The notes beneath the pieces were generated by a model, which ran no database searches, was not told the origin of the DNA, and saw nothing but the letters and a program-made list of their open reading frames with translations. Both the position numbers and the translations under genes were made by a program. From NCBI GenBank assembly GCA_963677745.1, contig OY782391.1:1-64000 (forward strand): a stretch of DNA of 64,000 nt. Reading direction: 5' to 3'. Of this stretch, positions 1 through 64,000 are shown piece by piece. This DNA comes from Candidatus Altimarinota bacterium. Its GTDB lineage: Bacteria > Patescibacteriota > Gracilibacteria > UBA1369. Position 1 is the first letter of the stretch; each line of letters begins with the position of its first letter.

Positions 1-1
1 G

Positions 2-1315
2 CGCGACTTTCTGGATGAGAGAGAGTTTATCGAGGTGGAGACGCCCATTTTAATCAAAGGCACCCCGGAAGGAAGCCGGGAATACCTTGTGCCGTCCCGC
101 CTTTATCCGGGTAATTTTTTTGTTCTTCCTCAGTCTCCTCAACAGCTCAAACAGCTATTGATGGTAGCGGGATTTGACAGGTATTTTCAAATTGCACGCT
201 GTTTCCGTGATGAAGACTTGCGGGGTGACCGCCAGCCGGAGTTTACCCAGCTTGATCTGGAAATGGCATTTGTGGAGCAGGAAGATATCATGCAACTGAT
301 TGAGGAATTGCTGGTAAAAATCAGCGGTGAGCTGGTTTCACATAAACAAATCCAGACAACGCCCTTCCCCAGGATTACCTGGCAGGAAGCCATGGAGTCT
401 TATGGCTCGGACAAGCCCGATATACGTTTTGGCATGAAGATCGTGGACGTGGCGGATATCGCCGAAAAAACTGAATTTTCCGTTTTTCGAGACGCCCTCA
501 AGGCTGGCGGTCATGTGAAATGTCTGAGGGTGGAGGGTGGATTGGAACTGACCCGCAAAGAAATCGATGATTTGACGGAACTGGCCAAGATACATGGAGC
601 CAGAGGGTTGGCCTATATCCAGATTGCCGCAGATGGACCAAAATCCTCACTGGTGAAATTTTTTACTCAGGAACAGCTGGATCAGTTCATTGAAAGGACC
701 GGGGCCAAGTCCGGAGACATCCTTTTCTTTTCAGCCGGGTCCTTCGAAACTGTCTGCGCCTCTCTCGGGCAGGTGCGTCTGGCCTGCGGAGACCGTTTTA
801 ATCTCAGAGACAATAAAACTCTCGCCTATTTATGGGTGTATGATTTTCCCTTATTTGAAAAAGATCCGGTTAGCGGCAATTTGGCAGCCGCCCATCATCC
901 CTTTACCTCTCCCCAGAACAACCAGCTGGAGATTCTTGAACAGAGTCCCGACAAGACAATCGCCAAGGCTTATGATATAGTATTAAACGGTTATGAAGTC
1001 GGAGGAGGCAGTATCAGGATTCATAATCAGCAATTACAGAAAAAAATCTTTGATCTGTTGAAAATAAGTGATGAGGACGCGCAGAAAAGGTTCGGTCATC
1101 TGCTGGAGGCCTTTGAATACGGAGCACCCCCGCATGGCGGTCTGGCTCTGGGGCTGGAGAGGCTGATCATGATCTATCGCGACGAACCTAATATCAGGGA
1201 AGTGATGGCTTTTCCAAAAGATTCCAAAGCCAAAGATCTGATGCTGGGAGCCCCCTCACCCCTGCCCACCGAAACAATTGAAGAGCTCAGTCTGGAAATA
1301 AAACTAAAAAAATAA
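2..1315 (+). CDS. aspS: Aspartate--tRNA ligase (5' end outside window)
   Basis: Motifs ETPIL..TPEGSREYLVP, QIARCFRDEDLRGDRQPEFTQLDLEM, HHPFTSP, GAPPHGGLALGLER; reading frame is open back to base 2. Confidence 0.97.
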   Translation, partial: RDFLDEREFIEVETPILIKGTPEGSREYLVPSRLYPGNFFVLPQSPQQLKQLLMVAGFDRYFQIARCFRDEDLRGDRQPEFTQLDLEMAFVEQEDIMQLIEELLVKISGELVSHKQIQTTPFPRITWQEAMESYGSDKPDIRFGMKIVDVADIAEKTEFSVFRDALKAGGHVKCLRVEGGLELTRKEIDDLTELAKIHGARGLAYIQIAADGPKSSLVKFFTQEQLDQFIERTGAKSGDILFFSAGSFETVCASLGQVRLACGDRFNLRDNKTLAYLWVYDFPLFEKDPVSGNLAAAHHPFTSPQNNQLEILEQSPDKTIAKAYDIVLNGYEVGGGSIRIHNQQLQKKIFDLLKISDEDAQKRFGHLLEAFEYGAPPHGGLALGLERLIMIYRDEPNIREVMAFPKDSKAKDLMLGAPSPLPTETIEELSLEIKLKK

Positions 1316-3790
1316 ATGCAGAATTTTTTCGTTAAATTACTGGAATTAATTCTGGCCGCCGGCGGCCTGGTACTGGTTTTCTTTCTGGCTAGAGACCGCT
1401 ATCTGGCTCACCGCAACCTGAAACGCTCGCTGAATATGGTTTTTCTGAAAGTGCAGATGGCCAAAAAGGAGAGTCAGGAGGAGAAAGACCAGGAACAGAA
1501 GGACAGTGCCAAGGATTTCAAGGAAGTGATCGGTGTGATGGCGCAGCTCTATGATTCCCTGCATTCCATCTATTCCGGCAAATGGAAAAACTGGTTTACC
1601 GGCGAAGATTTTCTGTCACTGGAATACGTGGTTCTGGAAACCCAGATTTATTTTTACTTTGCAGTCCCCTCCGAATTAAGCCTGTTGGCGGAAAAACAGA
1701 TAACCGGTTTTTTCCCCGACGCCTATGTCGAACAGGTTGAGGAATACAATATCTTCCAGCCTGAATGTAAAATTGCCGCAGCGGCCTTCACGCTCAAGAA
1801 ACATTTTATGTATCCCATAAAAAGTTTCCAACGGTTAACCACTGACCCGATCAACAATCTGACCAACGCCCTTTCCAAACTCCGCTTTGACGACGGGGCC
1901 GTTATCCAGATCATGATTCGTCCCACCGCCAATTGGCAGAAAAAAGGCCGGGAGGAAGCTAAAAACATAATCAATCAGAAACCCTCCAAAAAGGGGCTAG
2001 ACTTAAACCCCCTGAAGCTGCTGCTGGGAGTGGTAACTTTTATGATGGGAACGGAAGAAAAATCTTCCAAAATGCCTGAATCCCAGGGGCGCACCACCCC
2101 CATGACCGACGAGGAAGTCAAAGATCTTGAACAAAAAAACACCGGCAAAGGTTTTCAGACAATCATCAGAATTGTCTGCTCCTCAACCGACGAAAGGGAA
2201 GTCCGTTCCAATCTGACCAATATCACCAGCAGCTTTGCCCAATATGCCTCGCAAAGCGCCAATTCATTTTCCAAGGTGAAATACTATCCCGAGCGGAAAA
2301 TTGTGGAAGACTACATTCTGCGCAAATTTTCTTTTCCGCTGGTCCAAAGATTTAAAAAGAAGATTGCCCTCCTTTCCTCCGAAGAACTGGCCTCCATTTT
2401 CCATCTGCCCAACACCCGTTTCAATAAGACCCCCGGCATTCACTGGCAGAGCTATAAAATCGCCTCGGTACCCAAAGAAATTCCCAAGGAAGGTCTGTTG
2501 CTGGGATACAATCATTTCCGTGGAGTATCCACCGAGATTCGCATGAAACGGGTGGACCGCTTCCGCCACTTTTACGTAATTGGACAGACCGGTACCGGTA
2601 AATCCTCCATTTTTTCCATTATGATCAGACAGGATCTGCGCGAAGGAAACGGCCTGGCGATTGTTGATCCGCATGGTTCACTGATTGCCGATAATATGGC
2701 CTATATTCCACGCAGCAGAGCCGATGACGTGGTCTATTTCAATCCCGCCGACCAGACCCGCCCGATGGGGATTAATCTGCTGGAAGCCGACACCGATGAT
2801 GAAAAGGAACTGGTGGCCATGGATGCCATGAACATCATGATAAAACTGTTCGGCAATGAAATCTTCGGTCCGCGTCTGCAGGATTATTTCCGCAACGGCT
2901 GCCTTACTCTGATGTCGCATCCGGAAGGAGGGACAATGGTGGATATTGTCAGACTGTTTACCGACGACGATTTTCAAAAAGAACGGGTCAGTTATCTTAA
3001 AAACCCGGTTGTAAAATCATTCTGGACCGATCAGATGGCCAAGACCGGTGCCCGTGAAAAACAGGAAATCATCCCTTATTTTGCCGCAAAATTCGGCCAG
3101 TTTGTCACCAATTCAATGATGAGAAACATCATCGGCCAGACCAAATCGGCCTTTGATTTTGCCGATGTCATGCAAACCCAGAAAATTCTTATGATGAATC
3201 TGTCCAAAGGTGAGGTGGGCGACATCAACTCCAAACTGCTCGGTCTGATTATTGTTTCCAAATTGCAGATGGCCACTATGCGCCGCCAAAAATACAAGAA
3301 GGAGGATATCAAGGATTTCTTCCTCTATATCGATGAATTCCAGAATTACATCACCGACTCGATTGAAAGTATTCTTTCCGAAGCCAGAAAGTACCGGCTC
3401 AGCCTGAATATGGCCAATCAATACATTGCCCAGCTGGAAGGCGAGGATGGCAAATCCAAGGTCAAGGACGCCGTTTTCGGCAATGTCGGCACCATGATGT
3501 GTTACAAGATCAGTCCGACCGACGCCGAATATATGGCCAAAGAAATGGCGCCTGTATTTTCCAATCAGGATTTGATCAACCTCGATAATTTCAAGGGCGT
3601 GATGAAGCTTTCCGTAGACGGCAAACCAACCTCGCCTTTCTCCATAAACGTGCCTTTCCCCTGGCTGGAACCGGGGGCGGATCCAAAGGTCGGTGAAGCC
3701 ATTAAGCAGCTCTCCAGGCTGAAATTCGGTCGCGACCGTGAATTCGTGGAGAGAGAGATTACCAGAAGAATCGGGATTATTCAGGACTAA
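1316..3790 (+). CDS. VirB4/TraD/HerA-like P-loop ATPase (CPR type IV secretion/DNA translocase-like) with N-terminal TM helix
   Basis: Walker A GQTGTGKS, IVDPHG, Walker B LYIDEFQN, LSEARKY, ANQY, VFGNVGT; ATG directly follows the aspS stop (TAAATG). Confidence 0.85.
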   Translation: MQNFFVKLLELILAAGGLVLVFFLARDRYLAHRNLKRSLNMVFLKVQMAKKESQEEKDQEQKDSAKDFKEVIGVMAQLYDSLHSIYSGKWKNWFTGEDFLSLEYVVLETQIYFYFAVPSELSLLAEKQITGFFPDAYVEQVEEYNIFQPECKIAAAAFTLKKHFMYPIKSFQRLTTDPINNLTNALSKLRFDDGAVIQIMIRPTANWQKKGREEAKNIINQKPSKKGLDLNPLKLLLGVVTFMMGTEEKSSKMPESQGRTTPMTDEEVKDLEQKNTGKGFQTIIRIVCSSTDEREVRSNLTNITSSFAQYASQSANSFSKVKYYPERKIVEDYILRKFSFPLVQRFKKKIALLSSEELASIFHLPNTRFNKTPGIHWQSYKIASVPKEIPKEGLLLGYNHFRGVSTEIRMKRVDRFRHFYVIGQTGTGKSSIFSIMIRQDLREGNGLAIVDPHGSLIADNMAYIPRSRADDVVYFNPADQTRPMGINLLEADTDDEKELVAMDAMNIMIKLFGNEIFGPRLQDYFRNGCLTLMSHPEGGTMVDIVRLFTDDDFQKERVSYLKNPVVKSFWTDQMAKTGAREKQEIIPYFAAKFGQFVTNSMMRNIIGQTKSAFDFADVMQTQKILMMNLSKGEVGDINSKLLGLIIVSKLQMATMRRQKYKKEDIKDFFLYIDEFQNYITDSIESILSEARKYRLSLNMANQYIAQLEGEDGKSKVKDAVFGNVGTMMCYKISPTDAEYMAKEMAPVFSNQDLINLDNFKGVMKLSVDGKPTSPFSINVPFPWLEPGADPKVGEAIKQLSRLKFGRDREFVEREITRRIGIIQD

Positions 3791-3892
3791 AAACAATCTT
3801 CAACGCGGTGGTAAGCGGTATTTCAACGTGTCGAGAGAAAACACAAAGATTCTATATAGCAAGGTCTAATACCCGCTCCGGAGTCCGTTTTT

Positions 3893-3901
3893 TGGTATAA
3901 T
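3893..3901 (+). promoter_or_regulatory. Extended -10 promoter element (TGgTATAAT)
   Basis: TGGTATAAT about 33 nt upstream of ATG 3934. Confidence 0.5.
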
Positions 3902-3933
3902 GTAAAGATTTATTAAATTAAGTCTTTGCTCAG

Positions 3934-5145
3934 ATGAAACTAAATAAATTGTTATTAGCCGGTTCAGTCATGTTCTCCTTATTTTCTTTCGGCGAAGTGG
4001 CTTGGGCCGAGGACGGTGCGGCAAATCCTGTTCAGCCAACGGTTTACCCCTATGAGAAAACCTACACCATTACCGCCTATTACTCTCCTATTGAAGGCCA
4101 AAAGCGTTATTTGAAGGGGTCCCTGGCGGCCGACAAAAAACTCAACGGCAACGGTGTGCACGGGGCAGACGGGACAGACGTATATCCGGGCATGATTGCC
4201 GCTCCCAAAAGCGTACCTTTTGGTACCAAAATGAATATTCCGGGGTTGGGGCTGGTGGCCGTACACGACCGGGGAGGCGCAATAGTGCATGCCGGAGACA
4301 GAGGTGGCCAATATGACCGCCTGGACGTCTGGATGGGCTATGGCGATGAAGGATTGAACCGGGCCCTGCGCTGGGGCAAAAGACAGGTCAAAGTAACGGT
4401 ATACGGCATTGACGAAAGTATTCAGGAAAAAATCGATCTCAGTACAATTTCCGGTGCCGATTTGCCCGGAAAGGCAGTCCAGGGGCAGTCTCAACTGACC
4501 TTCCGGACTGATTATGGTTACGGTGATAAAAACGAAGAAATCCCTCAGATTAAGCAGAAATTAAAAGATCTGTCTTATTACAAGGGGCAGATTGACAATC
4601 AATATGACACAGGACTTTACCAGGCCGTGCTCGATTTTCAGCTGAAGTACGGCATTGTGGACGACGAAAATGATTTTGGGGCGGGATATTTTGGTCCGCA
4701 GACCCGCAAAACTCTGGAAAAAGCCATGAACGGTCTGCAACCGTCCCAGGAGGACGTTTTGACGGTGATTGCCGTAGCCAAGGCGGCCAACAACGACGAT
4801 GCCTATTCCGAGGCAGTACAGCTGGCTGGAAACGGGCTTTCCTTTTTGGCGGTGGATCTCCGGCCAGGCGATTCCGGACAGTCAGTTGTGGAATTGCAGA
4901 CGGAACTCAGAAAACTTAATCTATTTGGTCTGGAGCCGACCGGCAACTACGGTGAGGTCACGGCGCATGCCGTCTTCAAATTCCAGCAGGGCAGGGGACT
5001 GGTGGGAGACCTGAGTTCTCCGGGAGCAGGGGTCTTTGGGCCGGTTACCCGCGAAGAACTGCGGGCGCTGGTAAGCACGCGCATCGAAACCAGAAAAACG
5101 ATCGCTTCCAACGGCAGCCGTAAGGCATTATTGGCTCAAAAATAA
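3934..5145 (+). CDS. Secreted 3D-domain (MltA-like) peptidoglycan hydrolase with two peptidoglycan-binding domains
   Basis: Signal peptide; 3D motifs TITAYYSP, IAAPKSVPFGT, HDRGGAI, RLDVWMG; two PG_binding_1-like repeats (AVLDFQLKYG..GYFGPQTR; AVFKFQ..GVFGPVTR). Confidence 0.8.
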   Translation: MKLNKLLLAGSVMFSLFSFGEVAWAEDGAANPVQPTVYPYEKTYTITAYYSPIEGQKRYLKGSLAADKKLNGNGVHGADGTDVYPGMIAAPKSVPFGTKMNIPGLGLVAVHDRGGAIVHAGDRGGQYDRLDVWMGYGDEGLNRALRWGKRQVKVTVYGIDESIQEKIDLSTISGADLPGKAVQGQSQLTFRTDYGYGDKNEEIPQIKQKLKDLSYYKGQIDNQYDTGLYQAVLDFQLKYGIVDDENDFGAGYFGPQTRKTLEKAMNGLQPSQEDVLTVIAVAKAANNDDAYSEAVQLAGNGLSFLAVDLRPGDSGQSVVELQTELRKLNLFGLEPTGNYGEVTAHAVFKFQQGRGLVGDLSSPGAGVFGPVTREELRALVSTRIETRKTIASNGSRKALLAQK

Positions 5146-5151
5146 AAAGGC

Positions 5152-5180
5152 TTCACAATAGAACACCCGTTCTATATAAT
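5152..5180 (+). promoter_or_regulatory. Sigma70 promoter with SOS-box-like palindrome in the spacer
   Basis: TTCACA(5152-57)-17 nt-TATAAT(5175-80); spacer holds TAGAAC-ACCC-GTTCTA, i.e. GAAC-N4-GTTC. Confidence 0.8.
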
Positions 5181-5205
5181 GGTTACGTTTAATAACGTCG
5201 TACCC

Positions 5206-5859
5206 ATGATTCGTGGTGTTCCCAAAACAGAGTTGACCCGCAAACAAAGAGAATTACTGGTAAAAATAGGGGGGTTTTTTGAAAGGGAAGGGTATTACCC
5301 ATCCACCCGGGAGATCGGCCAAATCCTGAAGACCAGTTCTTCCAATACGGCTTTCAGCCATCTCCAGGCTCTCTGTAAAAAGGGCTATCTAAAAAAGAAT
5401 ACCAAAGGAAAAATTATTGCCATTACGCAGGAGGCTCACCAATTCGAATCGGCAGTTCCCTTCAGGGCTGTTTCCGATTCGCTCTCCATCCCTTATTTTC
5501 CGGCCGGCGTTCCGGCCGGGTTTCAGGCGCCGGCCGAAGACGCCGGTCGCGAAATGTTGACGGTGGATCAGTATCTGATCAAAAGTCCCAACAACACCTT
5601 TGCCCTGAAAGTCAGCGGACAGTCCATGGAAAAAGCGGGCATCCTGGCCGGGGATCTGCTGCTGGTGGAAAAAAGAAGCGACGCCCGTCCCGGCCAGATT
5701 ATCGTCGCCCATTTGCCCAGCGGTTTTACCGTCAAACGGCTGATTGAAGAGAACGGACAGAAATTTCTCAAAGCCGAAAGTTCCAGGGAGTATCAGATCA
5801 GACTGGAAGAGGGCACCGAAATTTGGGGTATTGTTATAGGCATTATCAGAAAATATTAA
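5206..5859 (+). CDS. lexA: LexA-type repressor / UmuD-like S24 autopeptidase
   Basis: N-terminal LexA wHTH (LTRKQRELL..GYYPSTREIG..HLQALCKKGYL); cleavage loop VPAG-F; catalytic Ser in GQSM and Lys in FTVKRL. The start is moved to 5206 because ATG 5179 overlaps the -10 box. Confidence 0.8.
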   Translation: MIRGVPKTELTRKQRELLVKIGGFFEREGYYPSTREIGQILKTSSSNTAFSHLQALCKKGYLKKNTKGKIIAITQEAHQFESAVPFRAVSDSLSIPYFPAGVPAGFQAPAEDAGREMLTVDQYLIKSPNNTFALKVSGQSMEKAGILAGDLLLVEKRSDARPGQIIVAHLPSGFTVKRLIEENGQKFLKAESSREYQIRLEEGTEIWGIVIGIIRKY

Positions 5860-7104
5860 ATGTGTTTTTTTCAGCGCACTTCATTTCCGACCGCCATCGC
5901 CCATATCGACTGCAATGCCTTCTTTGCTTCCGTGGAAGAGGCCTATACCCCCGCCTATCGGGGCAAGCCGTTGTTGGTGGCCGGGATGGGCGCCAGTTGC
6001 GTTATAACGGCCAATTATGCCGCCAGAAAGTTCAATATTGGTACCGGCACACCTGTCTGGGAGGCCAGAAAAATCTGTCCACAGGCCATTATTGTGCCGG
6101 CCAACTTTCGCAGGTATATGCTTTTTCATCAGAATTTTCTTAAAATCATCGCCGAGTTCACGCCGGACATCGAAGCCGCCAGCATTGATGAGTGCTATAT
6201 CGATCTCAAGGGCCTCAGGCGTCTTTATCGCAAATCCTATGCGGCCATTTGCGGGGACATCCAGGCCGCCATCAAATCCCGGCTCGGCATTGGCGTGTCT
6301 ATCGGACTGTCCACCAGCAAAGTCCTGGCCAAGGTCGCCAGCAATTATAAAAAACCCAACGGACTCACAGTGGTCAGCGGCAAGGATATTGAAAAATTCC
6401 TCCGTATTATCCCCATCGAAAAAATCAAGGGTCTGGGCACCAATTCCAGAGCTTTATTGGCGAAACAGGGGATAGACACCACCATGAAATTTGTCACGGC
6501 GCCTCCGGATCAGATCAAGAAACTGCTGGGCAAGCCCGGCCTGGAAATGCAGCTGGAACTGCGCGGCTTCAGTGTCCGGCCGGTCAATACAGAAACGCCC
6601 TTGCCCAAGTCACTGGCCCGCACCCGTTCCTTTACCGTCACCTCCGACCGCCAGATTATTTATCAGGAACTGTTGAAAAATCTTGCTCTGGCTTTCTGGC
6701 ACCTTCGAAAACGTAAATTAAAAACCAATCTTCTTACTCTGATGCTACGTACCCGCGACTATAAAACTTATGGAGAGGAAATCAGGCTTCCTGAAGATCT
6801 CAACTGCGAGGGTGCGATCGTCGGCGCCGTCAAACAGGGCTTTGAACGCCTTTACAGATCCGGCTGGCAATACAGGAGCAGCGGCATCATTACCACCGGT
6901 CTCCGTCCTGAAGATATGATTCCCCCTAAACTGTTCCCCAATGAGCTGGAAACAGACCAACAGCTCTCCCTGTTTGAAAAAATCGACCGGATTAACGACA
7001 AATACGGCGCCGAAACGATCGCCCTGGCCGGCGGCAAGAAAATCTCCGGCGGACCGGCCGGCCCGGAAAAACTCAATCTGCCGTTTCTGGGAACGGCACA
7101 TTAA
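5860..7104 (+). CDS. Y-family DNA polymerase (UmuC/DinB-like)
   Basis: HIDCNAFFASVE, ANYAAR, SIDECYID, KVLAKVASNYKKPNG; C-terminal QLSLF clamp-binding motif and DRINDKYG. Confidence 0.92.
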   Translation: MCFFQRTSFPTAIAHIDCNAFFASVEEAYTPAYRGKPLLVAGMGASCVITANYAARKFNIGTGTPVWEARKICPQAIIVPANFRRYMLFHQNFLKIIAEFTPDIEAASIDECYIDLKGLRRLYRKSYAAICGDIQAAIKSRLGIGVSIGLSTSKVLAKVASNYKKPNGLTVVSGKDIEKFLRIIPIEKIKGLGTNSRALLAKQGIDTTMKFVTAPPDQIKKLLGKPGLEMQLELRGFSVRPVNTETPLPKSLARTRSFTVTSDRQIIYQELLKNLALAFWHLRKRKLKTNLLTLMLRTRDYKTYGEEIRLPEDLNCEGAIVGAVKQGFERLYRSGWQYRSSGIITTGLRPEDMIPPKLFPNELETDQQLSLFEKIDRINDKYGAETIALAGGKKISGGPAGPEKLNLPFLGTAH

Positions 7105-7130
7105 ATTTAACTCCGGAACATTCATAAAAA

Positions 7131-7214
7131 TGGTGCTGGAGAGAGGACTCGAACCTCCATGCTTTTGGCGCTAGCTCCTAAAGCTAGTGTGTCTACCAGT
7201 TCCACCACTCCAGC
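7131..7214 (-). tRNA. tRNA-Leu(TAG)
   Basis: Reverse complement GCTGGAGTGGTGGAACTGGTAGACACACTAGCTTTAGGAGCTAG...GGTTCGAGTCCTCTCTCCAGCACCA; long variable arm, CCA end. Confidence 0.95.
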
Positions 7215-7241
7215 ATCTGCAAAATGCCTCAAAAATATAAT

Positions 7242-7553
7242 TTAACCACCCATCAAATGCAAATGGATGTGCAGTATCTCCTGTCCGCCTTTTTCACCTA
7301 CGTTAAATTGAAGCTTGTAGCCTTCCAGCCCAAATTTCTTTCCCATATTCCTGGCCACCAGAAGCAGATGCCCCAATAAAGCCTGATCGGCATCTTCGGC
7401 ATCCATGATAGTCGGAATTTCCTTTCTGGGGATAATCAGCAGATGGATGGGCGCCTTGGGGAACTTGTCATGAATGACAAAACATAATCCATCCTGGTAT
7501 TCTATTTTTGAGGGGATTTCACCGTTGGCGATTTTGGTAAATAAACTTGTCAT
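7242..7553 (-). CDS. HIT family nucleotide-binding protein (HinT-like)
   Basis: LFTKI..GEIPS, PKAPIHLLIIP, GQEILHIHLHLMGG. Confidence 0.93.
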   Translation of the reverse strand: MTSLFTKIANGEIPSKIEYQDGLCFVIHDKFPKAPIHLLIIPRKEIPTIMDAEDADQALLGHLLLVARNMGKKFGLEGYKLQFNVGEKGGQEILHIHLHLMGG

Positions 7554-7565
7554 TTTGTTTTAAAT

Positions 7566-7596
7566 AAAAAAGACCCATCCAAAGATAGGCTTTTTT
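7566..7596 (-). terminator. Intrinsic terminator
   Basis: Minus strand GCCTATC-TTTG-GATGGGT followed by CTTTTTT, downstream of ORF 7644-8735. Confidence 0.6.
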
Positions 7597-7643
7597 ATAA
7601 ATATTTTCAAATATACTCCGGACTCGTCTGCTAAAACCGTCTA

Positions 7644-8735
7644 CTAAGCAGCCCGGCTCTCCTCCAGGGCATAAACGGCGCGTCCTACTCTGACAAACTG
7701 ATTATTCTTCTGTAAATTCAATGAAATTGTGCCTTTTTTGACTCTTCTCTGCTTCAAAACTCCGGCAATGATTTCCTGCTTGGTCATGGGGGATTTCTTT
7801 TTCAACAGACCTTCAATCACATCTGCCACAGTTCCTCTCTTGTAGCCCCATTCTTTAAGTGCATAAAGTCCGCGTCCAACCAGTACAAACTGGTCATATC
7901 GTATCAATTCGTTATGTACCGCCTGTGTGGTGACAACTTTCTTGTCAAAACCGGCTGCGGCAATTCTGTTGGCAATTTCCACAAAATGCAGCGGCTCGCC
8001 GCCTTTTTTCAGAACAATATAAGCCTTATCGCGAATACTTCTGGGATTGATATGTCTCCAGGAAGTTAAACCAAACCCTTCAATCACCCGTTTTACTCTT
8101 CTGTCCACTTCCATTGCCGAAATAATAAAATCGGCGTCAAAAGCTTTTCCTCTTTCGACCAGAGTGGCCTGGACGTCTTTGGCCAGCACTTCATCAGTGC
8201 AGACATCACCTTTCTTGTTCATGATTCCGATTCCGGCGTTGATCACGGCTTTTACGTCTTCAAAAGAAACAGTGGTCAGCTTCCAGAAAGGCTTATAAAC
8301 ATTGGTCTTTTCAAATTTGACAATATCAACATTAATATTGAGCGCCAGTCTGACAATATGAGCGTCGGTTTCCTGCTTACTGGCAATCTTGTTAATTAAT
8401 TCGGCTACCAGCTTGTTTTCCAGTAACAGTCCTCCGTTGGCCTTCAGGATTTCCTTGGCCATCTTATTAATCATACTTAGTCTGGTGGTCTCCACGGTCC
8501 GGCGTAATTTTCCCAGTGCAATCTTCTCAATTTGACGCACTCTTTCCCTGGTTACCGAGAAAGACTGTCCAATCCTTTCCAAAGTCTGTTTTGGCTTATT
8601 ATCTAGACAAAAACGTTTGATAATAACCTCCTTTTCTTTGGGTGTCAGAACCAAAAACATATCCTCAATTATATCTGTCAAATTGAGTATTTCCTGCACC
8701 GCAGGGGCTGCTGAGCTGGTATTGTCTTGAGTCAT
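7644..8735 (-). CDS. Sigma70 region-4 HTH fused to HARE-HTH/RNAP-delta-like winged helices (paralog 1)
   Basis: LTPKEKEVIIKRFCL..TLERIGQSFSVTRERVRQIEKIALGKLR (sigma r4); C-terminal EPLHFVEIANRI..QAVHNELIR..FVLVGRGLYALKEWG. Confidence 0.75.
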   Translation of the reverse strand: MTQDNTSSAAPAVQEILNLTDIIEDMFLVLTPKEKEVIIKRFCLDNKPKQTLERIGQSFSVTRERVRQIEKIALGKLRRTVETTRLSMINKMAKEILKANGGLLLENKLVAELINKIASKQETDAHIVRLALNINVDIVKFEKTNVYKPFWKLTTVSFEDVKAVINAGIGIMNKKGDVCTDEVLAKDVQATLVERGKAFDADFIISAMEVDRRVKRVIEGFGLTSWRHINPRSIRDKAYIVLKKGGEPLHFVEIANRIAAAGFDKKVVTTQAVHNELIRYDQFVLVGRGLYALKEWGYKRGTVADVIEGLLKKKSPMTKQEIIAGVLKQRRVKKGTISLNLQKNNQFVRVGRAVYALEESRAA

Positions 8736-8764
8736 ATAAATCCATTATGTTGCTTCGGATATAA

Positions 8765-8830
8765 AATATATGTTTCGGTAACATTATTGTCAAGCAAGAA
8801 ATTTGACATCCTTCACAGTTTGTTTATTAC
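8765..8830. promoter_or_regulatory. Back-to-back divergent sigma70 promoters
   Basis: Minus: TTGACA(8793-8788)-17-TATATT(8770-8765). Plus: TTGACA(8803-08)-16-TATTAC(8825-30). Confidence 0.5.
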
Positions 8831-8903
8831 CAAAATCACTATTCAATCTCCCAAGGCATGTCATAATAACGCAATAATTCAGCAATGTCAAATTTGAGTT
8901 TGT

Positions 8904-10636
8904 TTGCATAAATTAAACCGATTAATTATATTCCTCAGGCAATTTCAACCAAAATACTTGAAAAGACCGCTTCTTAAAAGTGAAAACCTGGTCAGAACGC
9001 ATCGTTATTGGCATTGGGTGGAGGTAATACCGGGCCTCTGCATTTGGTTTTCTTTTTCTTTTTTAATTGTTGGTTCAATCTTTTGGCCCATTTTTACTGC
9101 CAATATTATTATTGCCTATACCCTGATCTGGGTTTTCAGGACCTTCCTTTTTTCCTACAATCTGGTCAAATCTTACCAATACAGTAAAAGAGCCGCCAAG
9201 AATGACTGGGCCAGGCTGCTTTCTTTTTTGGACACGCCTTCCAAGCTGAAATATCTGGTGGAAAAGAAAGAGTACAGCTTTGATCCGATGATTCTGAGAT
9301 TAAAGGAGGGGCCTCTGGAACCGCATCTTTTGAAACAAATTGATCATTTAAAGCAAATAGACCAATATCTCAGACCCTCCGAAATTACCCATTGTCTGTC
9401 TTTGTTTATCTGCCGGGAGCCCTATGAAGTCATCAAAACTTCCGTAGAGTCATATGTAAAAGCCAATTATGATCCCCAAAAAATCATCTTTGTCTTTGCC
9501 TATGAGGAATTCAATCAGGAAGCACTTTCCATCAGCAAACGCATCAAGGCCGAATACGGACACTATTTCCAGGACTATCTGGAAACCGGTCATCCCGAGA
9601 ATCTGCCCGGGGAAATCAAAGGCCGTGCTGCCAACATGAACTGGTCGGCCAAAATACTGAAAACCTACTTTGAAAAACGGAGAATTGACTTCTCCAAAGT
9701 GATTTTATCCAGTTTTGATGCGGATACGGTGGTCAGCCCGGAGTTTTTTAATGAGCTCACTTTCCGCTTTTGTATAACGGAAAACCGTAATGAGGTAGGC
9801 TATCAACCTGTACTTTTCTATCACAACAATATCTGGGACGTACCTGTCTTTAACAGACTGGTAGCCATTTCAGCCTCCTTTTGGCAACTTTCGGTAAGCC
9901 TTCAAAAGGATGAAAACAAAAGTTTTTCCTCCCGGGCCATGAGTTTCCAGTCTGTAATTGATTTTAATTACTGGGATCCGCTGGTGGTGGGGATGATTCC
10001 CGCCAGTTCTGGACGGCTTTTTTTGTTTATCAGGGCCGTCACTATCTGGAAAATATTTATAGTCCGGTCTACATGGACGCCGTCCTCAGTAAATCCTATC
10101 TGGATACCATCAAAAGCCAATACAAACAGCTACGGCGCTGGGCCTGGGGGGTATGTGATTTCCCCTTTATTGTCTTCAATATAATAAAGATTAAAGAAAT
10201 TCCACTCAAAAGAAAATTATATGAAATCTTCCATTATTTGGAAGGAGTCTATTTCTGGGCTACCGGGCCGGTTTTGCTTCTTTGTTCAGGTGCCATTCCC
10301 GGTCTGATCAATAAAGATTTTGGCAGCACTGTACTGAGTCACAATCTCCCGATCATTATGAGCTCATTGATGAATTTATCCTGCCTGGGAATCGTGGTTT
10401 GTCTGGTTATTACGACTTTGATTATTCCCTTTGAATACCAGAAAAATACCTTTAAAAAAGTCTCACTTTTTTTCCAATGGCTGCTGGTACCCCTGGTCTC
10501 CATCACACTTAGTGCCATTCCCGCAATTGATGCCCAGACCCGTCTGATGCTAAACAAAAGACTGGATTTCGATTCAACCGATAAGGCACGTAAAAAAACT
10601 AGCCCGACTTCTTCACATATTGCTTCCACAGATTGA
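8904..10636 (+). pseudogene. Processive GT2 glycosyltransferase split by a one-base frameshift near 9989-9992
   Basis: ORF1 has the FDAD (DxD) motif. The other frame from 9992 reads DDSRQFWTAFF...QYKQLRRWAWG (QxxRW) plus TM helices. One extra G in GGGG restores a single ORF. Confidence 0.8.
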
Positions 10637-11099
10637 CCACGTACTCCTCTGCCAGCTTGGCCGCCCGCTTCAATTCTGAAAGCAGATTATTCAAAAACCT
10701 TATCTTCATAACCTTGGCATTGATGTCATAAGGTGAAGCTTTTTTTGAAATTAGCCTATTCACTTCTTCTTTTGTTTGCTTCAACTCCATATTAATCGCT
10801 TCAACCGTCTGTCTGATCATTTCATCAATCGGAGGAACGGAGGTGATGGTCGTCTGACCGGACCTGGCGGATTTTGCCGATGAAACCGCAAATCTACTCT
10901 GCCCCGAGTCCTCTTCCTGCTTTTCCCCGAACTGTCCGCCTTCTTCCTCAGCTCCGCCAACGGTTTCCACGCCCTCAATAACCGTTTTGGTAGTATCCTT
11001 AACCTCCGGAAGTACTTTTTCCTCTTTTAAAGAGGCGGGAACAGTTTCCTGCCTTGTTTTTTCCGATTCCAAACCTGTTTTTAGTAAATTGTCAGCCAT
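10599..11099 (-). CDS. Hypothetical protein (low-complexity N-terminus, helical C-terminus)
   Basis: 166-aa ORF with AT-rich upstream region; no recognisable motif. Confidence 0.65.
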   Translation of the reverse strand: MADNLLKTGLESEKTRQETVPASLKEEKVLPEVKDTTKTVIEGVETVGGAEEEGGQFGEKQEEDSGQSRFAVSSAKSARSGQTTITSVPPIDEMIRQTVEAINMELKQTKEEVNRLISKKASPYDINAKVMKIRFLNNLLSELKRAAKLAEEYVVNLWKQYVKKSG

Positions 11100-11181
11100 A
11101 ATTAGATTTCACTCCATTTTATCACATATTTATCCACTTTTGAATGAAAATATGTTAAAATAATCTATAACAACAACTTTT

Positions 11182-12099
11182 ATGGCCACACTCAAGGAGT
11201 ACGAAAATCAGGTAAAACTCTACATGACAGAGGAGAATTGGACTGAGGCCTATAAAATCTGCACCAAGATATTAAGCTATGACCCGGAAAATACAACCTT
11301 TATTCGACTGTCCCACAAAATAGAGAATGAGGTCAAAAAACACAATTTAAAGGCAATCCAATACGATCTGCAGCAACTGGATCATTTTTTGACGGAACAT
11401 AATTATGAAGAGTATCTGAGAAAAATTGCCCCTCTGCAAATATATGTAAAAGATTATCCTGAAATTGCCAACAAAATTGTAGGTGCCAAAAAACTGCTTG
11501 ATCAGCAATATGAAGCAAAACGCAATCAGGCATTCCATGAAATTTCCGAGGAAATAAAGCAAAAAGGAGACTCCCTTGACTATCAAATCACGCTCCAGAA
11601 ACTGGACAACCTCTACAAGCTGGACATTCGTAAATCCGAAGTTAAAAACCTGCAGAAGACAGTGCGAGGCAGTTATATCAGGCAACAATTGCAGCTGAAC
11701 AAAGGTCTTTTGGAAAGCAACCGTTTTGAAGATATCATTATATTTCTGCTTAAACTTAAGAAGATCGACCCGGAGAACAGGGATGTAAAAAAAGTCATTG
11801 ATAGAATCAAGTCTGTCTATCAGTACTATAAAATTGAAAACAAAAAAGATTTCATCTTCAAAACGATCGAAGAAATTAAAACCCTCTACATAACCAGAAA
11901 ATATGAACTTTGTCTGGAGTTATGCGAAAGGGTTCTTCAAATCGACCCAACCAATGCCGTTGCGCTTAAATTTTCCGCCAAAGCATCCAAAAAAGCCGAC
12001 AGGCAGTCCATGAAAAAAATATTTACCGATATCCACGAAAACTTCAAAAAGTTCCCTCAAAGCAAAGACTTCAAAGAAAAGAATTACATCAGAATTTAA
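11182..12099 (+). CDS. TPR-like helical repeat protein
   Basis: Three repeats ending ILSYDPEN / LKKIDPEN / VLQIDPTN. Confidence 0.65.
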   Translation: MATLKEYENQVKLYMTEENWTEAYKICTKILSYDPENTTFIRLSHKIENEVKKHNLKAIQYDLQQLDHFLTEHNYEEYLRKIAPLQIYVKDYPEIANKIVGAKKLLDQQYEAKRNQAFHEISEEIKQKGDSLDYQITLQKLDNLYKLDIRKSEVKNLQKTVRGSYIRQQLQLNKGLLESNRFEDIIIFLLKLKKIDPENRDVKKVIDRIKSVYQYYKIENKKDFIFKTIEEIKTLYITRKYELCLELCERVLQIDPTNAVALKFSAKASKKADRQSMKKIFTDIHENFKKFPQSKDFKEKNYIRI

Positions 12100-13130
12100 C
12101 TGGTTTTCAGCGCGTATTGTTTTCTACCGACTCTCACAAACTGATCTTTGTTTTTTAAACTTAGAATAACAGTAATCGGTTTTACTCTCCTTTGTTTTAA
12201 GACATCATTTATTATTTCCTGCTGGGAAAGAGATTCCTTTCCTTTAAGTATGGAAACTATCACGTCAGCAACTGTCCCGCTTTTATAGCCCCACTCAGCC
12301 AGTCCGTAAATTCCTCTGCCAATCAGTACAAAATCTTCATGTCTGATCAGTTCATTGTGTACGGCCTGCAAATTAATTTTCTTCTTGTCAAAATTACTTT
12401 CAATTATTTTGTTGGCAATATCCATGAAATGAAGCGGATCTTTTCTGGAACGTAATACATAATAGATTTTGTCTCTGAGTGTCCTGGGATTGATATGGCG
12501 CCATTCATACAAGCCTACCATCTCTCCTTCCAGCAATTTTATTTTCTTGTCGATCTGGATAAGGGATCTGAATAATAAAATGTTTATTTCCGTATTCTTC
12601 TGCCCGATTACATTGGCATACAGGTTATCAAGCCCAGCTATAGACTTGATTCTGGACATATAGTCCGATGCCTGCCGGCAGATAGTTTCCAGTTCCAGCT
12701 GTTTTAGATCTGCCAATTTCAAATACGGAGCAAATGCCACGGTATTGGGGACCCTGTTAAACCTTTTATCGACGGAAAAAATCAGTTGTAAAGACTCAAC
12801 CGAATATTCCGGTCTCAACTGAAGCATTTTTGACAACAGGATATCTTCTCTGACCACTCCTCCGAAATTGTTTACAATTTCAAAAGCCTCATTGCCAATT
12901 TCCTGCAGAGGGCAATTCTCAAGATTTCGCTTCAATTTATTGATGGCATTCTTTTCAATCTGTCTTATTCTCTCTCTGGTAACCGTAAAATGCTGTCCAA
13001 TTTCCTCCAGCGTGGCTTTTTCTCTTTTATCCAGATTGAACCTGCGTTCAATCACATATCTTTCTTTTTGCGTCAAAAGAAGCAGAAAATTTTCAACAAG
13101 CTTAGTAAAATTTTCAACTGTAATTGACAT
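12096..13130 (-). CDS. Sigma70 region-4 HTH fused to HARE-HTH/RNAP-delta-like winged helices (paralog 2)
   Basis: LTQKERYVIERRFNL..TLEEIGQHFTVTRERIRQIEK; WRHINPRTLRDK..PLHFMDIANKI..QAVHNELIR..FVLIGRGIYGLAEWGY; aligns end to end with 7644-8735. Confidence 0.75.
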   Translation of the reverse strand: MSITVENFTKLVENFLLLLTQKERYVIERRFNLDKREKATLEEIGQHFTVTRERIRQIEKNAINKLKRNLENCPLQEIGNEAFEIVNNFGGVVREDILLSKMLQLRPEYSVESLQLIFSVDKRFNRVPNTVAFAPYLKLADLKQLELETICRQASDYMSRIKSIAGLDNLYANVIGQKNTEINILLFRSLIQIDKKIKLLEGEMVGLYEWRHINPRTLRDKIYYVLRSRKDPLHFMDIANKIIESNFDKKKINLQAVHNELIRHEDFVLIGRGIYGLAEWGYKSGTVADVIVSILKGKESLSQQEIINDVLKQRRVKPITVILSLKNKDQFVRVGRKQYALKTS

Positions 13131-13265
13131 AAAATTTTAAGTTAATTTTTATTTTCAAACTAAAATCCTAAACTCCGTTTTCGCAACTCGTGACCAGTAT
13201 ATTCGAACAGAAATTAAAACAAAGAAAATATACTTGTTAAATAATCAAAAAATATCTGCCATATA

Positions 13266-13940
13266 CTAAGGTATAAGATATCCGCTGCAGGGAATCGTTT
13301 TTATCAAAGAGTTAATCCCAAATGTCTGACTGATGATTCTTCGTACTTTACTAACATGAACGTCCACCGTATTAGTTAAGACTCTCGAATTCATATCCCA
13401 AACCTGTTCCAGAATAATACTGCGCGACATGACTCTTCCTCTGTGTTTGGCCAGATAAAAAAGCAAATCAAACTCTTTATTTTTCATAAAAAGGACTTTA
13501 TTCCCATTGCTGATTGATCTGTTTAGATAATTTATTTCCAGTTTATCAATCAGTATTTTTTCATCATGGTGATATTTTTTTGAGGCAACAATGGACAGAA
13601 TATCATCGGCCAGCAAGGAAATATTTAAAGGCCAGAAATAAAACCTGATCTGGCTGTCCCCGGCCAACCTGGCGCCGGGATCAAATTCAGCAAATTCTTC
13701 CGGTCTTTCATAAATTACAAAACAGGGGAGTTTGACCGCCCACGATAGTATATTTTTATTGATCGATATCCTGTCCAATATTATCGCCTGACAGCCATCC
13801 GGGAAAAAAGGTATTCCTGTTAAAGTCTCATCTTTAATATCTTCGATCGGTAAATTTACTGTAAATATTTTCCTTTTCTGTAAAAGCAATTGCATCCACT
13901 CAAGAGCTTTTTTGTTTTTACCTACCAATAAGATTTTCAT
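13266..13940 (-). CDS. OmpR/PhoB-type winged-helix regulator with atypical receiver domain
   Basis: KEFDLLFYL..GRVMSRSIILEQVWD..NTVDVHVSKVR..IKTIPCSGY; the N-terminus KILLVGKN lacks the acidic pair. Confidence 0.75.
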   Translation of the reverse strand: MKILLVGKNKKALEWMQLLLQKRKIFTVNLPIEDIKDETLTGIPFFPDGCQAIILDRISINKNILSWAVKLPCFVIYERPEEFAEFDPGARLAGDSQIRFYFWPLNISLLADDILSIVASKKYHHDEKILIDKLEINYLNRSISNGNKVLFMKNKEFDLLFYLAKHRGRVMSRSIILEQVWDMNSRVLTNTVDVHVSKVRRIISQTFGINSLIKTIPCSGYLIP

Positions 13941-14066
13941 GAAAGATTAATTAAAGGGTAACAGCATAAAACCGGCGGTAAAACTGTCAAACGCTCCAAT
14001 CTCCGTAAATGACAATTTAGGCCTATACAAAAAGAATAATTAAATTTAAAATCCTGTAGTCCAAAC

Positions 14067-15098
14067 TTGGAAAACAGTATGAAAGACCCGGTGGAACTGC
14101 AAAAACTGCTTAAGGAATTGAAAATCCCTCAATATCGTGGAAAACAGCTTTTAGATGCGGTTTTCAAACAGGGGAAACTCGACTATGATCAGATGGCGGT
14201 TTTACCCAAAGCTGTCAGGGAAATCCTAAAAAGCAGACTCCCGATTTTATCCCTGAAAGCGGTCTATGATATTTCCTCAAAGGATCAGAGTACCAGGAAA
14301 GCTGCTTTTAAACTTGTCGGCGGAGGTACCGTAGAAGCAGTCCTGATGAGATATCAGGATGGCCGAAATTCCGTCTGTATTTCCAGCCAGGCCGGCTGTC
14401 AGATGGGTTGCAAATTTTGTGCCACCGGTGCTCTGGGATTTACACGAAATTTGACCGCAGAGGAAATCACCGACCAGGTTCTATATTTTCAATCCTTTCT
14501 GGCGGCGCTTGATGAAAAGATCTCCAATGTCGTATTTATGGGGATGGGAGAACCATTCCTGAATTATGATGAAGTCATGAAAGCTATCGGTATTCTGAAT
14601 CATCCTGATTATTTCCATCTGGCCAGCAGAAGAATAACGGTTTCCACCTGCGGTATTGTTGATGGAATCAAACGATTTGCCACAGAAAACACCCAGGCCA
14701 ATCTGGCCGTTTCCCTGCATGCCCCCAATCAAAAAATCCGTGAAAGTATCATGCCCGTTGCCCGACTTTATCCGCTCCCCCAATTGCTGGACGCCATCGA
14801 AAATTATTGCCGCAAGACCAACAGAAGGGTGTCCTTTGAGTATGTTCTTCTAAAAGGAATCAACGACTCGGAATCATCTGCCGAAGAGCTGGCTGAGATT
14901 TCAACCAACAAATTGATTCACATCAATCTGATTCCTTACAACAATACCTCCCTCAACGACATTTCAGGCAGTGGCAGGGAGAAAACCCTGGCCTTCCAAA
15001 AAATATTACAAAAAAGGGGAGTTAATGTTACAGTCAGAGTGTCCATGGGACAGGACATCCTTGCGGCCTGTGGGCAATTAGCAAATAAAGTAATTTAA
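14067..15098 (+). CDS. rlmN: 23S rRNA (A2503) C2-methyltransferase RlmN
   Basis: CISSQAGCQMGCKFCATG, VFMGMGEP, LAVSLHAP, DILAACGQL. Confidence 0.95.
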   Translation: MENSMKDPVELQKLLKELKIPQYRGKQLLDAVFKQGKLDYDQMAVLPKAVREILKSRLPILSLKAVYDISSKDQSTRKAAFKLVGGGTVEAVLMRYQDGRNSVCISSQAGCQMGCKFCATGALGFTRNLTAEEITDQVLYFQSFLAALDEKISNVVFMGMGEPFLNYDEVMKAIGILNHPDYFHLASRRITVSTCGIVDGIKRFATENTQANLAVSLHAPNQKIRESIMPVARLYPLPQLLDAIENYCRKTNRRVSFEYVLLKGINDSESSAEELAEISTNKLIHINLIPYNNTSLNDISGSGREKTLAFQKILQKRGVNVTVRVSMGQDILAACGQLANKVI

Positions 15099-15107
15099 AT
15101 ATCACCT

Positions 15108-15371
15108 ATGAATGAAGAAAAACAGCCAAACGTAAATCTGAAAATCGATCCTCAACTGGAGCAGGGAACTTTTGCCAATGCCATTTCCATACACGTTAAC
15201 AATAACGAAGTGATTTTGGATTGCGGCTATCTTCTTCCCAATCAAAGCCCCGTTACCATCAAACTGGTGGCGCGGGTCAATCTGACCCACCAGACAGCGG
15301 AAAGCCTGATGAACGTGCTTTCCAATGCCATGCTGGATTGGCGGAACAAGCAGAAAAAAACTAACTCTTAA
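15108..15371 (+). CDS. DUF3467-like small protein
   Basis: GTFANAISI..NEVILDCG..VARVNLT pattern. Confidence 0.6.
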   Translation: MNEEKQPNVNLKIDPQLEQGTFANAISIHVNNNEVILDCGYLLPNQSPVTIKLVARVNLTHQTAESLMNVLSNAMLDWRNKQKKTNS

Positions 15372-15390
15372 TATTAAAACACCCTTAGTG

Positions 15391-16785
15391 ATGGATAAAA
15401 TTATATCATTGTGTAAAAGACGCGGCTTTATCTTCCCCGGCTCGGAAATATATGGAGGTCTGGCCAACACCTGGGATTACGGACCGCTGGGCGCTCAATT
15501 AAAAAAGAATGTCAAAGATCTCTGGTGGAAGACTTTTGTGGAGCGGAGACTGGATATGGTGGGAATTGATGCCGCCATCCTGATGAATCCCACTACCTGG
15601 GAAGCTTCCGGACATGTCTCGGGCTTCAGTGATCCTCTGATGGATTGTAAAAGCTGTAAATCCCGGGAAAGAGCCGATAAATTGATAGAAAAATGGATTC
15701 ATGAAAACAGTTCTGAGGAACGGCCACGAAATTGGGCTGGTGAAAAAACTCCGGCCAAGGATCTGCTGGAATTTATTAACGATAAAAAAATTCCCTGTCC
15801 GATCTGTGGTAAAACCAACTGGACTGAACCCAAGGCCTTTAATCTGATGTTCAAGACCAGACAGGGCGTGGTGGAGGAGGAAGGTAAGGATATCTATCTC
15901 CGGCCGGAAACAGCCCAGGGGATTTTTGTTAATTTCAAAAACGTCCTGGAAACTACCAGAAAAAAACTGCCCTTTGGAATTGCCCAAATCGGTAAAGCCT
16001 TCAGAAACGAAATTACCCCCGGGAATTTTACTTTCAGGACAAGGGAATTCGAACAGATGGAAATCGAATACTTTTTTGACCCCGACAGCTCTCCCTGGCA
16101 GGAAGTATTTGAAATGTGGAAAAAAGACAGTCTGAATTTTGTAACCGATATTCTGGGCATTAAGAAAGAAAATCTGCGCTTAAGAGATCATGAAAAGGAC
16201 GAGCTCTCTTTCTACTCCAAAGGCACCACTGATATTGAATATAAATTTCCCTTCGGCTGGGGAGAGCTGTGCGCCGCCGGGGCCTACCGCACCGACTACG
16301 ATCTGAAACAGCATGAGAAGTTTTCCGGAAAAAATCTTTCCTATCTGGATCCCTATACCAATAAGACTTTTATACCTCATGTGCTTGAACCGAGTTTCGG
16401 CGCCGACCGTGTTACTTTGGCCGTATTGCTCAGCGCTTATGAAGAAGAACAGCTGGAAGAGGAAACCCGTATTGTTATGAAGTTTAAGCCCGACCTAGCT
16501 CCCCTAACCCTTGCCGTGCTGCCGCTGGTCAACAAATTAAACGAACAGGCCGAACACCTGGCCAATGATCTATTGAAAAATTACAGGGTCGATTTTGACA
16601 CATCCGGCTCGATCGGCAAACGGTACAGGAGACAGGATGAAATCGGTACGCCTTTCTGCCTGACTTTTGATTTTGATAGCTTGAATGATAACGCAGTTAC
16701 CGTCAGGGATAGGGATACGATGAAACAGGACCGGATAAATATTTCCGCGCTCAAAGAGTATATTGACCGGAAATTGTTTGATTAG
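15391..16785 (+). CDS. glyS: Glycine--tRNA ligase (alpha2 type)
   Basis: SLCKRRGFIFPGSEIYGG, YLRPETAQGIF, FRNEITPGNFTFRTREFEQMEIE, SIGKRYRRQDEIGTP. Confidence 0.96.
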   Translation: MDKIISLCKRRGFIFPGSEIYGGLANTWDYGPLGAQLKKNVKDLWWKTFVERRLDMVGIDAAILMNPTTWEASGHVSGFSDPLMDCKSCKSRERADKLIEKWIHENSSEERPRNWAGEKTPAKDLLEFINDKKIPCPICGKTNWTEPKAFNLMFKTRQGVVEEEGKDIYLRPETAQGIFVNFKNVLETTRKKLPFGIAQIGKAFRNEITPGNFTFRTREFEQMEIEYFFDPDSSPWQEVFEMWKKDSLNFVTDILGIKKENLRLRDHEKDELSFYSKGTTDIEYKFPFGWGELCAAGAYRTDYDLKQHEKFSGKNLSYLDPYTNKTFIPHVLEPSFGADRVTLAVLLSAYEEEQLEEETRIVMKFKPDLAPLTLAVLPLVNKLNEQAEHLANDLLKNYRVDFDTSGSIGKRYRRQDEIGTPFCLTFDFDSLNDNAVTVRDRDTMKQDRINISALKEYIDRKLFD

Positions 16786-16900
16786 ACAATATAGCCATTA
16801 AAGGCGCAAGTTCATCTCCTGAAATCCCCAGTCCGAATACCTCAAAAATCATCAAAAGCTGGCTTACATATGCTATAATTAGAAGATTAAACAAAAACAA

Positions 16901-19432
16901 ATGTTTGACCTGGTAAATCCAATCGAGCAGTTACAATCCGGAGACATCTTCAATGGGGTGGCAAACCTGCTGATCTATCTGGTTGTTGCAATAATATTTT
17001 TGAAGGTACTGCGTGTTGTTGCCAGATTTTTCTTTATTCTGTGGCAGAACAAAACTCATATCTGTTTGAAAATCAGGTTGCCCCGCGAAGAATCACAAAA
17101 AGACAACGAGAAAAAAGAGGAAAAGGACTTCAAGGAAAAAATCGGGATCATGGACCAGTGTTTCCGCAATATTCATGAATTGTCCGAACTGAGTCTTCGC
17201 AATATTATCCGCACTACGCTTTTTGATTCCAACATTATTTCCTTCGACATCGTTGCCCAGAACAAGGTGATAGATTTTTACCTGGTTACTCCTAAGATCT
17301 ACCGCGAACTGATAGAAAAACAATTGACTGCTTATTACCCGGATGCAGACCTGGTTCCCGTTGACAAATATCTGCTGGCCAAACCGGGGCAGTATTTGCG
17401 CATGTATTTCGCCTATTTGACACAGCCTTACTGGTTCCCTTTCAAAAGCTACAAATTTTCCGAAAACGACCCGCTCAATGACATGACCAACATCTTTTCC
17501 AAACTGGAAGAGGATGAAATCGCCGGTTTTCAGTTAACCATGAGGCCAATCAGAAACCGTAAATATAACAGAAAAATCGAAAAAATCGCCTCGACACTTT
17601 TCAAAGGGAAAGAAGTCCCCAAATTCCATATTCCCGGGATGGGCTTTCTCAGTAATATTATCGTTGGTTTGTTTTTCGGATATGACAAAATAATCAAAGA
17701 TAAACCCGACAGTCAGGGCGGATTTGTACGTATGCTACAGCCGCTTGAGGAAAGATCAAAAAAAATGGGCGAAAAAGCCGCCCAGCCGATGTACAGGGCG
17801 GTGCTTCGATATTTTGCCTCGTCCAAAAACCGCTCCAGATCGGAAGAGATTACCAACAATGTCAGTCTGGCCTTAAGCATGTTCCGTGATGAATCTTCCA
17901 ACTGGTTTCAGAACAGAAGAGTTTTTCCGATTGATTCGGTGAATAACTTTTTTATGAAGTTCAATTATCAGAACCGGATGATTGACACGTCTTTCGGCCC
18001 GTTTGGTGAAAAGAACAACATCCTGTCGCCGGAAGAACTTTCTTCTATCTTCCATCTACCCTGCAGCCGCTACAATCATTCTCCGGCCATTAACTGGCTT
18101 CCCTATAAAGTATTGCCCGCACCTGTGGATACCCCTACTCAGGGTATCTTACTTGGGTATAATATTTACCGCGGCGTTAAAAAGGAGATCAGGATGCTGC
18201 GAAAGGATCGCACCAGGCATCATTATTGTATTGGCAAGTCGGGTTCCGGCAAATCCGTGTTTCTCAGCTGGTGTGCCCGCCAGGACATTCAGGCCGGTGA
18301 CGGAGTGGGCGTGATTGACCCTCATGGCGATCTGATAGAAGAATTGGTTACATTTGTTCCGAAAGAACGGGCCAAGGACTGCGTGGTTTTCAATCCGGCC
18401 GATACGGAAAGACCGATGGGTCTGAATATGCTTGAGGCCAAAACCTCCGAGGAAATGGACATGGCTTCCAGCCAGGCGACTGAAATTTTCATCAAACTGT
18501 TTGGAGATGAAGTATTTGGCCCCCGTATCCAGCACTATTTCCGTAATGCCTGCCTTACATTGATGGAAGATCAGGAGGAGGGCGCGACTCTCATCGACGT
18601 GCCGCGTGTCTTCGTGGACGATGAATTTATGAAATACAAAGTCAGCAAAGTGAAAAATCCGGTTGTCCGGTCGTTCTGGGATCATGAGTATGCCCATACC
18701 GGCGATCGCGAAAAACAGGAAATGATCCCGTATTTCTCGGCAAAATTTGGTCCGTTTATTACGAACTCGATCATGAGAAACACCATCGGCCAGACCAAAT
18801 CAGCTTTCAATTTCCGTCAGGCCATGGACAATCAGCAGATTCTGCTGATCAATCTTTCCAAAGGAAAAATCGGAGATCTCAATACCCAGCTGCTGGGACT
18901 GGTGATGGTGGCCAGGGTTCAGATGTCTGCCATGAGCCGTGTGGATATACCGGAAGAAGCCAGAAAGGATTTTTATCTGTATGTGGATGAGTTTCAGAAT
19001 TTCTCCACCGACAGTTTCTGTTCCATTCTTTCCGAGGCCAGAAAATACCATTTGGCGCTGATCATGGCCAACCAGTATATCAAGCAGCTTGAAAAGAAAC
19101 AGGACACGGCCATCCGCGATGCGGTATTCGGTAACGTCGGTACCATGATGTCCTTCAAAGTCGGCGCCGACGATGGTGAGTATCTTGCCAAGGAATACGC
19201 CCCCATTCTCAGTGAACAGGACATCATCTCCATCGCCAATTTCAAGGCCTATATTAAACTGAATATAAACAACACCACTTCCCGTCCGTTTTCCCTGGAG
19301 ACAATTTATGACATGTCCGCCTCCAATAAAAAAATTGGTGAAATAATCACTCAATATTCCCGTATCAAATACGGTCGCAAAAAAGAATTTGTCGACCAGG
19401 AAATCAGAGCCAGAATTGGCATAGACGTATAG
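16901..19432 (+). CDS. Second VirB4/TraD/HerA-like P-loop ATPase
   Basis: Walker A GKSGSGKS, VIDPHG, LYVDEFQN, LSEARKY; clear paralog of 1316-3790; TGcTATAAT element at 16871-79. Confidence 0.85.
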   Translation: MFDLVNPIEQLQSGDIFNGVANLLIYLVVAIIFLKVLRVVARFFFILWQNKTHICLKIRLPREESQKDNEKKEEKDFKEKIGIMDQCFRNIHELSELSLRNIIRTTLFDSNIISFDIVAQNKVIDFYLVTPKIYRELIEKQLTAYYPDADLVPVDKYLLAKPGQYLRMYFAYLTQPYWFPFKSYKFSENDPLNDMTNIFSKLEEDEIAGFQLTMRPIRNRKYNRKIEKIASTLFKGKEVPKFHIPGMGFLSNIIVGLFFGYDKIIKDKPDSQGGFVRMLQPLEERSKKMGEKAAQPMYRAVLRYFASSKNRSRSEEITNNVSLALSMFRDESSNWFQNRRVFPIDSVNNFFMKFNYQNRMIDTSFGPFGEKNNILSPEELSSIFHLPCSRYNHSPAINWLPYKVLPAPVDTPTQGILLGYNIYRGVKKEIRMLRKDRTRHHYCIGKSGSGKSVFLSWCARQDIQAGDGVGVIDPHGDLIEELVTFVPKERAKDCVVFNPADTERPMGLNMLEAKTSEEMDMASSQATEIFIKLFGDEVFGPRIQHYFRNACLTLMEDQEEGATLIDVPRVFVDDEFMKYKVSKVKNPVVRSFWDHEYAHTGDREKQEMIPYFSAKFGPFITNSIMRNTIGQTKSAFNFRQAMDNQQILLINLSKGKIGDLNTQLLGLVMVARVQMSAMSRVDIPEEARKDFYLYVDEFQNFSTDSFCSILSEARKYHLALIMANQYIKQLEKKQDTAIRDAVFGNVGTMMSFKVGADDGEYLAKEYAPILSEQDIISIANFKAYIKLNINNTTSRPFSLETIYDMSASNKKIGEIITQYSRIKYGRKKEFVDQEIRARIGIDV

Positions 19433-19434
19433 CG

Positions 19435-20619
19435 ATGGAAAAACAAATAAAAAAACTGAAATTCTTTATTTACGTACTGGGCCTGGTACTGGTAATTCAA
19501 ATTGTTGGCAGTGCTTTGTTCTTCAGAAATTCCAACTTTCTTTATACTTCCAGCCTCAGAAACATCAATTCCCTGATTGGCGAAGTCGGACAGCTTAAGG
19601 ATGAAAACAGAATTCTGGGCCAGAAAATTGATTATCAGAAACAAATCATTTCACTTAACGACCAGGCGTTAACGGATATTTTTGAGCAGATAGACACTAA
19701 ACTTTCCAGTCAGGAAGAACTTAAAACGGGTATCGAGGATTTTAAGACAGAATTGGAAACCGAAAAGCAACAGCTGGTTGCGGAAAATCAGAAGTTAAGC
19801 AACCTTCTGGATCAGAAAAACACGGAATTGGAAAAAACAAAAAACGCTCAGGAAATCACTACTGAACAAGACGATTTAAATGATAAAATTGAAGCCATTT
19901 TGTTCCTCGGGGAAAATCAAAAACTGACCGATTCGATAATCCTGATCACCATCAATCCCGACAAATCAAAAATTTCACTGTTAAGCATTCCCCGCGATCT
20001 TTACATACACGGTCGCAAAATCAATGAATACTACGAATTCTACGGAATTGAGAAAATGGAGGAAATAGTCAAAGAGGTTACGGGAATCAAGGCCGATAAA
20101 TATGTTTTGTTCGATTTTAAGACCTTTACCGACTTTGTAGATTATCTGGGCGGCATCAATGTCCAGATCGAAAAGCAGTTGACCGACGCGAATTATCCGA
20201 CCGGCGGCTTTGGTCATAAAACAGTCACTTTTGAACCAGGAATTGAAGCCATGAATGGTGAAAGAGCACTGGAGTACGCGCGTTCCAGAAAAAGCACTTC
20301 TGATTTTGACCGCAGTCTCCGCCAACAGAAAATCATTCTCGCCATCAAAAACAAACTGGACTCGGTGGATGCCCTGGAAGACGTCAATTTCTATCTGAAC
20401 GCCTATAAACTGGTCCGCGAAAATATTGAAACCGACCTGAATGTATTTGAAGCGATCCAGACTTATCAGACCTACAAAAACACACAGATCTTTGCCGGAA
20501 ATATTCTTAGCAATGAAAATTTTCTGTACTCTTCCCGCAGTCTGACCGGCCAGTCAATCCTGTTACCCAAAGAAGGCGACTTTCTTCAGTTCCAGCAGAA
20601 AATCCTGGAAATTATCTGA
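19435..20619 (+). CDS. LCP (LytR-CpsA-Psr) family protein with N-terminal TM helix and coiled coil
   Basis: LTDSIIL, LSIPRDLY, KINEYY, VDYLGGINV, ALEYARSRK..SDFDRSLRQQKII. Confidence 0.9.
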   Translation: MEKQIKKLKFFIYVLGLVLVIQIVGSALFFRNSNFLYTSSLRNINSLIGEVGQLKDENRILGQKIDYQKQIISLNDQALTDIFEQIDTKLSSQEELKTGIEDFKTELETEKQQLVAENQKLSNLLDQKNTELEKTKNAQEITTEQDDLNDKIEAILFLGENQKLTDSIILITINPDKSKISLLSIPRDLYIHGRKINEYYEFYGIEKMEEIVKEVTGIKADKYVLFDFKTFTDFVDYLGGINVQIEKQLTDANYPTGGFGHKTVTFEPGIEAMNGERALEYARSRKSTSDFDRSLRQQKIILAIKNKLDSVDALEDVNFYLNAYKLVRENIETDLNVFEAIQTYQTYKNTQIFAGNILSNENFLYSSRSLTGQSILLPKEGDFLQFQQKILEII

Positions 20620-20620
20620 T

Positions 20621-21217
20621 CTACCACCAGACTTTCTTCAGTTTCAGTTTGTAGGCAATGATATTTGTACCCAGATGCAGCAGGGGAGTGATTATCAAAG
20701 CAATAAAAAAATATTTTGAGGCGACGGGCAAATTCAGAATCATCATGGCAATCCAGGCACCGATTATAAAATCCACCTGATCAAGAAAGAACCAGGATTT
20801 TCCGGGTGCAATCTTAAGACGCCGTTTGAAAAAGCTTTTGATCATATCTCCACAAATAGCTCCCAGACCAATCCAGGCTCCCGTAAAAGCTAGTAATACC
20901 AAAGCAGCCACTGTTGACCAGAAATCACCCGGAAACAACACTGGATCGCCGGCAGTCATTCTTGCTATTAACAGTGCCAAAGGTCCTCCCAATGCTCCTC
21001 CCAGAATGGCAGTCACAATCCCATAGAATGTTTTATGATCTCCCAGTATTCTTTCTCCAAAAATCTTTGCCTTCATGTCAACCGGGGAACGGAAACTTCT
21101 TAAAAAGCCCGTCTTTAAAAAAATGACCGGGAACATATTTGCCAAATAAGCCGGAAAAAAGATAATCAGCGTATTTAACACATCCGCCGGAAGACTAAAC
21201 AGAATTTTTTCGACCAT
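20621..21217 (-). CDS. CarS-like (CDP-archaeol synthase / DUF46) cytidylyltransferase
   Basis: PAYLANMFPV, PVD..G.RILGDHKTFYG, GDMIKSFFKRRLKIAPG..LDQVDF, TPLLHLGTN..KKVWW. Confidence 0.8.
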   Translation of the reverse strand: MVEKILFSLPADVLNTLIIFFPAYLANMFPVIFLKTGFLRSFRSPVDMKAKIFGERILGDHKTFYGIVTAILGGALGGPLALLIARMTAGDPVLFPGDFWSTVAALVLLAFTGAWIGLGAICGDMIKSFFKRRLKIAPGKSWFFLDQVDFIIGAWIAMMILNLPVASKYFFIALIITPLLHLGTNIIAYKLKLKKVWW

Positions 21218-21794
21218 AATAAATATCGGCAATTAAAAAAAGATTTTCAATAAACAGGAAAACCGACCAGAATATTAGTATCACGTCGTATAAGTTCCAG
21301 TTCCAGATCGCATAAATTATCAAAGTCAGATAGATAAAATACTTGCTTAAGGAAAAAGGGTATTTGCCGGCTTCAATGCCGAATTTTAGATATTTGCAAA
21401 AATAATTAATAAGGATATTTACCATGTACAGTGCAGACCAAATCGGCGAAACCAGATTATACAACACCAGGCCGAGCACTATCGGAATGATAAAGAAATT
21501 ATCTATCGAAACATCCAGTGCGCGTCCTCTGATACTTGCCGTATGGCTGAGGCGGGCGACGACACCGTCCAAACCGTCCAGAAAAAAGTTTAACAATAAG
21601 ATCAGAAAGGCCAATTTTGGCATAGAACCAGCCGTCAGAAAGACCGGAAGCATTAAAAACAATCTGACCAACGAGATCATGTCCGCCGAAATGTGATTTT
21701 TTATCAGCCATTTGGAAGGCCTGGCGAAAAATCCGTTTCGCCATTCCATTCCGGCAAAATAAATTCTGAGACAAAAATTTTTAACTTTCTTCAT
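21195..21794 (-). CDS. CDP-alcohol phosphatidyltransferase
   Basis: Signature DGLDGVVAR..S..GRALD..D. Confidence 0.85.
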   Translation of the reverse strand: MKKVKNFCLRIYFAGMEWRNGFFARPSKWLIKNHISADMISLVRLFLMLPVFLTAGSMPKLAFLILLLNFFLDGLDGVVARLSHTASIRGRALDVSIDNFFIIPIVLGLVLYNLVSPIWSALYMVNILINYFCKYLKFGIEAGKYPFSLSKYFIYLTLIIYAIWNWNLYDVILIFWSVFLFIENLFLIADIYYGRKNSV

Positions 21795-21873
21795 GTTTTT
21801 TCATATCTTACTAAAACAATGTATATTTGTCTTGTGTTTTTTCCAAATAATTCCTAAAATAACGCAGCAATCA

Positions 21874-21950
21874 GGCTGGGTAGCTCAGTTGGTTAGAGCG
21901 TGGGACTCATAAGCCCAAGGTCGAGAGTTCGATTCTCTCCCCAGCCACCA
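21874..21950 (+). tRNA. tRNA-Met(CAT), elongator type
   Basis: GGCTGGGTAGCTCAGTTGGTTAGAGCG..CTCATAA..GTTCGATTCTCTCCCCAGCCACCA. Confidence 0.92.
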
Positions 21951-21993
21951 AGATAATAAAAAACCCCTTCATTAATCATTGGGGTAAAATTTT

Positions 21994-22068
21994 TGGTTGC
22001 GGGGGGTGGATTCGAACCACCGACCTCCGGGTTATGAGCCCGACGAGCTGCCTCTGCTCTACCCCGCG
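21994..22068 (-). tRNA. Initiator tRNA-fMet(CAT)
   Basis: Reverse complement CGCGGGGTAGAGCAG..GTCGGGCTCATAACCCGG..GGTTCGAATCCACCCCCCGCAACCA; C1:A72 mismatch and 3 G-C pairs in the anticodon stem. Confidence 0.95.
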
Positions 22069-22083
22069 TCAACGTGTGCTAGA

Positions 22084-22494
22084 TTACTGTATGGAGGTCT
22101 TTCTGTCAAAGAAAAAAATCCACCACTTTTCCGCATTACTTAAATCAGAATAAGTGTTTTCCGACAGGTAGTCATTTTTATCTTCCTGCTCTTTGCTTAC
22201 CTGTTCGGTAGGAATGATAATGACTTCTTCGCCGGGATTGATCAGTCCCAAAGTCTGTTTGGCTATTTTTTCAACATAATTGGGGGAAGTAAAATACTCA
22301 TAATCCTCCGATTTTTTCCTGTTTTCATCCTCAATCCTTCTGTTGTCAGCCTCAAACTCATTGATTACTTTGTCAATTTGATATCCCCTGTAAACAGACA
22401 CTGTCAAAGTATTTAATAAATAAATAACCAAAATCAGCTCTACAACTATGATCAACTTTGCTATATTCGATGTCGGACTAAACTTAAAAGGCAT
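22084..22494 (-). CDS. Septum formation initiator (FtsB/DivIC-like)
   Basis: One TM helix, coiled coil, YVEKIAKQTLGLINPGEEVI; start position uncertain. Confidence 0.8.
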   Translation of the reverse strand: MPFKFSPTSNIAKLIIVVELILVIYLLNTLTVSVYRGYQIDKVINEFEADNRRIEDENRKKSEDYEYFTSPNYVEKIAKQTLGLINPGEEVIIIPTEQVSKEQEDKNDYLSENTYSDLSNAEKWWIFFFDRKTSIQ

Positions 22495-22502
22495 ATTAAA
22501 CG

Positions 22503-23882
22503 ATGTCTCAACGAAGATTAGAAACATTCAACTTATACCAGAATATTCATTTCATTGGAATTGGCGGAATAGGAATAAGTGCTCTGGCTAGATTACTGGC
22601 AAGAACCGGCCACCAAGTCAGTGGTTCAGACCAGAATCACAGCAAAAACACAGATTTATTGGTTTCCGAAGGAATATCTGTCAAAATCGGCCATCAGGCC
22701 GGATATATTCCCGATGATGCCACACTGGTCATACACACTACGGCCATCCCACCCGAAAACGAAGAATTGCGGGCTGCCCGCGACAAACAAATAAAGGTAC
22801 TTTCTTATCCACAGGCGGTGGGGTTACTGACCCAGAATTTTACAACCATCTGTGTTTGCGGAACGCACGGTAAAACCACCACCACCGCCATGCTGGGACT
22901 GGCGCTAAAAAATAACAATTTCAGCCCGACGGTGATTGTCGGCAGTATTGTTAAGGAATTCGACAACAAAAATGAACTCTTCGGGAATTCGGATTATCTG
23001 GTTCTGGAATCCTGCGAATATCAGGAAGCCTTTCTTAATTATTCCCCCAAAATAATTATTCTTAATAATATTGACCCGGAACATTTGGATTATTTTGGCA
23101 CTGCGGAGGCCTATTTTGAGGCCTTCCATAAATTCCTGAACAGATTGCCGTCCGAAGGCGTGCTGATTGCCAACGGTGATGACGTCAACGTAACTAAACT
23201 TCTCGAAAAACAAGATTACCCTTTTCAGATAATAAAATTCGGTCAGGATGACAACAATGATTTCCACCTTTCTAAAAACGCACTCGAATACGCGGGGGCA
23301 AGCCATCCTCTGAACCTTTCCATTCCCGGTAAGCATAATCAGTACAATGCGGCTGCCGCGGTCGCGGCAGCCGCCCAGCTCGGTCTCCCCGTCGAAACCG
23401 CTCTGCAATCCATTTGTGAGTTCCAGGGGGCCGGCAGACGCTTCGAAATCAAGGCCAAAGTCGGCAAAACAACCATAATTGACGACTACGGACACGCTCC
23501 GGCCGAAATTCAGGCGACCTTGCAGGCAACCCGCGACAGCTTTGGTCCACAGGCCAAAATATTGGCAGTATTCCAGCCACATCAGTATTCCCGGACTTAT
23601 CATTTTCTAAAAGAGTTTGGAGAGTCTTTTTCCAATTGTGACAAAGTCTATATCCCCAATATCTATAAAAGCCGTGATTCTGTTGAAGATATTGCCAGGG
23701 TTGGAGTGGACGACCTGGTAGATTCCATTAATTCAAACACCCCCGACCGTGCCGAAAATACCCATAATTTTTCTGAAACCCTTAATAGGATTCACGAAAA
23801 ACTATCCGAATATGACGTCGTCATTACCATCGGGGCGGGAGATATAACCAGACTATCTGACGATCTGGCCAATCTTAACTGA
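22503..23882 (+). CDS. murC: UDP-N-acetylmuramate--L-alanine ligase
   Basis: HFIGIGGIGISALA, GTHGKTTTT, GAGRRFE, DDYGHAP.EI, FQPHQYSRT, GAGDI. Confidence 0.95.
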   Translation: MSQRRLETFNLYQNIHFIGIGGIGISALARLLARTGHQVSGSDQNHSKNTDLLVSEGISVKIGHQAGYIPDDATLVIHTTAIPPENEELRAARDKQIKVLSYPQAVGLLTQNFTTICVCGTHGKTTTTAMLGLALKNNNFSPTVIVGSIVKEFDNKNELFGNSDYLVLESCEYQEAFLNYSPKIIILNNIDPEHLDYFGTAEAYFEAFHKFLNRLPSEGVLIANGDDVNVTKLLEKQDYPFQIIKFGQDDNNDFHLSKNALEYAGASHPLNLSIPGKHNQYNAAAAVAAAAQLGLPVETALQSICEFQGAGRRFEIKAKVGKTTIIDDYGHAPAEIQATLQATRDSFGPQAKILAVFQPHQYSRTYHFLKEFGESFSNCDKVYIPNIYKSRDSVEDIARVGVDDLVDSINSNTPDRAENTHNFSETLNRIHEKLSEYDVVITIGAGDITRLSDDLANLN

Positions 23883-23884
23883 TT

Positions 23885-24148
23885 CTAAATCATGGAAAAA
23901 AGATAGACCCACATCGCCTTTGCAATTTCCAGTCCGAACAGGGCAATGATTGGAGACAAATCAAACATCCCGGTCTTGGGGGTAATTGATTTTGCCAGTT
24001 TCATCACGGGGCGTGTCATACTGTCCAGTAACTCATAAACCCTGTGATCGGGCCTGACAAACCATGATAAAAGTATCTGAATAAAAATAGCCGTACTCAT
24101 CAGGTCGCAAAATATACTGCCGAAATTTAATAAAATCTCTTTTATCAT
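23885..24148 (-). CDS. YggT family membrane protein
   Basis: ILLSWF, T.PV, GMFDLSPIIA. Confidence 0.85.
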   Translation of the reverse strand: MIKEILLNFGSIFCDLMSTAIFIQILLSWFVRPDHRVYELLDSMTRPVMKLAKSITPKTGMFDLSPIIALFGLEIAKAMWVYLFSMI

Positions 24149-24199
24149 AAATCGAAAGTATTCTACCAACAGCCAGTCAGGAAATCCAATAACAAACCC

Positions 24200-26398
24200 C
24201 TATTTTCTTTTCTTTTTTAACAAGGTCCCGATCGCCGCACTGGCGCCCAATACCAGCAGCACTTCCGGTCCTGTCTTGGTGGTGTTTGTCGGGAAAGGAC
24301 CGCTATAAGCAGCGGGCTTGAGATTATCAGGGACTTCTATCGGGGAGGTGGGGCCTTCACTCAAGGCATTTTTAATTTCCAGCATAAAAGGTATTCCGCT
24401 GACAATTTCACTCTTGGCAGTGCTTTCGTTGGCTTCGTCATCAATAGCCGCTACTGCAAAGAAATATTCTTTGCCGTTTACCAGCTCCGGTATGTACCAG
24501 GTGGTACTGGCATCTTTTGTCATAGCTACTTTATCCAGATTTTTAACATCATCTCCAAAGTAAACCTTGTAACTCTTGACCATTTTATCATCGGTTGCGG
24601 CGTCCCAGACCAGAGTAACTCTCTTATCCGAACCGTAGGCAATCAAACCCGATACCTGTGAAGGTGCACCGGCAACCGGTAGTATTTGTCCATCATCGGT
24701 TGGAGGGTTCTCGGTGTCGCTTTGTGTCGTTGTTGTCGTGGTAGTGGTATCCTGGGGAGTCACGATCGTACCTCCAGCCTCATCCACAGTAATTGTTGCT
24801 TGATCCTCATATGTTTTTTCATTTTGCATTTCATCCTGCAGCAAGATATTCATCTTATAAATACCCGGGTCGGCGGGAGCCTGCAAAGTACCTATATAAA
24901 GGGTTTGATCTTCCGGACTGACGTTTAAGGCAACAATGTCAAAATTTAATATAATCGAAGCTTGGGTCAGGTTCTTTTCACTAAATACTTTCACGTTGAT
25001 GACTGATCCTGGCTTAATCCCTGTCGAAGGATCCAGTTCCACGCTTTCCAGTAGGGGAGGCGTGGTGTCAATTTCTATATCAACGGGATCGGACGTACCG
25101 ATTACTTCCAGTGTTATCTGATCGGTATTTACAACATACAAACGGTGTTTACCGTCTTCCAAAGGCTTGGTCTGATAGGAAAACTTGCCTGATGGCCCGA
25201 CCGGGACTTCTCCGATTTTTTGGTCATTGTCAAAAATCTGGATACTCGAACCTGTTTTTGCAGACCCAGAAACGGTCATTTCAGCCTGACTGTAAGTCCC
25301 GGGAGCCGGAGCTGAAATTACCGGTTTGCTGCCGGTACCTTCTGTTTTAGTGCCGGAAGCGCTTCCCACCACAATGGTAGCTTCGCCTTTTTTAAATTTA
25401 TCCGTTAAATCGTTTACCACCAGCTTGTAGGTTCCGTCCTGGGCAAAACTTAGACCCAGGTCAAAATTGTGCTGACCCAGATCGGAAGCTAAAAATTTAT
25501 AGTTGGCAGGCAAGGTTACACCAGAACTGTTGTCTCCTTCTGCCGAAAACCTTACTGTTCCGGTATAATCCTGGACTGTTAAACTATCCTGATCAATGGC
25601 TTTTACGGTAAAAGAAACATTTTCATTCTTTTTAATGGTGTCGGGCAAACCGGATATTTCGAAACCGTTTAGCGCACCAAAATCTGCCGCATAGGCTTTA
25701 TTAATGAAATCACCGCCTGCATTAGAGATATAATTTACTCCGCTTCTGAATGACAGTGAAGTTCTCTGATCAAGAACTTTTCCTTCAGCAATGTCGATTG
25801 CCATAATAGCCGAGATACCAGCTATGGAGCTTGAAACAGAAAACTTCTGTTGACCGCTGCTATCCGTTGTATCGGTTACAGACGAAATCTTATCGGTGTT
25901 TCGTGACGAAAGTAGTTTAACCGTTCTCCCCGGAATGGGATTGGTGTATTTATCAAGCAGAGTAACAGTTATGTTGGCGTTGTCGTTTTCCATACCTACC
26001 ACGGTTTTATTGACATTTATCTCGGATAAAGCGCCGTCAAGAGCGGCCGGTATAACGTTAAAACTAGTCTTTGAGGTAGTTACTCCGTTCTCTGGCGATA
26101 CTGCCTTTACAAAATACTGACCTGAAATGCGGGTATGGTAGTCATACAATTCAATTTCCGCATTACCGTCTTCATCCGTTTGGGATGAGATGGTGACATT
26201 GACCTGATCAGGCTTATTTACTATGAAATTCACCGGCGAATCGGAAGCAAAGTTCCGGACTCTGAGATAAGCGGGTTGACCAGCCACAGTGTCTGTACCA
26301 TAGACATATGCTTCACTTTGGGCCAAAACCAATGGAGATTGGCCAAACAGCATAATTGCCATTGCTATCAGACTGAGTTTAATTTTTTTAGCAAACAT
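24200..26398 (-). CDS. Secreted multi-Ig/fibronectin-III surface protein with C-terminal TKTGP-TM-basic tail
   Basis: Signal peptide; Big_1-like domain (VTLLDKYTNPIPG); Ig-like DTTPP domain; Thr-rich linker; Fn3 (VTLVWD..Y..LVNGKEYFFAVAAID); tail TTKTGPEVLLVLGASAAIGTLLKKKRK. Confidence 0.75.
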   Translation of the reverse strand: MFAKKIKLSLIAMAIMLFGQSPLVLAQSEAYVYGTDTVAGQPAYLRVRNFASDSPVNFIVNKPDQVNVTISSQTDEDGNAEIELYDYHTRISGQYFVKAVSPENGVTTSKTSFNVIPAALDGALSEINVNKTVVGMENDNANITVTLLDKYTNPIPGRTVKLLSSRNTDKISSVTDTTDSSGQQKFSVSSSIAGISAIMAIDIAEGKVLDQRTSLSFRSGVNYISNAGGDFINKAYAADFGALNGFEISGLPDTIKKNENVSFTVKAIDQDSLTVQDYTGTVRFSAEGDNSSGVTLPANYKFLASDLGQHNFDLGLSFAQDGTYKLVVNDLTDKFKKGEATIVVGSASGTKTEGTGSKPVISAPAPGTYSQAEMTVSGSAKTGSSIQIFDNDQKIGEVPVGPSGKFSYQTKPLEDGKHRLYVVNTDQITLEVIGTSDPVDIEIDTTPPLLESVELDPSTGIKPGSVINVKVFSEKNLTQASIILNFDIVALNVSPEDQTLYIGTLQAPADPGIYKMNILLQDEMQNEKTYEDQATITVDEAGGTIVTPQDTTTTTTTTQSDTENPPTDDGQILPVAGAPSQVSGLIAYGSDKRVTLVWDAATDDKMVKSYKVYFGDDVKNLDKVAMTKDASTTWYIPELVNGKEYFFAVAAIDDEANESTAKSEIVSGIPFMLEIKNALSEGPTSPIEVPDNLKPAAYSGPFPTNTTKTGPEVLLVLGASAAIGTLLKKKRK

Positions 26399-26472
26399 GT
26401 TTTGATGTTTATTTTTATATCCCAATATTATATCATACAAAAGCTTGAAACACAATTCACCAAGCCAAATTC

Positions 26473-27243
26473 ATGGACAAATCCAGACTTAAAACCCCGT
26501 TTTTGGGCGGTTTACTATTTTTAGCCTGTTTAATAGTCGGAATAAGCGGAAGTATAAGCCATTCTATTGAGTTTCTGAAAACACTGGAGGTCTCGCCCGA
26601 TATCATCTATCTTCCGCTGATTTTGCCGTTTTTAGGACTGTTTCTGGCCTTTTCCAAGATCATTATTGGTATGAACACGCCCAATTCTTATGTACCTCTG
26701 ACAGTAGTCATTACTTCATTCTTTATCGGGCCCCTGTTAAGTATCACAACACTCATTGTTTGCCTTATTGTAGGCTATTTTATGAAGTACATCATTGTTG
26801 AATTCAAACTCCATTCCAACGTAAAAACCTCACTGATTTTATCGTTGCTTTCGATCATATTTATCCTGCTTTTGCCCTTTTATCCTTCATCTCTGGTTTT
26901 TCAGGGAATAAATTATTCTTTACTGATCTGTTACGGGATATTTTTAATTTCCCTGATAAACGAAAAATATCTTAGTTTCAAAATAACCAAATCCAATCTG
27001 ATATCCGATTTGAAGATAATTTTCAGCACAATTCTCTTTTCCTTCATTACCTACCTCATCCTGGGCGGAAAAATAGTAACGGGCAGCCAATACTTTGATT
27101 TCCCATATCTTAAAGACCTGGTGATGGGACTGCCGGAAATCGTACTGGTGGCTATATTATTGACCGCCTTGATTGGTCGATATACAGGCCTCAGACTGAC
27201 AGAACTTTGGCGCTTCAGAAAATTAATATTTAAAAACAACTGA
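26473..27243 (+). CDS. 7TM membrane protein (7TM_transglut-like)
   Basis: About 7 hydrophobic segments; C-terminal PE...IGRYTGLRLTELWRF signature; stop overlaps the next ATG (TGATG). Confidence 0.75.
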   Translation: MDKSRLKTPFLGGLLFLACLIVGISGSISHSIEFLKTLEVSPDIIYLPLILPFLGLFLAFSKIIIGMNTPNSYVPLTVVITSFFIGPLLSITTLIVCLIVGYFMKYIIVEFKLHSNVKTSLILSLLSIIFILLLPFYPSSLVFQGINYSLLICYGIFLISLINEKYLSFKITKSNLISDLKIIFSTILFSFITYLILGGKIVTGSQYFDFPYLKDLVMGLPEIVLVAILLTALIGRYTGLRLTELWRFRKLIFKNN

Positions 27244-29612
27244 TGTCCCTAATTAATCGGGGAATATTGGGGATAAACGCCAGAAATCTCCTCTATATCT
27301 CACCATTTAATAAAGAAAAAGGCATTGAGATTGCCGATGACAAGATTAAGACCAAGGCCTTCCTTTCAGCCAGGGGCATTCCTGTGCCAAAATTGCTGGG
27401 AGTAATTTCGTCCAGAGTAGAACTTTCCAGATTTCATTTTGGGAAACTTGGCAGTGAATTTGTTCTGAAGCCGAATCTGGGTTTCGGAGGACAGGGGATA
27501 ATCCCAATCGTTAGCAAAAAACATGATTATTTTCTGGATTTTAAAAACAACCAGTATTCACGCGAAGATCTTTCCGAACACATCAGAAACATTCTTAACG
27601 GCAACTTTTCTGTGACGGATAAGCCTGATAAAGCCTTTTTTGAAAAATTGATAATTACCGATGAAATCCTGGGCAAATATTCCTTTGGAGGACTTCCCGA
27701 TATCAGAATAATTGTCCATAATTTAGTGCCTGTCATGGCCATGCTCAGACTCCCCAATAAATTTTCCGAAGGGAAAGCCAATCTTCATCAGGGTGCTTAC
27801 GGAGCCGGTATAGATCTGGCCAAAGGAGAAGTCACCTTCCTGACCCATAATGGGAAAATTATTAAAGAAATCCCGGAAAAAGGCCCACTCAAAGGCCTTA
27901 AAATTCCTTTTTGGGACGATATTCTTAGGATTGCCTGTCAGTCCCAACTGGCCAGTAATCTTGGTTATATGGGGGCCGACATTGCCATCGACAAACATCA
28001 CGGTCCGGTCCTGCTGGAAATCAATGCCAGAGCGGGACTTGGTATCCAGATAGCCAATCTGACACCCCTTCGTAAAAGACTGGAGAAAATCGAGGGTGTA
28101 GATGTCAAAACCATTGAAAAAGGGATCAGGCTGGCCAAAGATATGTTTGGATATTCCATTGAAAAAAACATCAAATCCATCTCCGGCAAAAAAGTGCTGG
28201 GGATCTATGAAAATGTTGAGATACTTCAGCCACACAACCCCTGCACCGGGATTGCCTTTATGAACACTTCCAGAAAAAAAAGCTATATAGGCATTGATCT
28301 GGCCAAAAATCTTGGCTTAATCACCTCCAAAAAGCAAAAAGACCTGGAAAAACTGAAATTTAAACTTAAATTCAAGATCGGTGACAGAAAAATCACTTCC
28401 ATTGTTAAAATAGACAAATATCTCAAAAAAAAGTATCAGGTTGTTTTTGGTAACCGCGACTTGGGCGGACATTTTTTGATAGACACCTCGATTAACAATT
28501 TAATTTCAGAACAAAGAAAAGGGGAGACAAATAGAATTTTTATCACCAATTATGACCCGCTGGAAACCGATCGTCAGCTTTGCAGAATTATCAGCCAGCT
28601 AAAATTTCTAAGCTATTTTAGGCCGCTTAATTTTAACGAGGAATCACATCGTTTTATTTCAGACCGAAGCTATAATCCTCAGTTCGAATATAAGGAGGCT
28701 GGTCTCGATTTTTCACAATTAAACAAGGAACTTTCCCGGATCAAATACGATGATACCGAACTGGGCAGGCTTTTTCACAAAAAAATAATTGAATTGGGCA
28801 GTTTTTTTGAACTGATCAAAGCCCGGGAAAGCGCCGATTTTACTGAATTATCCAAACAAATCTTCGGCAGTCCAAGTGAAGAAGATCTACAAACCATTCG
28901 TGAAACCCGACCGGAAATAGCAGTCTCCCCCAAAAAACAAAAAATAACTTCCCAGGAGCTGAAGGAAATTTTTGAGCAAAAACTCTCTGAGTATGGCTTG
29001 AATGACTGGCGGGTCATTCTTAAAAAACATCTTCTGACGAAGTGCGTGGTAAACCGCAATAAAAGAATAATTATAAAAAATCATTCCAGTTTCAATTTGG
29101 CTCGCGTGGAAGAACTTGTTATCCATGAAATCGATACACACCTGCTAACCAGTGAGAATGGCAGTAGACAGAAATATCAGCTCTTTAATCTCGGATTCAG
29201 TAATTATCTGGAAACGCAGGAAGGCCTGGCGCTTTACAACGTCATCCATTTTGGCAACAAACCGGACGAAGAGAAATATAAAAACATACTTACAGAAGCC
29301 ATTTCCCTAGCCCAAAAAATGTCTTTGTCCGAGCTTTACAGGTTGATTAAATCCAAAAAAATAAGTGACAGGAGCGCGCTTGACATCTGTTTCAGGGTAA
29401 AACGGGGGATCGGGGACACCTCTCTTCCCGGGGCCTTTACCAAGGATTACTGTTATTTTAGCGGCTTGAAAAAAATTGAAACCTTTCTTAATGAAAGCGG
29501 CAACCTGTCAGATCTATATTTTGGCAAATACAGTCTTGATGACCTGCCCCAAATCAAGAACATCAGCTCTTTTAAAACGCCGCCGCTTTTACCCGGCTGG
29601 CTCAAACCATAA
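27243..29612 (+). CDS. Fusion protein: alpha-L-glutamate-ligase-like ATP-grasp + degenerate retropepsin-like domain + DUF1704/QEGLA metallopeptidase
   Basis: GILGINARN..DDKIKTK, GLPDIRIIV, MAMLRLP..GKANLHQG, LLEINARAGLGIQIAN; middle AFMNTS..LAKNLG..YQVVFGNRDL..FLID; C-terminal HEIDTH, TQEGLA, RVKRG..FTKDYCYFSG. Confidence 0.8.
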   Translation: MSLINRGILGINARNLLYISPFNKEKGIEIADDKIKTKAFLSARGIPVPKLLGVISSRVELSRFHFGKLGSEFVLKPNLGFGGQGIIPIVSKKHDYFLDFKNNQYSREDLSEHIRNILNGNFSVTDKPDKAFFEKLIITDEILGKYSFGGLPDIRIIVHNLVPVMAMLRLPNKFSEGKANLHQGAYGAGIDLAKGEVTFLTHNGKIIKEIPEKGPLKGLKIPFWDDILRIACQSQLASNLGYMGADIAIDKHHGPVLLEINARAGLGIQIANLTPLRKRLEKIEGVDVKTIEKGIRLAKDMFGYSIEKNIKSISGKKVLGIYENVEILQPHNPCTGIAFMNTSRKKSYIGIDLAKNLGLITSKKQKDLEKLKFKLKFKIGDRKITSIVKIDKYLKKKYQVVFGNRDLGGHFLIDTSINNLISEQRKGETNRIFITNYDPLETDRQLCRIISQLKFLSYFRPLNFNEESHRFISDRSYNPQFEYKEAGLDFSQLNKELSRIKYDDTELGRLFHKKIIELGSFFELIKARESADFTELSKQIFGSPSEEDLQTIRETRPEIAVSPKKQKITSQELKEIFEQKLSEYGLNDWRVILKKHLLTKCVVNRNKRIIIKNHSSFNLARVEELVIHEIDTHLLTSENGSRQKYQLFNLGFSNYLETQEGLALYNVIHFGNKPDEEKYKNILTEAISLAQKMSLSELYRLIKSKKISDRSALDICFRVKRGIGDTSLPGAFTKDYCYFSGLKKIETFLNESGNLSDLYFGKYSLDDLPQIKNISSFKTPPLLPGWLKP

Positions 29613-30615
29613 ACATGCCGTCTCCAAAGGAGTAAAAGCGGTAATCCCTGCTTTTTGCATATTCATATAGTTTCAGCACATTTTCTCGACCAATGAACGC
29701 GGCCACCAGCATGATTAGTGTGCTTTTGGGCAAATGAAAATTTGTGATCAGGCCTTTTACCACCAGCCATTTGTAGCCTGGTTGAATAAATATGTCAGTC
29801 TGATAATTTCCCGATACAATAGCGCCGAATCTGGAATAGTTATCCTCCAGCACTCGCACCGAAGTAGTACCGACAGCAATTATTCTCCTTTTTTGTGCCA
29901 AATATCCGTTCAGCCTTGCCGCTGTTTCCTGGTCGATTGAATAGGATTCTTCATGCATCTTATGAGCTGTCGAATCGGCAGTTTTTATAGGCATAAAAGT
30001 TCCCAGACCGACGTCCAGCGTCACGAACTCCACCTTCACACCCATTGACTTGATCCGTTTGAGTAACGGTTTCGTGAAATGAAGTCCGGCAGTGGGGGCG
30101 GCTACACTGCCTTCCTGTTTGGAATAAACAGTATTGTATTGTTTTGGCAAAAAATTGCCGCCTTCAATATAGGGAGGAACAGGCATTTCACCGTGTTTTC
30201 TTAAAAAAATCATAAGATCCCGGTCACTGAGATTGATTCTCATCTGTCTGAAACCGTCCTCATCGACTTTTTCCACAGTCAGTATTAAACCATTCTGATC
30301 GTACTGAGCACCTGCCTTGAATCTCTTCCCAGGCCTGACCATGGTTTTCCAGCAATTATTTTGCTTTTCCAAAAAGAAAATTTCCCTTTCCTTGCCATTC
30401 TCCAAAAACTTCAAGCGGGCCGGAAAAACTTTGGTATTATTCAAAACAAGCACATCGCCCGGCTGCAGGAAAGACGGCAGATCATAAAAAAAAGTATCAA
30501 CGGGTTTGTTTGTGTTTTTATCAATAAACAGCATTTTTGCGTGATCCCGCGGTTCTGTGGGAAAATTGGCAATATATTTTTTTGGCAAAACAAAGTTAAA
30601 ATCCTCTACATTCAT
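29602..30615 (-). CDS. queA: tRNA preQ1 S-adenosylmethionine ribosyltransferase-isomerase
   Basis: NNTKVFPARL, GSVAAPTAGLHF, AVGTTSVRVLE, TNFHLPKSTL, YRFYSFGDGM. Confidence 0.96.
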   Translation of the reverse strand: MNVEDFNFVLPKKYIANFPTEPRDHAKMLFIDKNTNKPVDTFFYDLPSFLQPGDVLVLNNTKVFPARLKFLENGKEREIFFLEKQNNCWKTMVRPGKRFKAGAQYDQNGLILTVEKVDEDGFRQMRINLSDRDLMIFLRKHGEMPVPPYIEGGNFLPKQYNTVYSKQEGSVAAPTAGLHFTKPLLKRIKSMGVKVEFVTLDVGLGTFMPIKTADSTAHKMHEESYSIDQETAARLNGYLAQKRRIIAVGTTSVRVLEDNYSRFGAIVSGNYQTDIFIQPGYKWLVVKGLITNFHLPKSTLIMLVAAFIGRENVLKLYEYAKSRDYRFYSFGDGMFMV

Positions 30616-30662
30616 TTTAGTCGATAAGTTGTGGCACTATTTTGAATGTATTTTGAGGGAAA

Positions 30663-31838
30663 TCAAATCTTTTGTTCTGTTCCTTCAGCAATAGCAGCAG
30701 TCCATTTTTCCTGTTTCTGGTCTATCATTGCCTTTCCCGCTGTTCCATCTGCCAGTTTCTTAACGACTACCAGTGTCACATCGTCATCCTGAACATGCTC
30801 CTCCACAAATGTCGAAAAGTCTTTTGCTATATTCTGGATTATGGTAAAAGCATCGTTATTTCCTGCATACAAAGCTACCAGTTCTTTCAGACGGTTTAAT
30901 CCGAACATCTCTCCTTTCATATTCCGGGCCTCGGTAATACCGTCCGTATAAAGTACTATCACATCATCCGTTTCCATTGGGAGCTCCTTTTCCTTAATAA
31001 TCTTGCTGTTATCGGCTACCATGCCCAACGCAATCCCTCCACTGGGAAAGACGTCAATTGTATTGGTTTTAGCTCTGAATACCAGAACATGTTCATGACC
31101 GCACCCCACGTAGGTCATTTTTTTGGACATACCGTCCCATTTCAACATCAACATGCTCATAAACATATTTGACCTGATCCTGGTCTTTAAGCGCCTGTTG
31201 GTTTGCACTACTATGTCATATGAAGTCTCGTAGATCTCAGCGTAAGCGTTAATGAGGGTATTGACCATTGTCATAACAATAGCCGCAGGAATACCATGAC
31301 CGGTTACATCGCCGATGTAAAAATAGGTGGAATTACGAACTTTGATAAAATCCAGATTATCCCCGCCCAGTTCCTCAGCAGATCTGTTTTTTACTGCAAT
31401 ATCAAAATCTTCAATGGTGGGAGCTTTGATCGGAATCAATTCTTTTTGGAGTTGACCGGCAACAACCAGTTCACCGGTTAATTTTTTGCTTTGTTCCAAC
31501 TGATCGGTGACTCTTTCCAGACTGGAGGTAACTTCATTAAAAAAATGCGCGAACACACCTATCTCGTCTGTCCGTTTTGTAAAGATTTTCTTATATCTTC
31601 TGTCGGTAAGAACCGCTTTTATCTGATCCAAAACCAACTTCATCGGTCTGCCAAAATCCCTATAATAAATTATCTCAGCCAAAAACAGCAAAGCAACTCC
31701 TATCACGGCCAATTCCCTCAGAGAAAAAGACTCTATTTTAAAGAAATATACATAACCTGCCACCAAAGCAGTTAAAATCACCACCCCAAGCAGCAGATCT
31801 ATATATATCTTTTTTGTGAGAGCGCCTTTAATTAGCAT
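30663..31838 (-). CDS. Membrane HAMP + SpoIIE/RsbU-type PP2C phosphatase
   Basis: 2 TM helices, HAMP (RTDEIGVFAHFFN), LGGD, IGDVTGHG, GHE, LYTDGITEA, DDVTLVV. Confidence 0.9.
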   Translation of the reverse strand: MLIKGALTKKIYIDLLLGVVILTALVAGYVYFFKIESFSLRELAVIGVALLFLAEIIYYRDFGRPMKLVLDQIKAVLTDRRYKKIFTKRTDEIGVFAHFFNEVTSSLERVTDQLEQSKKLTGELVVAGQLQKELIPIKAPTIEDFDIAVKNRSAEELGGDNLDFIKVRNSTYFYIGDVTGHGIPAAIVMTMVNTLINAYAEIYETSYDIVVQTNRRLKTRIRSNMFMSMLMLKWDGMSKKMTYVGCGHEHVLVFRAKTNTIDVFPSGGIALGMVADNSKIIKEKELPMETDDVIVLYTDGITEARNMKGEMFGLNRLKELVALYAGNNDAFTIIQNIAKDFSTFVEEHVQDDDVTLVVVKKLADGTAGKAMIDQKQEKWTAAIAEGTEQKI

Positions 31839-32193
31839 TTGCTAGCCCTTTTACAAATTCATCCAAAGTTTCATAATAAGCAACCGTCTCAAACAGTCCA
31901 ATTACCTGCAAAACGTCAATTACATTCTTTTTGGCATGTACAATCACCAGCTTCTTATCCTTCGCAGTAAGCTTCTCATTTATTTGCATTAAAACCCCGA
32001 TACTTTCACTGTTTATATATTCAAGTTCAGTAAAATCAAAAACCAGATGGGGCTTATCCACAGTGTCGATAATTTCCGCAATTTCCTTCCTTTTTTCTGT
32101 CAGTCCGTATGAATCCAGGTTCCCGACGAACTCTACAACCCAGTATTTTTCATTATCTTTCTTTATCTTTATTTCCAATGGAGTGTCTAACAT
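31828..32193 (-). CDS. STAS anti-sigma factor antagonist (RsbV/SpoIIAA-like)
   Basis: GNLDSY, LVFDFTELEYINSESIGVL, VIDVLQVIGL. Confidence 0.85.
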   Translation of the reverse strand: MLDTPLEIKIKKDNEKYWVVEFVGNLDSYGLTEKRKEIAEIIDTVDKPHLVFDFTELEYINSESIGVLMQINEKLTAKDKKLVIVHAKKNVIDVLQVIGLFETVAYYETLDEFVKGLANAN

Positions 32194-32253
32194 TTTGGTT
32201 TTATATTAAATTCTATTTATTGTAACACATCTTTTAGGCAATGGAAAGCAATC

Positions 32254-32279
32254 AAAAAAGCCCCCTTTTGTCAGGGGGC
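32254..32279 (-). terminator. Intrinsic terminator of the rpsB-tsf operon
   Basis: Minus strand GCCCCCT-GACAAA-AGGGGGC-TTTTTT. Confidence 0.8.
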
Positions 32280-32294
32280 AATTTTATAAATAAA

Positions 32295-32891
32295 CTAAAT
32301 TTCAAATCGTGCAAATCTGACTATTTTTATATTTTCACCCAACTTACTGATGTACTCTTTTACCAGTGCTTCAACTGTTCGTTCGTTATCTTTCACAAAT
32401 GGCTGTTTACTGAGAGCAAACTCATCTCTGGCGCTTTTTTCTTTGTTTACTAGGATCATTTCAATCTTGTCCTCGGGCTTTCCTTCGGTTTTTAGTTGTT
32501 CCCGCCAGATTTCCTTCTCCTTTTGAATAAACGCGTCGTCAATATCCTCAGGATTAATGGCTTTTGGATTGGTTGCAACAATTTGCATGGCAATATCGTT
32601 CGCCAACTCTAAAAAAACCTCATTTTTAGCAACAAAATCAGTTTCACAAGCCAGTTGAACAAGGGCCCCAACCTTTTTATTGGTATGAATATACGAATAG
32701 ACAACTCCCTGTCCCGTAATTCTGACAGCTTTTTCCGCAGCCTTGGCAATGCCTTTTTTTCTCAGCTCATCAATTGACTTCTGCAGATCGCCTCCATTTT
32801 CTTCCAAAGCCTTTTTACATGCCATCATAGAAGCACCAGTAGCTTCACGAAGTTTCTTAACTTCATCAAGAGATACATTCATCGTTTTCAA
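32295..32891 (-). CDS. tsf: Elongation factor Ts (short form)
   Basis: VKKLREATGASMMACKKAL, LACETDFVA, LGENIKIVRFARF. Confidence 0.95.
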   Translation of the reverse strand: MKTMNVSLDEVKKLREATGASMMACKKALEENGGDLQKSIDELRKKGIAKAAEKAVRITGQGVVYSYIHTNKKVGALVQLACETDFVAKNEVFLELANDIAMQIVATNPKAINPEDIDDAFIQKEKEIWREQLKTEGKPEDKIEMILVNKEKSARDEFALSKQPFVKDNERTVEALVKEYISKLGENIKIVRFARFEI

Positions 32892-32908
32892 TTTATTAAA
32901 TAAAAATA

Positions 32909-33811
32909 TTAACTTACTTTATTCGAATCTTCTGTGTTTTTTGCCTCGTTAGTAGCGGTTGTGCCAGACGCAGGCGCGGTACCACCGGCAGAGGTAGTCA
33001 CATTGCCACTGGCGGAAAGGGAGTCATTTGGCATAGCTGGAGAAACATTTGCAGTTGAAGAGCCCTTCTCCTGCTTCTCCTGTTTTAATGTATCGGCTCT
33101 GTTATCATAGTCAGTCTTGGCAATACCAATTTGCCCGGTAATATTCTCTTTTGAGACTTTCGCCATCATTTCAACTGGAATGATATCTGCTATGCCGCCC
33201 AAAACAGGGATCTTCCACCAGAATCCGGAAAAAGCCAAATACATTGAATAGACACCGATAATCAAGCAACCCAACGGTACCAGTCCAAGCAGGAAAGCCA
33301 TAAACTGACCGATTACTCCGAAAAGTGAAACGATCGCCGCCAGCATGCCCACAAAGAAAAACAAAATTGCGAGCAGTAATCCCTGTTTCGAATGTAGCCT
33401 TACATAGGCACTGTCCGGCTTAATGATAATTGAAATTATTGAAACAAAAGGTATATAGGCGATAGCGGCATAAACTTTTTCTTCTTTAGACACGGGAGGC
33501 TGTGCAGCTTTCTGATCGGTAACGGAACTAAACATCTTTCCGACTGCCGAGCCCACTTGACTGGCTCCTGCCTGTCCCAGGTTTTGAATTTGATTAACTC
33601 CTGCTTTTCCCAGGTCTTTAACCTGTTGTCCGGCCTCATTGCCTACATTTTGGACCTGATTTTTCATAGCATCTCCGATTTCTGCAGTTTTCTCACCAGC
33701 AGCCTTTGAAACGTCCTGTACTGATGATTTTACTTCATCTTTTACCGATGTACCGGCGTTCGCACCTTGATCCGCATTAGCCTGCTGTTGCCCGTTATTA
33801 TCATTTTGCAT
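32909..33811 (-). CDS. DUF4870/Tic20-like membrane protein with amphipathic 11-mer N-terminal repeats
   Basis: EEKVYAAIAYIPF..YVRLHSKQGL..AFSGFWWKIPVLG; N-terminal QVQNVGNEAGQ/QVKDLGKAGVN/QIQNLGQAGAS. Confidence 0.65.
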   Translation of the reverse strand: MQNDNNGQQQANADQGANAGTSVKDEVKSSVQDVSKAAGEKTAEIGDAMKNQVQNVGNEAGQQVKDLGKAGVNQIQNLGQAGASQVGSAVGKMFSSVTDQKAAQPPVSKEEKVYAAIAYIPFVSIISIIIKPDSAYVRLHSKQGLLLAILFFFVGMLAAIVSLFGVIGQFMAFLLGLVPLGCLIIGVYSMYLAFSGFWWKIPVLGGIADIIPVEMMAKVSKENITGQIGIAKTDYDNRADTLKQEKQEKGSSTANVSPAMPNDSLSASGNVTTSAGGTAPASGTTATNEAKNTEDSNKVS

Positions 33812-33834
33812 AACGATATTTGTTACTTTTATGA

Positions 33835-34524
33835 TTATTTTTTAGCCCCTTTACCTTCAATTACCGCGCTTTTTACGGCATTTATTACATATGTAATCGA
33901 TGACAAAGCATCATCATTGGCAGGAATTGGATAATCTACACCATCCGGATCGGCATTTGAGTCGGTGATAGCTATCACTTTGATCTTCATCTTATTTGCT
34001 TCATTCACAATAATCCGGTCTCTGACAACATCGGCAATAAAAACAACCGCGGGTAGTCTGTCCAGTTCCCGTACCCCGCCGAAGGCATCCTGTAATTTTA
34101 CCAGCTCTTTTTTTATTCTGGCAATTTCCTTCTTGGTGAATTTTTCCAGTTCACCGGTTTTTTCCTGATCAAGCAAATCATTAAAATACTTAATCCGCTT
34201 CTTGATAGTGGAAAAATTCGTAAATAACCCCGGCATCCATTTATTGACAACATAGGGCATACCGGTTTCTTTGGCAGCATCCATAATCAGTTTTGCCGCC
34301 TGTGGTTTTGTACTCGCCAGCATAATGGTTTTACCGCCGGCGGAAGACTGGCGGATAAATTCCAGAGCATTTTCCATGGCAACTGCCGTCTTCTCCAGAT
34401 CAAATATATGAATTCCGTTTTTGGAACCATATAAAAATGGCTTCATTTTCGGGTTCCATCTTTGCGTTTGGTGACCGAAATGCATAGCCGCATCCATCAT
34501 TTCCTTAATAGAATCTTTTGACAT
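33835..34524 (-). CDS. rpsB: 30S ribosomal protein S2
   Basis: AAMHFGHQTQRWNPKMKPF, KWMPGLFTNF, DSNADP..VDYPIPANDD. Confidence 0.97.
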   Translation of the reverse strand: MSKDSIKEMMDAAMHFGHQTQRWNPKMKPFLYGSKNGIHIFDLEKTAVAMENALEFIRQSSAGGKTIMLASTKPQAAKLIMDAAKETGMPYVVNKWMPGLFTNFSTIKKRIKYFNDLLDQEKTGELEKFTKKEIARIKKELVKLQDAFGGVRELDRLPAVVFIADVVRDRIIVNEANKMKIKVIAITDSNADPDGVDYPIPANDDALSSITYVINAVKSAVIEGKGAKK

Positions 34525-34544
34525 ATATCCTTTTGGTTAATTTA

Positions 34545-34605
34545 TCCCTTCCTCTTGCGCATTGCCACTGGTACAACCAATGGAGGATTTCGCAATCTGG
34601 AGATA
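34545..34605 (-). promoter_or_regulatory. Structured rpsB 5' leader (possible S2 autoregulatory element)
   Basis: Minus-strand hairpin CCATTGGT-TGT-ACCAGTGG enclosed by TTGCG/CGCAA just upstream of rpsB. Confidence 0.4.
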
Positions 34606-34674
34606 AACTTGAAATAAAACATTACGAATTTATTATAACTGCATCAGAAAAGCAAGTTTTTCACCTCAGGGCTT

Positions 34675-34703
34675 TTGACATTTAAGGCCTAAACTGATAT
34701 TAT
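34675..34703 (+). promoter_or_regulatory. Sigma70 promoter
   Basis: TTGACA-17 nt-TATTAT with an extended -10 TG. Confidence 0.7.
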
Positions 34704-34732
34704 ATTATGAATAAATAGGCAAAATCATATAT

Positions 34733-35314
34733 ATGATGTTACCAAGCGGATCCAGCAAAGCGGATCCTAAAAATCAAGACCAGGGCGGCCGGCAGGGCCC
34801 ACCAGCCCCCAAAGTAGTTGAAATTACCATCACCCTGCCCACCAATGCCTATTTTTTGTCGGGTATAAGGGATTTTACGCTAAAATTGATCAAAAATATG
34901 ACCGATTTCAGTGAACAATGGGCTTATCGTTTCCAGTCGATTGTGGATGAACTATGTAACAATGCCATTGAACACGGATCAAAAGAAGGTGAAACCATCA
35001 AAATTATCTTTCAGAATGCTGCCAAAGACTATATTCAGATCATAGTGGAAGATACCGGCACAGGCAGCCATCCGCTTAAAGCTGCTGATATTTCCAAAAT
35101 TGTCAATGAACGTAAAAACCAGACTTTGCTAAACGGTTTGATTCGGGGCAGGGGATTACCTAAAATCGTCGCCGAATGGACTGATGAACTGGAATTTACC
35201 GACAATGAAAAAGGCGGACTGAGAGTCAGAGTGAAAAAATTCCTCAACGACCCCAAACTTAAACAAAACACTGGTGGCGGTCTTGAAAATCAGTCGCACA
35301 TCGTGCTTAATTAA
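34733..35314 (+). CDS. RsbW/SpoIIAB-like anti-sigma factor Ser kinase (HATPase_c)
   Basis: VDELCNNAIEHG (N box), VEDTGTG (G1), RGRGL (G2). Confidence 0.85.
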   Translation: MMLPSGSSKADPKNQDQGGRQGPPAPKVVEITITLPTNAYFLSGIRDFTLKLIKNMTDFSEQWAYRFQSIVDELCNNAIEHGSKEGETIKIIFQNAAKDYIQIIVEDTGTGSHPLKAADISKIVNERKNQTLLNGLIRGRGLPKIVAEWTDELEFTDNEKGGLRVRVKKFLNDPKLKQNTGGGLENQSHIVLN

Positions 35315-35349
35315 ATTAAATAATAAATAATTAACAAACAGAAAAAAGT

Positions 35350-35721
35350 ATGACAGACATAAACATAATCATTGAGGATTTACCGGTAAGCAGCGGCGAT
35401 AAAATAGCCAAAATTGTAACCTTCAAAGGACAGTTGGACGAAACCAATGTCGACGAGAAATCAAAAATAATCTACTCGCTGATCGAGCAGAATCCCAAAA
35501 ATCTGAATATTCTGATGGATTTGGAGGGACTTGAATACATGAACAGCAAATCAATTGGTTATTTGACTGACTGGTACAGTAAAATCTCCGAAGGAGGAGG
35601 TAAAATTGTGATAGCAAAAGCCAGACCTAACATCCTGGACATACTGGAGGTGGTCGGCCTCACACAGCTGATTACCTGTTACCCAAGCCAGGACGAAGCC
35701 AAACTTGCCTTAGTTTCATAA
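35350..35721 (+). CDS. STAS anti-sigma factor antagonist
   Basis: GQLDETN, LMDLEGLEYMNSKSIGYL, ILDILEVVGL. Confidence 0.85.
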   Translation: MTDINIIIEDLPVSSGDKIAKIVTFKGQLDETNVDEKSKIIYSLIEQNPKNLNILMDLEGLEYMNSKSIGYLTDWYSKISEGGGKIVIAKARPNILDILEVVGLTQLITCYPSQDEAKLALVS

Positions 35722-35728
35722 ACTATCC

Positions 35729-36826
35729 ATGCCCCATTTTGAACCACTATATCTGGTTTATGGCGGACTGGCTCTTCTCCCGGCTATTATCTGGTTGGTA
35801 GTTCTGTATTCCAAACAGAGCAACAAAAAATACCAGATCCTGATCTTTCTCCTCGGCACCCTGACTGTGATACCGATTTTTCTGATCCAGTATTTATTTA
35901 CGCTTGTCCCCCAGATTGACTTAGTTACGTTTGCCAATGAGCATGTCACCAATCCGCATTTAAACTTTCTGATTTTATATGCCTGGGTGGCGGTAACGGA
36001 GGAAATTGTGAAACAATGGATGATTCGTTATCTGGACAGCAAGTTTTTGATTGTTCAGACCATTAATGATTCAATTCAATACAGTCTGGTCTCGGCTCTG
36101 GGATTTTCCTTTGCTGAAAATATCTTCTATTTCTATCAGATTGGTACCCAGGCGGGGATAGCCCCCTTATTGGTTGCCTATTTCTTCCGCTCAATTTTTA
36201 CCACTTGTGGACACCTGGTATTTTCGGGCTTTTTTGGATATTTTTACGGAATTGCCAAGTTTTCGATAAGCATTGTTGAACATAGCAATCTTCAGGGGAA
36301 AAAAATGTGGTTTTCCCGCCTTATCGGAAGAGTTTTGAATATTTCACGCATCCAGGCCTATCAGGAAACTACAATCCTGAAAGGACTCTTCACGGCGATT
36401 ATAGTTCACATGATTTTCAATTATTCCTTGGAAATGAATAATTACACCGGTAACTCCCTGTTTATCGGTTTTGCAGCCATATTTATAATTGTATGTTACC
36501 TGATACTGCGAAAAATTCTCAAACATCGTGCCGGTAGTTTGATACTGATCGAGGAACCGGAGGAACACCGCACTTCAACTATGGCAAAAACGGACGAAGA
36601 GGTAGTAATAGAATTACTCGGAATGTGGTTTAACAAAGGAAAATTCGTTGATGTGATGCATATTTGTGAGCGATTGCTGAAGCGCGATCCAAACAACAAG
36701 ATTGTGCAGTTGTTTAAAGCCAAAGCCATGGATCAGATGGAACAGGGGAATCCTTACAAAACGGTATTATCCAAAATGTTTCCGGACGATCAAAACAAAA
36801 ATGCTAATGCTGGGCCGCAAAAGTGA
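35729..36826 (+). CDS. PrsW-family intramembrane protease with C-terminal TPR-like helix pair
   Basis: TEEIVK, ALGFSFAENIFY, GHLVFSG, VHMIFN; C-terminal CERLLKRDPNN. Confidence 0.85.
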   Translation: MPHFEPLYLVYGGLALLPAIIWLVVLYSKQSNKKYQILIFLLGTLTVIPIFLIQYLFTLVPQIDLVTFANEHVTNPHLNFLILYAWVAVTEEIVKQWMIRYLDSKFLIVQTINDSIQYSLVSALGFSFAENIFYFYQIGTQAGIAPLLVAYFFRSIFTTCGHLVFSGFFGYFYGIAKFSISIVEHSNLQGKKMWFSRLIGRVLNISRIQAYQETTILKGLFTAIIVHMIFNYSLEMNNYTGNSLFIGFAAIFIIVCYLILRKILKHRAGSLILIEEPEEHRTSTMAKTDEEVVIELLGMWFNKGKFVDVMHICERLLKRDPNNKIVQLFKAKAMDQMEQGNPYKTVLSKMFPDDQNKNANAGPQK

Positions 36827-38002
36827 TTGCCTTTTTCAAAGGATGACCTATCATTATCCTGCACTTTTTTCGAATTCTTGAAGTCATTACAACAGGCAAA
36901 AATTGCAATAGTCTGTGATTGGTTGACCAATCAGGGGGGGGCCGAAAAGGTTATTTTAGGCTTTCACGAACTTTTCCCCAATGCGCCAATCTATACTTCT
37001 CTCTATAATCCCAATAAGCTGGAATGTTTTAACAATGCGGAAGTACACACTTCCTTTATCCAGAAAATTCCTTTTGCCACCGGCCACCATCAATTCTTTC
37101 TTAACTCCATGCCGCGGGCTTTCGAAAGCTTTGATTTATCCTCCTTTGATATTGTAATTTCCAGTTCGCACTCCTGTGCCAAGGGAATTATTCTCAAACC
37201 GCACACCATGCATGTTAGCTATTGTCATTCTCCGATGCGCTATGCCTGGGATAACCATCAGAAGTATATTAAAGAATACGCCGTAAACGGTCTTTTCAAG
37301 AAATTAGCCTCTCTTTTTATTCACAGAATACGACTCTGGGATAGAATAAGCTCCGACCGTGTAGATTATTTTCTGTCCAATTCCGGTTATATAAAGAAAA
37401 GGATACGTAAATTCTACCGCCGCGACAGTACTGTGATTTATCCGTTTATTGAACCTGAAAAATTTCATTCCGGAGAGCATTCACAATACTATCTGGCCGT
37501 GGGAAGACTTACTTCTTACAAGAAGTTCGATTTGCTCGTAGACGCCTTTAATAAGAACAAATTACCGCTTAAAATAGTAGGAACGGGTGGAATGTATAAA
37601 AATCTTCGCAAAAAATCCTCAAAAAACATTGAATTTCTGGGATTTCAATCGGACCAGTCTTTGAGAGATCTTTACTCCCGGGCCAAAGCACTGATTTTTC
37701 CGCAATGTGAGGATTTCGGGATCATCCCTCTGGAGGCTATGGCCTCCGGCTGTCCGGTCATCGCCTATGCCAAGGGGGGTGCACTGGAAACCGTAAAAAA
37801 CCGTGAAACCGGTCTTCTTTTCTCAGAACAGACTGTGGACTCGCTGAACCAGGCCATCTGCGATTTTGAAAAACTTAAATTTGATGAAAACAAAATAATC
37901 AACCACGCCCATCAATTCAGTAAAATTAATTTTCAGAAAATATTTTTAAATTATCTCGAAAAAACCTGGCAGGAATACCAACTAACCCATCGGAACTTAT
38001 GA
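36827..38002 (+). CDS. GT4 family glycosyltransferase
   Basis: DWLTNQGGAEKV, YCHSPMRYAWD, EDFGIIPLEAMASGCPVIAY..GGALETV. Confidence 0.92.
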   Translation: MPFSKDDLSLSCTFFEFLKSLQQAKIAIVCDWLTNQGGAEKVILGFHELFPNAPIYTSLYNPNKLECFNNAEVHTSFIQKIPFATGHHQFFLNSMPRAFESFDLSSFDIVISSSHSCAKGIILKPHTMHVSYCHSPMRYAWDNHQKYIKEYAVNGLFKKLASLFIHRIRLWDRISSDRVDYFLSNSGYIKKRIRKFYRRDSTVIYPFIEPEKFHSGEHSQYYLAVGRLTSYKKFDLLVDAFNKNKLPLKIVGTGGMYKNLRKKSSKNIEFLGFQSDQSLRDLYSRAKALIFPQCEDFGIIPLEAMASGCPVIAYAKGGALETVKNRETGLLFSEQTVDSLNQAICDFEKLKFDENKIINHAHQFSKINFQKIFLNYLEKTWQEYQLTHRNL

Positions 38003-38940
38003 CTTTTATGGAAATGTTTAATCTAATCAGAAGAAATCTTATAATTTTCCTTTTAACCGCACTGATCTGTTTGGGAGCGGGTCTACTTGCCCAAAAGGCC
38101 TTTTTACAGATGAAATATGAGAATTCTATATTTCTGGTTTTCGGTGTGGAAGACCGTTTGAAGGGAGGGGATCCCTATGAAAATCTTCAGGCCGCCGATC
38201 AGATTACGGAAAGTATACAGGGCTGGATCAAAGATCCCTCATTCCAAAAGGAAATTGCCGGCATTACCGGTAATGATTTTTCCATCAAAGCCAAAAAACA
38301 GGAGAAAAACAATCTGCTGATCACCTTCAACACGGCCGATTTGACCGCAAATAACTCCTACAAGGAAGCCATTTTATCACTATTAAATCAAAAGATTTCC
38401 GTTTACAACAATAATTCCGATCTTCAGATTAACCTGGCCTCACAGACCTATAATCTTGATGAAAACCGCTATCTCCCCGCAGTGGTACTGATGCTGGCTG
38501 GATTATTCGGTCTTTTGATAGGCGTCATTTTTTCATATTTGTATGAAAAAATGACGGGAAAAGTGTCTTTTCTCAAGGAGATCAGCTTTTTTTTCAGCAC
38601 GGTCCGGCCTTTTTCTTTTAAAAATGAAAAACATTTAAAAACGGGTTTTCCCTTTTTGTACAAACACCTTATGTCGGACAATCCCGGAAATCAGTTGCAA
38701 ATACTGCACTTTTCCACCCCCTCCAAAGTCCTCCAAACAATGTTTTCCGAACAGGAAAACATTAAGGGAGTCACAGAACTTTGCATTCCCGACAATCTCC
38801 AGGACGTCCGCATTGATCTGCCGACAGTTTTGATCTGCCAACCTGGAGCAACTCCCCGCGGCGGATTGGACTATCTTTCCGAATTAAATTTCTCCCGGCT
38901 GGAAATTGTCGTTTTCGACAGACTGAAATCGCAGAGATAA
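37999..38940 (+). CDS. Wzz/CpsC-like polysaccharide chain-length protein
   Basis: Two TM helices flanking an external loop; second helix contains GLFGLLIG; adjacent to GT4. Confidence 0.5.
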   Translation: MTFMEMFNLIRRNLIIFLLTALICLGAGLLAQKAFLQMKYENSIFLVFGVEDRLKGGDPYENLQAADQITESIQGWIKDPSFQKEIAGITGNDFSIKAKKQEKNNLLITFNTADLTANNSYKEAILSLLNQKISVYNNNSDLQINLASQTYNLDENRYLPAVVLMLAGLFGLLIGVIFSYLYEKMTGKVSFLKEISFFFSTVRPFSFKNEKHLKTGFPFLYKHLMSDNPGNQLQILHFSTPSKVLQTMFSEQENIKGVTELCIPDNLQDVRIDLPTVLICQPGATPRGGLDYLSELNFSRLEIVVFDRLKSQR

Positions 38941-38971
38941 CAGACCTCCAGCAAGATAAAAGAGAATGTCG

Positions 38972-40198
38972 CTAGGCTTTGGCATGTATCCGTTTACCAA
39001 CATCCTTGGCAAATATTGATATGATCGTTGCTATCGGTATTGCCAGTATCAAACCAAGAATACCCAGAAACTGGAATCCCACCATCAAGGCGAAAATAAT
39101 TATAATGGGGCTTAGACCAACCGCCTTATTCATTAACAATGGAACAATTATGTTGTTTTCCACCTGCGAAATACCGAAATAATAGATAATTATAAACAAT
39201 GCGTGACCGGCTGATTGATTCAAGACGATTGGCAGAACCAGAACACAGGCCACCACCCTTCCGAATACCGGCACAATCATACAAATGCCTGTAATGACCG
39301 AAATCAATAATGAATATTCCACACCGGCCACAGTCAAACCTATAAATGATATAACCGCAGCTGTAATCGACACCAGCAGCTGGCCTCTGATCCAGTCACC
39401 GATCTTGATCTTAACCATCTGCAATCTCTTGGTAATGTAAGAAGAATATTTTTCCGGAAAAATCGACACACAGAAATTTTGCAGAGATTGTTCATCCACT
39501 GTCATGAAAAATACCAGAATCAAGATCAATATAAAATTCAGCAGACCGTTGGAAATTTGCATGATAATAGACCATAGATTTCCTCCAAGATTCATCAGCT
39601 GTGAAGATACGAGCTGCAAAGAATCTTTAAACTGTACGGCCACAACCTTTATATCAACAGCCCTGTACAATTCTTCCAGATAAGGCCTGATCTGTTCGCC
39701 AAACGGCAGGTTCAAGGTTGGACTTTGCGAAACTTTCAAAATAAAGTCATTAACCGCTCCCGCCAGACTGATCAGCTGTTCGGCTATCAAAGGCAATAAA
39801 TGTATGAAAAACAGTGCGACAAGCAAAAATATAAAAACGTAAATCAACAAAACGCCAATTGCCCGCGGAATTCTTTTGTCCTGTAAAAAATCGATCAGGG
39901 GATCTAGTGCCGCAGCAATAAAGAAGGACACAAAAAACAAAAGTAATGTATTGCCGATGGAGTAAAGCAGATATGCTCCCAGCAGAACCATCAAAACAGT
40001 CATGGTGGATTTAAAGATGCTCATAGGGGAAACCTCCACGATCATTTTATCTATATCCACCTTTACTTCCGGAAGACCTACGCCTTCTGCATCCAGCTTG
40101 GAATCTTTACGGAGCCTTAAAGCTTTCTCCTTCAAGCTTGTAACCTTGCCGGTAAGAATTTTTAAAAAGCCTCTCTTTGTTTTATTTTGTTTTTTCAT
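38972..40198 (-). CDS. AI-2E (PerM/UPF0118) family transporter
   Basis: AAALDPLID, WIRGQLL, QVENNIIVP..VGLSP, G.LGLILAIP. Confidence 0.9.
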   Translation of the reverse strand: MKKQNKTKRGFLKILTGKVTSLKEKALRLRKDSKLDAEGVGLPEVKVDIDKMIVEVSPMSIFKSTMTVLMVLLGAYLLYSIGNTLLLFFVSFFIAAALDPLIDFLQDKRIPRAIGVLLIYVFIFLLVALFFIHLLPLIAEQLISLAGAVNDFILKVSQSPTLNLPFGEQIRPYLEELYRAVDIKVVAVQFKDSLQLVSSQLMNLGGNLWSIIMQISNGLLNFILILILVFFMTVDEQSLQNFCVSIFPEKYSSYITKRLQMVKIKIGDWIRGQLLVSITAAVISFIGLTVAGVEYSLLISVITGICMIVPVFGRVVACVLVLPIVLNQSAGHALFIIIYYFGISQVENNIIVPLLMNKAVGLSPIIIIFALMVGFQFLGILGLILAIPIATIISIFAKDVGKRIHAKA

Positions 40199-40199
40199 T

Positions 40200-40664
40200 T
40201 TATCCGGTTAATGCAGATATAATAACACTTACAATACTCCAGGCCAAAAATGCCAAAACCATGCCAAACAAGGCATTTGTGATAAACTTTTTACCTTTTT
40301 CTTTTTCCTGCGTCAGCCCGCCCATGATGTATAAAAACCCGCCGATAACAACAAACAGTAAAGCAATCAGACTGACGAGTCCCAACAGAAAATTACTGAA
40401 ATACTGAATAAAATAGGGAACCATTGGCAGTGAAATACGGCCGGATGTAACAGCACAGCCCAGAACTTCTTCCCTGGTCATTATACTATTCTCAAAATTA
40501 CCGCTGTTATTGAATTTATTGATTTCTTCTTCACAATCAACAGGAGCCTCTCCTTCTATGCTCTTTCCCGGCTTAGGTAAAATAGTCCCTTGCGCCTGTG
40601 CCACAACCTGAAATGACAGCAACCCAATCAGCAGCGAAACCAGAATAACGTTAATTTTCCTCAT
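40200..40664 (-). CDS. VirB2/TrbC-like pilin-type membrane protein
   Basis: Signal peptide, Cys pair, then LIALLFVVIGGFLYI..G..EKGKKFITNALFGMVL..SIV. Confidence 0.6.
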   Translation of the reverse strand: MRKINVILVSLLIGLLSFQVVAQAQGTILPKPGKSIEGEAPVDCEEEINKFNNSGNFENSIMTREEVLGCAVTSGRISLPMVPYFIQYFSNFLLGLVSLIALLFVVIGGFLYIMGGLTQEKEKGKKFITNALFGMVLAFLAWSIVSVIISALTG

Positions 40665-40707
40665 ACTGTTCTTTTTTATTTGGCGCAATATTAACACAGC
40701 CATTCTA

Positions 40708-41376
40708 TCAGGCCAGGTTTTTTATTCCAATTCTTATTTCATTTACCCCTTCGGCGATCAGTTCTTCAAATTGATCGATAAAATTCATTGAAAACCGGTC
40801 AAACCCCCTGAACCTTGAATCTAGCAATTTAAACATGGTACCTGCTTTCCGGATGGCTGTTTTTCTGATTCTTTCGTTATCAACCGGAGGAACATAGGTA
40901 TTCAGGCCAACCAATCGGATTCCGGAGGTTTTGGCAATTTCGTAGCATTCCTCAGAAATTTCCGCCGGGTTGAATCCGAACTTTTTTATTTCACTGACAA
41001 CATTCATCCTGACCAAAATATTGGTAATTTTTCCCAGCCTGGCGTTCAGATCACTGATCAGTTTTACCTGTTCTATATTCACAATTGATTCGATCAAATC
41101 AAAATTTGCCAGGATTGGAGAGATGTTGTTTTCCTCCAAATCTCCCAAAAAATATTTTTGGCATGGCAACAAATCTGGTTCCATATCTCCCAATTGCTGC
41201 AAATTGGAAAACCCAATTAACCTGACTCCGGCACTAATTAACTTGTTAATATCATTCAGCGTCAATTGCTCTGCCAACAATAAAATATTGATGTCTACTG
41301 GGTTACGAAAATTCATTTTACAATAATATTGTATTTTTGTAACGATTTCCTGTAATCTGGCAACCTGATATTCCAT
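40708..41376 (-). CDS. Degenerate YggS/PLPBP-family protein
   Basis: AGVRLIGFSNLQQL, FDLIESI, ILVRMNV..KFGF, FSMN..FEELIAEGVNEIRIG; the PLP Lys position reads LLLAEQ. Confidence 0.7.
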   Translation of the reverse strand: MEYQVARLQEIVTKIQYYCKMNFRNPVDINILLLAEQLTLNDINKLISAGVRLIGFSNLQQLGDMEPDLLPCQKYFLGDLEENNISPILANFDLIESIVNIEQVKLISDLNARLGKITNILVRMNVVSEIKKFGFNPAEISEECYEIAKTSGIRLVGLNTYVPPVDNERIRKTAIRKAGTMFKLLDSRFRGFDRFSMNFIDQFEELIAEGVNEIRIGIKNLA

Positions 41377-41380
41377 GAAC

Positions 41381-42763
41381 ATGAAAAATATTTCTAATCA
41401 CAAACTACCATTTATTGCCATAGTTGGTAAACCCAATGTGGGTAAATCAAGCCTTTTTAACCGGCTGATCGGCCGGAGAATCGCCATTACCTCCGACGAG
41501 GCGGGAACCACCAGGGACCGTGTCTTTCAGCGCACAATCATTGGCGAATATCCCGTAATCATGGTTGATACCGGAGGACTTGAATATGGCAAGAAAATCA
41601 ATCTTGAAGCTGAAATGCAGCTCCAGGCCAAATTGGCCATCGATGAAGCTGATTTAATTATTTTCCTGGTTGACGGGCGGGAGGAACCGACCGCCGATGA
41701 CGTTGCTACAGCCCAGATTCTGCGCAAACAGTCAAAAAAACTATTGCTGGTTGCCAATAAAATCGACAGCGAGAAAAGTTCCCACAGTCTTTTCTCCTGG
41801 GCTGAACTGGGCTTCGGAGAAGCCGTTTCTATTTCCGTTATCCATAATCTGGGACTGGAAAAGCTGGAGAAAATTATTGTTCAACAGCTGGATTCCGGAA
41901 ACTGGACAAAGTCCGAAGAAGATCTGGATCAGACCACTGATAAATCAATTAAAATCGCCTTGATTGGTCGTCCCAATGCCGGTAAATCCTCTCTGGTCAA
42001 TGCTTTGCTTGGCGAAAAGAGAGTGATAGTTTCGGATATTCCCGGAACTACGCGGGACGCCGTGGATATTGATCTTAAACATCAAAATCAATCTTTTACT
42101 CTTATCGATACTGCCGGCTTGCGTAAAAGGGGAAAAATCGAACCGGGAATCGAAAAATATTCCACTTTCCGCACTATCAACGCCATCGAAAGATCAGACC
42201 TTGTTTGCCTGGTTTTGGATTATTCCCAGGGCATCCGCGCCCAGGATCTGCATATTTCCTCCTACATTCTGGACGCCAAAAAGGGCCTGATAATTCTGAT
42301 CAACAAATACGACTTGATGGAGGAAAAAGAGGAGGAAAAAAACCGCATCGGCCGTATTCTAAAAAACCGTTTTGATTATCTTTCCTGGGCACCGGTACTT
42401 TTTGTGTCGGCCAAGAACCATAAAAACATTGAGCTGATTTACGATACGGCCCAACAGATCTTTGAAGAGAGAAAAAAACAAATCGACCATGAAGATCTGG
42501 TTGATTTTACGCGCGAAGTTTACCATAGACATGCCCCCCCCACCTATGGACGCAAAAAACTGGCATTTTATGATCTGATCCAGATTCCAAGTAGCACTCC
42601 GACCTTCGAGTTTATAGTCAACGATACCGACATTGTTCATTTCTCCTACAGAAGATATCTGGAAAACGCGTTCCGTGAACAATTTGGCTTTCTGGGCACC
42701 TCCCTGATTTTTAATTTCAGGGAAGTTGATAAAAAGACGTCAAGAAACACCCAGCCGCTTTAA
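41381..42763 (+). CDS. der: Ribosome biogenesis GTPase Der (EngA)
   Basis: Two G domains GKPNVGKS..DTGG..NKID and GRPNAGKS..DTAG..NKYD; KH-like C-terminus. Confidence 0.96.
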   Translation: MKNISNHKLPFIAIVGKPNVGKSSLFNRLIGRRIAITSDEAGTTRDRVFQRTIIGEYPVIMVDTGGLEYGKKINLEAEMQLQAKLAIDEADLIIFLVDGREEPTADDVATAQILRKQSKKLLLVANKIDSEKSSHSLFSWAELGFGEAVSISVIHNLGLEKLEKIIVQQLDSGNWTKSEEDLDQTTDKSIKIALIGRPNAGKSSLVNALLGEKRVIVSDIPGTTRDAVDIDLKHQNQSFTLIDTAGLRKRGKIEPGIEKYSTFRTINAIERSDLVCLVLDYSQGIRAQDLHISSYILDAKKGLIILINKYDLMEEKEEEKNRIGRILKNRFDYLSWAPVLFVSAKNHKNIELIYDTAQQIFEERKKQIDHEDLVDFTREVYHRHAPPTYGRKKLAFYDLIQIPSSTPTFEFIVNDTDIVHFSYRRYLENAFREQFGFLGTSLIFNFREVDKKTSRNTQPL

Positions 42764-43684
42764 TTTTTCCCACCACTGTTTTCTGAAATAATCCCTTTTG
42801 TCCTGATTGTGAAACTTCAATCTTGAACTGCTGATTTCGATTGAGGCACTTTCCGATAATTTTGAGAAGTTTTTATTATGTCTTTTGACAAAATACCTTT
42901 CCAGCCGGTTTTCCAGCCTGTTTCCCACCCCGCCATTAAAAAGAAATTCACAGAATATGGCAAACAGATTTTTACCCGTTTTCGTGTTTGTCCTCTTGAA
43001 AACGGATTTCAGAGGATCGTCAAAGTACAATTTTAACCAATTAATGTTTTTTTCAAAAATCTCCTCGAAAGAATTGCCGTTATCATAGACAGGATAAAGT
43101 CCCAGCATCCAAAAAGACATGTATATGTCCTCTTTATCCAATAAAACCGGCTCCAGATCCAATTCAGAGGCGTTTATGTAAAAACTTAAACAAAACCTGC
43201 CTTTGACGCGTTTTCCGTGCCGTCTTACGCCCAGTAATTGTGTAAAAGCTGTTAGAAAAACTCTGGCCAGGAAAATTCTTCCCGGTTTTGTAACGACCAG
43301 CAAGTCAATATCACTGTCATTTTCCACAACCTTAAACGGAAGATAATTGCAGACCGCCACCATCTCTACAAAGGGGATAGAGCGAAACCACTTACTCCAC
43401 TTACGGCATTTTTCCAGATAATCTTCCGATAATTTGCTTTTAAAAGAATATAGGGTTGTTAAATTCTGCCGGTCTTTTAAATGATATAACTGATTCTGAA
43501 AGCCCAAAATGCCATTTGGTCCCGTCATTTGGTCCAACACCAGGTCCAGATTTGAATTATTGCCGAAAACATATTTATTTATAAACTCCCGGCTGAGAGC
43601 CAGGTCAAAAATGTCAAAATAGGCAATCAATGCAATAATTCTGTTCTCCGGAGACCATTTTGCAGGTTCAAAACCGTTCATCAT
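42740..43684 (-). CDS. Nucleotidyltransferase-domain protein (CPR-type)
   Basis: IPFVEMVAVCN..DSDIDLLVV, RFCLSFYI, LKFHNQDKR. Confidence 0.6.
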   Translation of the reverse strand: MMNGFEPAKWSPENRIIALIAYFDIFDLALSREFINKYVFGNNSNLDLVLDQMTGPNGILGFQNQLYHLKDRQNLTTLYSFKSKLSEDYLEKCRKWSKWFRSIPFVEMVAVCNYLPFKVVENDSDIDLLVVTKPGRIFLARVFLTAFTQLLGVRRHGKRVKGRFCLSFYINASELDLEPVLLDKEDIYMSFWMLGLYPVYDNGNSFEEIFEKNINWLKLYFDDPLKSVFKRTNTKTGKNLFAIFCEFLFNGGVGNRLENRLERYFVKRHNKNFSKLSESASIEISSSRLKFHNQDKRDYFRKQWWEKLKRLGVS

Positions 43685-43737
43685 TTCACTTAATAACAAA
43701 GCTATCTTATACTAACAGCAAGTTTAAAATCAAAAAG

Positions 43738-45948
43738 GTGAACAAATACATTGCACATCTGCTGCGCAGCATTCCGCACCGGCCAGGAATATACCGGATG
43801 AAAAACTCGGCAGGGGACATCATTTATATTGGCAAAGCCAAGGATCTTTTCAAGCGAGTCGGCAGTTATTTCAGAATGCTTGACCGGCATTCGCCCAAAA
43901 CACTGAAAATGGTCGAGAATATCGCCGACCTGGATTACACGGTAACCGGCTCTGAACTGGAAGCCTTGATTCTGGAAACCAATCTGATCAAAGAATATCG
44001 TCCCAAATACAATGTTCTCATGAAAGATGATAAGAACTATGCCTACGTCAAAATTACCACATCCGAGGATTATCCCAGAATCATGGTTGTCAGGAAAATT
44101 CTTAACGATCAGGCCAAATATTTCGGGCCAAAAACCAATGCCGGCCAAATTCATGACACTCTTAATATTCTTCGAAAGATTTTCCCTTTTCGCAACTGTA
44201 ATCTGCAAATTGAAGACCTGGGAGCTGCAGACCCGGATGATATCAATAAAAAACGGCTGGTAAAAGTTACCCGTGCCGGCATCAAGTATCCCTGTCTGGA
44301 TTTGCATATCAAGCGCTGTCTGGCACCCTGCGTCGGGAAACCAACCGAAGAAGAATACCGCGAAATAATCAACAAAATCATTGATCTGCTGGAAGGGAAA
44401 TACCAGGAAATCGTGGCACAGTTAAAGCATGATATGCAACGGGCGGCCATGGACAAAAAATTTGAACAGGCGGCAAGGCTGCGTGACAATATACTGGCAA
44501 TTGAGAGTATCTATCAAAATCAGCTGGTAAGCAGCCCCGACCGGTCTCAGGCTGACATTATCAATTACTATCCTCTGGAAAACATGGCCTATTTCAATGT
44601 TTTTCAGATCAGGGAGGGAAAACTTATCGATCAGCAAAATCTGATCATAAAAATACCTCCACTGGAAAAAAGCGTTGCCGACATTCTTCAGGCTTTCCTT
44701 CAAAATTTCTACTCAGATAATGCGGATATTCCAGCTGAAATACTCTTGCCCGGCGAACTGATCGAGCACGGTTTGTTTGAAAACTGGCTGACTAAAATAT
44801 CAGGTCACAAAATCAAAATATTATATCCTCAAAAAGGCAAAAAAGACCGCCTGCTTGATCTGTCGTTGGAAAACGCTTTCAGTTTTGCCAGGCAGTCGCG
44901 AGCCAAATGGGAAGGGAAAATAAGTGAAAACCGAGAAGAAGGTTTGGATAACCTGGGACAAATTTTAGGACTGCCCAACCTTCCCAGGAGGATTGAATGT
45001 TATGACATTTCCCACCTGGGTGGAACCAATACGGTCGCCTCCATGGTAGTGTTTGAAAAAGGATATCCAAAAACCGACCAATACCGTCACTTTAAAATCG
45101 GTCTGGAAACAGCCGGCCACCCCGATGATTTTAAAAGCATGAGAGAAGTGCTGTTCCGCCGCCTGAAATATCTCAAACCGTCGCTTGACGGCAAACTCGT
45201 CACACTCAAAAAAAACGGTGACAAATACGCAATTAAATCGGATAAAAAATTATTGCTGGAATTTTCGGTACAGAATTATACCAAACTAAAAACATATATC
45301 TCCGCTTTTAAACTTCCCTCCGCCAATTGGGAAGAAATTATTGACAAAATTATCAATAAATTCGACAGCAAACGCATTTATTTCCAGATCAGTCTCAAAC
45401 AGGTCAAAAAACTAGAAAAAATGGGTTTGCAAAAAGTGCAAATCGCCATTCCCGATTTTCCAGCACTGCCCAACAGAGAAGTGATGGTTTACGACAAAAC
45501 CCGCCATTTCAAAGATCAGTCTTTTTCAAAAACCCCCGATCTGATAGTAATTGACGGTGGAAAAGGACAGCTGACCTATGCCGTGAGAGCTCTGGAAGAA
45601 TTTCAGATAAAAATTCCGGTCATGTCTTTGGCCAAAAGGGAAGAAGAATTTTTCCTGCCCGGTCGTAAAGACTCCATAAAACTTGATCAAACCAATCCCG
45701 CCCGTCTGCTTGTCCAGCACTTGAGGGATGAAGCACATCGTTTTGCCATTGAATACAATAGAAAATTAAGGAAAAAAGACTATACTGTCTCCGAACTGGA
45801 AAAAGTGCCGGGAATCGGCAAGAAAACTACTCAGCTGTTACTGAAAAAGTTCGGATCGCTGGAAAATATCAAAACTCTTCCCGCTGAAACAATCTCCGAA
45901 GTCGTGGGCACCAAAATATCGCTTAAAATTAAATCATTTTTCAACTGA
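43738..45948 (+). CDS. uvrC: Excinuclease ABC subunit C with internal insertion
   Basis: GIY-YIG (PGIY..IYIGKAKDL), Cys cluster, RIECYDISH, PDLIVIDGGKGQL, RDEAHRFA, HhH; the GTG start at 43738 is inferred. Confidence 0.95.
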   Translation: MNKYIAHLLRSIPHRPGIYRMKNSAGDIIYIGKAKDLFKRVGSYFRMLDRHSPKTLKMVENIADLDYTVTGSELEALILETNLIKEYRPKYNVLMKDDKNYAYVKITTSEDYPRIMVVRKILNDQAKYFGPKTNAGQIHDTLNILRKIFPFRNCNLQIEDLGAADPDDINKKRLVKVTRAGIKYPCLDLHIKRCLAPCVGKPTEEEYREIINKIIDLLEGKYQEIVAQLKHDMQRAAMDKKFEQAARLRDNILAIESIYQNQLVSSPDRSQADIINYYPLENMAYFNVFQIREGKLIDQQNLIIKIPPLEKSVADILQAFLQNFYSDNADIPAEILLPGELIEHGLFENWLTKISGHKIKILYPQKGKKDRLLDLSLENAFSFARQSRAKWEGKISENREEGLDNLGQILGLPNLPRRIECYDISHLGGTNTVASMVVFEKGYPKTDQYRHFKIGLETAGHPDDFKSMREVLFRRLKYLKPSLDGKLVTLKKNGDKYAIKSDKKLLLEFSVQNYTKLKTYISAFKLPSANWEEIIDKIINKFDSKRIYFQISLKQVKKLEKMGLQKVQIAIPDFPALPNREVMVYDKTRHFKDQSFSKTPDLIVIDGGKGQLTYAVRALEEFQIKIPVMSLAKREEEFFLPGRKDSIKLDQTNPARLLVQHLRDEAHRFAIEYNRKLRKKDYTVSELEKVPGIGKKTTQLLLKKFGSLENIKTLPAETISEVVGTKISLKIKSFFN

Positions 45949-45951
45949 ACC

Positions 45952-47055
45952 ATGGATCTGACCCAATTATTACTGATTTTGCTTGTTATATCGGTAGGTT
46001 TTCTGATTTATTGGATGACCAAAAAGCCGGCTGCGTCCGAAAATCCCAGCGACAAACTCTTTCTGGATCTTCTGGAGAATCTGCGCCGCGAAATGCGAGA
46101 TTATTCTTCTCTTACCCGGCAGGAAGTCGGCTCACAGCTGGAAAAGGTCAATGAACAGCTAAACCGCGGTATTCTGGAGAATTCCAAATCTATTCAGTCG
46201 CAATTCAAGCAAACCAACGAAATTACCAATCAAATTTCCAGTCAGCTGGCCAAAATCGACGCGACCAACAAACAGGTTGTAAATTTTGCCGAACAGATGA
46301 AATCACTGGAAAACATCCTTAAAAACCCCAAGCAGAGAGGAATTTTGGGGGAATACTTTCTGGAAACACTGCTGGCCAATATTCTCCCCCCCAATGCCTA
46401 TCAGATGCAGTATCCGTTCAAAAACAGTGAAATTATCGTAGACGCCGTAATCTTTTTCAAAGATCTTATTATCCCCGTAGATTCCAAATTTTCCCTGGAA
46501 AAATACAACCGGATTATGGAGGAAAACGACACGGTACAGCGGGAAAAACTGGAAAAGGAATTTAAAAACGACGTCAAGAAGCGTATCGATGAAACCAGCA
46601 AATACATCCGGCCCAACGACGGAACAACCAATTTTGCCTTTATGTTCATCCCGGCTGAAGGAATTTACTACAACCTCCTGATCTATAAACAGGGAAACAT
46701 TGATTTGAATTCACAAAACCTGATCGAATACGCCTTCGACAAACATGTCATTATTGTTTCTCCGACCTCCTTTTACGCCTATCTGCAGACAGTAATGCAG
46801 GGACTCAAGAGCGTTGAGCTGGAAAAAAACATCCAGGAAGTGGTGAAACGTGTCGGTGAACTAAGCCGTCATCTCAACGCCTATCAGACTTACATGCAGA
46901 AACTGGGAAACAATCTTGGTACGACCGTGAATATGTATAACAGCGCTACCAAAGAATTTTCGAAAATCGATAAGGATGTCGTAAAAATCACGGCAGGGGA
47001 ATCAACCATCAATGTTGAGCTTGATCAGCTTGAGAAACCGGCATTTTCAGAATAG
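45952..47055 (+). CDS. rmuC: DNA recombination protein RmuC
   Basis: PKQRGILGE..LE, PVDSKF, TSKYI.P..TTNFAFMFIPAEGIY, IVSPTS. Confidence 0.92.
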   Translation: MDLTQLLLILLVISVGFLIYWMTKKPAASENPSDKLFLDLLENLRREMRDYSSLTRQEVGSQLEKVNEQLNRGILENSKSIQSQFKQTNEITNQISSQLAKIDATNKQVVNFAEQMKSLENILKNPKQRGILGEYFLETLLANILPPNAYQMQYPFKNSEIIVDAVIFFKDLIIPVDSKFSLEKYNRIMEENDTVQREKLEKEFKNDVKKRIDETSKYIRPNDGTTNFAFMFIPAEGIYYNLLIYKQGNIDLNSQNLIEYAFDKHVIIVSPTSFYAYLQTVMQGLKSVELEKNIQEVVKRVGELSRHLNAYQTYMQKLGNNLGTTVNMYNSATKEFSKIDKDVVKITAGESTINVELDQLEKPAFSE

Positions 47056-47644
47056 CCATAATCTGATCTTCTCCAATAGCACCTTTCCTGAGTATTTTCG
47101 GCTCATCGCCGGTGCAATCTACGATGGTCGACTCAATACCGAATTGACAATCACCGCCGTCAACAATTCCCGCGATCGGAAGACCTTTTAGTGATTCAGC
47201 GGCCTGCTCGGCGTTTCTTGGACTTTTTTGTCCTGAAATATTGGCGGAAGGCACAGCCAAAGGTTGTCCGACTTTTCTGATTATCTCCAGTGTCAGTTGA
47301 TGATTTGGCATTCTGACCCCAATCGTGCTTCCACCTGCTGACAGAATCGAACTGACGGAAGCCTTTTTACTTAAAACCAATGAAACCGGCCCTGGCCAAA
47401 ATTTATCAATAATTTTCTCGGCGGCGGACGGTATGGTTTTAACGATTTTCCTCACCATTTGAAGGTCTGAAACCTGCATCATGATCGGTTTTCCGGCCGG
47501 GCGGCCTTTTACCTCGTACAGATTTTTTATGGCCTGTTCGTTTAAACCGTCCGCCGCCAGACCGTAGACGGTCTCAGTGGGAACAATCACCAATTCGCCG
47601 TTTTTTAAAGCCTTGACCGCTTCATCTACTGTCAGCCTCTTCAT
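47009..47644 (-). CDS. tsaC: L-threonylcarbamoyladenylate synthase (TsaC/Sua5)
   Basis: PTETVYGL, KGRP, FWPGP, VRMP, PSANISG, ESTIVD. Confidence 0.93.
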   Translation of the reverse strand: MKRLTVDEAVKALKNGELVIVPTETVYGLAADGLNEQAIKNLYEVKGRPAGKPIMMQVSDLQMVRKIVKTIPSAAEKIIDKFWPGPVSLVLSKKASVSSILSAGGSTIGVRMPNHQLTLEIIRKVGQPLAVPSANISGQKSPRNAEQAAESLKGLPIAGIVDGGDCQFGIESTIVDCTGDEPKILRKGAIGEDQIMAILKMPVSQADQAQH

Positions 47645-47695
47645 TGCTGAAATTTAATAAAATAATTCCTGTTCAGGAATTTACTTATGTAATAT

Positions 47696-49234
<1,539 letters not shown>

Positions 49235-49245
49235 CCAATAAATCT

Positions 49246-49824
49246 ATGATTCTGATTGTCGGCCTGGGCAACCCGGGTGAAAAATACGCTAAGACACGAC
49301 ACAATGTGGGATTTATACTTGTTGATTCTCTGGCCTTCAAGTATCAGGCTGAATTTAAATATGAAAAAAAATTTAATGCTGAAATTGCCGAAATCAAAGC
49401 AGGAGATTTGGGCAAAGATCAAATCTTTTTGGTAAAACCCCACACCTTTATGAACAATTCCGGGGATGCCGTACAAAAGATTGCCGCATTTTACAAAATC
49501 CCCACTTCGGACATTTGGCTGATTCATGATGAACTGGATCTGCCGTTGGGGGACTTGCGCATCAGAAAAAACGGAGGACCCGGTACCCATAACGGCCTCA
49601 AGTCAGTTATTGCGCAACTAGGTGAGAATCTTCCCCGTTTCCGCATCGGTATTGAGAGCAGGGGAACAACCGCTTCTCAGTTGCAGGACACCGCTTCCTT
49701 TGTTTTAAGCGAATTTTTCGGACAGGAGAGGGAAACGATAGTTCAGGGACTTGATAAAGCTCTTAAAGCAGTTGAAACCGCCCTTAAAGAGGGCCTCGAA
49801 ACAGCCATGAACAAATTTAATTAA
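49246..49824 (+). CDS. pth: Peptidyl-tRNA hydrolase
   Basis: GLGNPG..TRHNVGF, KPHTFMNNSG, HDELDL, HNGLKS, RIGI. Confidence 0.96.
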   Translation: MILIVGLGNPGEKYAKTRHNVGFILVDSLAFKYQAEFKYEKKFNAEIAEIKAGDLGKDQIFLVKPHTFMNNSGDAVQKIAAFYKIPTSDIWLIHDELDLPLGDLRIRKNGGPGTHNGLKSVIAQLGENLPRFRIGIESRGTTASQLQDTASFVLSEFFGQERETIVQGLDKALKAVETALKEGLETAMNKFN

Positions 49825-49888
49825 TCTTGCATTGAAATACTAATTCTATTAAACTCGCACCGCCAAAGAATCAAATAATCTTATCAAC

Positions 49889-50197
49889 ATGATAGCCATA
49901 GTGGAAATTGCCGGAAAACAATATAAAGTTGCTCCCAAAAGCCAGATACAGGTGGATTTACTGGAAGGCAAAGACGGGGATGAAATAAATATTGATAAAG
50001 TTCTTCTGAAATCCGATGATGACGGTAAAAACTGCCAGGTCGGCCAACCCTATACCGGTGACTCAATCAAGGCCAAAATCATTGAACATGTCAAAGGCGA
50101 CAAAGTCAGAGTATTCAAGTTCAAGCCAAAAACACGTTACGCCAAGACCCAGGGACATCGCCAGAACTATTCCATAATTGAACTTGAAAACTTCTAA
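49889..50197 (+). CDS. rplU: 50S ribosomal protein L21
   Basis: AIVEIAGKQYKV, KVRVFKFKPK..QGHRQ; promoter TTGCAT-17-TAAACT at 49827-49855. Confidence 0.95.
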   Translation: MIAIVEIAGKQYKVAPKSQIQVDLLEGKDGDEINIDKVLLKSDDDGKNCQVGQPYTGDSIKAKIIEHVKGDKVRVFKFKPKTRYAKTQGHRQNYSIIELENF

Positions 50198-51165
50198 TTA
50201 TCGGTTTTAAATTTCTCCAGGCCAGAAAGAACACGATTTAAATCAGAGGGTAGACCGATTTCCAGGTCTACCTTTTTTTTGCTCTCCGGATGCGTGAAAG
50301 ACAAACTGTAGGCGTGCAGAAACTGTCTGGACAAACCTAATTTATCCTTGAAAACCTGATTCAGCTTGTCATTACCATAGAGTTTATCTCCGATTAAGGC
50401 ATGTTTGACAGACTGGAAATGGACACGTATCTGATGGGTTCTTCCTGTGTGCAGATTGATTTCCACCAGCGTAAAATCGCCCCAATTGGTACGATACCGG
50501 CTTCTTACGTTAAATTCGGTATTAGCCTCCTTGGCATTAATCCCGTCAACCGCTCTTTTCTTTCTGTGTAAGGGGTGTCTGCCCAGTGCCGCCAAAATCT
50601 GCCCCTGGTCTTCTTTAATATTCCCGGTTACCAGAGCCAGATATTTCTTGGTTATTTTCCTGTTTTTAAACTGATCGGACAAATCCTTGTGTACCAGATC
50701 TGTTTTGGCGATTACAATCAGTCCTGAAGTGTCTTTGTCCAATCTGTGAACTATTCCCGGCCTCATCACGCCCCCGATACCCTTCAATCCTTCTCCAACA
50801 TGGGAAAGTACTGCATTGACCAAGCTTTTTCCCATAAATTTGCCCTGTTCTGCCGGATGCACAACCACCCCCGCCTCCTTGTTCACCACCAGCAGCCACT
50901 GATCCTCATATATAACCTCCAGAGGCAGATCGATAGGCTCTATATCCATTTTAACCGGCGCAGGATAGTCCACATCAATGAATTCCCCCTCGGTTACGTG
51001 ATAACTTGGTTTTAAGATCTTTTTACCGCAGCTGACTCTCTTGTCATCCAGTAATTTCTGCAAATACTGTCTGGAAAGATCCTTTTCCAGAATAGCCAGA
51101 GCGACATCCACTCTTTTCCCCTCCAGCTCCTGTCCGATTTTATACTTTCGTCTTTCCGCAAACAT
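50194..51165 (-). CDS. RluA/RluD-family pseudouridine synthase
   Basis: S4-like N-terminus, RPGIVHRLDKDTSGL, TGRTHQIRVH, QFLHA. Confidence 0.94.
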   Translation of the reverse strand: MFAERRKYKIGQELEGKRVDVALAILEKDLSRQYLQKLLDDKRVSCGKKILKPSYHVTEGEFIDVDYPAPVKMDIEPIDLPLEVIYEDQWLLVVNKEAGVVVHPAEQGKFMGKSLVNAVLSHVGEGLKGIGGVMRPGIVHRLDKDTSGLIVIAKTDLVHKDLSDQFKNRKITKKYLALVTGNIKEDQGQILAALGRHPLHRKKRAVDGINAKEANTEFNVRSRYRTNWGDFTLVEINLHTGRTHQIRVHFQSVKHALIGDKLYGNDKLNQVFKDKLGLSRQFLHAYSLSFTHPESKKKVDLEIGLPSDLNRVLSGLEKFKTDN

Positions 51166-51231
51166 AAATTTCCAATATATTAATTCTGGTATAAGATAGC
51201 CTCAAACTTATAAATATCCAACTAAATTCCT

Positions 51232-52428
51232 ATGGCAGTAGATAAAGAACTGGTCAAAAGAATCCTAAGTCGCAATGTATCCGATATAGTCGTAAAAAGT
51301 GAGCTGGAAAAGAAACTTCTCTCGGGGAAAAAATTGCGAATCAAATTCGGCATTGATCCTACCGGCTCGTTTTTGACTTTGGGACATATGGTGGTAATCA
51401 AAAAACTTCGCGAATTTCAGCAGGCCGGACATGAAATATTTCTGCTGTTCGGTAACTTTACCGCTCAGATTGGCGATCCGTCGGGCAAATCAGAGTCCAG
51501 AAAACCTCTGACCCAGGAACAGGTTGAGGACAATGCCCGTACCTACCTGGAACAGGTTGGAAAAGTACTGGATCTGAAGAACGTCGAAGTTGTCTGGAAT
51601 GCCGACTGGCTGGGAAAATTCCGTTTTGCCGATGTGCTGAGACTGGCCTCCAGCTTTACCGTTGCACAAATGCTGGAACGCGATATGTTTCAGGACCGGA
51701 TCAAAAACAATTTGCCGATCGGACTGCACGAATTCCTTTATCCGTTAATGCAGGGCTATGATTCGGTAGCCCTGAAAGCCGATGTCGAGCTGGGAGGCAA
51801 CGACCAGATGTTCAATATGATGGCAGCCCGGCCTCTTCAAAAAGCCGAAGATCAGCAGCCCCAATCCGTAATGACCATGAAAATCCTAATCGGCACGGAT
51901 GGCGTGAAGAAAATGGGAAAAAGCGAACATAACTTTATTGCTGTTCTCGACAGTCCAAAAGATATGTTTGGCAAAATAATGTCCATACCCGACCACCTGC
52001 TGCTGCAATATTTCGAAATGTGCACCGATCTGGAGGAAAAGGACCTTAAAGCTATAGGGAAACGGCTTCAGGACGGTGAAAATCCACGCGATCTAAAAGT
52101 GGAACTGGGCAAAAATATTGTCACACAGTATCACAACTCTGCTGCCGCGGAAGAAGTGGCCGGAGAATTCTTTAACGTCTTTAGCAAAAAAGGCCTGCCG
52201 GATGATCTGGAAACCATCATAATCCCTGATCAGTCGGCCAATTTAATTGATTTATTGTTAAGTCACCAGCTGGTTTCGTCAAAAAGCGAAGTCCGGCGTC
52301 TGATTGACGGTGGAGGTTTAAAGGTAGACCAGAACAAGATTTCGGATTATAATTTCATCTTGAAACTGGATCAGGACAAGATTGTACAAATTGGCAAAAG
52401 AAAATTTATAAAATTTAAGTCCGCTTAA
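51232..52428 (+). CDS. tyrS: Tyrosine--tRNA ligase
   Basis: KFGIDPT..TLGH, YPLMQGYDS, LGGNDQ, KMGKS, C-terminal S4 domain. Confidence 0.96.
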   Translation: MAVDKELVKRILSRNVSDIVVKSELEKKLLSGKKLRIKFGIDPTGSFLTLGHMVVIKKLREFQQAGHEIFLLFGNFTAQIGDPSGKSESRKPLTQEQVEDNARTYLEQVGKVLDLKNVEVVWNADWLGKFRFADVLRLASSFTVAQMLERDMFQDRIKNNLPIGLHEFLYPLMQGYDSVALKADVELGGNDQMFNMMAARPLQKAEDQQPQSVMTMKILIGTDGVKKMGKSEHNFIAVLDSPKDMFGKIMSIPDHLLLQYFEMCTDLEEKDLKAIGKRLQDGENPRDLKVELGKNIVTQYHNSAAAEEVAGEFFNVFSKKGLPDDLETIIIPDQSANLIDLLLSHQLVSSKSEVRRLIDGGGLKVDQNKISDYNFILKLDQDKIVQIGKRKFIKFKSA

Positions 52429-52429
52429 A

Positions 52430-53401
52430 TTGAAGGTCAAGGAAATTAAAAATCTGTTCTCCCTGCAAACCCTGCAAAAAATCCAGGATAATTATTCGAC
52501 AGCCCTGGGTATTCCCATTTACATTAAAAATTCCGAAGGTAAAGTGGTGACAAAACCAACCAATCCCGGCAAGCTTTGGGAATTAATCCATAAAGTAAGT
52601 TCTACCGAAAATTCATTTTCCGACCAGCTCCAGGCGGCCATCGAGAAATGCAACCGCACCGGACAGATAGTGCTTTTCGAAAGATTCCCGGACGCACAAA
52701 CCTTCCTGGCGCCTATCTATGCCAACGGGAAAATTGTTGCCTATTTTATCGGGGGACTGGTTAGATTCGGCAACCCAAACCTCGAAACAGCGGAAAAACA
52801 GGCCGGCCTTTTGGGAATCAGTATCGATCTTTATCTGGACGCTTATCTCAGTCTGCCCTTTTTCACCCGTGAACGGCTGGAAGCTTCCGCCAATCTGATC
52901 AAAATTATCGGCAGTACAATCTATAATCTTGAAAATCAGGGAGTTGAAATCAAAGAGCTGAATCAAACTATCCAGGAAAAAAACTCCGAGCTCTCCAGAA
53001 ATCTGGAGCTGACCAAAGTTCTTTTACAAACAACCGAAAACCGCTACAAACAACTTTTTGATACCGTTAATGACGGAATATATGTTTCAGACCTGGAAAC
53101 TGAAATATTTCTGGATATCAATCCCGCCGGAGCCAAGATTCTGGGGTATCAGAGTCCGGCCGACATCATTGGCAAAAACATCCGCAATCTCTATGCCTTC
53201 CCCAAAGACAGGGATAATTTTACCAATATTCTCAAGTCCAAGAAAAGTATTCATAACTGGGTAGCACATATCATAACTCCCAATGGCGAAGAACGTTATG
53301 TGGAGACAAATGCCACCATTATTACTGATCAGAAAACCAAAAAATCCTTGATTCAGGGTATTTTCCGCGACCTGAACCTTCGCCATCACCGCCCACTCTA
53401 A
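52430..53401 (+). CDS. PocR-like sensor + coiled coil + PAS domain protein (no output domain)
   Basis: LQKIQDNYS.ALG, APIYANGKIVAYFIGG (PocR-like); ENRYKQLFDTVNDGI..INPAGAKILGY..QGIFRD (PAS). Confidence 0.75.
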   Translation: MKVKEIKNLFSLQTLQKIQDNYSTALGIPIYIKNSEGKVVTKPTNPGKLWELIHKVSSTENSFSDQLQAAIEKCNRTGQIVLFERFPDAQTFLAPIYANGKIVAYFIGGLVRFGNPNLETAEKQAGLLGISIDLYLDAYLSLPFFTRERLEASANLIKIIGSTIYNLENQGVEIKELNQTIQEKNSELSRNLELTKVLLQTTENRYKQLFDTVNDGIYVSDLETEIFLDINPAGAKILGYQSPADIIGKNIRNLYAFPKDRDNFTNILKSKKSIHNWVAHIITPNGEERYVETNATIITDQKTKKSLIQGIFRDLNLRHHRPL

Positions 53402-53413
53402 TCAGCTTTTAAA

Positions 53414-55453
53414 ATGGATACGCGGACACCGATATCAAAACTTCTTTCGACCACCAAAGCCCATTTAAACCTTCTGAAGCAGGTAGGTGTTTCTACAGTG
53501 GGAGATTTTATTAAATATTTTCCCCGAACCTATAATGATCAAAGCAATCTCAGCAGGATTATTGATATTCGTACTGACCAGGTAAACACAATTAAAGGGA
53601 CAATCAGCGCTATTGTGGAACTAAAAACCCGCTTCGGGAAAAAACTGATCAAAGCCAGATTTACCGATGAAACGGGCAGTGTGGAAGTCATCTGGTTTAA
53701 CCAGCCTTTTATTAAAAGACTTCTGCACAACGGACAATCGGTCATTTTATCGGGTAAAGCAAAATTTGAACTGGGAAAAATCACCCTGCTTAGCCCTCAA
53801 TACGAGCCGGTCCAGGAGAAACAACTGCACACCGCCAGACTGGTACCTGTTTATCATGAAACCGAGGGGCTTTCGTCAAAATGGCTAAGAGAAAAAATTC
53901 ATCCGCTGCTCAAATACATCCCCAAACTTTACCCTGAATATCTTCCCACGGAAATTCTGCAAAAATATCAGCTAATGCCTTATTCGCAGGCAATTCTGGA
54001 AACGCATTTTCCTTCCAAGCCGGAAATGCTGGAAAAAGCCAAATCACGTCTGGCTTTCGATGAATTGTTTTTACTGCAATTGAAAGCTCTCCAGAAAAAA
54101 TGGCAATGGCAAAAATCCGCCACCAAACACAGAAAAATCCTTCCCAGACATCCCGACCTTGATCTGCTGATTGGTAATCTTCCCTATGAATTGACTTCCG
54201 CCCAACAAAAAACACTATCAGAAATACTGTCTGACCTGGGAGGCTCTTATCCGATGTCCAGACTACTTCAGGGTGATGTAGGATCCGGTAAAACCATCGT
54301 GGCCGGTCTGGCTATTTTTAACACCTTGAAACATGGCTTTCAAGCCGCCCTGATGGCACCCACGGAGATTCTTGCCGAACAGCATTACCGGACAATCACC
54401 CAACTGTTTTCCAAAGAAAATTTTAATATTCAATTTTTGTCGGGAAGCGTTAAAACCGCGGACAAGAAAATTGTTCAAAGCGGACTTTCCGATGGCAGAA
54501 TAAACCTGATAATCGGAACCCACTCCCTGATCCAGGAAGAGATATCATTCGAGAACCTGGGCCTGGCTGTGATTGACGAACAACACCGGTTTGGTGTGGC
54601 CCAGAGAAGTCTTTTGAAAGCTCAGGGGGCTCCTCATTTGTTGAGTCTTTCCGCCACACCAATTCCCCGCACACTGGCGATGACCATCTATGGAGATCAG
54701 GATCTTTCCATAATTGATGAAATGCCCAAGGGCAGACTGCCCATAATTACCCGCTTAGTGCCTGAAAAAAAGCGTCGCGATGCCTATTTATGGATAGAAG
54801 ACCGTGTCAAATCCGGCCGCCAGGCTTTTGTAATCTGTCCACTGATTGATGAATCCGATACTCTGGAATTAAAATCCGTACTGACCGAATATGAAAATCT
54901 ACAAAAAAATATTTTCCCGGATTTAAAAATCGGCCTATTGCATGGGAAAATGAAAGCACAGGAAAAAGACGAAACCATGTCCAGATTCAAGGCCAATGAA
55001 TTTAATATTCTTGTATCCACCTCAGTTATAGAAGTGGGAATTGATATTCCGAATGCCACAATTATGATGATAGAAGGTGCCGAACGTTTTGGTCTTTCCC
55101 AGCTTCATCAGTTCCGCGGTCGCGTGGGAAGAGGGGAACATCAATCCTACTGTTTTCTCTTCATGCAAAACGAATCCGAAGGGGCCAAACAACGTCTGAA
55201 AGCCATGGTTGACCACCATAGCGGTTTCAAACTGGCAGAAATTGATCTTGAACTTCGGGGGCCCGGCCAGATTTTCGGGGTACAACAATCCGGCATTCCT
55301 GACCTTAAAATGGCCTCTTTAAGCGATTCTGTTACTATCAATCTGGCCAGAGAAGCGGCCCAGCAGATTATAAACACAGATCCGGAACTAAAAAATCATA
55401 CCGGGCTGGAGAAAAAAATCACCGAAATGGAAAATATTTATATAAAAGATTAA
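53414..55453 (+). CDS. recG: ATP-dependent DNA helicase RecG
   Basis: QGDVGSGKT, MAPTEILAEQH, DEQHRFGV, SATPIPRT, QLHQFRGRVGRG. Confidence 0.97.
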   Translation: MDTRTPISKLLSTTKAHLNLLKQVGVSTVGDFIKYFPRTYNDQSNLSRIIDIRTDQVNTIKGTISAIVELKTRFGKKLIKARFTDETGSVEVIWFNQPFIKRLLHNGQSVILSGKAKFELGKITLLSPQYEPVQEKQLHTARLVPVYHETEGLSSKWLREKIHPLLKYIPKLYPEYLPTEILQKYQLMPYSQAILETHFPSKPEMLEKAKSRLAFDELFLLQLKALQKKWQWQKSATKHRKILPRHPDLDLLIGNLPYELTSAQQKTLSEILSDLGGSYPMSRLLQGDVGSGKTIVAGLAIFNTLKHGFQAALMAPTEILAEQHYRTITQLFSKENFNIQFLSGSVKTADKKIVQSGLSDGRINLIIGTHSLIQEEISFENLGLAVIDEQHRFGVAQRSLLKAQGAPHLLSLSATPIPRTLAMTIYGDQDLSIIDEMPKGRLPIITRLVPEKKRRDAYLWIEDRVKSGRQAFVICPLIDESDTLELKSVLTEYENLQKNIFPDLKIGLLHGKMKAQEKDETMSRFKANEFNILVSTSVIEVGIDIPNATIMMIEGAERFGLSQLHQFRGRVGRGEHQSYCFLFMQNESEGAKQRLKAMVDHHSGFKLAEIDLELRGPGQIFGVQQSGIPDLKMASLSDSVTINLAREAAQQIINTDPELKNHTGLEKKITEMENIYIKD

Positions 55454-55470
55454 TTCTTAATCAATTCAAT

Positions 55471-55749
55471 ATGAAACAAAAGATAAATCCGCATTTCGTC
55501 AAAATGTGCAAACAGGGGATAGCGGGTGCGGCAATGGGAATAGTTGCCGGATTTTTATTGGGAATAATAATCTATTTCCTGCAATATCCGCTGGTCTGGA
55601 TCGGCATTTTATTGGATGGAGCGAGAAATCCAAACCTGTGGCAGCAGCCAGGAATGTGGATCTCGGCAGTGATGCCGGGCACATTGGGAATGTCATTTGG
55701 TGCGATTATCGGAGGTATTTTCGGATCACTTTATGGCCTAAAAGACTAA
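55471..55749 (+). CDS. Small Gly-rich two-TM membrane protein
   Basis: GxxxG-rich hydrophobic helices; last gene before the phage-like region. Confidence 0.6.
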   Translation: MKQKINPHFVKMCKQGIAGAAMGIVAGFLLGIIIYFLQYPLVWIGILLDGARNPNLWQQPGMWISAVMPGTLGMSFGAIIGGIFGSLYGLKD

Positions 55750-55981
55750 GGGGGCGATAGAATGGTCACTTCAAAAAAACAAACGCCTTAAAACGAAAGT
55801 TTAAATAGTATTTATAGCAAGGGATCAACAAGATTACCTCATTAAATAATTGCCAGTTTATTTCGTACAAGATACATTATTCTGAATCTTGTTTTGATCT
55901 GCTAGGTCAATCGTTTACGATGACCTGGTTTTTAATGGGCATGATGGGCATTTGCCGTTCCAGAACTCCATCATCACAATC

Positions 55982-56011
55982 ATTATAACTCACTAGGCCA
56001 CTAGAAGTCAA
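55982..56011 (-). promoter_or_regulatory. Leftward sigma70 promoter at the prophage left end
   Basis: Minus strand TTGACT(56011-06)-18 nt-TATAAT(55987-82). Confidence 0.5.
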
Positions 56012-56137
56012 GAGAATGTCAAGTAAAAGTAAACAAATACTTGGCGACGTGACTTTTAGGCCAAAATTAGCGTTTTGCGTTTCAAAAGTAACCAAGCACG
56101 TCGTCAGATACTTGGTTACTTTAACAAAAAATAAAAA

Positions 56138-56962
56138 ATGCAAAACATAGAAACAACCTTTACCGAGGGGGACAACATCATCAAAGAATACGCGACATTT
56201 GACCCGGAACGCGAGGAACAAAACAAGATCAACGCCAAAAACGCTGAGCTATTATTCAACGTCCCCTTTTTCCCTTATCAGATTAAGGTGCAAAAAGAGC
56301 ACGGGCTTTCTGATCTTGAAACAAAATTGTTTAGTTTTATTCAGTATTATGCCGGAGGGGGTGGGGAGTTTTACGCCTCAAACCCGAAGTTGGGGCAGTA
56401 TTTCGGCTGTCATAAAGACACGATTAGCACAGCGGTTGGTGTCCTGGCCAAAAAGGGGCTGGTAATAACTGGAATAAAGGTGCTCGGCAACGGGAATTCG
56501 GTCAGAAAATTGAGCGTAGGTGTAAACGCCGAGGGGGGTAGGTATAAACACCTAGGGGGGTCGGTGAAAACACCTAGGGTCATAGGTGAAAAGACCGACA
56601 TATATAAATTAAAAGAAATTAAAGTAAATACATCTCCTATCGGAGATACGGGCAAGGCCCCAAAAGAGACAAAAGAAATTCAAAAAAAACAGGAATACGG
56701 GAAGCCGGAAATTAACCAGATGCTTTCCGCCCTAAAAGCCAAGATCGGGGTCGAGGCATTCGCAGACAGCGGAATTGAAAGAAATATTGCACAGCATTGC
56801 ATCAACCTAATGGGCCGGATCGGTGTTAAGGAATTTTCCCGGCGGCTTGACTTAATTCTTGACGATGCTTTCAAACACAAAAACTGCAACCGCATTCGGT
56901 TCGTTTATTCGGAAATTAAGGGATTCATTGAGCCGGTCCGGCAGACGATCCCATCATTTTAA
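56138..56962 (+). CDS. Phage replication initiator (N-terminal wHTH, lambda O-like organisation)
   Basis: LSDLETKLFSFI..FYASNPKLGQYFGCHKDTISTAVGVLAKKGLV (HTH); internal iterons. Confidence 0.75.
   Translation: MQNIETTFTEGDNIIKEYATFDPEREEQNKINAKNAELLFNVPFFPYQIKVQKEHGLSDLETKLFSFIQYYAGGGGEFYASNPKLGQYFGCHKDTISTAVGVLAKKGLVITGIKVLGNGNSVRKLSVGVNAEGGRYKHLGGSVKTPRVIGEKTDIYKLKEIKVNTSPIGDTGKAPKETKEIQKKQEYGKPEINQMLSALKAKIGVEAFADSGIERNIAQHCINLMGRIGVKEFSRRLDLILDDAFKHKNCNRIRFVYSEIKGFIEPVRQTIPSF
56517..56604 (+). repeat. Four tandem 22-bp iterons (putative phage origin)
   Basis: TAGGTGTAAACGCCGAGGGGGG / TAGGTATAAACACCTAGGGGGG / TCGGTGAAAACACCTAGGGTCA / TAGGTGAAAAGACCGACATATA, followed by an AT-rich tract. 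Confidence 0.8.
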
Positions 56963-56998
56963 AAAAACAAAAACAAAAACAAATTAATTTAAAATCAA

Positions 56999-57328
56999 AT
57001 GACAAAAGACATCGAAGTTAGACAGGAATTAATCAAGGTCCATTTAAAGGATCAGCGGACGCTGTATTTCCCGGCCACAAAGTACGCGGCTTTCTGCAAA
57101 GCTTTAAAAACAGACCAGTTTGTTGAGGTAGAGGGAATGTTAGTCAACCGCAATCTGATAATGACCGTCGAGCCGGAGCGAAACAAAGAAGATGTTCTAA
57201 TCAACCTGGACCCGGACATTCGCGAAGCCGCGCGCGAACGCTTTGCGCGTTTCAAGGCAGATCTGGGACGCTGGCCGAACACTAAGGAAAAACAAAAAAT
57301 TATTTTTAAAATACAAAACAACCAATGA
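56999..57328 (+). CDS. Phage hypothetical protein
   Basis: 109-aa ORF directly after the rep gene. Confidence 0.65.
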   Translation: MTKDIEVRQELIKVHLKDQRTLYFPATKYAAFCKALKTDQFVEVEGMLVNRNLIMTVEPERNKEDVLINLDPDIREAARERFARFKADLGRWPNTKEKQKIIFKIQNNQ

Positions 57329-57462
57329 ACAAATATAACGAAAAACAAAAAGAATTACTTTTATCAGTTTTGGAGGAATACGCGGAGGACGTTGTTTTCT
57401 TGAAAGCGGTTAATGCTTTGGCTTATGCCCTTATTCAATTAACCAAAGAGGACAAACGGTAA
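57325..57462 (+). CDS. Small phage hypothetical protein (45 aa, not in ORF track)
   Basis: ATGA overlap with the previous stop; MNKYNEKQKELLLSVLEEYAEDVVFLKAVNALAYALIQLTKEDKR. Confidence 0.55.
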   Translation: MNKYNEKQKELLLSVLEEYAEDVVFLKAVNALAYALIQLTKEDKR

Positions 57463-57635
57463 TTACACTCCACAAATTCAGGGCAACAAAAAGGTGTGAC
57501 CAATGGTTTCGCTGCTCAAGGTGTCGGCTCGAGACTGACCGGCCAGAATCCTACTCACGAACGAATTGTCGGCCTAAAAGCATATTTGCCCCATTACATT
57601 ATTTGCATCACAAATCATTTCTTAACCACAAAAAA

Positions 57636-57953
57636 ATGAATTTGAAAAATCAGCTTATCGAATCCGTAAGAACAGGCATCATTTCGTCAATCAATGCTCA
57701 AAAGGCAGACATCGACAAAATGGCAGCCGAGCATTTCAAGACACTTGACGAACTTATGGACTGGCCAGAGGAAAAGTTCGAGGCCAAATGGACAAACTTT
57801 ATTTTAGCTTCTGGTGCTGGACCGTTTGCATTCCTGAAAGAAGTTTTGAAACAGGACAAGCGCGAGGTCGAGGCAGAAAAAATGAAGGCTGAGGCCGAGA
57901 AGGTAAAAGCGGCTCAGGAAAGCGAGGAAAAGGCAAAAACAGAAAAGAAATAA
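57636..57953 (+). CDS. Phage hypothetical protein
   Basis: ORF with A-rich upstream sequence and a charged C-terminal helix. Confidence 0.6.
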   Translation: MNLKNQLIESVRTGIISSINAQKADIDKMAAEHFKTLDELMDWPEEKFEAKWTNFILASGAGPFAFLKEVLKQDKREVEAEKMKAEAEKVKAAQESEEKAKTEKK

Positions 57954-57981
57954 ACGTCAGTTTAGAATCAGAAAATATCAG

Positions 57982-58266
57982 ATGGCAAAACACAAATTCG
58001 AAAAGGGCAATCCAGGTGGACCGGGGAGACCGAAAGGCTCCCTGTCCCTGGTGTCGATGTTAAAAGAAAGGCTTGAAAAAATCCCGGAAGGAAAAAAGAA
58101 AACCTACGCCGAACTTTTTATCGACAAGGTGCTTAAGAAATCCATAGACGACGAAGATGTCCAGGCAATGAGGGACGTTTTGAATCGCGTTGATGGTTTA
58201 CCCAAACAACCTTTGGACGTAGGCGGCGAGGTTAAGTTTATTGTCGAGCTGCATGATCGAGATTAA
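57982..58266 (+). CDS. Terminase small subunit (DUF5681-like)
   Basis: FEKGNPGGPGRPKGS N-terminus; RVDGLPKQ; directly before TerL. Confidence 0.75.
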   Translation: MAKHKFEKGNPGGPGRPKGSLSLVSMLKERLEKIPEGKKKTYAELFIDKVLKKSIDDEDVQAMRDVLNRVDGLPKQPLDVGGEVKFIVELHDRD

Positions 58267-59530
58267 ATTACCTTACAATTTGGATCTGGCTTCCCGACCA
58301 TTTCAGGGCGAGATTTTACGGGATCCGAGGAAAAACAAAGTCCTTATCATTCCGCGACGTCACGGCAAAACAACCCTTGCCATCGCAAAACTGGTCATGG
58401 AGGCAATCATAAACCCGAACAAGATTTATCATTATGTTTTCCCTTTCTACAAACAGGCAAAACAGGCCGTTTGGATCGCCCCGGACATGATTAATAAGCT
58501 GGTCCCGATGGAAGCCGTGTCACAAAAACACCAGGTCGATTTGATTATTTATTTTCATAACGGATCCCAGATTCACGTCAAAGGAGCTGATAACCCGGAT
58601 TCCCTGCGCTCTTTGGATTGTCACGGAGTTATCTTTGACGAGCCGGCCCAGATTAAACCCTCCATTTTCGACGAGATTTATTATCCAATCCTTGCCGCTA
58701 ATGGGGGGTGGAGCTGGTACGTTGGGACACCGAAAGGCAAAAATGCTTTTTATCAGAAATACATCACTTGCCGGAAAGACGAAAAGAATTGGCAAGTTGT
58801 CCACCTCAAAGCTTCAACTGCCGGGCTGTTTACCAAGGAGAATCTGGACAAAATCCGCTCCGAAATGACCCAGAAAGCGTTTGCACAAGAAATGGAATGC
58901 GAGTTTTTGGACGAATGCGGATCCCTGTTTCACCGGGTCCGGGAGAACGTCGGAGATACACTTGCAAGCCCGGAGCCGAACAAACAATATCTGATGGGGG
59001 TTGATCTGGCGAAATACTCAGATTTTACCGACATCACGATCCTTGACCGGCATAGTCACGAGGTTGTTCACCGGGACAGTTTCAACCAAATCGACTGGAA
59101 TTTGCAGAAAGCAAAAATCGAAAGTCTGGCCCGGAGATACAATAACGCAAAAATTCGCATCGATTCAACCGGGGTGGGGGATCCGATCACCGAAGATTTA
59201 ACCCGGGCTGGTTTGATCGTCGAGCCGTACAAATTCAACGCCACCAGCAAAAAGCAATTGCTGGAAAATCTGGTCATCATTTTGGAGGAATCAAAGGTCA
59301 AGATACCCAATGACCCCAATTTAATTGACCAATTAGAGGCCTACGAGGCATCAGTTAATGAAAGGACAGGGTCGGTCAGTTATAACGCGCCTGAGGGGCT
59401 CCACGACGACGCTGTTATCTCCCTGGCGTTAGCCTGTTGGAATCTTGGCCTTAAAATGACGATCGGAGCCGAGGGCAAGAAGTTTAATTTTTCTGTCAGT
59501 TACGACAAATTCGGCAGACCATCAATTTAA
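58253..59530 (+). CDS. Terminase large subunit
   Basis: PRRHGKT (Walker A), VIFDE (Walker B), GTPKG, MGVDLAKYSDFT, IDSTGVG, HDDAVISLALA. Confidence 0.93.
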   Translation: MIEIKLPYNLDLASRPFQGEILRDPRKNKVLIIPRRHGKTTLAIAKLVMEAIINPNKIYHYVFPFYKQAKQAVWIAPDMINKLVPMEAVSQKHQVDLIIYFHNGSQIHVKGADNPDSLRSLDCHGVIFDEPAQIKPSIFDEIYYPILAANGGWSWYVGTPKGKNAFYQKYITCRKDEKNWQVVHLKASTAGLFTKENLDKIRSEMTQKAFAQEMECEFLDECGSLFHRVRENVGDTLASPEPNKQYLMGVDLAKYSDFTDITILDRHSHEVVHRDSFNQIDWNLQKAKIESLARRYNNAKIRIDSTGVGDPITEDLTRAGLIVEPYKFNATSKKQLLENLVIILEESKVKIPNDPNLIDQLEAYEASVNERTGSVSYNAPEGLHDDAVISLALACWNLGLKMTIGAEGKKFNFSVSYDKFGRPSI

Positions 59531-59931
59531 CGTACATCGTCGCAATATTCCTGGTCCTGTTGGACTTGGTTTCGGATAAAATAATAAACCCCGTCTCGAT
59601 TTTCAAAACACCCGTAGGCTTCAAGGATTGTCAGATCGGAAAGATTACTGGCGCACGTTTTATCGACGGCGTCCTGGCTTTTCCAAACAGGTGATGGGCC
59701 GATGTAAACGGGGACTGTTTCAAAAGTGATTGGGTTGATTTCGGCAAACGCTGAAAAACAATTAAAAAGGGTGTCGGCTGAAACTTCCGATACTTTTTTC
59801 AGGCATTCGGGAAACCTTGAGCTGATTTTTTCCATGGGTTTTTGTTCCGGGGGACGGGGCGTTTCGACTGGTGGGGTGCTGCAACCGACCAAAGCAAAAG
59901 CGAGCCCAATCATCAATAAATACATTTTCAT
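59527..59931 (-). CDS. Phage-encoded lipoprotein (moron-like)
   Basis: MKMYLLMIGLAFALVG-C lipobox, Pro-rich linker, several further Cys; opposite strand to the flanking genes. Confidence 0.7.
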   Translation of the reverse strand: MKMYLLMIGLAFALVGCSTPPVETPRPPEQKPMEKISSRFPECLKKVSEVSADTLFNCFSAFAEINPITFETVPVYIGPSPVWKSQDAVDKTCASNLSDLTILEAYGCFENRDGVYYFIRNQVQQDQEYCDDVR

Positions 59932-59985
59932 GTTTTTAAATTATTTGTTGACGGAGGCATAATACATGAATGGTGGCCAAATAGC

Positions 59986-60013
59986 TTGACATTCGACTTT
60001 CTACGAGTATCTT
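59986..60013 (+). promoter_or_regulatory. Promoter upstream of the portal gene
   Basis: TTGACA-16 nt-TATCTT. Confidence 0.45.
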
Positions 60014-60046
60014 GCGGAATTGGCGCAGGGTTAAGCATTAGGAAAA

Positions 60047-61936
60047 ATGCCCAACCCATCAAAAGATTTACAGAATCGGATTGTCTCCGAATTACTGGAA
60101 ACCTACAAAAACTATCAGGACTTGAATAAGACCCGAAATTCAAGGCTTTTGGAAATTTACAAGGCTTTTTCTACGTACAAAGAGGAAAGAAAGGCTGATT
60201 ATATGACCGATATTAAGGTCAACAAGGCCCACGAGGTCGTCGAAAGAGTGCTGCCCCGGATCATCGCCAAAAACCCCAGGTGGATTGTCACCCCAAAAAC
60301 AAATGACTTCTACCCCGAGCAAGCGTTACCGGCTTATAGTCCAGCGGATCCGGCCAGTATAGAGGCTTACAACAAAGCTCAGGCAGATAAACGCCAGAAA
60401 ACGACAGATTACAGCCGGGCAATTCAGGATTATTTGTCGTATATCTTCGACGAATACCATTTTGAGGACGCCATCAGGGGATTCGCCAAGCCGGGGATTA
60501 TTTATGGGAAGGCCCGGGCGAAAGTGGGTTACAAATACGAAACAATCAGAAATTTTGTTGAAATTGAGACTGAGGACGGCGAAACAAAGCGCGAAATTAA
60601 GGAGGACGTAACGGGAGAATATCCGTTTATTGACGTCAAGAGCTGGACCGAAACCCTGTCCGACCCAAGATTTAAAAACGTCCAGGATTCGCCGGCCGAA
60701 TTCGAAATTATCAACGGCGTGAGGCTGTCCGAACTGCGCAGAAAGAAAAAGGAATATTTCAACCTGGATAAATTAAAAGACGTCTGCGATCTGAAAGTAA
60801 TTAACGACGATCTGGATAAATACAAACAGCAAGTTATGACCACGGCCGGCATTTCAACAGTCGGCATTTCCAATCCAATTGATAAAAACGGCCTTTCGGT
60901 CCTCAAGGCTTACACGTTATTTGACGAAAAGGACGACGGCAACGACAGACTATTTGAGGCGACCATAATCCCGGATCTGCAAATTTTGATCGGGTGGAAA
61001 GAAATTACAAAAAAGCCGTTTGTCGATTTCAGGGTTTTCGAGGACATTGAGACAAACTTTGATATTGGCTTTGTTGAGCCGATAATTGGTTTGATGGACG
61101 AAATGTCTTTCCAGAAAAACGCTGCAATTAATTTCGTCAACCAGGCGTTAAACCGAACTTTTGTCTGGTCGCCAAACTCAAACATAGATCCCCGGGATCT
61201 GATTTCCAAACCTTACGGGGTTATCCCGACAACCGGCGACGTACAGACCGCCCTTATGAACTGTCAGGAATTACCGATGCGGCAGTTACCAAGCGATTAT
61301 TTCCAGCTCCAAAATGATATTGAACGTCAAATCCAGACCCAGACATTTACCGTTGATACTTCAAATCCGAAGTCACAACAGGCTTTGACCAATACCGCTA
61401 CCGGGGCCAGAATTGAATTTTTTGAATCCAACTCAGTATTGGATCAGGTGCGGAAAAACTTTGAATCCGCCCTGTCTCAGCTCGCTTATTTGCTGCTGCA
61501 AGAAGCTTTCGAAAACATGGGCGATAACATTGTGCTCAAAAAGCTTGGAGCCGAGGAATATTGGGAAATGAACAGGGAAGTTTTGCGAAATGCTGTCACC
61601 CGATACACGATCCAGGTTGAGGTTGGATCCTCAACTTACGATGACATCGCAAACCGCCGGGCCGATGCTATGGCCTTTTGGAATGTTTTATCACAAGCCA
61701 AGGACGCCGGGGAGCCGGTCAAGCTCCGATCCGCTGTTGAGGACATTGCCGCAACCTTTGAAAAGAAAGATTTGGCCAAGTATTACGACAATTCGGTCGA
61801 TATGGCCAAAATTGCAGATACTATGCCGGGAAACCCTGCGAAATTTAATAAGGCATCGATGCCTGAATTACCTCCAACCCCAGCCGAAATGACCCAAAAG
61901 GTCGCCGGTGGTGAGTTGTTAAGCGTTAATCAATGA
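60047..61936 (+). CDS. Phage portal protein (podovirus-like)
   Basis: 629 aa following TerL; IGFVEPI..L.DE..N, NTATG motif, YTIQVEVGSST. Confidence 0.8.
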   Translation: MPNPSKDLQNRIVSELLETYKNYQDLNKTRNSRLLEIYKAFSTYKEERKADYMTDIKVNKAHEVVERVLPRIIAKNPRWIVTPKTNDFYPEQALPAYSPADPASIEAYNKAQADKRQKTTDYSRAIQDYLSYIFDEYHFEDAIRGFAKPGIIYGKARAKVGYKYETIRNFVEIETEDGETKREIKEDVTGEYPFIDVKSWTETLSDPRFKNVQDSPAEFEIINGVRLSELRRKKKEYFNLDKLKDVCDLKVINDDLDKYKQQVMTTAGISTVGISNPIDKNGLSVLKAYTLFDEKDDGNDRLFEATIIPDLQILIGWKEITKKPFVDFRVFEDIETNFDIGFVEPIIGLMDEMSFQKNAAINFVNQALNRTFVWSPNSNIDPRDLISKPYGVIPTTGDVQTALMNCQELPMRQLPSDYFQLQNDIERQIQTQTFTVDTSNPKSQQALTNTATGARIEFFESNSVLDQVRKNFESALSQLAYLLLQEAFENMGDNIVLKKLGAEEYWEMNREVLRNAVTRYTIQVEVGSSTYDDIANRRADAMAFWNVLSQAKDAGEPVKLRSAVEDIAATFEKKDLAKYYDNSVDMAKIADTMPGNPAKFNKASMPELPPTPAEMTQKVAGGELLSVNQ

Positions 61937-62208
61937 GTATTTTTGAATATTTAAAGGACAGGAACAGTCAAAAGACGTTTGAGGAAACTCAGTCCCAGGC
62001 TGAAAAGATGTTTACCTCCCAAAAGGAGGCGATCAAGGCAATCGCGGATTCTACCGGTTACGCCGAGATCCGGGCTTTCTGGGAAAGGGAAAAGGACGCT
62101 GCAATTCAAAGATTTTCAACCGCTGCCGTTGATGATCCGACCGCCCGGGCGATGTTTACGCTGGCAGACAGATTTTTGAAATTTCTGGACGTGCGCATTA
62201 AAGGCTGA
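61933..62208 (+). CDS. Small phage head-module protein
   Basis: ATGA overlap with the portal stop; lies between portal and scaffold. Confidence 0.6.
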   Translation: MSIFEYLKDRNSQKTFEETQSQAEKMFTSQKEAIKAIADSTGYAEIRAFWEREKDAAIQRFSTAAVDDPTARAMFTLADRFLKFLDVRIKG

Positions 62209-62306
62209 CGCTTGGTGGGGACAGGTTTTTATCCTAAACCTGCGCCTATCCTCCCCACCAGGCATGAGCCCTTAAAAGCTCCGATACTAAATAACCCACA
62301 AAAAGA

Positions 62307-62969
62307 ATGGCAGACACAAGTCAGTCTCCCGTTGCTGGGGAACAACCCGATAGGGATTCCACCACCAAGGCAACAGGGAAAGACCAAGACGAAAGTCAGG
62401 CGGAAACCAACGCTAAAAACATGGTAGAGATCGACGGCGAAAAAGTCTCCCTGGACCAGGTAAAAGAATGGAAAAAGGGACACATGATGGAAGCCGACTA
62501 TCGCAGAAAGACCCAAGAACTAGCCGAAGCGAAAAGGGAAATTGCCCGAGCCAAACAGGCCGGGGAAACCTCCCCAAGAGCCAAGGAAATGGATCCAGAG
62601 GTCAAGAAAGCAATAGAGATTCTCAAGGAGGCAGGCATGGCCACGAAAGATGATCTGCTGGCAATGAAAATCCAGGAGGAGGACCAGAAAGCATTTAGAA
62701 AGCTTTTAAAGTCAAATCCTGAATTAATCCCCCATAAAAAAGCCCTACAACAAATCGGGCTTACCGATAACCGGGCATGGGAGGACATCGCCAAAGATTA
62801 TGGATTCCTCAAAGATTCCAAACTGGAAAAAGCCAAAGCCGCAAAGCCGATTACTGGGGCAAGAATGGTCCCGGGTTCAGAAACCAAAGCGGTGGACATC
62901 GCAAAGATGACGCCCAAGGAATACGAATCCTGGAAAAAACAAAATTTAGGAGCGCGAAAGTGGCAATAA
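62307..62969 (+). CDS. Capsid scaffolding protein
   Basis: Disordered N-terminus, VEIDGEKVSLDQV..EADYRRKTQELA, C-terminal KMTPKEYESWKK; precedes the capsid gene. Confidence 0.75.
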   Translation: MADTSQSPVAGEQPDRDSTTKATGKDQDESQAETNAKNMVEIDGEKVSLDQVKEWKKGHMMEADYRRKTQELAEAKREIARAKQAGETSPRAKEMDPEVKKAIEILKEAGMATKDDLLAMKIQEEDQKAFRKLLKSNPELIPHKKALQQIGLTDNRAWEDIAKDYGFLKDSKLEKAKAAKPITGARMVPGSETKAVDIAKMTPKEYESWKKQNLGARKWQ

Positions 62970-63020
62970 ACAGGCGAAAACTTAGGATAAAGATTTACTA
63001 AATAATTTTTATCTTACAAT

Positions 63021-64000
63021 ATGGCTAATACGCTATCTGATGGCTTCAAGACAGTCTGGGCCAAGGAATATGAAACAATATTCTACAAGCTGAACGTCGC
63101 AAAACAAGTTTGTGATATGAGCTTCAAACCAGATCTCGCAAAAGGAAACACCCTGAAAAGAGTTTACCGCTCCGATCAGTCCGGCAATCTCCAAACTTAC
63201 GTTCGGGGAACTGCAATCACAATCAATGATGTTACCGATACCGCCGAATCCCTCACAATTTCCGCTCAGTTCGCTGATGGAATTTACAGAGACGATTTCG
63301 ACGCTATCCAGGACAACTACGATTTCGCCGCTTCTTATGGTAAGGACATCGCTACCTATTGCTCAAACCAGCTCGATGCTGACGTTTTGGGCGACTGGGA
63401 TCAGGCGACTTCTACTGTTGATGATGGCTCAATCGGTGGTACGTCCGGCAATGGTATCACCCTGACAACTTCCAATGTTCTCAAGGTGGTCGCTGCTGCA
63501 AAAAAGAAACTCAAGAAACAAAATGTCCCTGCCACCGAATTATTCGGTGTAATTTCGCCAGAATTTGAACAGGTACTTATCGAATATGGTGCTGGCCGCG
63601 ACACCAAGATGGGCGACGATGCAAACGAAGGGGGTAAAATCCTGAAATTTTACGATTTCGATTTGTATGTCTCCAATATGCTCGGCACTTCTGCCGTGCT
63701 GCAAATGGCTTCCGATCCCGGAGCCGGTGAAACCGTTGTCATCAATGGCGTTACCTTTACTGCTGCCAATCCTATTGGTGCTGTTGCCGGTAACTTCCTT
63801 GTTGGTACGTCTGCCGACGCTTCGCGTTTGGCCCTCGCAACCTTGATAAATGCTCCTGGAACTACAACCGCCGGTGGTGTTGCCGTTTCCGCTGCAAATC
63901 AAAGAAAGCTCCGCAATTGCAAAGCTACTGACGATGCTGCTTTGAACACCATGACCCTTGATTACAAAGGCTTGGGCGTTCTGACAGTATCGGAAACTTT
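63021..64000 (+). CDS. Major capsid protein (P22-coat-like), truncated by the window end; absent from the ORF track
   Basis: Frame open from ATG 63021 to the end: MANTLSDGFKTVWAKEYETIFYKLNVAK..KGNTLKR..NQLDADVLG..LKKQNVP..GVISPE..FDLYVSN. Confidence 0.85.
   Translation, partial: MANTLSDGFKTVWAKEYETIFYKLNVAKQVCDMSFKPDLAKGNTLKRVYRSDQSGNLQTYVRGTAITINDVTDTAESLTISAQFADGIYRDDFDAIQDNYDFAASYGKDIATYCSNQLDADVLGDWDQATSTVDDGSIGGTSGNGITLTTSNVLKVVAAAKKKLKKQNVPATELFGVISPEFEQVLIEYGAGRDTKMGDDANEGGKILKFYDFDLYVSNMLGTSAVLQMASDPGAGETVVINGVTFTAANPIGAVAGNFLVGTSADASRLALATLINAPGTTTAGGVAVSAANQRKLRNCKATDDAALNTMTLDYKGLGVLTVSET

Follow-up and report, generated by a model that had tools for sequence, protein, structure and literature searches.

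The two-gene unit described here is best read, from its sequence, as a compacted Rlo-type system to which a carboxypeptidase has been added. It lies on the forward strand of a 64,000-nucleotide stretch of DNA from Candidatus Altimarinota bacterium (contig OY782391.1), referred to below as the window. It consists of an RloB-like multi-pass membrane protein in a short form without ectodomain (256 aa ORF, 26473..27243, +) and a three-domain fusion protein (789 aa ORF, 27243..29612, +), both as delimited in the initial annotation. The two genes share a TGATG stop/start overlap (27241..27245, +), the stop TGA occupying 27241-27243 and the ATG 27243-27245, and the overlap behind the translational coupling proposed earlier was thus read directly from the sequence. 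In the window ORF list, the genes flanking the unit are on the opposite strand. The maximal 19-residue hydropathy of the fusion protein is 1.31, which gives no membrane segment, and the protein is probably cytoplasmic. The same three modules make up the RloABC system of Pseudomonas aeruginosa (Lormand et al. 2025 preprint, PMC11957051); the initial annotation was thus right to connect the unit with operons for a 7TM protein, an ATP-grasp enzyme and an aspartyl protease, which are now characterised as RloABC.

A fusion of this kind might result from an assembly or annotation error or might mark a decaying gene, and a middle domain without its catalytic Asp would be in keeping with that. However, the catalytic motifs of both outer domains are all intact, and the best 120 homologs of the 789-aa protein are 771-813 aa long with both Pfam domains in every one. 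The fusion match forms one open frame, of 780-884 residues from stop to stop, in 79 of 80 independent loci (the genomes behind the homolog, locus and sample counts are mutually related, and independence is to that extent overstated); locus L064 has a 785-residue frame with a further 61-residue piece upstream. In addition, the 3301 bases spanning the stretch were found as a single contig with 0 differences in each of 4 sequencing runs, which represent at most 4 samples from 2 studies and one of which is possibly the source. The fusion is not an artefact, being present in 80 independent loci and contiguous in the assemblies of 4 runs. It is genuine and widespread among relatives, the two points on which the initial annotation had proposed a check of the reads and a survey, and the explanation by artefact or decay, to which we assign a negligible probability, was ruled out. 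The single-chain architecture stands, and the claim of its novelty needs tempering, since the fusion is frequent in the public genomes of the lineage and automatic names have already been assigned to it.

The N-terminal domain (residues 1-300; 27243..28142, +) was assigned to the RloC/RimK-type ATP-grasp ligases by PF14397, TIGR02291 and TIGR00768. The match to PF14397 (ATPgrasp_ST) has an E value of 7.7e-62 and 209.4 bits against a cut-off of 31.4, and spans model positions 2-277 of 278, that is, full-length membership. With TIGR02291 the score was 266.9 bits (E 1.9e-79), below the equivalog cut-off of 314.2; by this measure the window ligase is a relative and not an equivalog of that family, and for the same reason its specificity may differ from that of the proteobacterial families. 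TIGR00768 (rimK_fam) gave 49.1 bits (E 4.8e-13), far under its cut-off of 143.4, and no TTL model was among the Pfam hits of the window protein at E up to 1. The domain is 41.4% identical (E 9e-61) to the ATP-grasp protein of an rloABC-type operon of Aeromonas, and it is the most conserved part of the fusion, with a mean identity to the window of 59.5% over the 80 loci. The five motifs on which the ATP-grasp assignment had been based are all there, and a 29-sequence alignment shows no variation at their core residues: G10, N12, A13 and R14; D32, K34, K36 and K38; G150, L151, D153, I154 and R155; N180, L181, H182 and G184; and E259, I260, N261, A262 and R263. The family-invariant residues, K76, D246, E259 and N261 among them, are likewise all retained, and their roles in binding nucleotide and metal are putative. 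Sequence searches detected no solved structural relative of this domain.

The middle domain (residues ~310-416; 28170..28490, +) had been described as retropepsin-like with N-T-S at the D-T-G position. In the window the sequence profiles gave no match, with no aspartyl-protease Pfam model found in this region at E up to 10; among 80 family members, PF13650/PF13975 matched 19 and PF05618 matched 2 at E up to 1, and hhalign of the domain with an Aeromonas RloA-like protein returned a probability of 1.2% (E 0.045). The assignment was borne out by the predicted fold and by the D-T-G of relatives. The AF2 model (pLDDT 81.7) superimposed by VIA-align on 2pma with Z 13.2 (rmsd 2.3, 93 aligned), on RloA2 (9g59, second-ranked) with Z 12.1 and on Ddi1 (7d66) with Z 10.0, and the top Foldseek match was RloA (9g58, E 4.1e-5). 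As modelled, then, this is a retropepsin fold, closest to the RloA/PF05618 peptidases. The N-T-S that replaces the catalytic D-T/S-G was found at residues 341-343 (28263..28271, +; Asn codon AAC at 28263), and relatives with D-T-G carry it at the aligned position; D-[TS]-G is retained in only 42 of the 120 best homologs and 18 of the 80 loci. The RloA mutant D48N is catalytically inactive (PMC11957051), and with Asn for the catalytic Asp the window domain is, by its sequence, catalytically dead. Mean identity to the window over the 80 loci is 35.5% for this domain, 37.3% for the C-terminal domain and 16.3% for the poorly conserved linker between them (residues 417-444; 28491..28574, +), in which the lowest pLDDT values (54-64) occur at residues ~420-439. 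The dead retropepsin domain is thus conserved to the same degree as the C-terminal one, which suggests that it persists under constraint.

The C-terminal domain (residues 445-789; 28575..29609, +) belongs to the MATCAP/DUF1704 or QEGLA-motif metallopeptidases (PF08014, TIGR02421). PF08014 matched with E 4.7e-47 and 161.2 bits against a cut-off of 27, and TIGR02421 with E 2.2e-51 and 175.2 bits, below the equivalog cut-off of 338.65, so the specificity of the peptidase may differ from that of the proteobacterial families. The human MATCAP structures 7z5g/7z5h match the domain with E 4.2e-15, with HExxxH, xEGLA and KRG..DTSLPG.F.KD in register. In homolog alignments the predicted metal-binding and catalytic motif HEIDTH (residues 628-633; 29124..29141, +) aligns to HEIGTH of human MATCAP, and QEGLA (residues 659-663; 29217..29231, +), the putative third metal ligand, aligns to EEGLA; the EEG motif is described as a putative third metal-binding site in the MATCAP family (PMC10499314). 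HExxxH and QEGxA are both retained in 120 of the 120 best homologs, and HExxTH in all 80 loci. By its motifs the domain is an intact MATCAP-family metallopeptidase, in agreement with the earlier identification. As for the family, TMCP1 and TMCP2 are described as metallocarboxypeptidases that take residues off acidic C-terminal tails and also shorten polyglutamate chains (PMC10499314).

The identification of the coupling partner as a 7TM protein was upheld. PF14402 (7TM_transglut) matched the 256-aa protein with E 1.3e-5 and 25.3 bits, barely above the cut-off of 25, and relatives scored 38.6-108 bits; in 77 of the 80 loci the gene directly upstream of the fusion encodes a 7TM homolog, and the remaining 3 are without upstream DNA. 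The protein has hydrophobic segments and its AF2 model is all-helical (pLDDT 88). The RloB model NF052267 gave 8.2 bits against a cut-off of 900, and by Pfam and by length a transglutaminase ectodomain is absent from the window protein. In the four long-form relatives tested, a PKD domain was found and no transglutaminase model matched at E up to 0.01. A 50-sequence alignment defined a conserved C-terminal motif, GRYTGLRLTELWRF (residues 235-248; 27175..27216, +), in which G239, L240, E244 and F248 are invariant and R241, R247 and R249 nearly so. The initial annotation had the protein ending in this motif; the motif is present and stops 8 residues short of the C-terminus (...RFRKLIFKNN). It is probably cytoplasmic. 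The corresponding pattern G.[YW].G.[RK]L.E..RF also occurs in RloB-like proteins of Legionella and Aeromonas, and it directly precedes the ATP-grasp domain on a plasmid of Halobacterium sp. DL1, where 7TM and ATP-grasp form a single 584-aa ORF. Complex prediction of the 7TM protein with the ligase gave a score of 0.60, against 0.00 for the best of 3 controls, with at least 73% of contacts shared between runs and partner pLDDT of at least 70. Among solved complexes 58 of 80 attain the mark used, and among mismatched pairs 2 of 110; at 0.60 or below lie only 7 of the 80 solved complexes plus both passing mismatches; the prediction weakly suggests that the two proteins associate.

Compared with RloABC, the modules are the same and their arrangement is not. 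RloB is a 7TM_transglut-type protein, RloC a TIGR02291-type ATP-grasp enzyme and RloA a PF05618-type retropepsin (PMC11957051), and in the canonical rlo operons of Legionella and Aeromonas the neighbouring genes agree, as does the RF motif at the RloB C-terminus. In the window, however, the retropepsin follows the ligase in one chain, has no signal peptide and is dead like RloA D48N; the 7TM protein is without the inactive-transglutaminase ectodomain of RloB, in whose place long-form relatives have PKD; and a MATCAP-like peptidase is fused on, which is not among the three rlo operon genes described (PMC11957051). The host, too, differs from that of RloABC, being a small-genome organism of the Patescibacteria type. 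The RimK-RimB pair is similar in joining a cytoplasmic ATP-grasp ligase to a cytoplasmic retropepsin that trims the added polyglutamate, and the window has both domain types. RimK is described as adding Glu to the C-terminus of RpsF and making poly-alpha-Glu, and RimB and RloA as cutting polyGlu (PMC11957051). RimK has no membrane partner and acts on S6, whereas the window ligase is coupled to a 7TM protein and the S6 of this genome has no Glu-Glu end. The tubulin cycle, which the initial annotation had taken as its model, shares the logic of an ATP-grasp-type writer (TTL/TTLL) set against a MATCAP-type eraser, and MATCAP/TMCP1/TMCP2 (KIAA0895L, KIAA0895) is an eraser homologous to the window C-terminal domain (E 4.2e-15 to 7z5g). 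The window ligase lies outside the TTL family, tubulin is absent, and one chain would hold both writer and eraser; the resemblance is one of analogy, with homology of the eraser only.

The association of this peptidase family with ATP-grasp ligases is observed in three settings: fused as in the window, in split operons, and in Proteobacteria. It lends comparative support to the writer/eraser proposal of the initial annotation. In a phylum sample of 401 genomes scanned for both domains, the ligase co-occurs in 61 of the 62 MATCAP-positive genomes, as against 127 of 401 overall. Since 66 of the 127 ligase-positive genomes have no MATCAP-like match, the carboxypeptidase is an optional add-on. Two split operons (L088 and L090) have 7TM, ATP-grasp plus retropepsin, and MATCAP as separate overlapping genes in the order of the fusion, and a third (L095) has the same order with its 5' end missing; elsewhere in split systems MATCAP may lie up to 4 kb off or at another place in the genome, and 3 of 10 standalone MATCAP loci have no ligase within about 7 kb. 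The retropepsin of split systems retains DTG in 6 of 7 cases, in contrast to the fully fused, Asp-less form in the window. In Proteobacteria, the same peptidase family stands next to an ATP-grasp gene in S. meliloti (pSymB cluster of FGase, QEGLA and 'glutathione synthase') and in Photobacterium sp. DA100, where a GshB-like gene overlaps an FGase+MATCAP fusion; one Pseudoalteromonas QEGLA locus has no ligase neighbour. Unlike in the window, the ligase of these clusters is GshB-like (PF02955/PF02951) and not RloC-like, an N-formylglutamate-amidohydrolase-like domain is present, and both the 7TM gene and the retropepsin are missing. Such clusters may serve small-peptide pathways instead of editing protein tails.

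The targets suggested earlier fared unevenly. In a large sister clade, 71 of 77 loci encode a 7TM protein with a run of Glu at its very end (two in 40 loci, three in 28 and four in 3), and this conserved Glu-Glu(-Glu) tail is a natural candidate acceptor; the window's own 7TM protein has no Glu tail. The S6 of E. coli ends in Glu-Glu. That of the present genome ends in ...KPKEQA, which speaks against the proposal of S6 as target here. Of its 1146 ORFs, 8 end in EE, about the chance level, and none ends in three or more Glu or has an internal run of at least 6, so the survey of ORF tails offers no clear acceptor in this genome. Aromatic residues had been named beside Glu as the added amino acid; nothing in the data points to them.

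The lack of an outstanding Glu-tailed acceptor in this genome would also suit a different product. The ligase may make free oligo- or poly-glutamate, or another homopeptide, which the 7TM protein exports or anchors and whose chain length the MATCAP-like domain limits, or which it recycles, in a glutamate/polyglutamate homeostasis linked to osmotic or envelope stress. RimK is described as producing free poly-alpha-glutamate as well, and in P. aeruginosa the loss of periplasmic RloA proteases is rescued by deletion of rloB or rloC, which suggests that the product of RloBC arrives in the periplasm; the Rlo authors themselves consider free polyglutamate and the homeostasis of osmolytes (PMC11957051). 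In Photobacterium damselae, low salinity is described as inducing both a standalone QEGLA gene and the GshB-like gene next to it. However, a fold search with the 7TM protein found no transporter above noise (best Z 8.9, helical-bundle noise ~13), a product meant for export would be degraded inside the cell by the cytoplasmic exopeptidase to which its synthase is fused, and the Glu tails encoded on the partner in the 71 relatives are more easily understood as acceptors. We regard a free polymer as possible and rather unlikely.

Two further explanations have a low probability in our judgement. The peptidase and the ligase may act in sequence and not in opposition, the MATCAP-like domain taking one or more C-terminal residues off a precursor and so exposing an acceptor which the ATP-grasp domain then extends or ligates. 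MATCAP/TMCP enzymes are reported to yield defined truncated tubulin tails (PMC10499314), the 7TM tail encoded in the window clade (KLIFKNN) offers no obvious acceptor for Glu, and fusion with a fixed domain order suits a processing line as well as a cycle; but of the ligase systems sampled in the phylum half have no MATCAP-like gene, the peptidase of the Rim and Rlo systems is described as removing residues that the ligase has added (PMC11957051), and the data contain no sign of a precursor. It is equally improbable that the ATP-grasp enzyme is a small-molecule or envelope amidoligase, with a small peptide metabolite or cell-wall peptide, and not a protein tail, as the substrate of the peptidase. 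Pfam names PF14397 'sugar-transfer associated', the QEGLA genes of Proteobacteria are grouped with ligases of the glutathione-synthetase type and hydrolases resembling N-formylglutamate amidohydrolase, a setting suggestive of small-molecule chemistry, and from the Rlo phenotypes of cell shape and beta-lactam sensitivity a link to peptidoglycan has been proposed (PMC11957051). Against this, the two-gene unit contains no sugar-transfer or cell-wall gene and its neighbours are on the other strand, and the closest characterised relatives of the ligase (RimK), like both peptidase families, act as far as described on the C-termini of peptides or proteins.

Taken together, the joint explanation that we consider best, and hold with middling confidence, is a compacted Rlo-type unit whose enzyme docks on the 7TM protein and determines how long an acidic tail becomes. 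The soluble enzyme would dock on the membrane protein from the cytoplasmic side. With its ATP-grasp domain it would extend a free protein or peptide C-terminus by amino acids, of which alpha-linked glutamate, as in RimK, is the most likely, and its MATCAP-like domain would take the added residues off singly from the same end; by analogy such a writer/eraser mechanism is plausible, because the MATCAP relatives are deglutamylases. The retropepsin domain would have lost the endoproteolytic polyglutamate cutting known from RimB/RloA and may now act as a scaffold or bind the substrate. The candidate acceptor in the sister clade is the membrane protein's own Glu-Glu(-Glu) C-terminus.

The gene of the fusion (789 aa) occupies 27243..29612 of the forward strand in the ORF listing and follows the gene of the 7TM protein (256 aa, 26473..27243, forward strand) with a one-base overlap at a TGATG junction. 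The genes on either side of this pair are on the opposite strand, so that the two form a self-contained two-gene unit, whose G+C content (0.40-0.41) is the same as that of the surrounding DNA. The host genome is a single contig of 1,335,835 bp, scored 97.9% complete, and the window is its first 64 kb. Neither promoter-like sites (12 versus 8.4 ± 2.7) nor terminator-like sites (3 versus 4.3 ± 2.3) were more frequent than the shuffled expectation, and no RNA sequencing run was listed for the stretch. The divergent neighbour (24200-26455, reverse strand) is a 751-aa ORF, surface-protein-like by eye; one part of it is Thr-rich, and its hydrophobic C-terminal segment leads into KKKRK. Downstream, at 30663-32193 on the reverse strand, two overlapping ORFs of 391 and 121 aa resemble, by eye, a phosphatase anchored in the membrane and a small STAS-like partner.

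The possibility that the fusion is an assembly artefact was considered. The best 120 of 976 database matches are all 771-813 aa long and carry both Pfam domains, with HExxxH, QEGxA and KRG conserved in 120/120. When species-representative genomes were scanned, 487 candidate stretches came up, among which 394 relatives were confirmed; in the best 80 of these 394 (loci L001-L080), a 7TM homolog was located directly upstream of the fusion in 77, and the remaining 3 had less than 65 nt of upstream DNA. In addition, four sequencing runs (at most four samples from two studies, one possibly the source) each carried a 3301-base stretch of the locus in one contig with 0 differences. Taken together, the architecture of the homologs, the 80 loci and the four unbroken runs rule out an artefact. 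The fusion and its coupling to a 7TM protein, both described in the initial annotation, are thus real. The closest relatives are labelled Peribacteria, Peregrinibacteria, Gracilibacteria or 'Patescibacteria group'. Two contigs filed as Nitrospirota MAGs (L007 and L011) carry a Peregrinibacteria-type locus of 47-48% identity with a long-form 7TM protein and an EE tail, and may be mis-binned. At another related locus (L064:3644-6170) the fusion gene is read in two frames (61 aa + 785 aa); this split near the 5' end may be a frameshift or a sequencing error.

The two outer domains were readily assigned. Residues 14-284 matched Pfam ATPgrasp_ST (E 7.7e-62) and residues 473-774 matched Pfam MATCAP, formerly DUF1704 (E 4.7e-47). 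The fusion also matched three NCBIfam models, each time with a score below the curated cut-off: TIGR02291, 'alpha-L-glutamate ligase-like' (E 1.9e-79), TIGR02421, 'QEGLA motif protein' (E 2.2e-51), and the RimK family (E 4.8e-13). An ATP-grasp protein of Aeromonas caviae, from an operon with the RloA-RloB-RloC layout, shares 41.4% identity (E 9e-61) with the ligase part. The C-terminal part aligned with the sequence of the human MATCAP/KIAA0895L crystal structure 7z5g (E 4.2e-15) with the motifs in register: HEIDTH against HEIGTH, QEGLA against EEGLA, and KRG..DTSLPGAFTKD against KRG..DTSLPGCFSKD. Among PDB sequences, phmmer found no match to the ATP-grasp domain at E <= 0.001, and a full-length fusion profile matched MATCAP chains only. 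Ligase and metallopeptidase motifs are intact, and no hydrophobic segments were found in the protein. Outside the window, a 644-aa ORF (G000:C1:1034621-1036555, reverse strand) matched the MATCAP-domain profile weakly (E 6e-7) and no Pfam family at E <= 0.001.

Assignment of the middle domain was less direct. When residues 291-480 were scanned alone against Pfam, only a chance-level Linker_histone match (E 0.036) was obtained. Of 80 family members scanned singly, 19 matched Pfam Asp_protease_2 and gag-asp_proteas, three a DDI1-type model and two PF05618; the sole PDB sequences matched by a middle-domain profile were four DDI1 retropepsin chains, weakly (E 0.72-1). An AlphaFold2 model built on an 80-sequence alignment (residues 300-445, pLDDT 81.7) was submitted to an all-against-representatives fold search. 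Bacterial retropepsins of the PF05618 type came out closest, with Lpg0085 first (2pma; Z 13.2, 93 residues aligned at rmsd 2.3) and RloA2 second (9g59, Z 12.1); Ddi1 followed (Z 10.0). The best Foldseek match was RloA (9g58, E 4.1e-5). An hhalign comparison of the middle-domain alignment with one Aeromonas RloA-like sequence fell short of significance (probability 1.2%, E 0.045), though it set N341 on the Asp of DTG; the retropepsin assignment therefore rests mainly on fold. It can be seen that N-T-S at 341-343 aligns with D-T-G or D-S-G of many relatives, e.g. 'AKIDTGEERSSID', so that Asn replaces the catalytic Asp in the window protein. An engineered D48N form of RloA is described as inactive (PMC11957051). 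These results bear out the domain reading of the initial annotation: an N-terminal ATP-grasp ligase, a C-terminal MATCAP/DUF1704 domain and, between them, a retropepsin-like domain with N-T-S at its protease site.

Loss of the active site did not mean loss of the domain. Mean identity to the window is 35.5% for the dead retropepsin domain and 37.3% for the MATCAP domain, against 16.3% for the linker, which indicates that constraint still acts on the dead domain. In the best 120 database homologs, D-[TS]-G is kept in only 42 and the Asp is lost in 48. No separate PF05618 gene was found in the window's genome. The dead domain of the window (28170-28490) is unusually basic, with a net charge of +14 over 107 residues. 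As a general role, a basic dock for acidic tails was rejected, since the median charge in the family is -1; it is -5.5 in members that keep D[TS]G.

To which parts the system reduces can be seen from its distribution in the phylum. In a sample of 401 genomes, 127 had an RloC-like ligase and 62 had a MATCAP-like domain. The ligase is present in 61 of these 62; the exception, genome G223, has the weakest match. Frames of at least 700 aa account for 23 of the 62 MATCAP-like matches; the remainder are either shorter pieces or standalone genes, the frames of which mostly measure about 370-450 aa. Ten standalone MATCAP loci were fetched for a neighbourhood check. In three of them (L088, L090 and L095) the MATCAP gene comes immediately after an ATP-grasp+retropepsin gene, preceded in L088 and L090 by a 7TM gene; in four the ligase gene is 0.8-4.3 kb away, and in three no ligase lies within about 7 kb but one is found elsewhere in the same genome. 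DTG is kept in 6/7 split forms. From the split-form layouts and the survey counts, the common core of the phylum is 7TM + ATP-grasp-retropepsin. MATCAP is an add-on that has been fused in some lineages, and it is in the fused forms that the active site of the retropepsin tends to decay.

The 7TM protein of the window just passed Pfam 7TM_transglut (25.3 versus 25 bits), which its relatives pass easily. A fold search favoured neither transport nor anchoring, because its best score (Z 8.9, ABC-transporter and Rnf/Nqr helices) was under the helical-bundle noise level of about 13. At the C-terminus, ...RFR-E-[VI]-x-[RK]-[HY]-x-E-E is conserved in 71 of 77 related loci, with two terminal Glu in 40, three in 28 and four in 3; an example is the ORF at L014:4467-5996, just upstream of a fusion, with a tail of the type ...RFREVLRHIEE. 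In E. coli, ribosomal protein S6 ends in Glu-Glu, the end that RimK extends, and the 7TM tail is reminiscent of it. The Glu tail is absent from the window clade and L073, and also from the 7TM proteins of split systems and the proteobacterial RloB-like proteins examined. Basic, KLIFKNN-like tails take its place in the window and the five relatives nearest to it (L001, L002, L003, L006 and L020), and all six also lack the retropepsin Asp. Their 7TM protein measures 248-257 aa, as compared with about 500-550 aa in long forms with a PKD ectodomain. In a tree calculated without the rows L059, L064 and L080 and the Legionella outgroup, in which the N-terminal pattern was unmatched, these six short-form loci stood apart from 72 long-form rows (SH-aLRT 97); with an outgroup branch of length 5.8, however, the root is unreliable, and the reduced form may be either derived or early. 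Split systems from other families of the phylum (L089, L092, L096 and L097) likewise have short 7TM forms, of 223-235 aa and without ectodomain, hence absence of the ectodomain is not unique to this clade.

The Glu-tailed 7TM protein of the relatives is thus a candidate glutamylation acceptor, on the strength of its sequence, but not in the window's genome. Of the targets suggested initially, S6 ends ...KPKEQA in this genome, not in Glu-Glu; the 7TM tail finds support in the related loci, but the window's own copy ends KLIFKNN. Only 8 of 1146 ORFs of the genome end in EE, about chance level (S3, S1, RpoA, a beta-CASP RNase, PrsW, a DHH protein, DUF1003 and T5orf172), and none ends in at least three Glu. 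Since the 7TM search profile included the PKD ectodomain of long forms, its matches to other large proteins of the genome represent PKD repeats, not paralogs.

Comparable associations were observed outside the phylum. In Sinorhizobium meliloti pSymB and Photobacterium sp. DA100, a MATCAP-like gene adjoins a GshB-like ATP-grasp gene and is accompanied by an N-formylglutamate-amidohydrolase (FGase)-like gene or domain. This recurrent cluster spans L081:4406-8207 in S. meliloti and L083:4110-7104 in Photobacterium, where the FGase and MATCAP parts are joined in one 662-aa protein. One Pseudoalteromonas MATCAP-like locus has no GshB-like ATP-grasp neighbour. In Photobacterium damselae, a QEGLA gene and its GshB neighbour are described as both induced at low salinity (PMC10308900). 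On the Halobacterium sp. DL1 plasmid CP007061.1, a 7TM_transglut-like module is joined to an RloC-like ATP-grasp in one unannotated 584-aa ORF (L087:4164-5918), by its sequence an archaeal Rosetta-stone fusion.

Each part of the system is homologous to known proteins, its gene pairing is conserved, and ligase and MATCAP occur together. MATCAP-family enzymes are reported to be carboxypeptidases that also shorten polyglutamate chains (PMC10499314). Because the fusion joins a carboxypeptidase of this type to an Rlo/RimK-type ligase and a 7TM partner, it predicts a product that has a free C-terminus and is trimmed from there. The enzyme may dock on the cytoplasmic face of the 7TM protein, as suggested by the Halobacterium fusion and, weakly, by a complex prediction that scored 0.60 against 0.00 for the best control; it would then lengthen a free C-terminus, which its own carboxypeptidase would trim back. 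In calibration, 58 of 80 solved complexes and 2 of 110 mismatched pairs passed, and a score of 0.60 or less came from just 7 of those 80 and from both passing mismatches. We give such extension and trimming by a docked enzyme about an even chance. The main rival is that the ligase makes, and the system turns over, a free or exported homopeptide. The characterised relative of the system is the Pseudomonas aeruginosa rlo operon, in which RloA is given as a secreted retropepsin cutting runs of at least eight Glu and RloC as a cytoplasmic ATP-grasp; a triple rloA mutant is rescued by deletion of rloB or rloC, and the authors leave the product of RloB/RloC as an open question (PMC11957051). According to the same source, RimK adds Glu onto a C-terminus and also makes poly-alpha-Glu, and RimB and RloA cleave polyGlu. 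A homopeptide is consistent with these genetics and with the lack of an acceptor in the window's genome; we consider it rather unlikely.

Returning to extension of a C-terminus by a docked enzyme, a more specific form is that one enzyme, both writer and eraser, docks on a receptor-like membrane protein and grows and shortens its cytoplasmic tail by single Glu residues. In most relatives this protein has a PKD ectodomain outside the cell, a 7TM core and a Glu-Glu(-Glu) tail that is part of the encoded sequence. This version we regard as unlikely. If true, it would represent a rheostat or 'tail code' of bacteria, in the manner of the glutamylation of tubulin or the methylation of chemoreceptors. 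ATP-grasp tail ligases would then have been paired with MATCAP-type carboxypeptidases in bacteria before eukaryotes put the pair to use on tubulin, and the window's copy, with another acceptor, would be either an early form or a reduced derivative.

New here are the fusion of three domains, its systematic association with a 7TM protein, the pattern of retropepsin decay and the clade with Glu-tailed partners. No description of these four features was found in the literature searched; the taxonomic survey in Figure S2 of the Rlo preprint could bear on priority. The proteins themselves are already in public databases under automatic names, and their parts belong to known families. Iyer et al. 2009 is the most likely paper to have predicted the system, and may anticipate part of the finding. 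For both the bacterial DUF1704/QEGLA proteins and the RloB/RloC product the fusion is a Rosetta stone, and the sister clade, the large group of relatives with a long-form, Glu-tailed 7TM protein, supplies a concrete candidate substrate, a peptide ending ...RHIEE. Even if the prediction is false, the locus remains a reduced Rlo-type system, well defined and set in a very small genome. If it is true, a new, reversible modification of bacterial proteins would come to light, the proteobacterial QEGLA genes would be explained, and bacterial roots would be suggested for the writer/eraser logic of the tubulin code.
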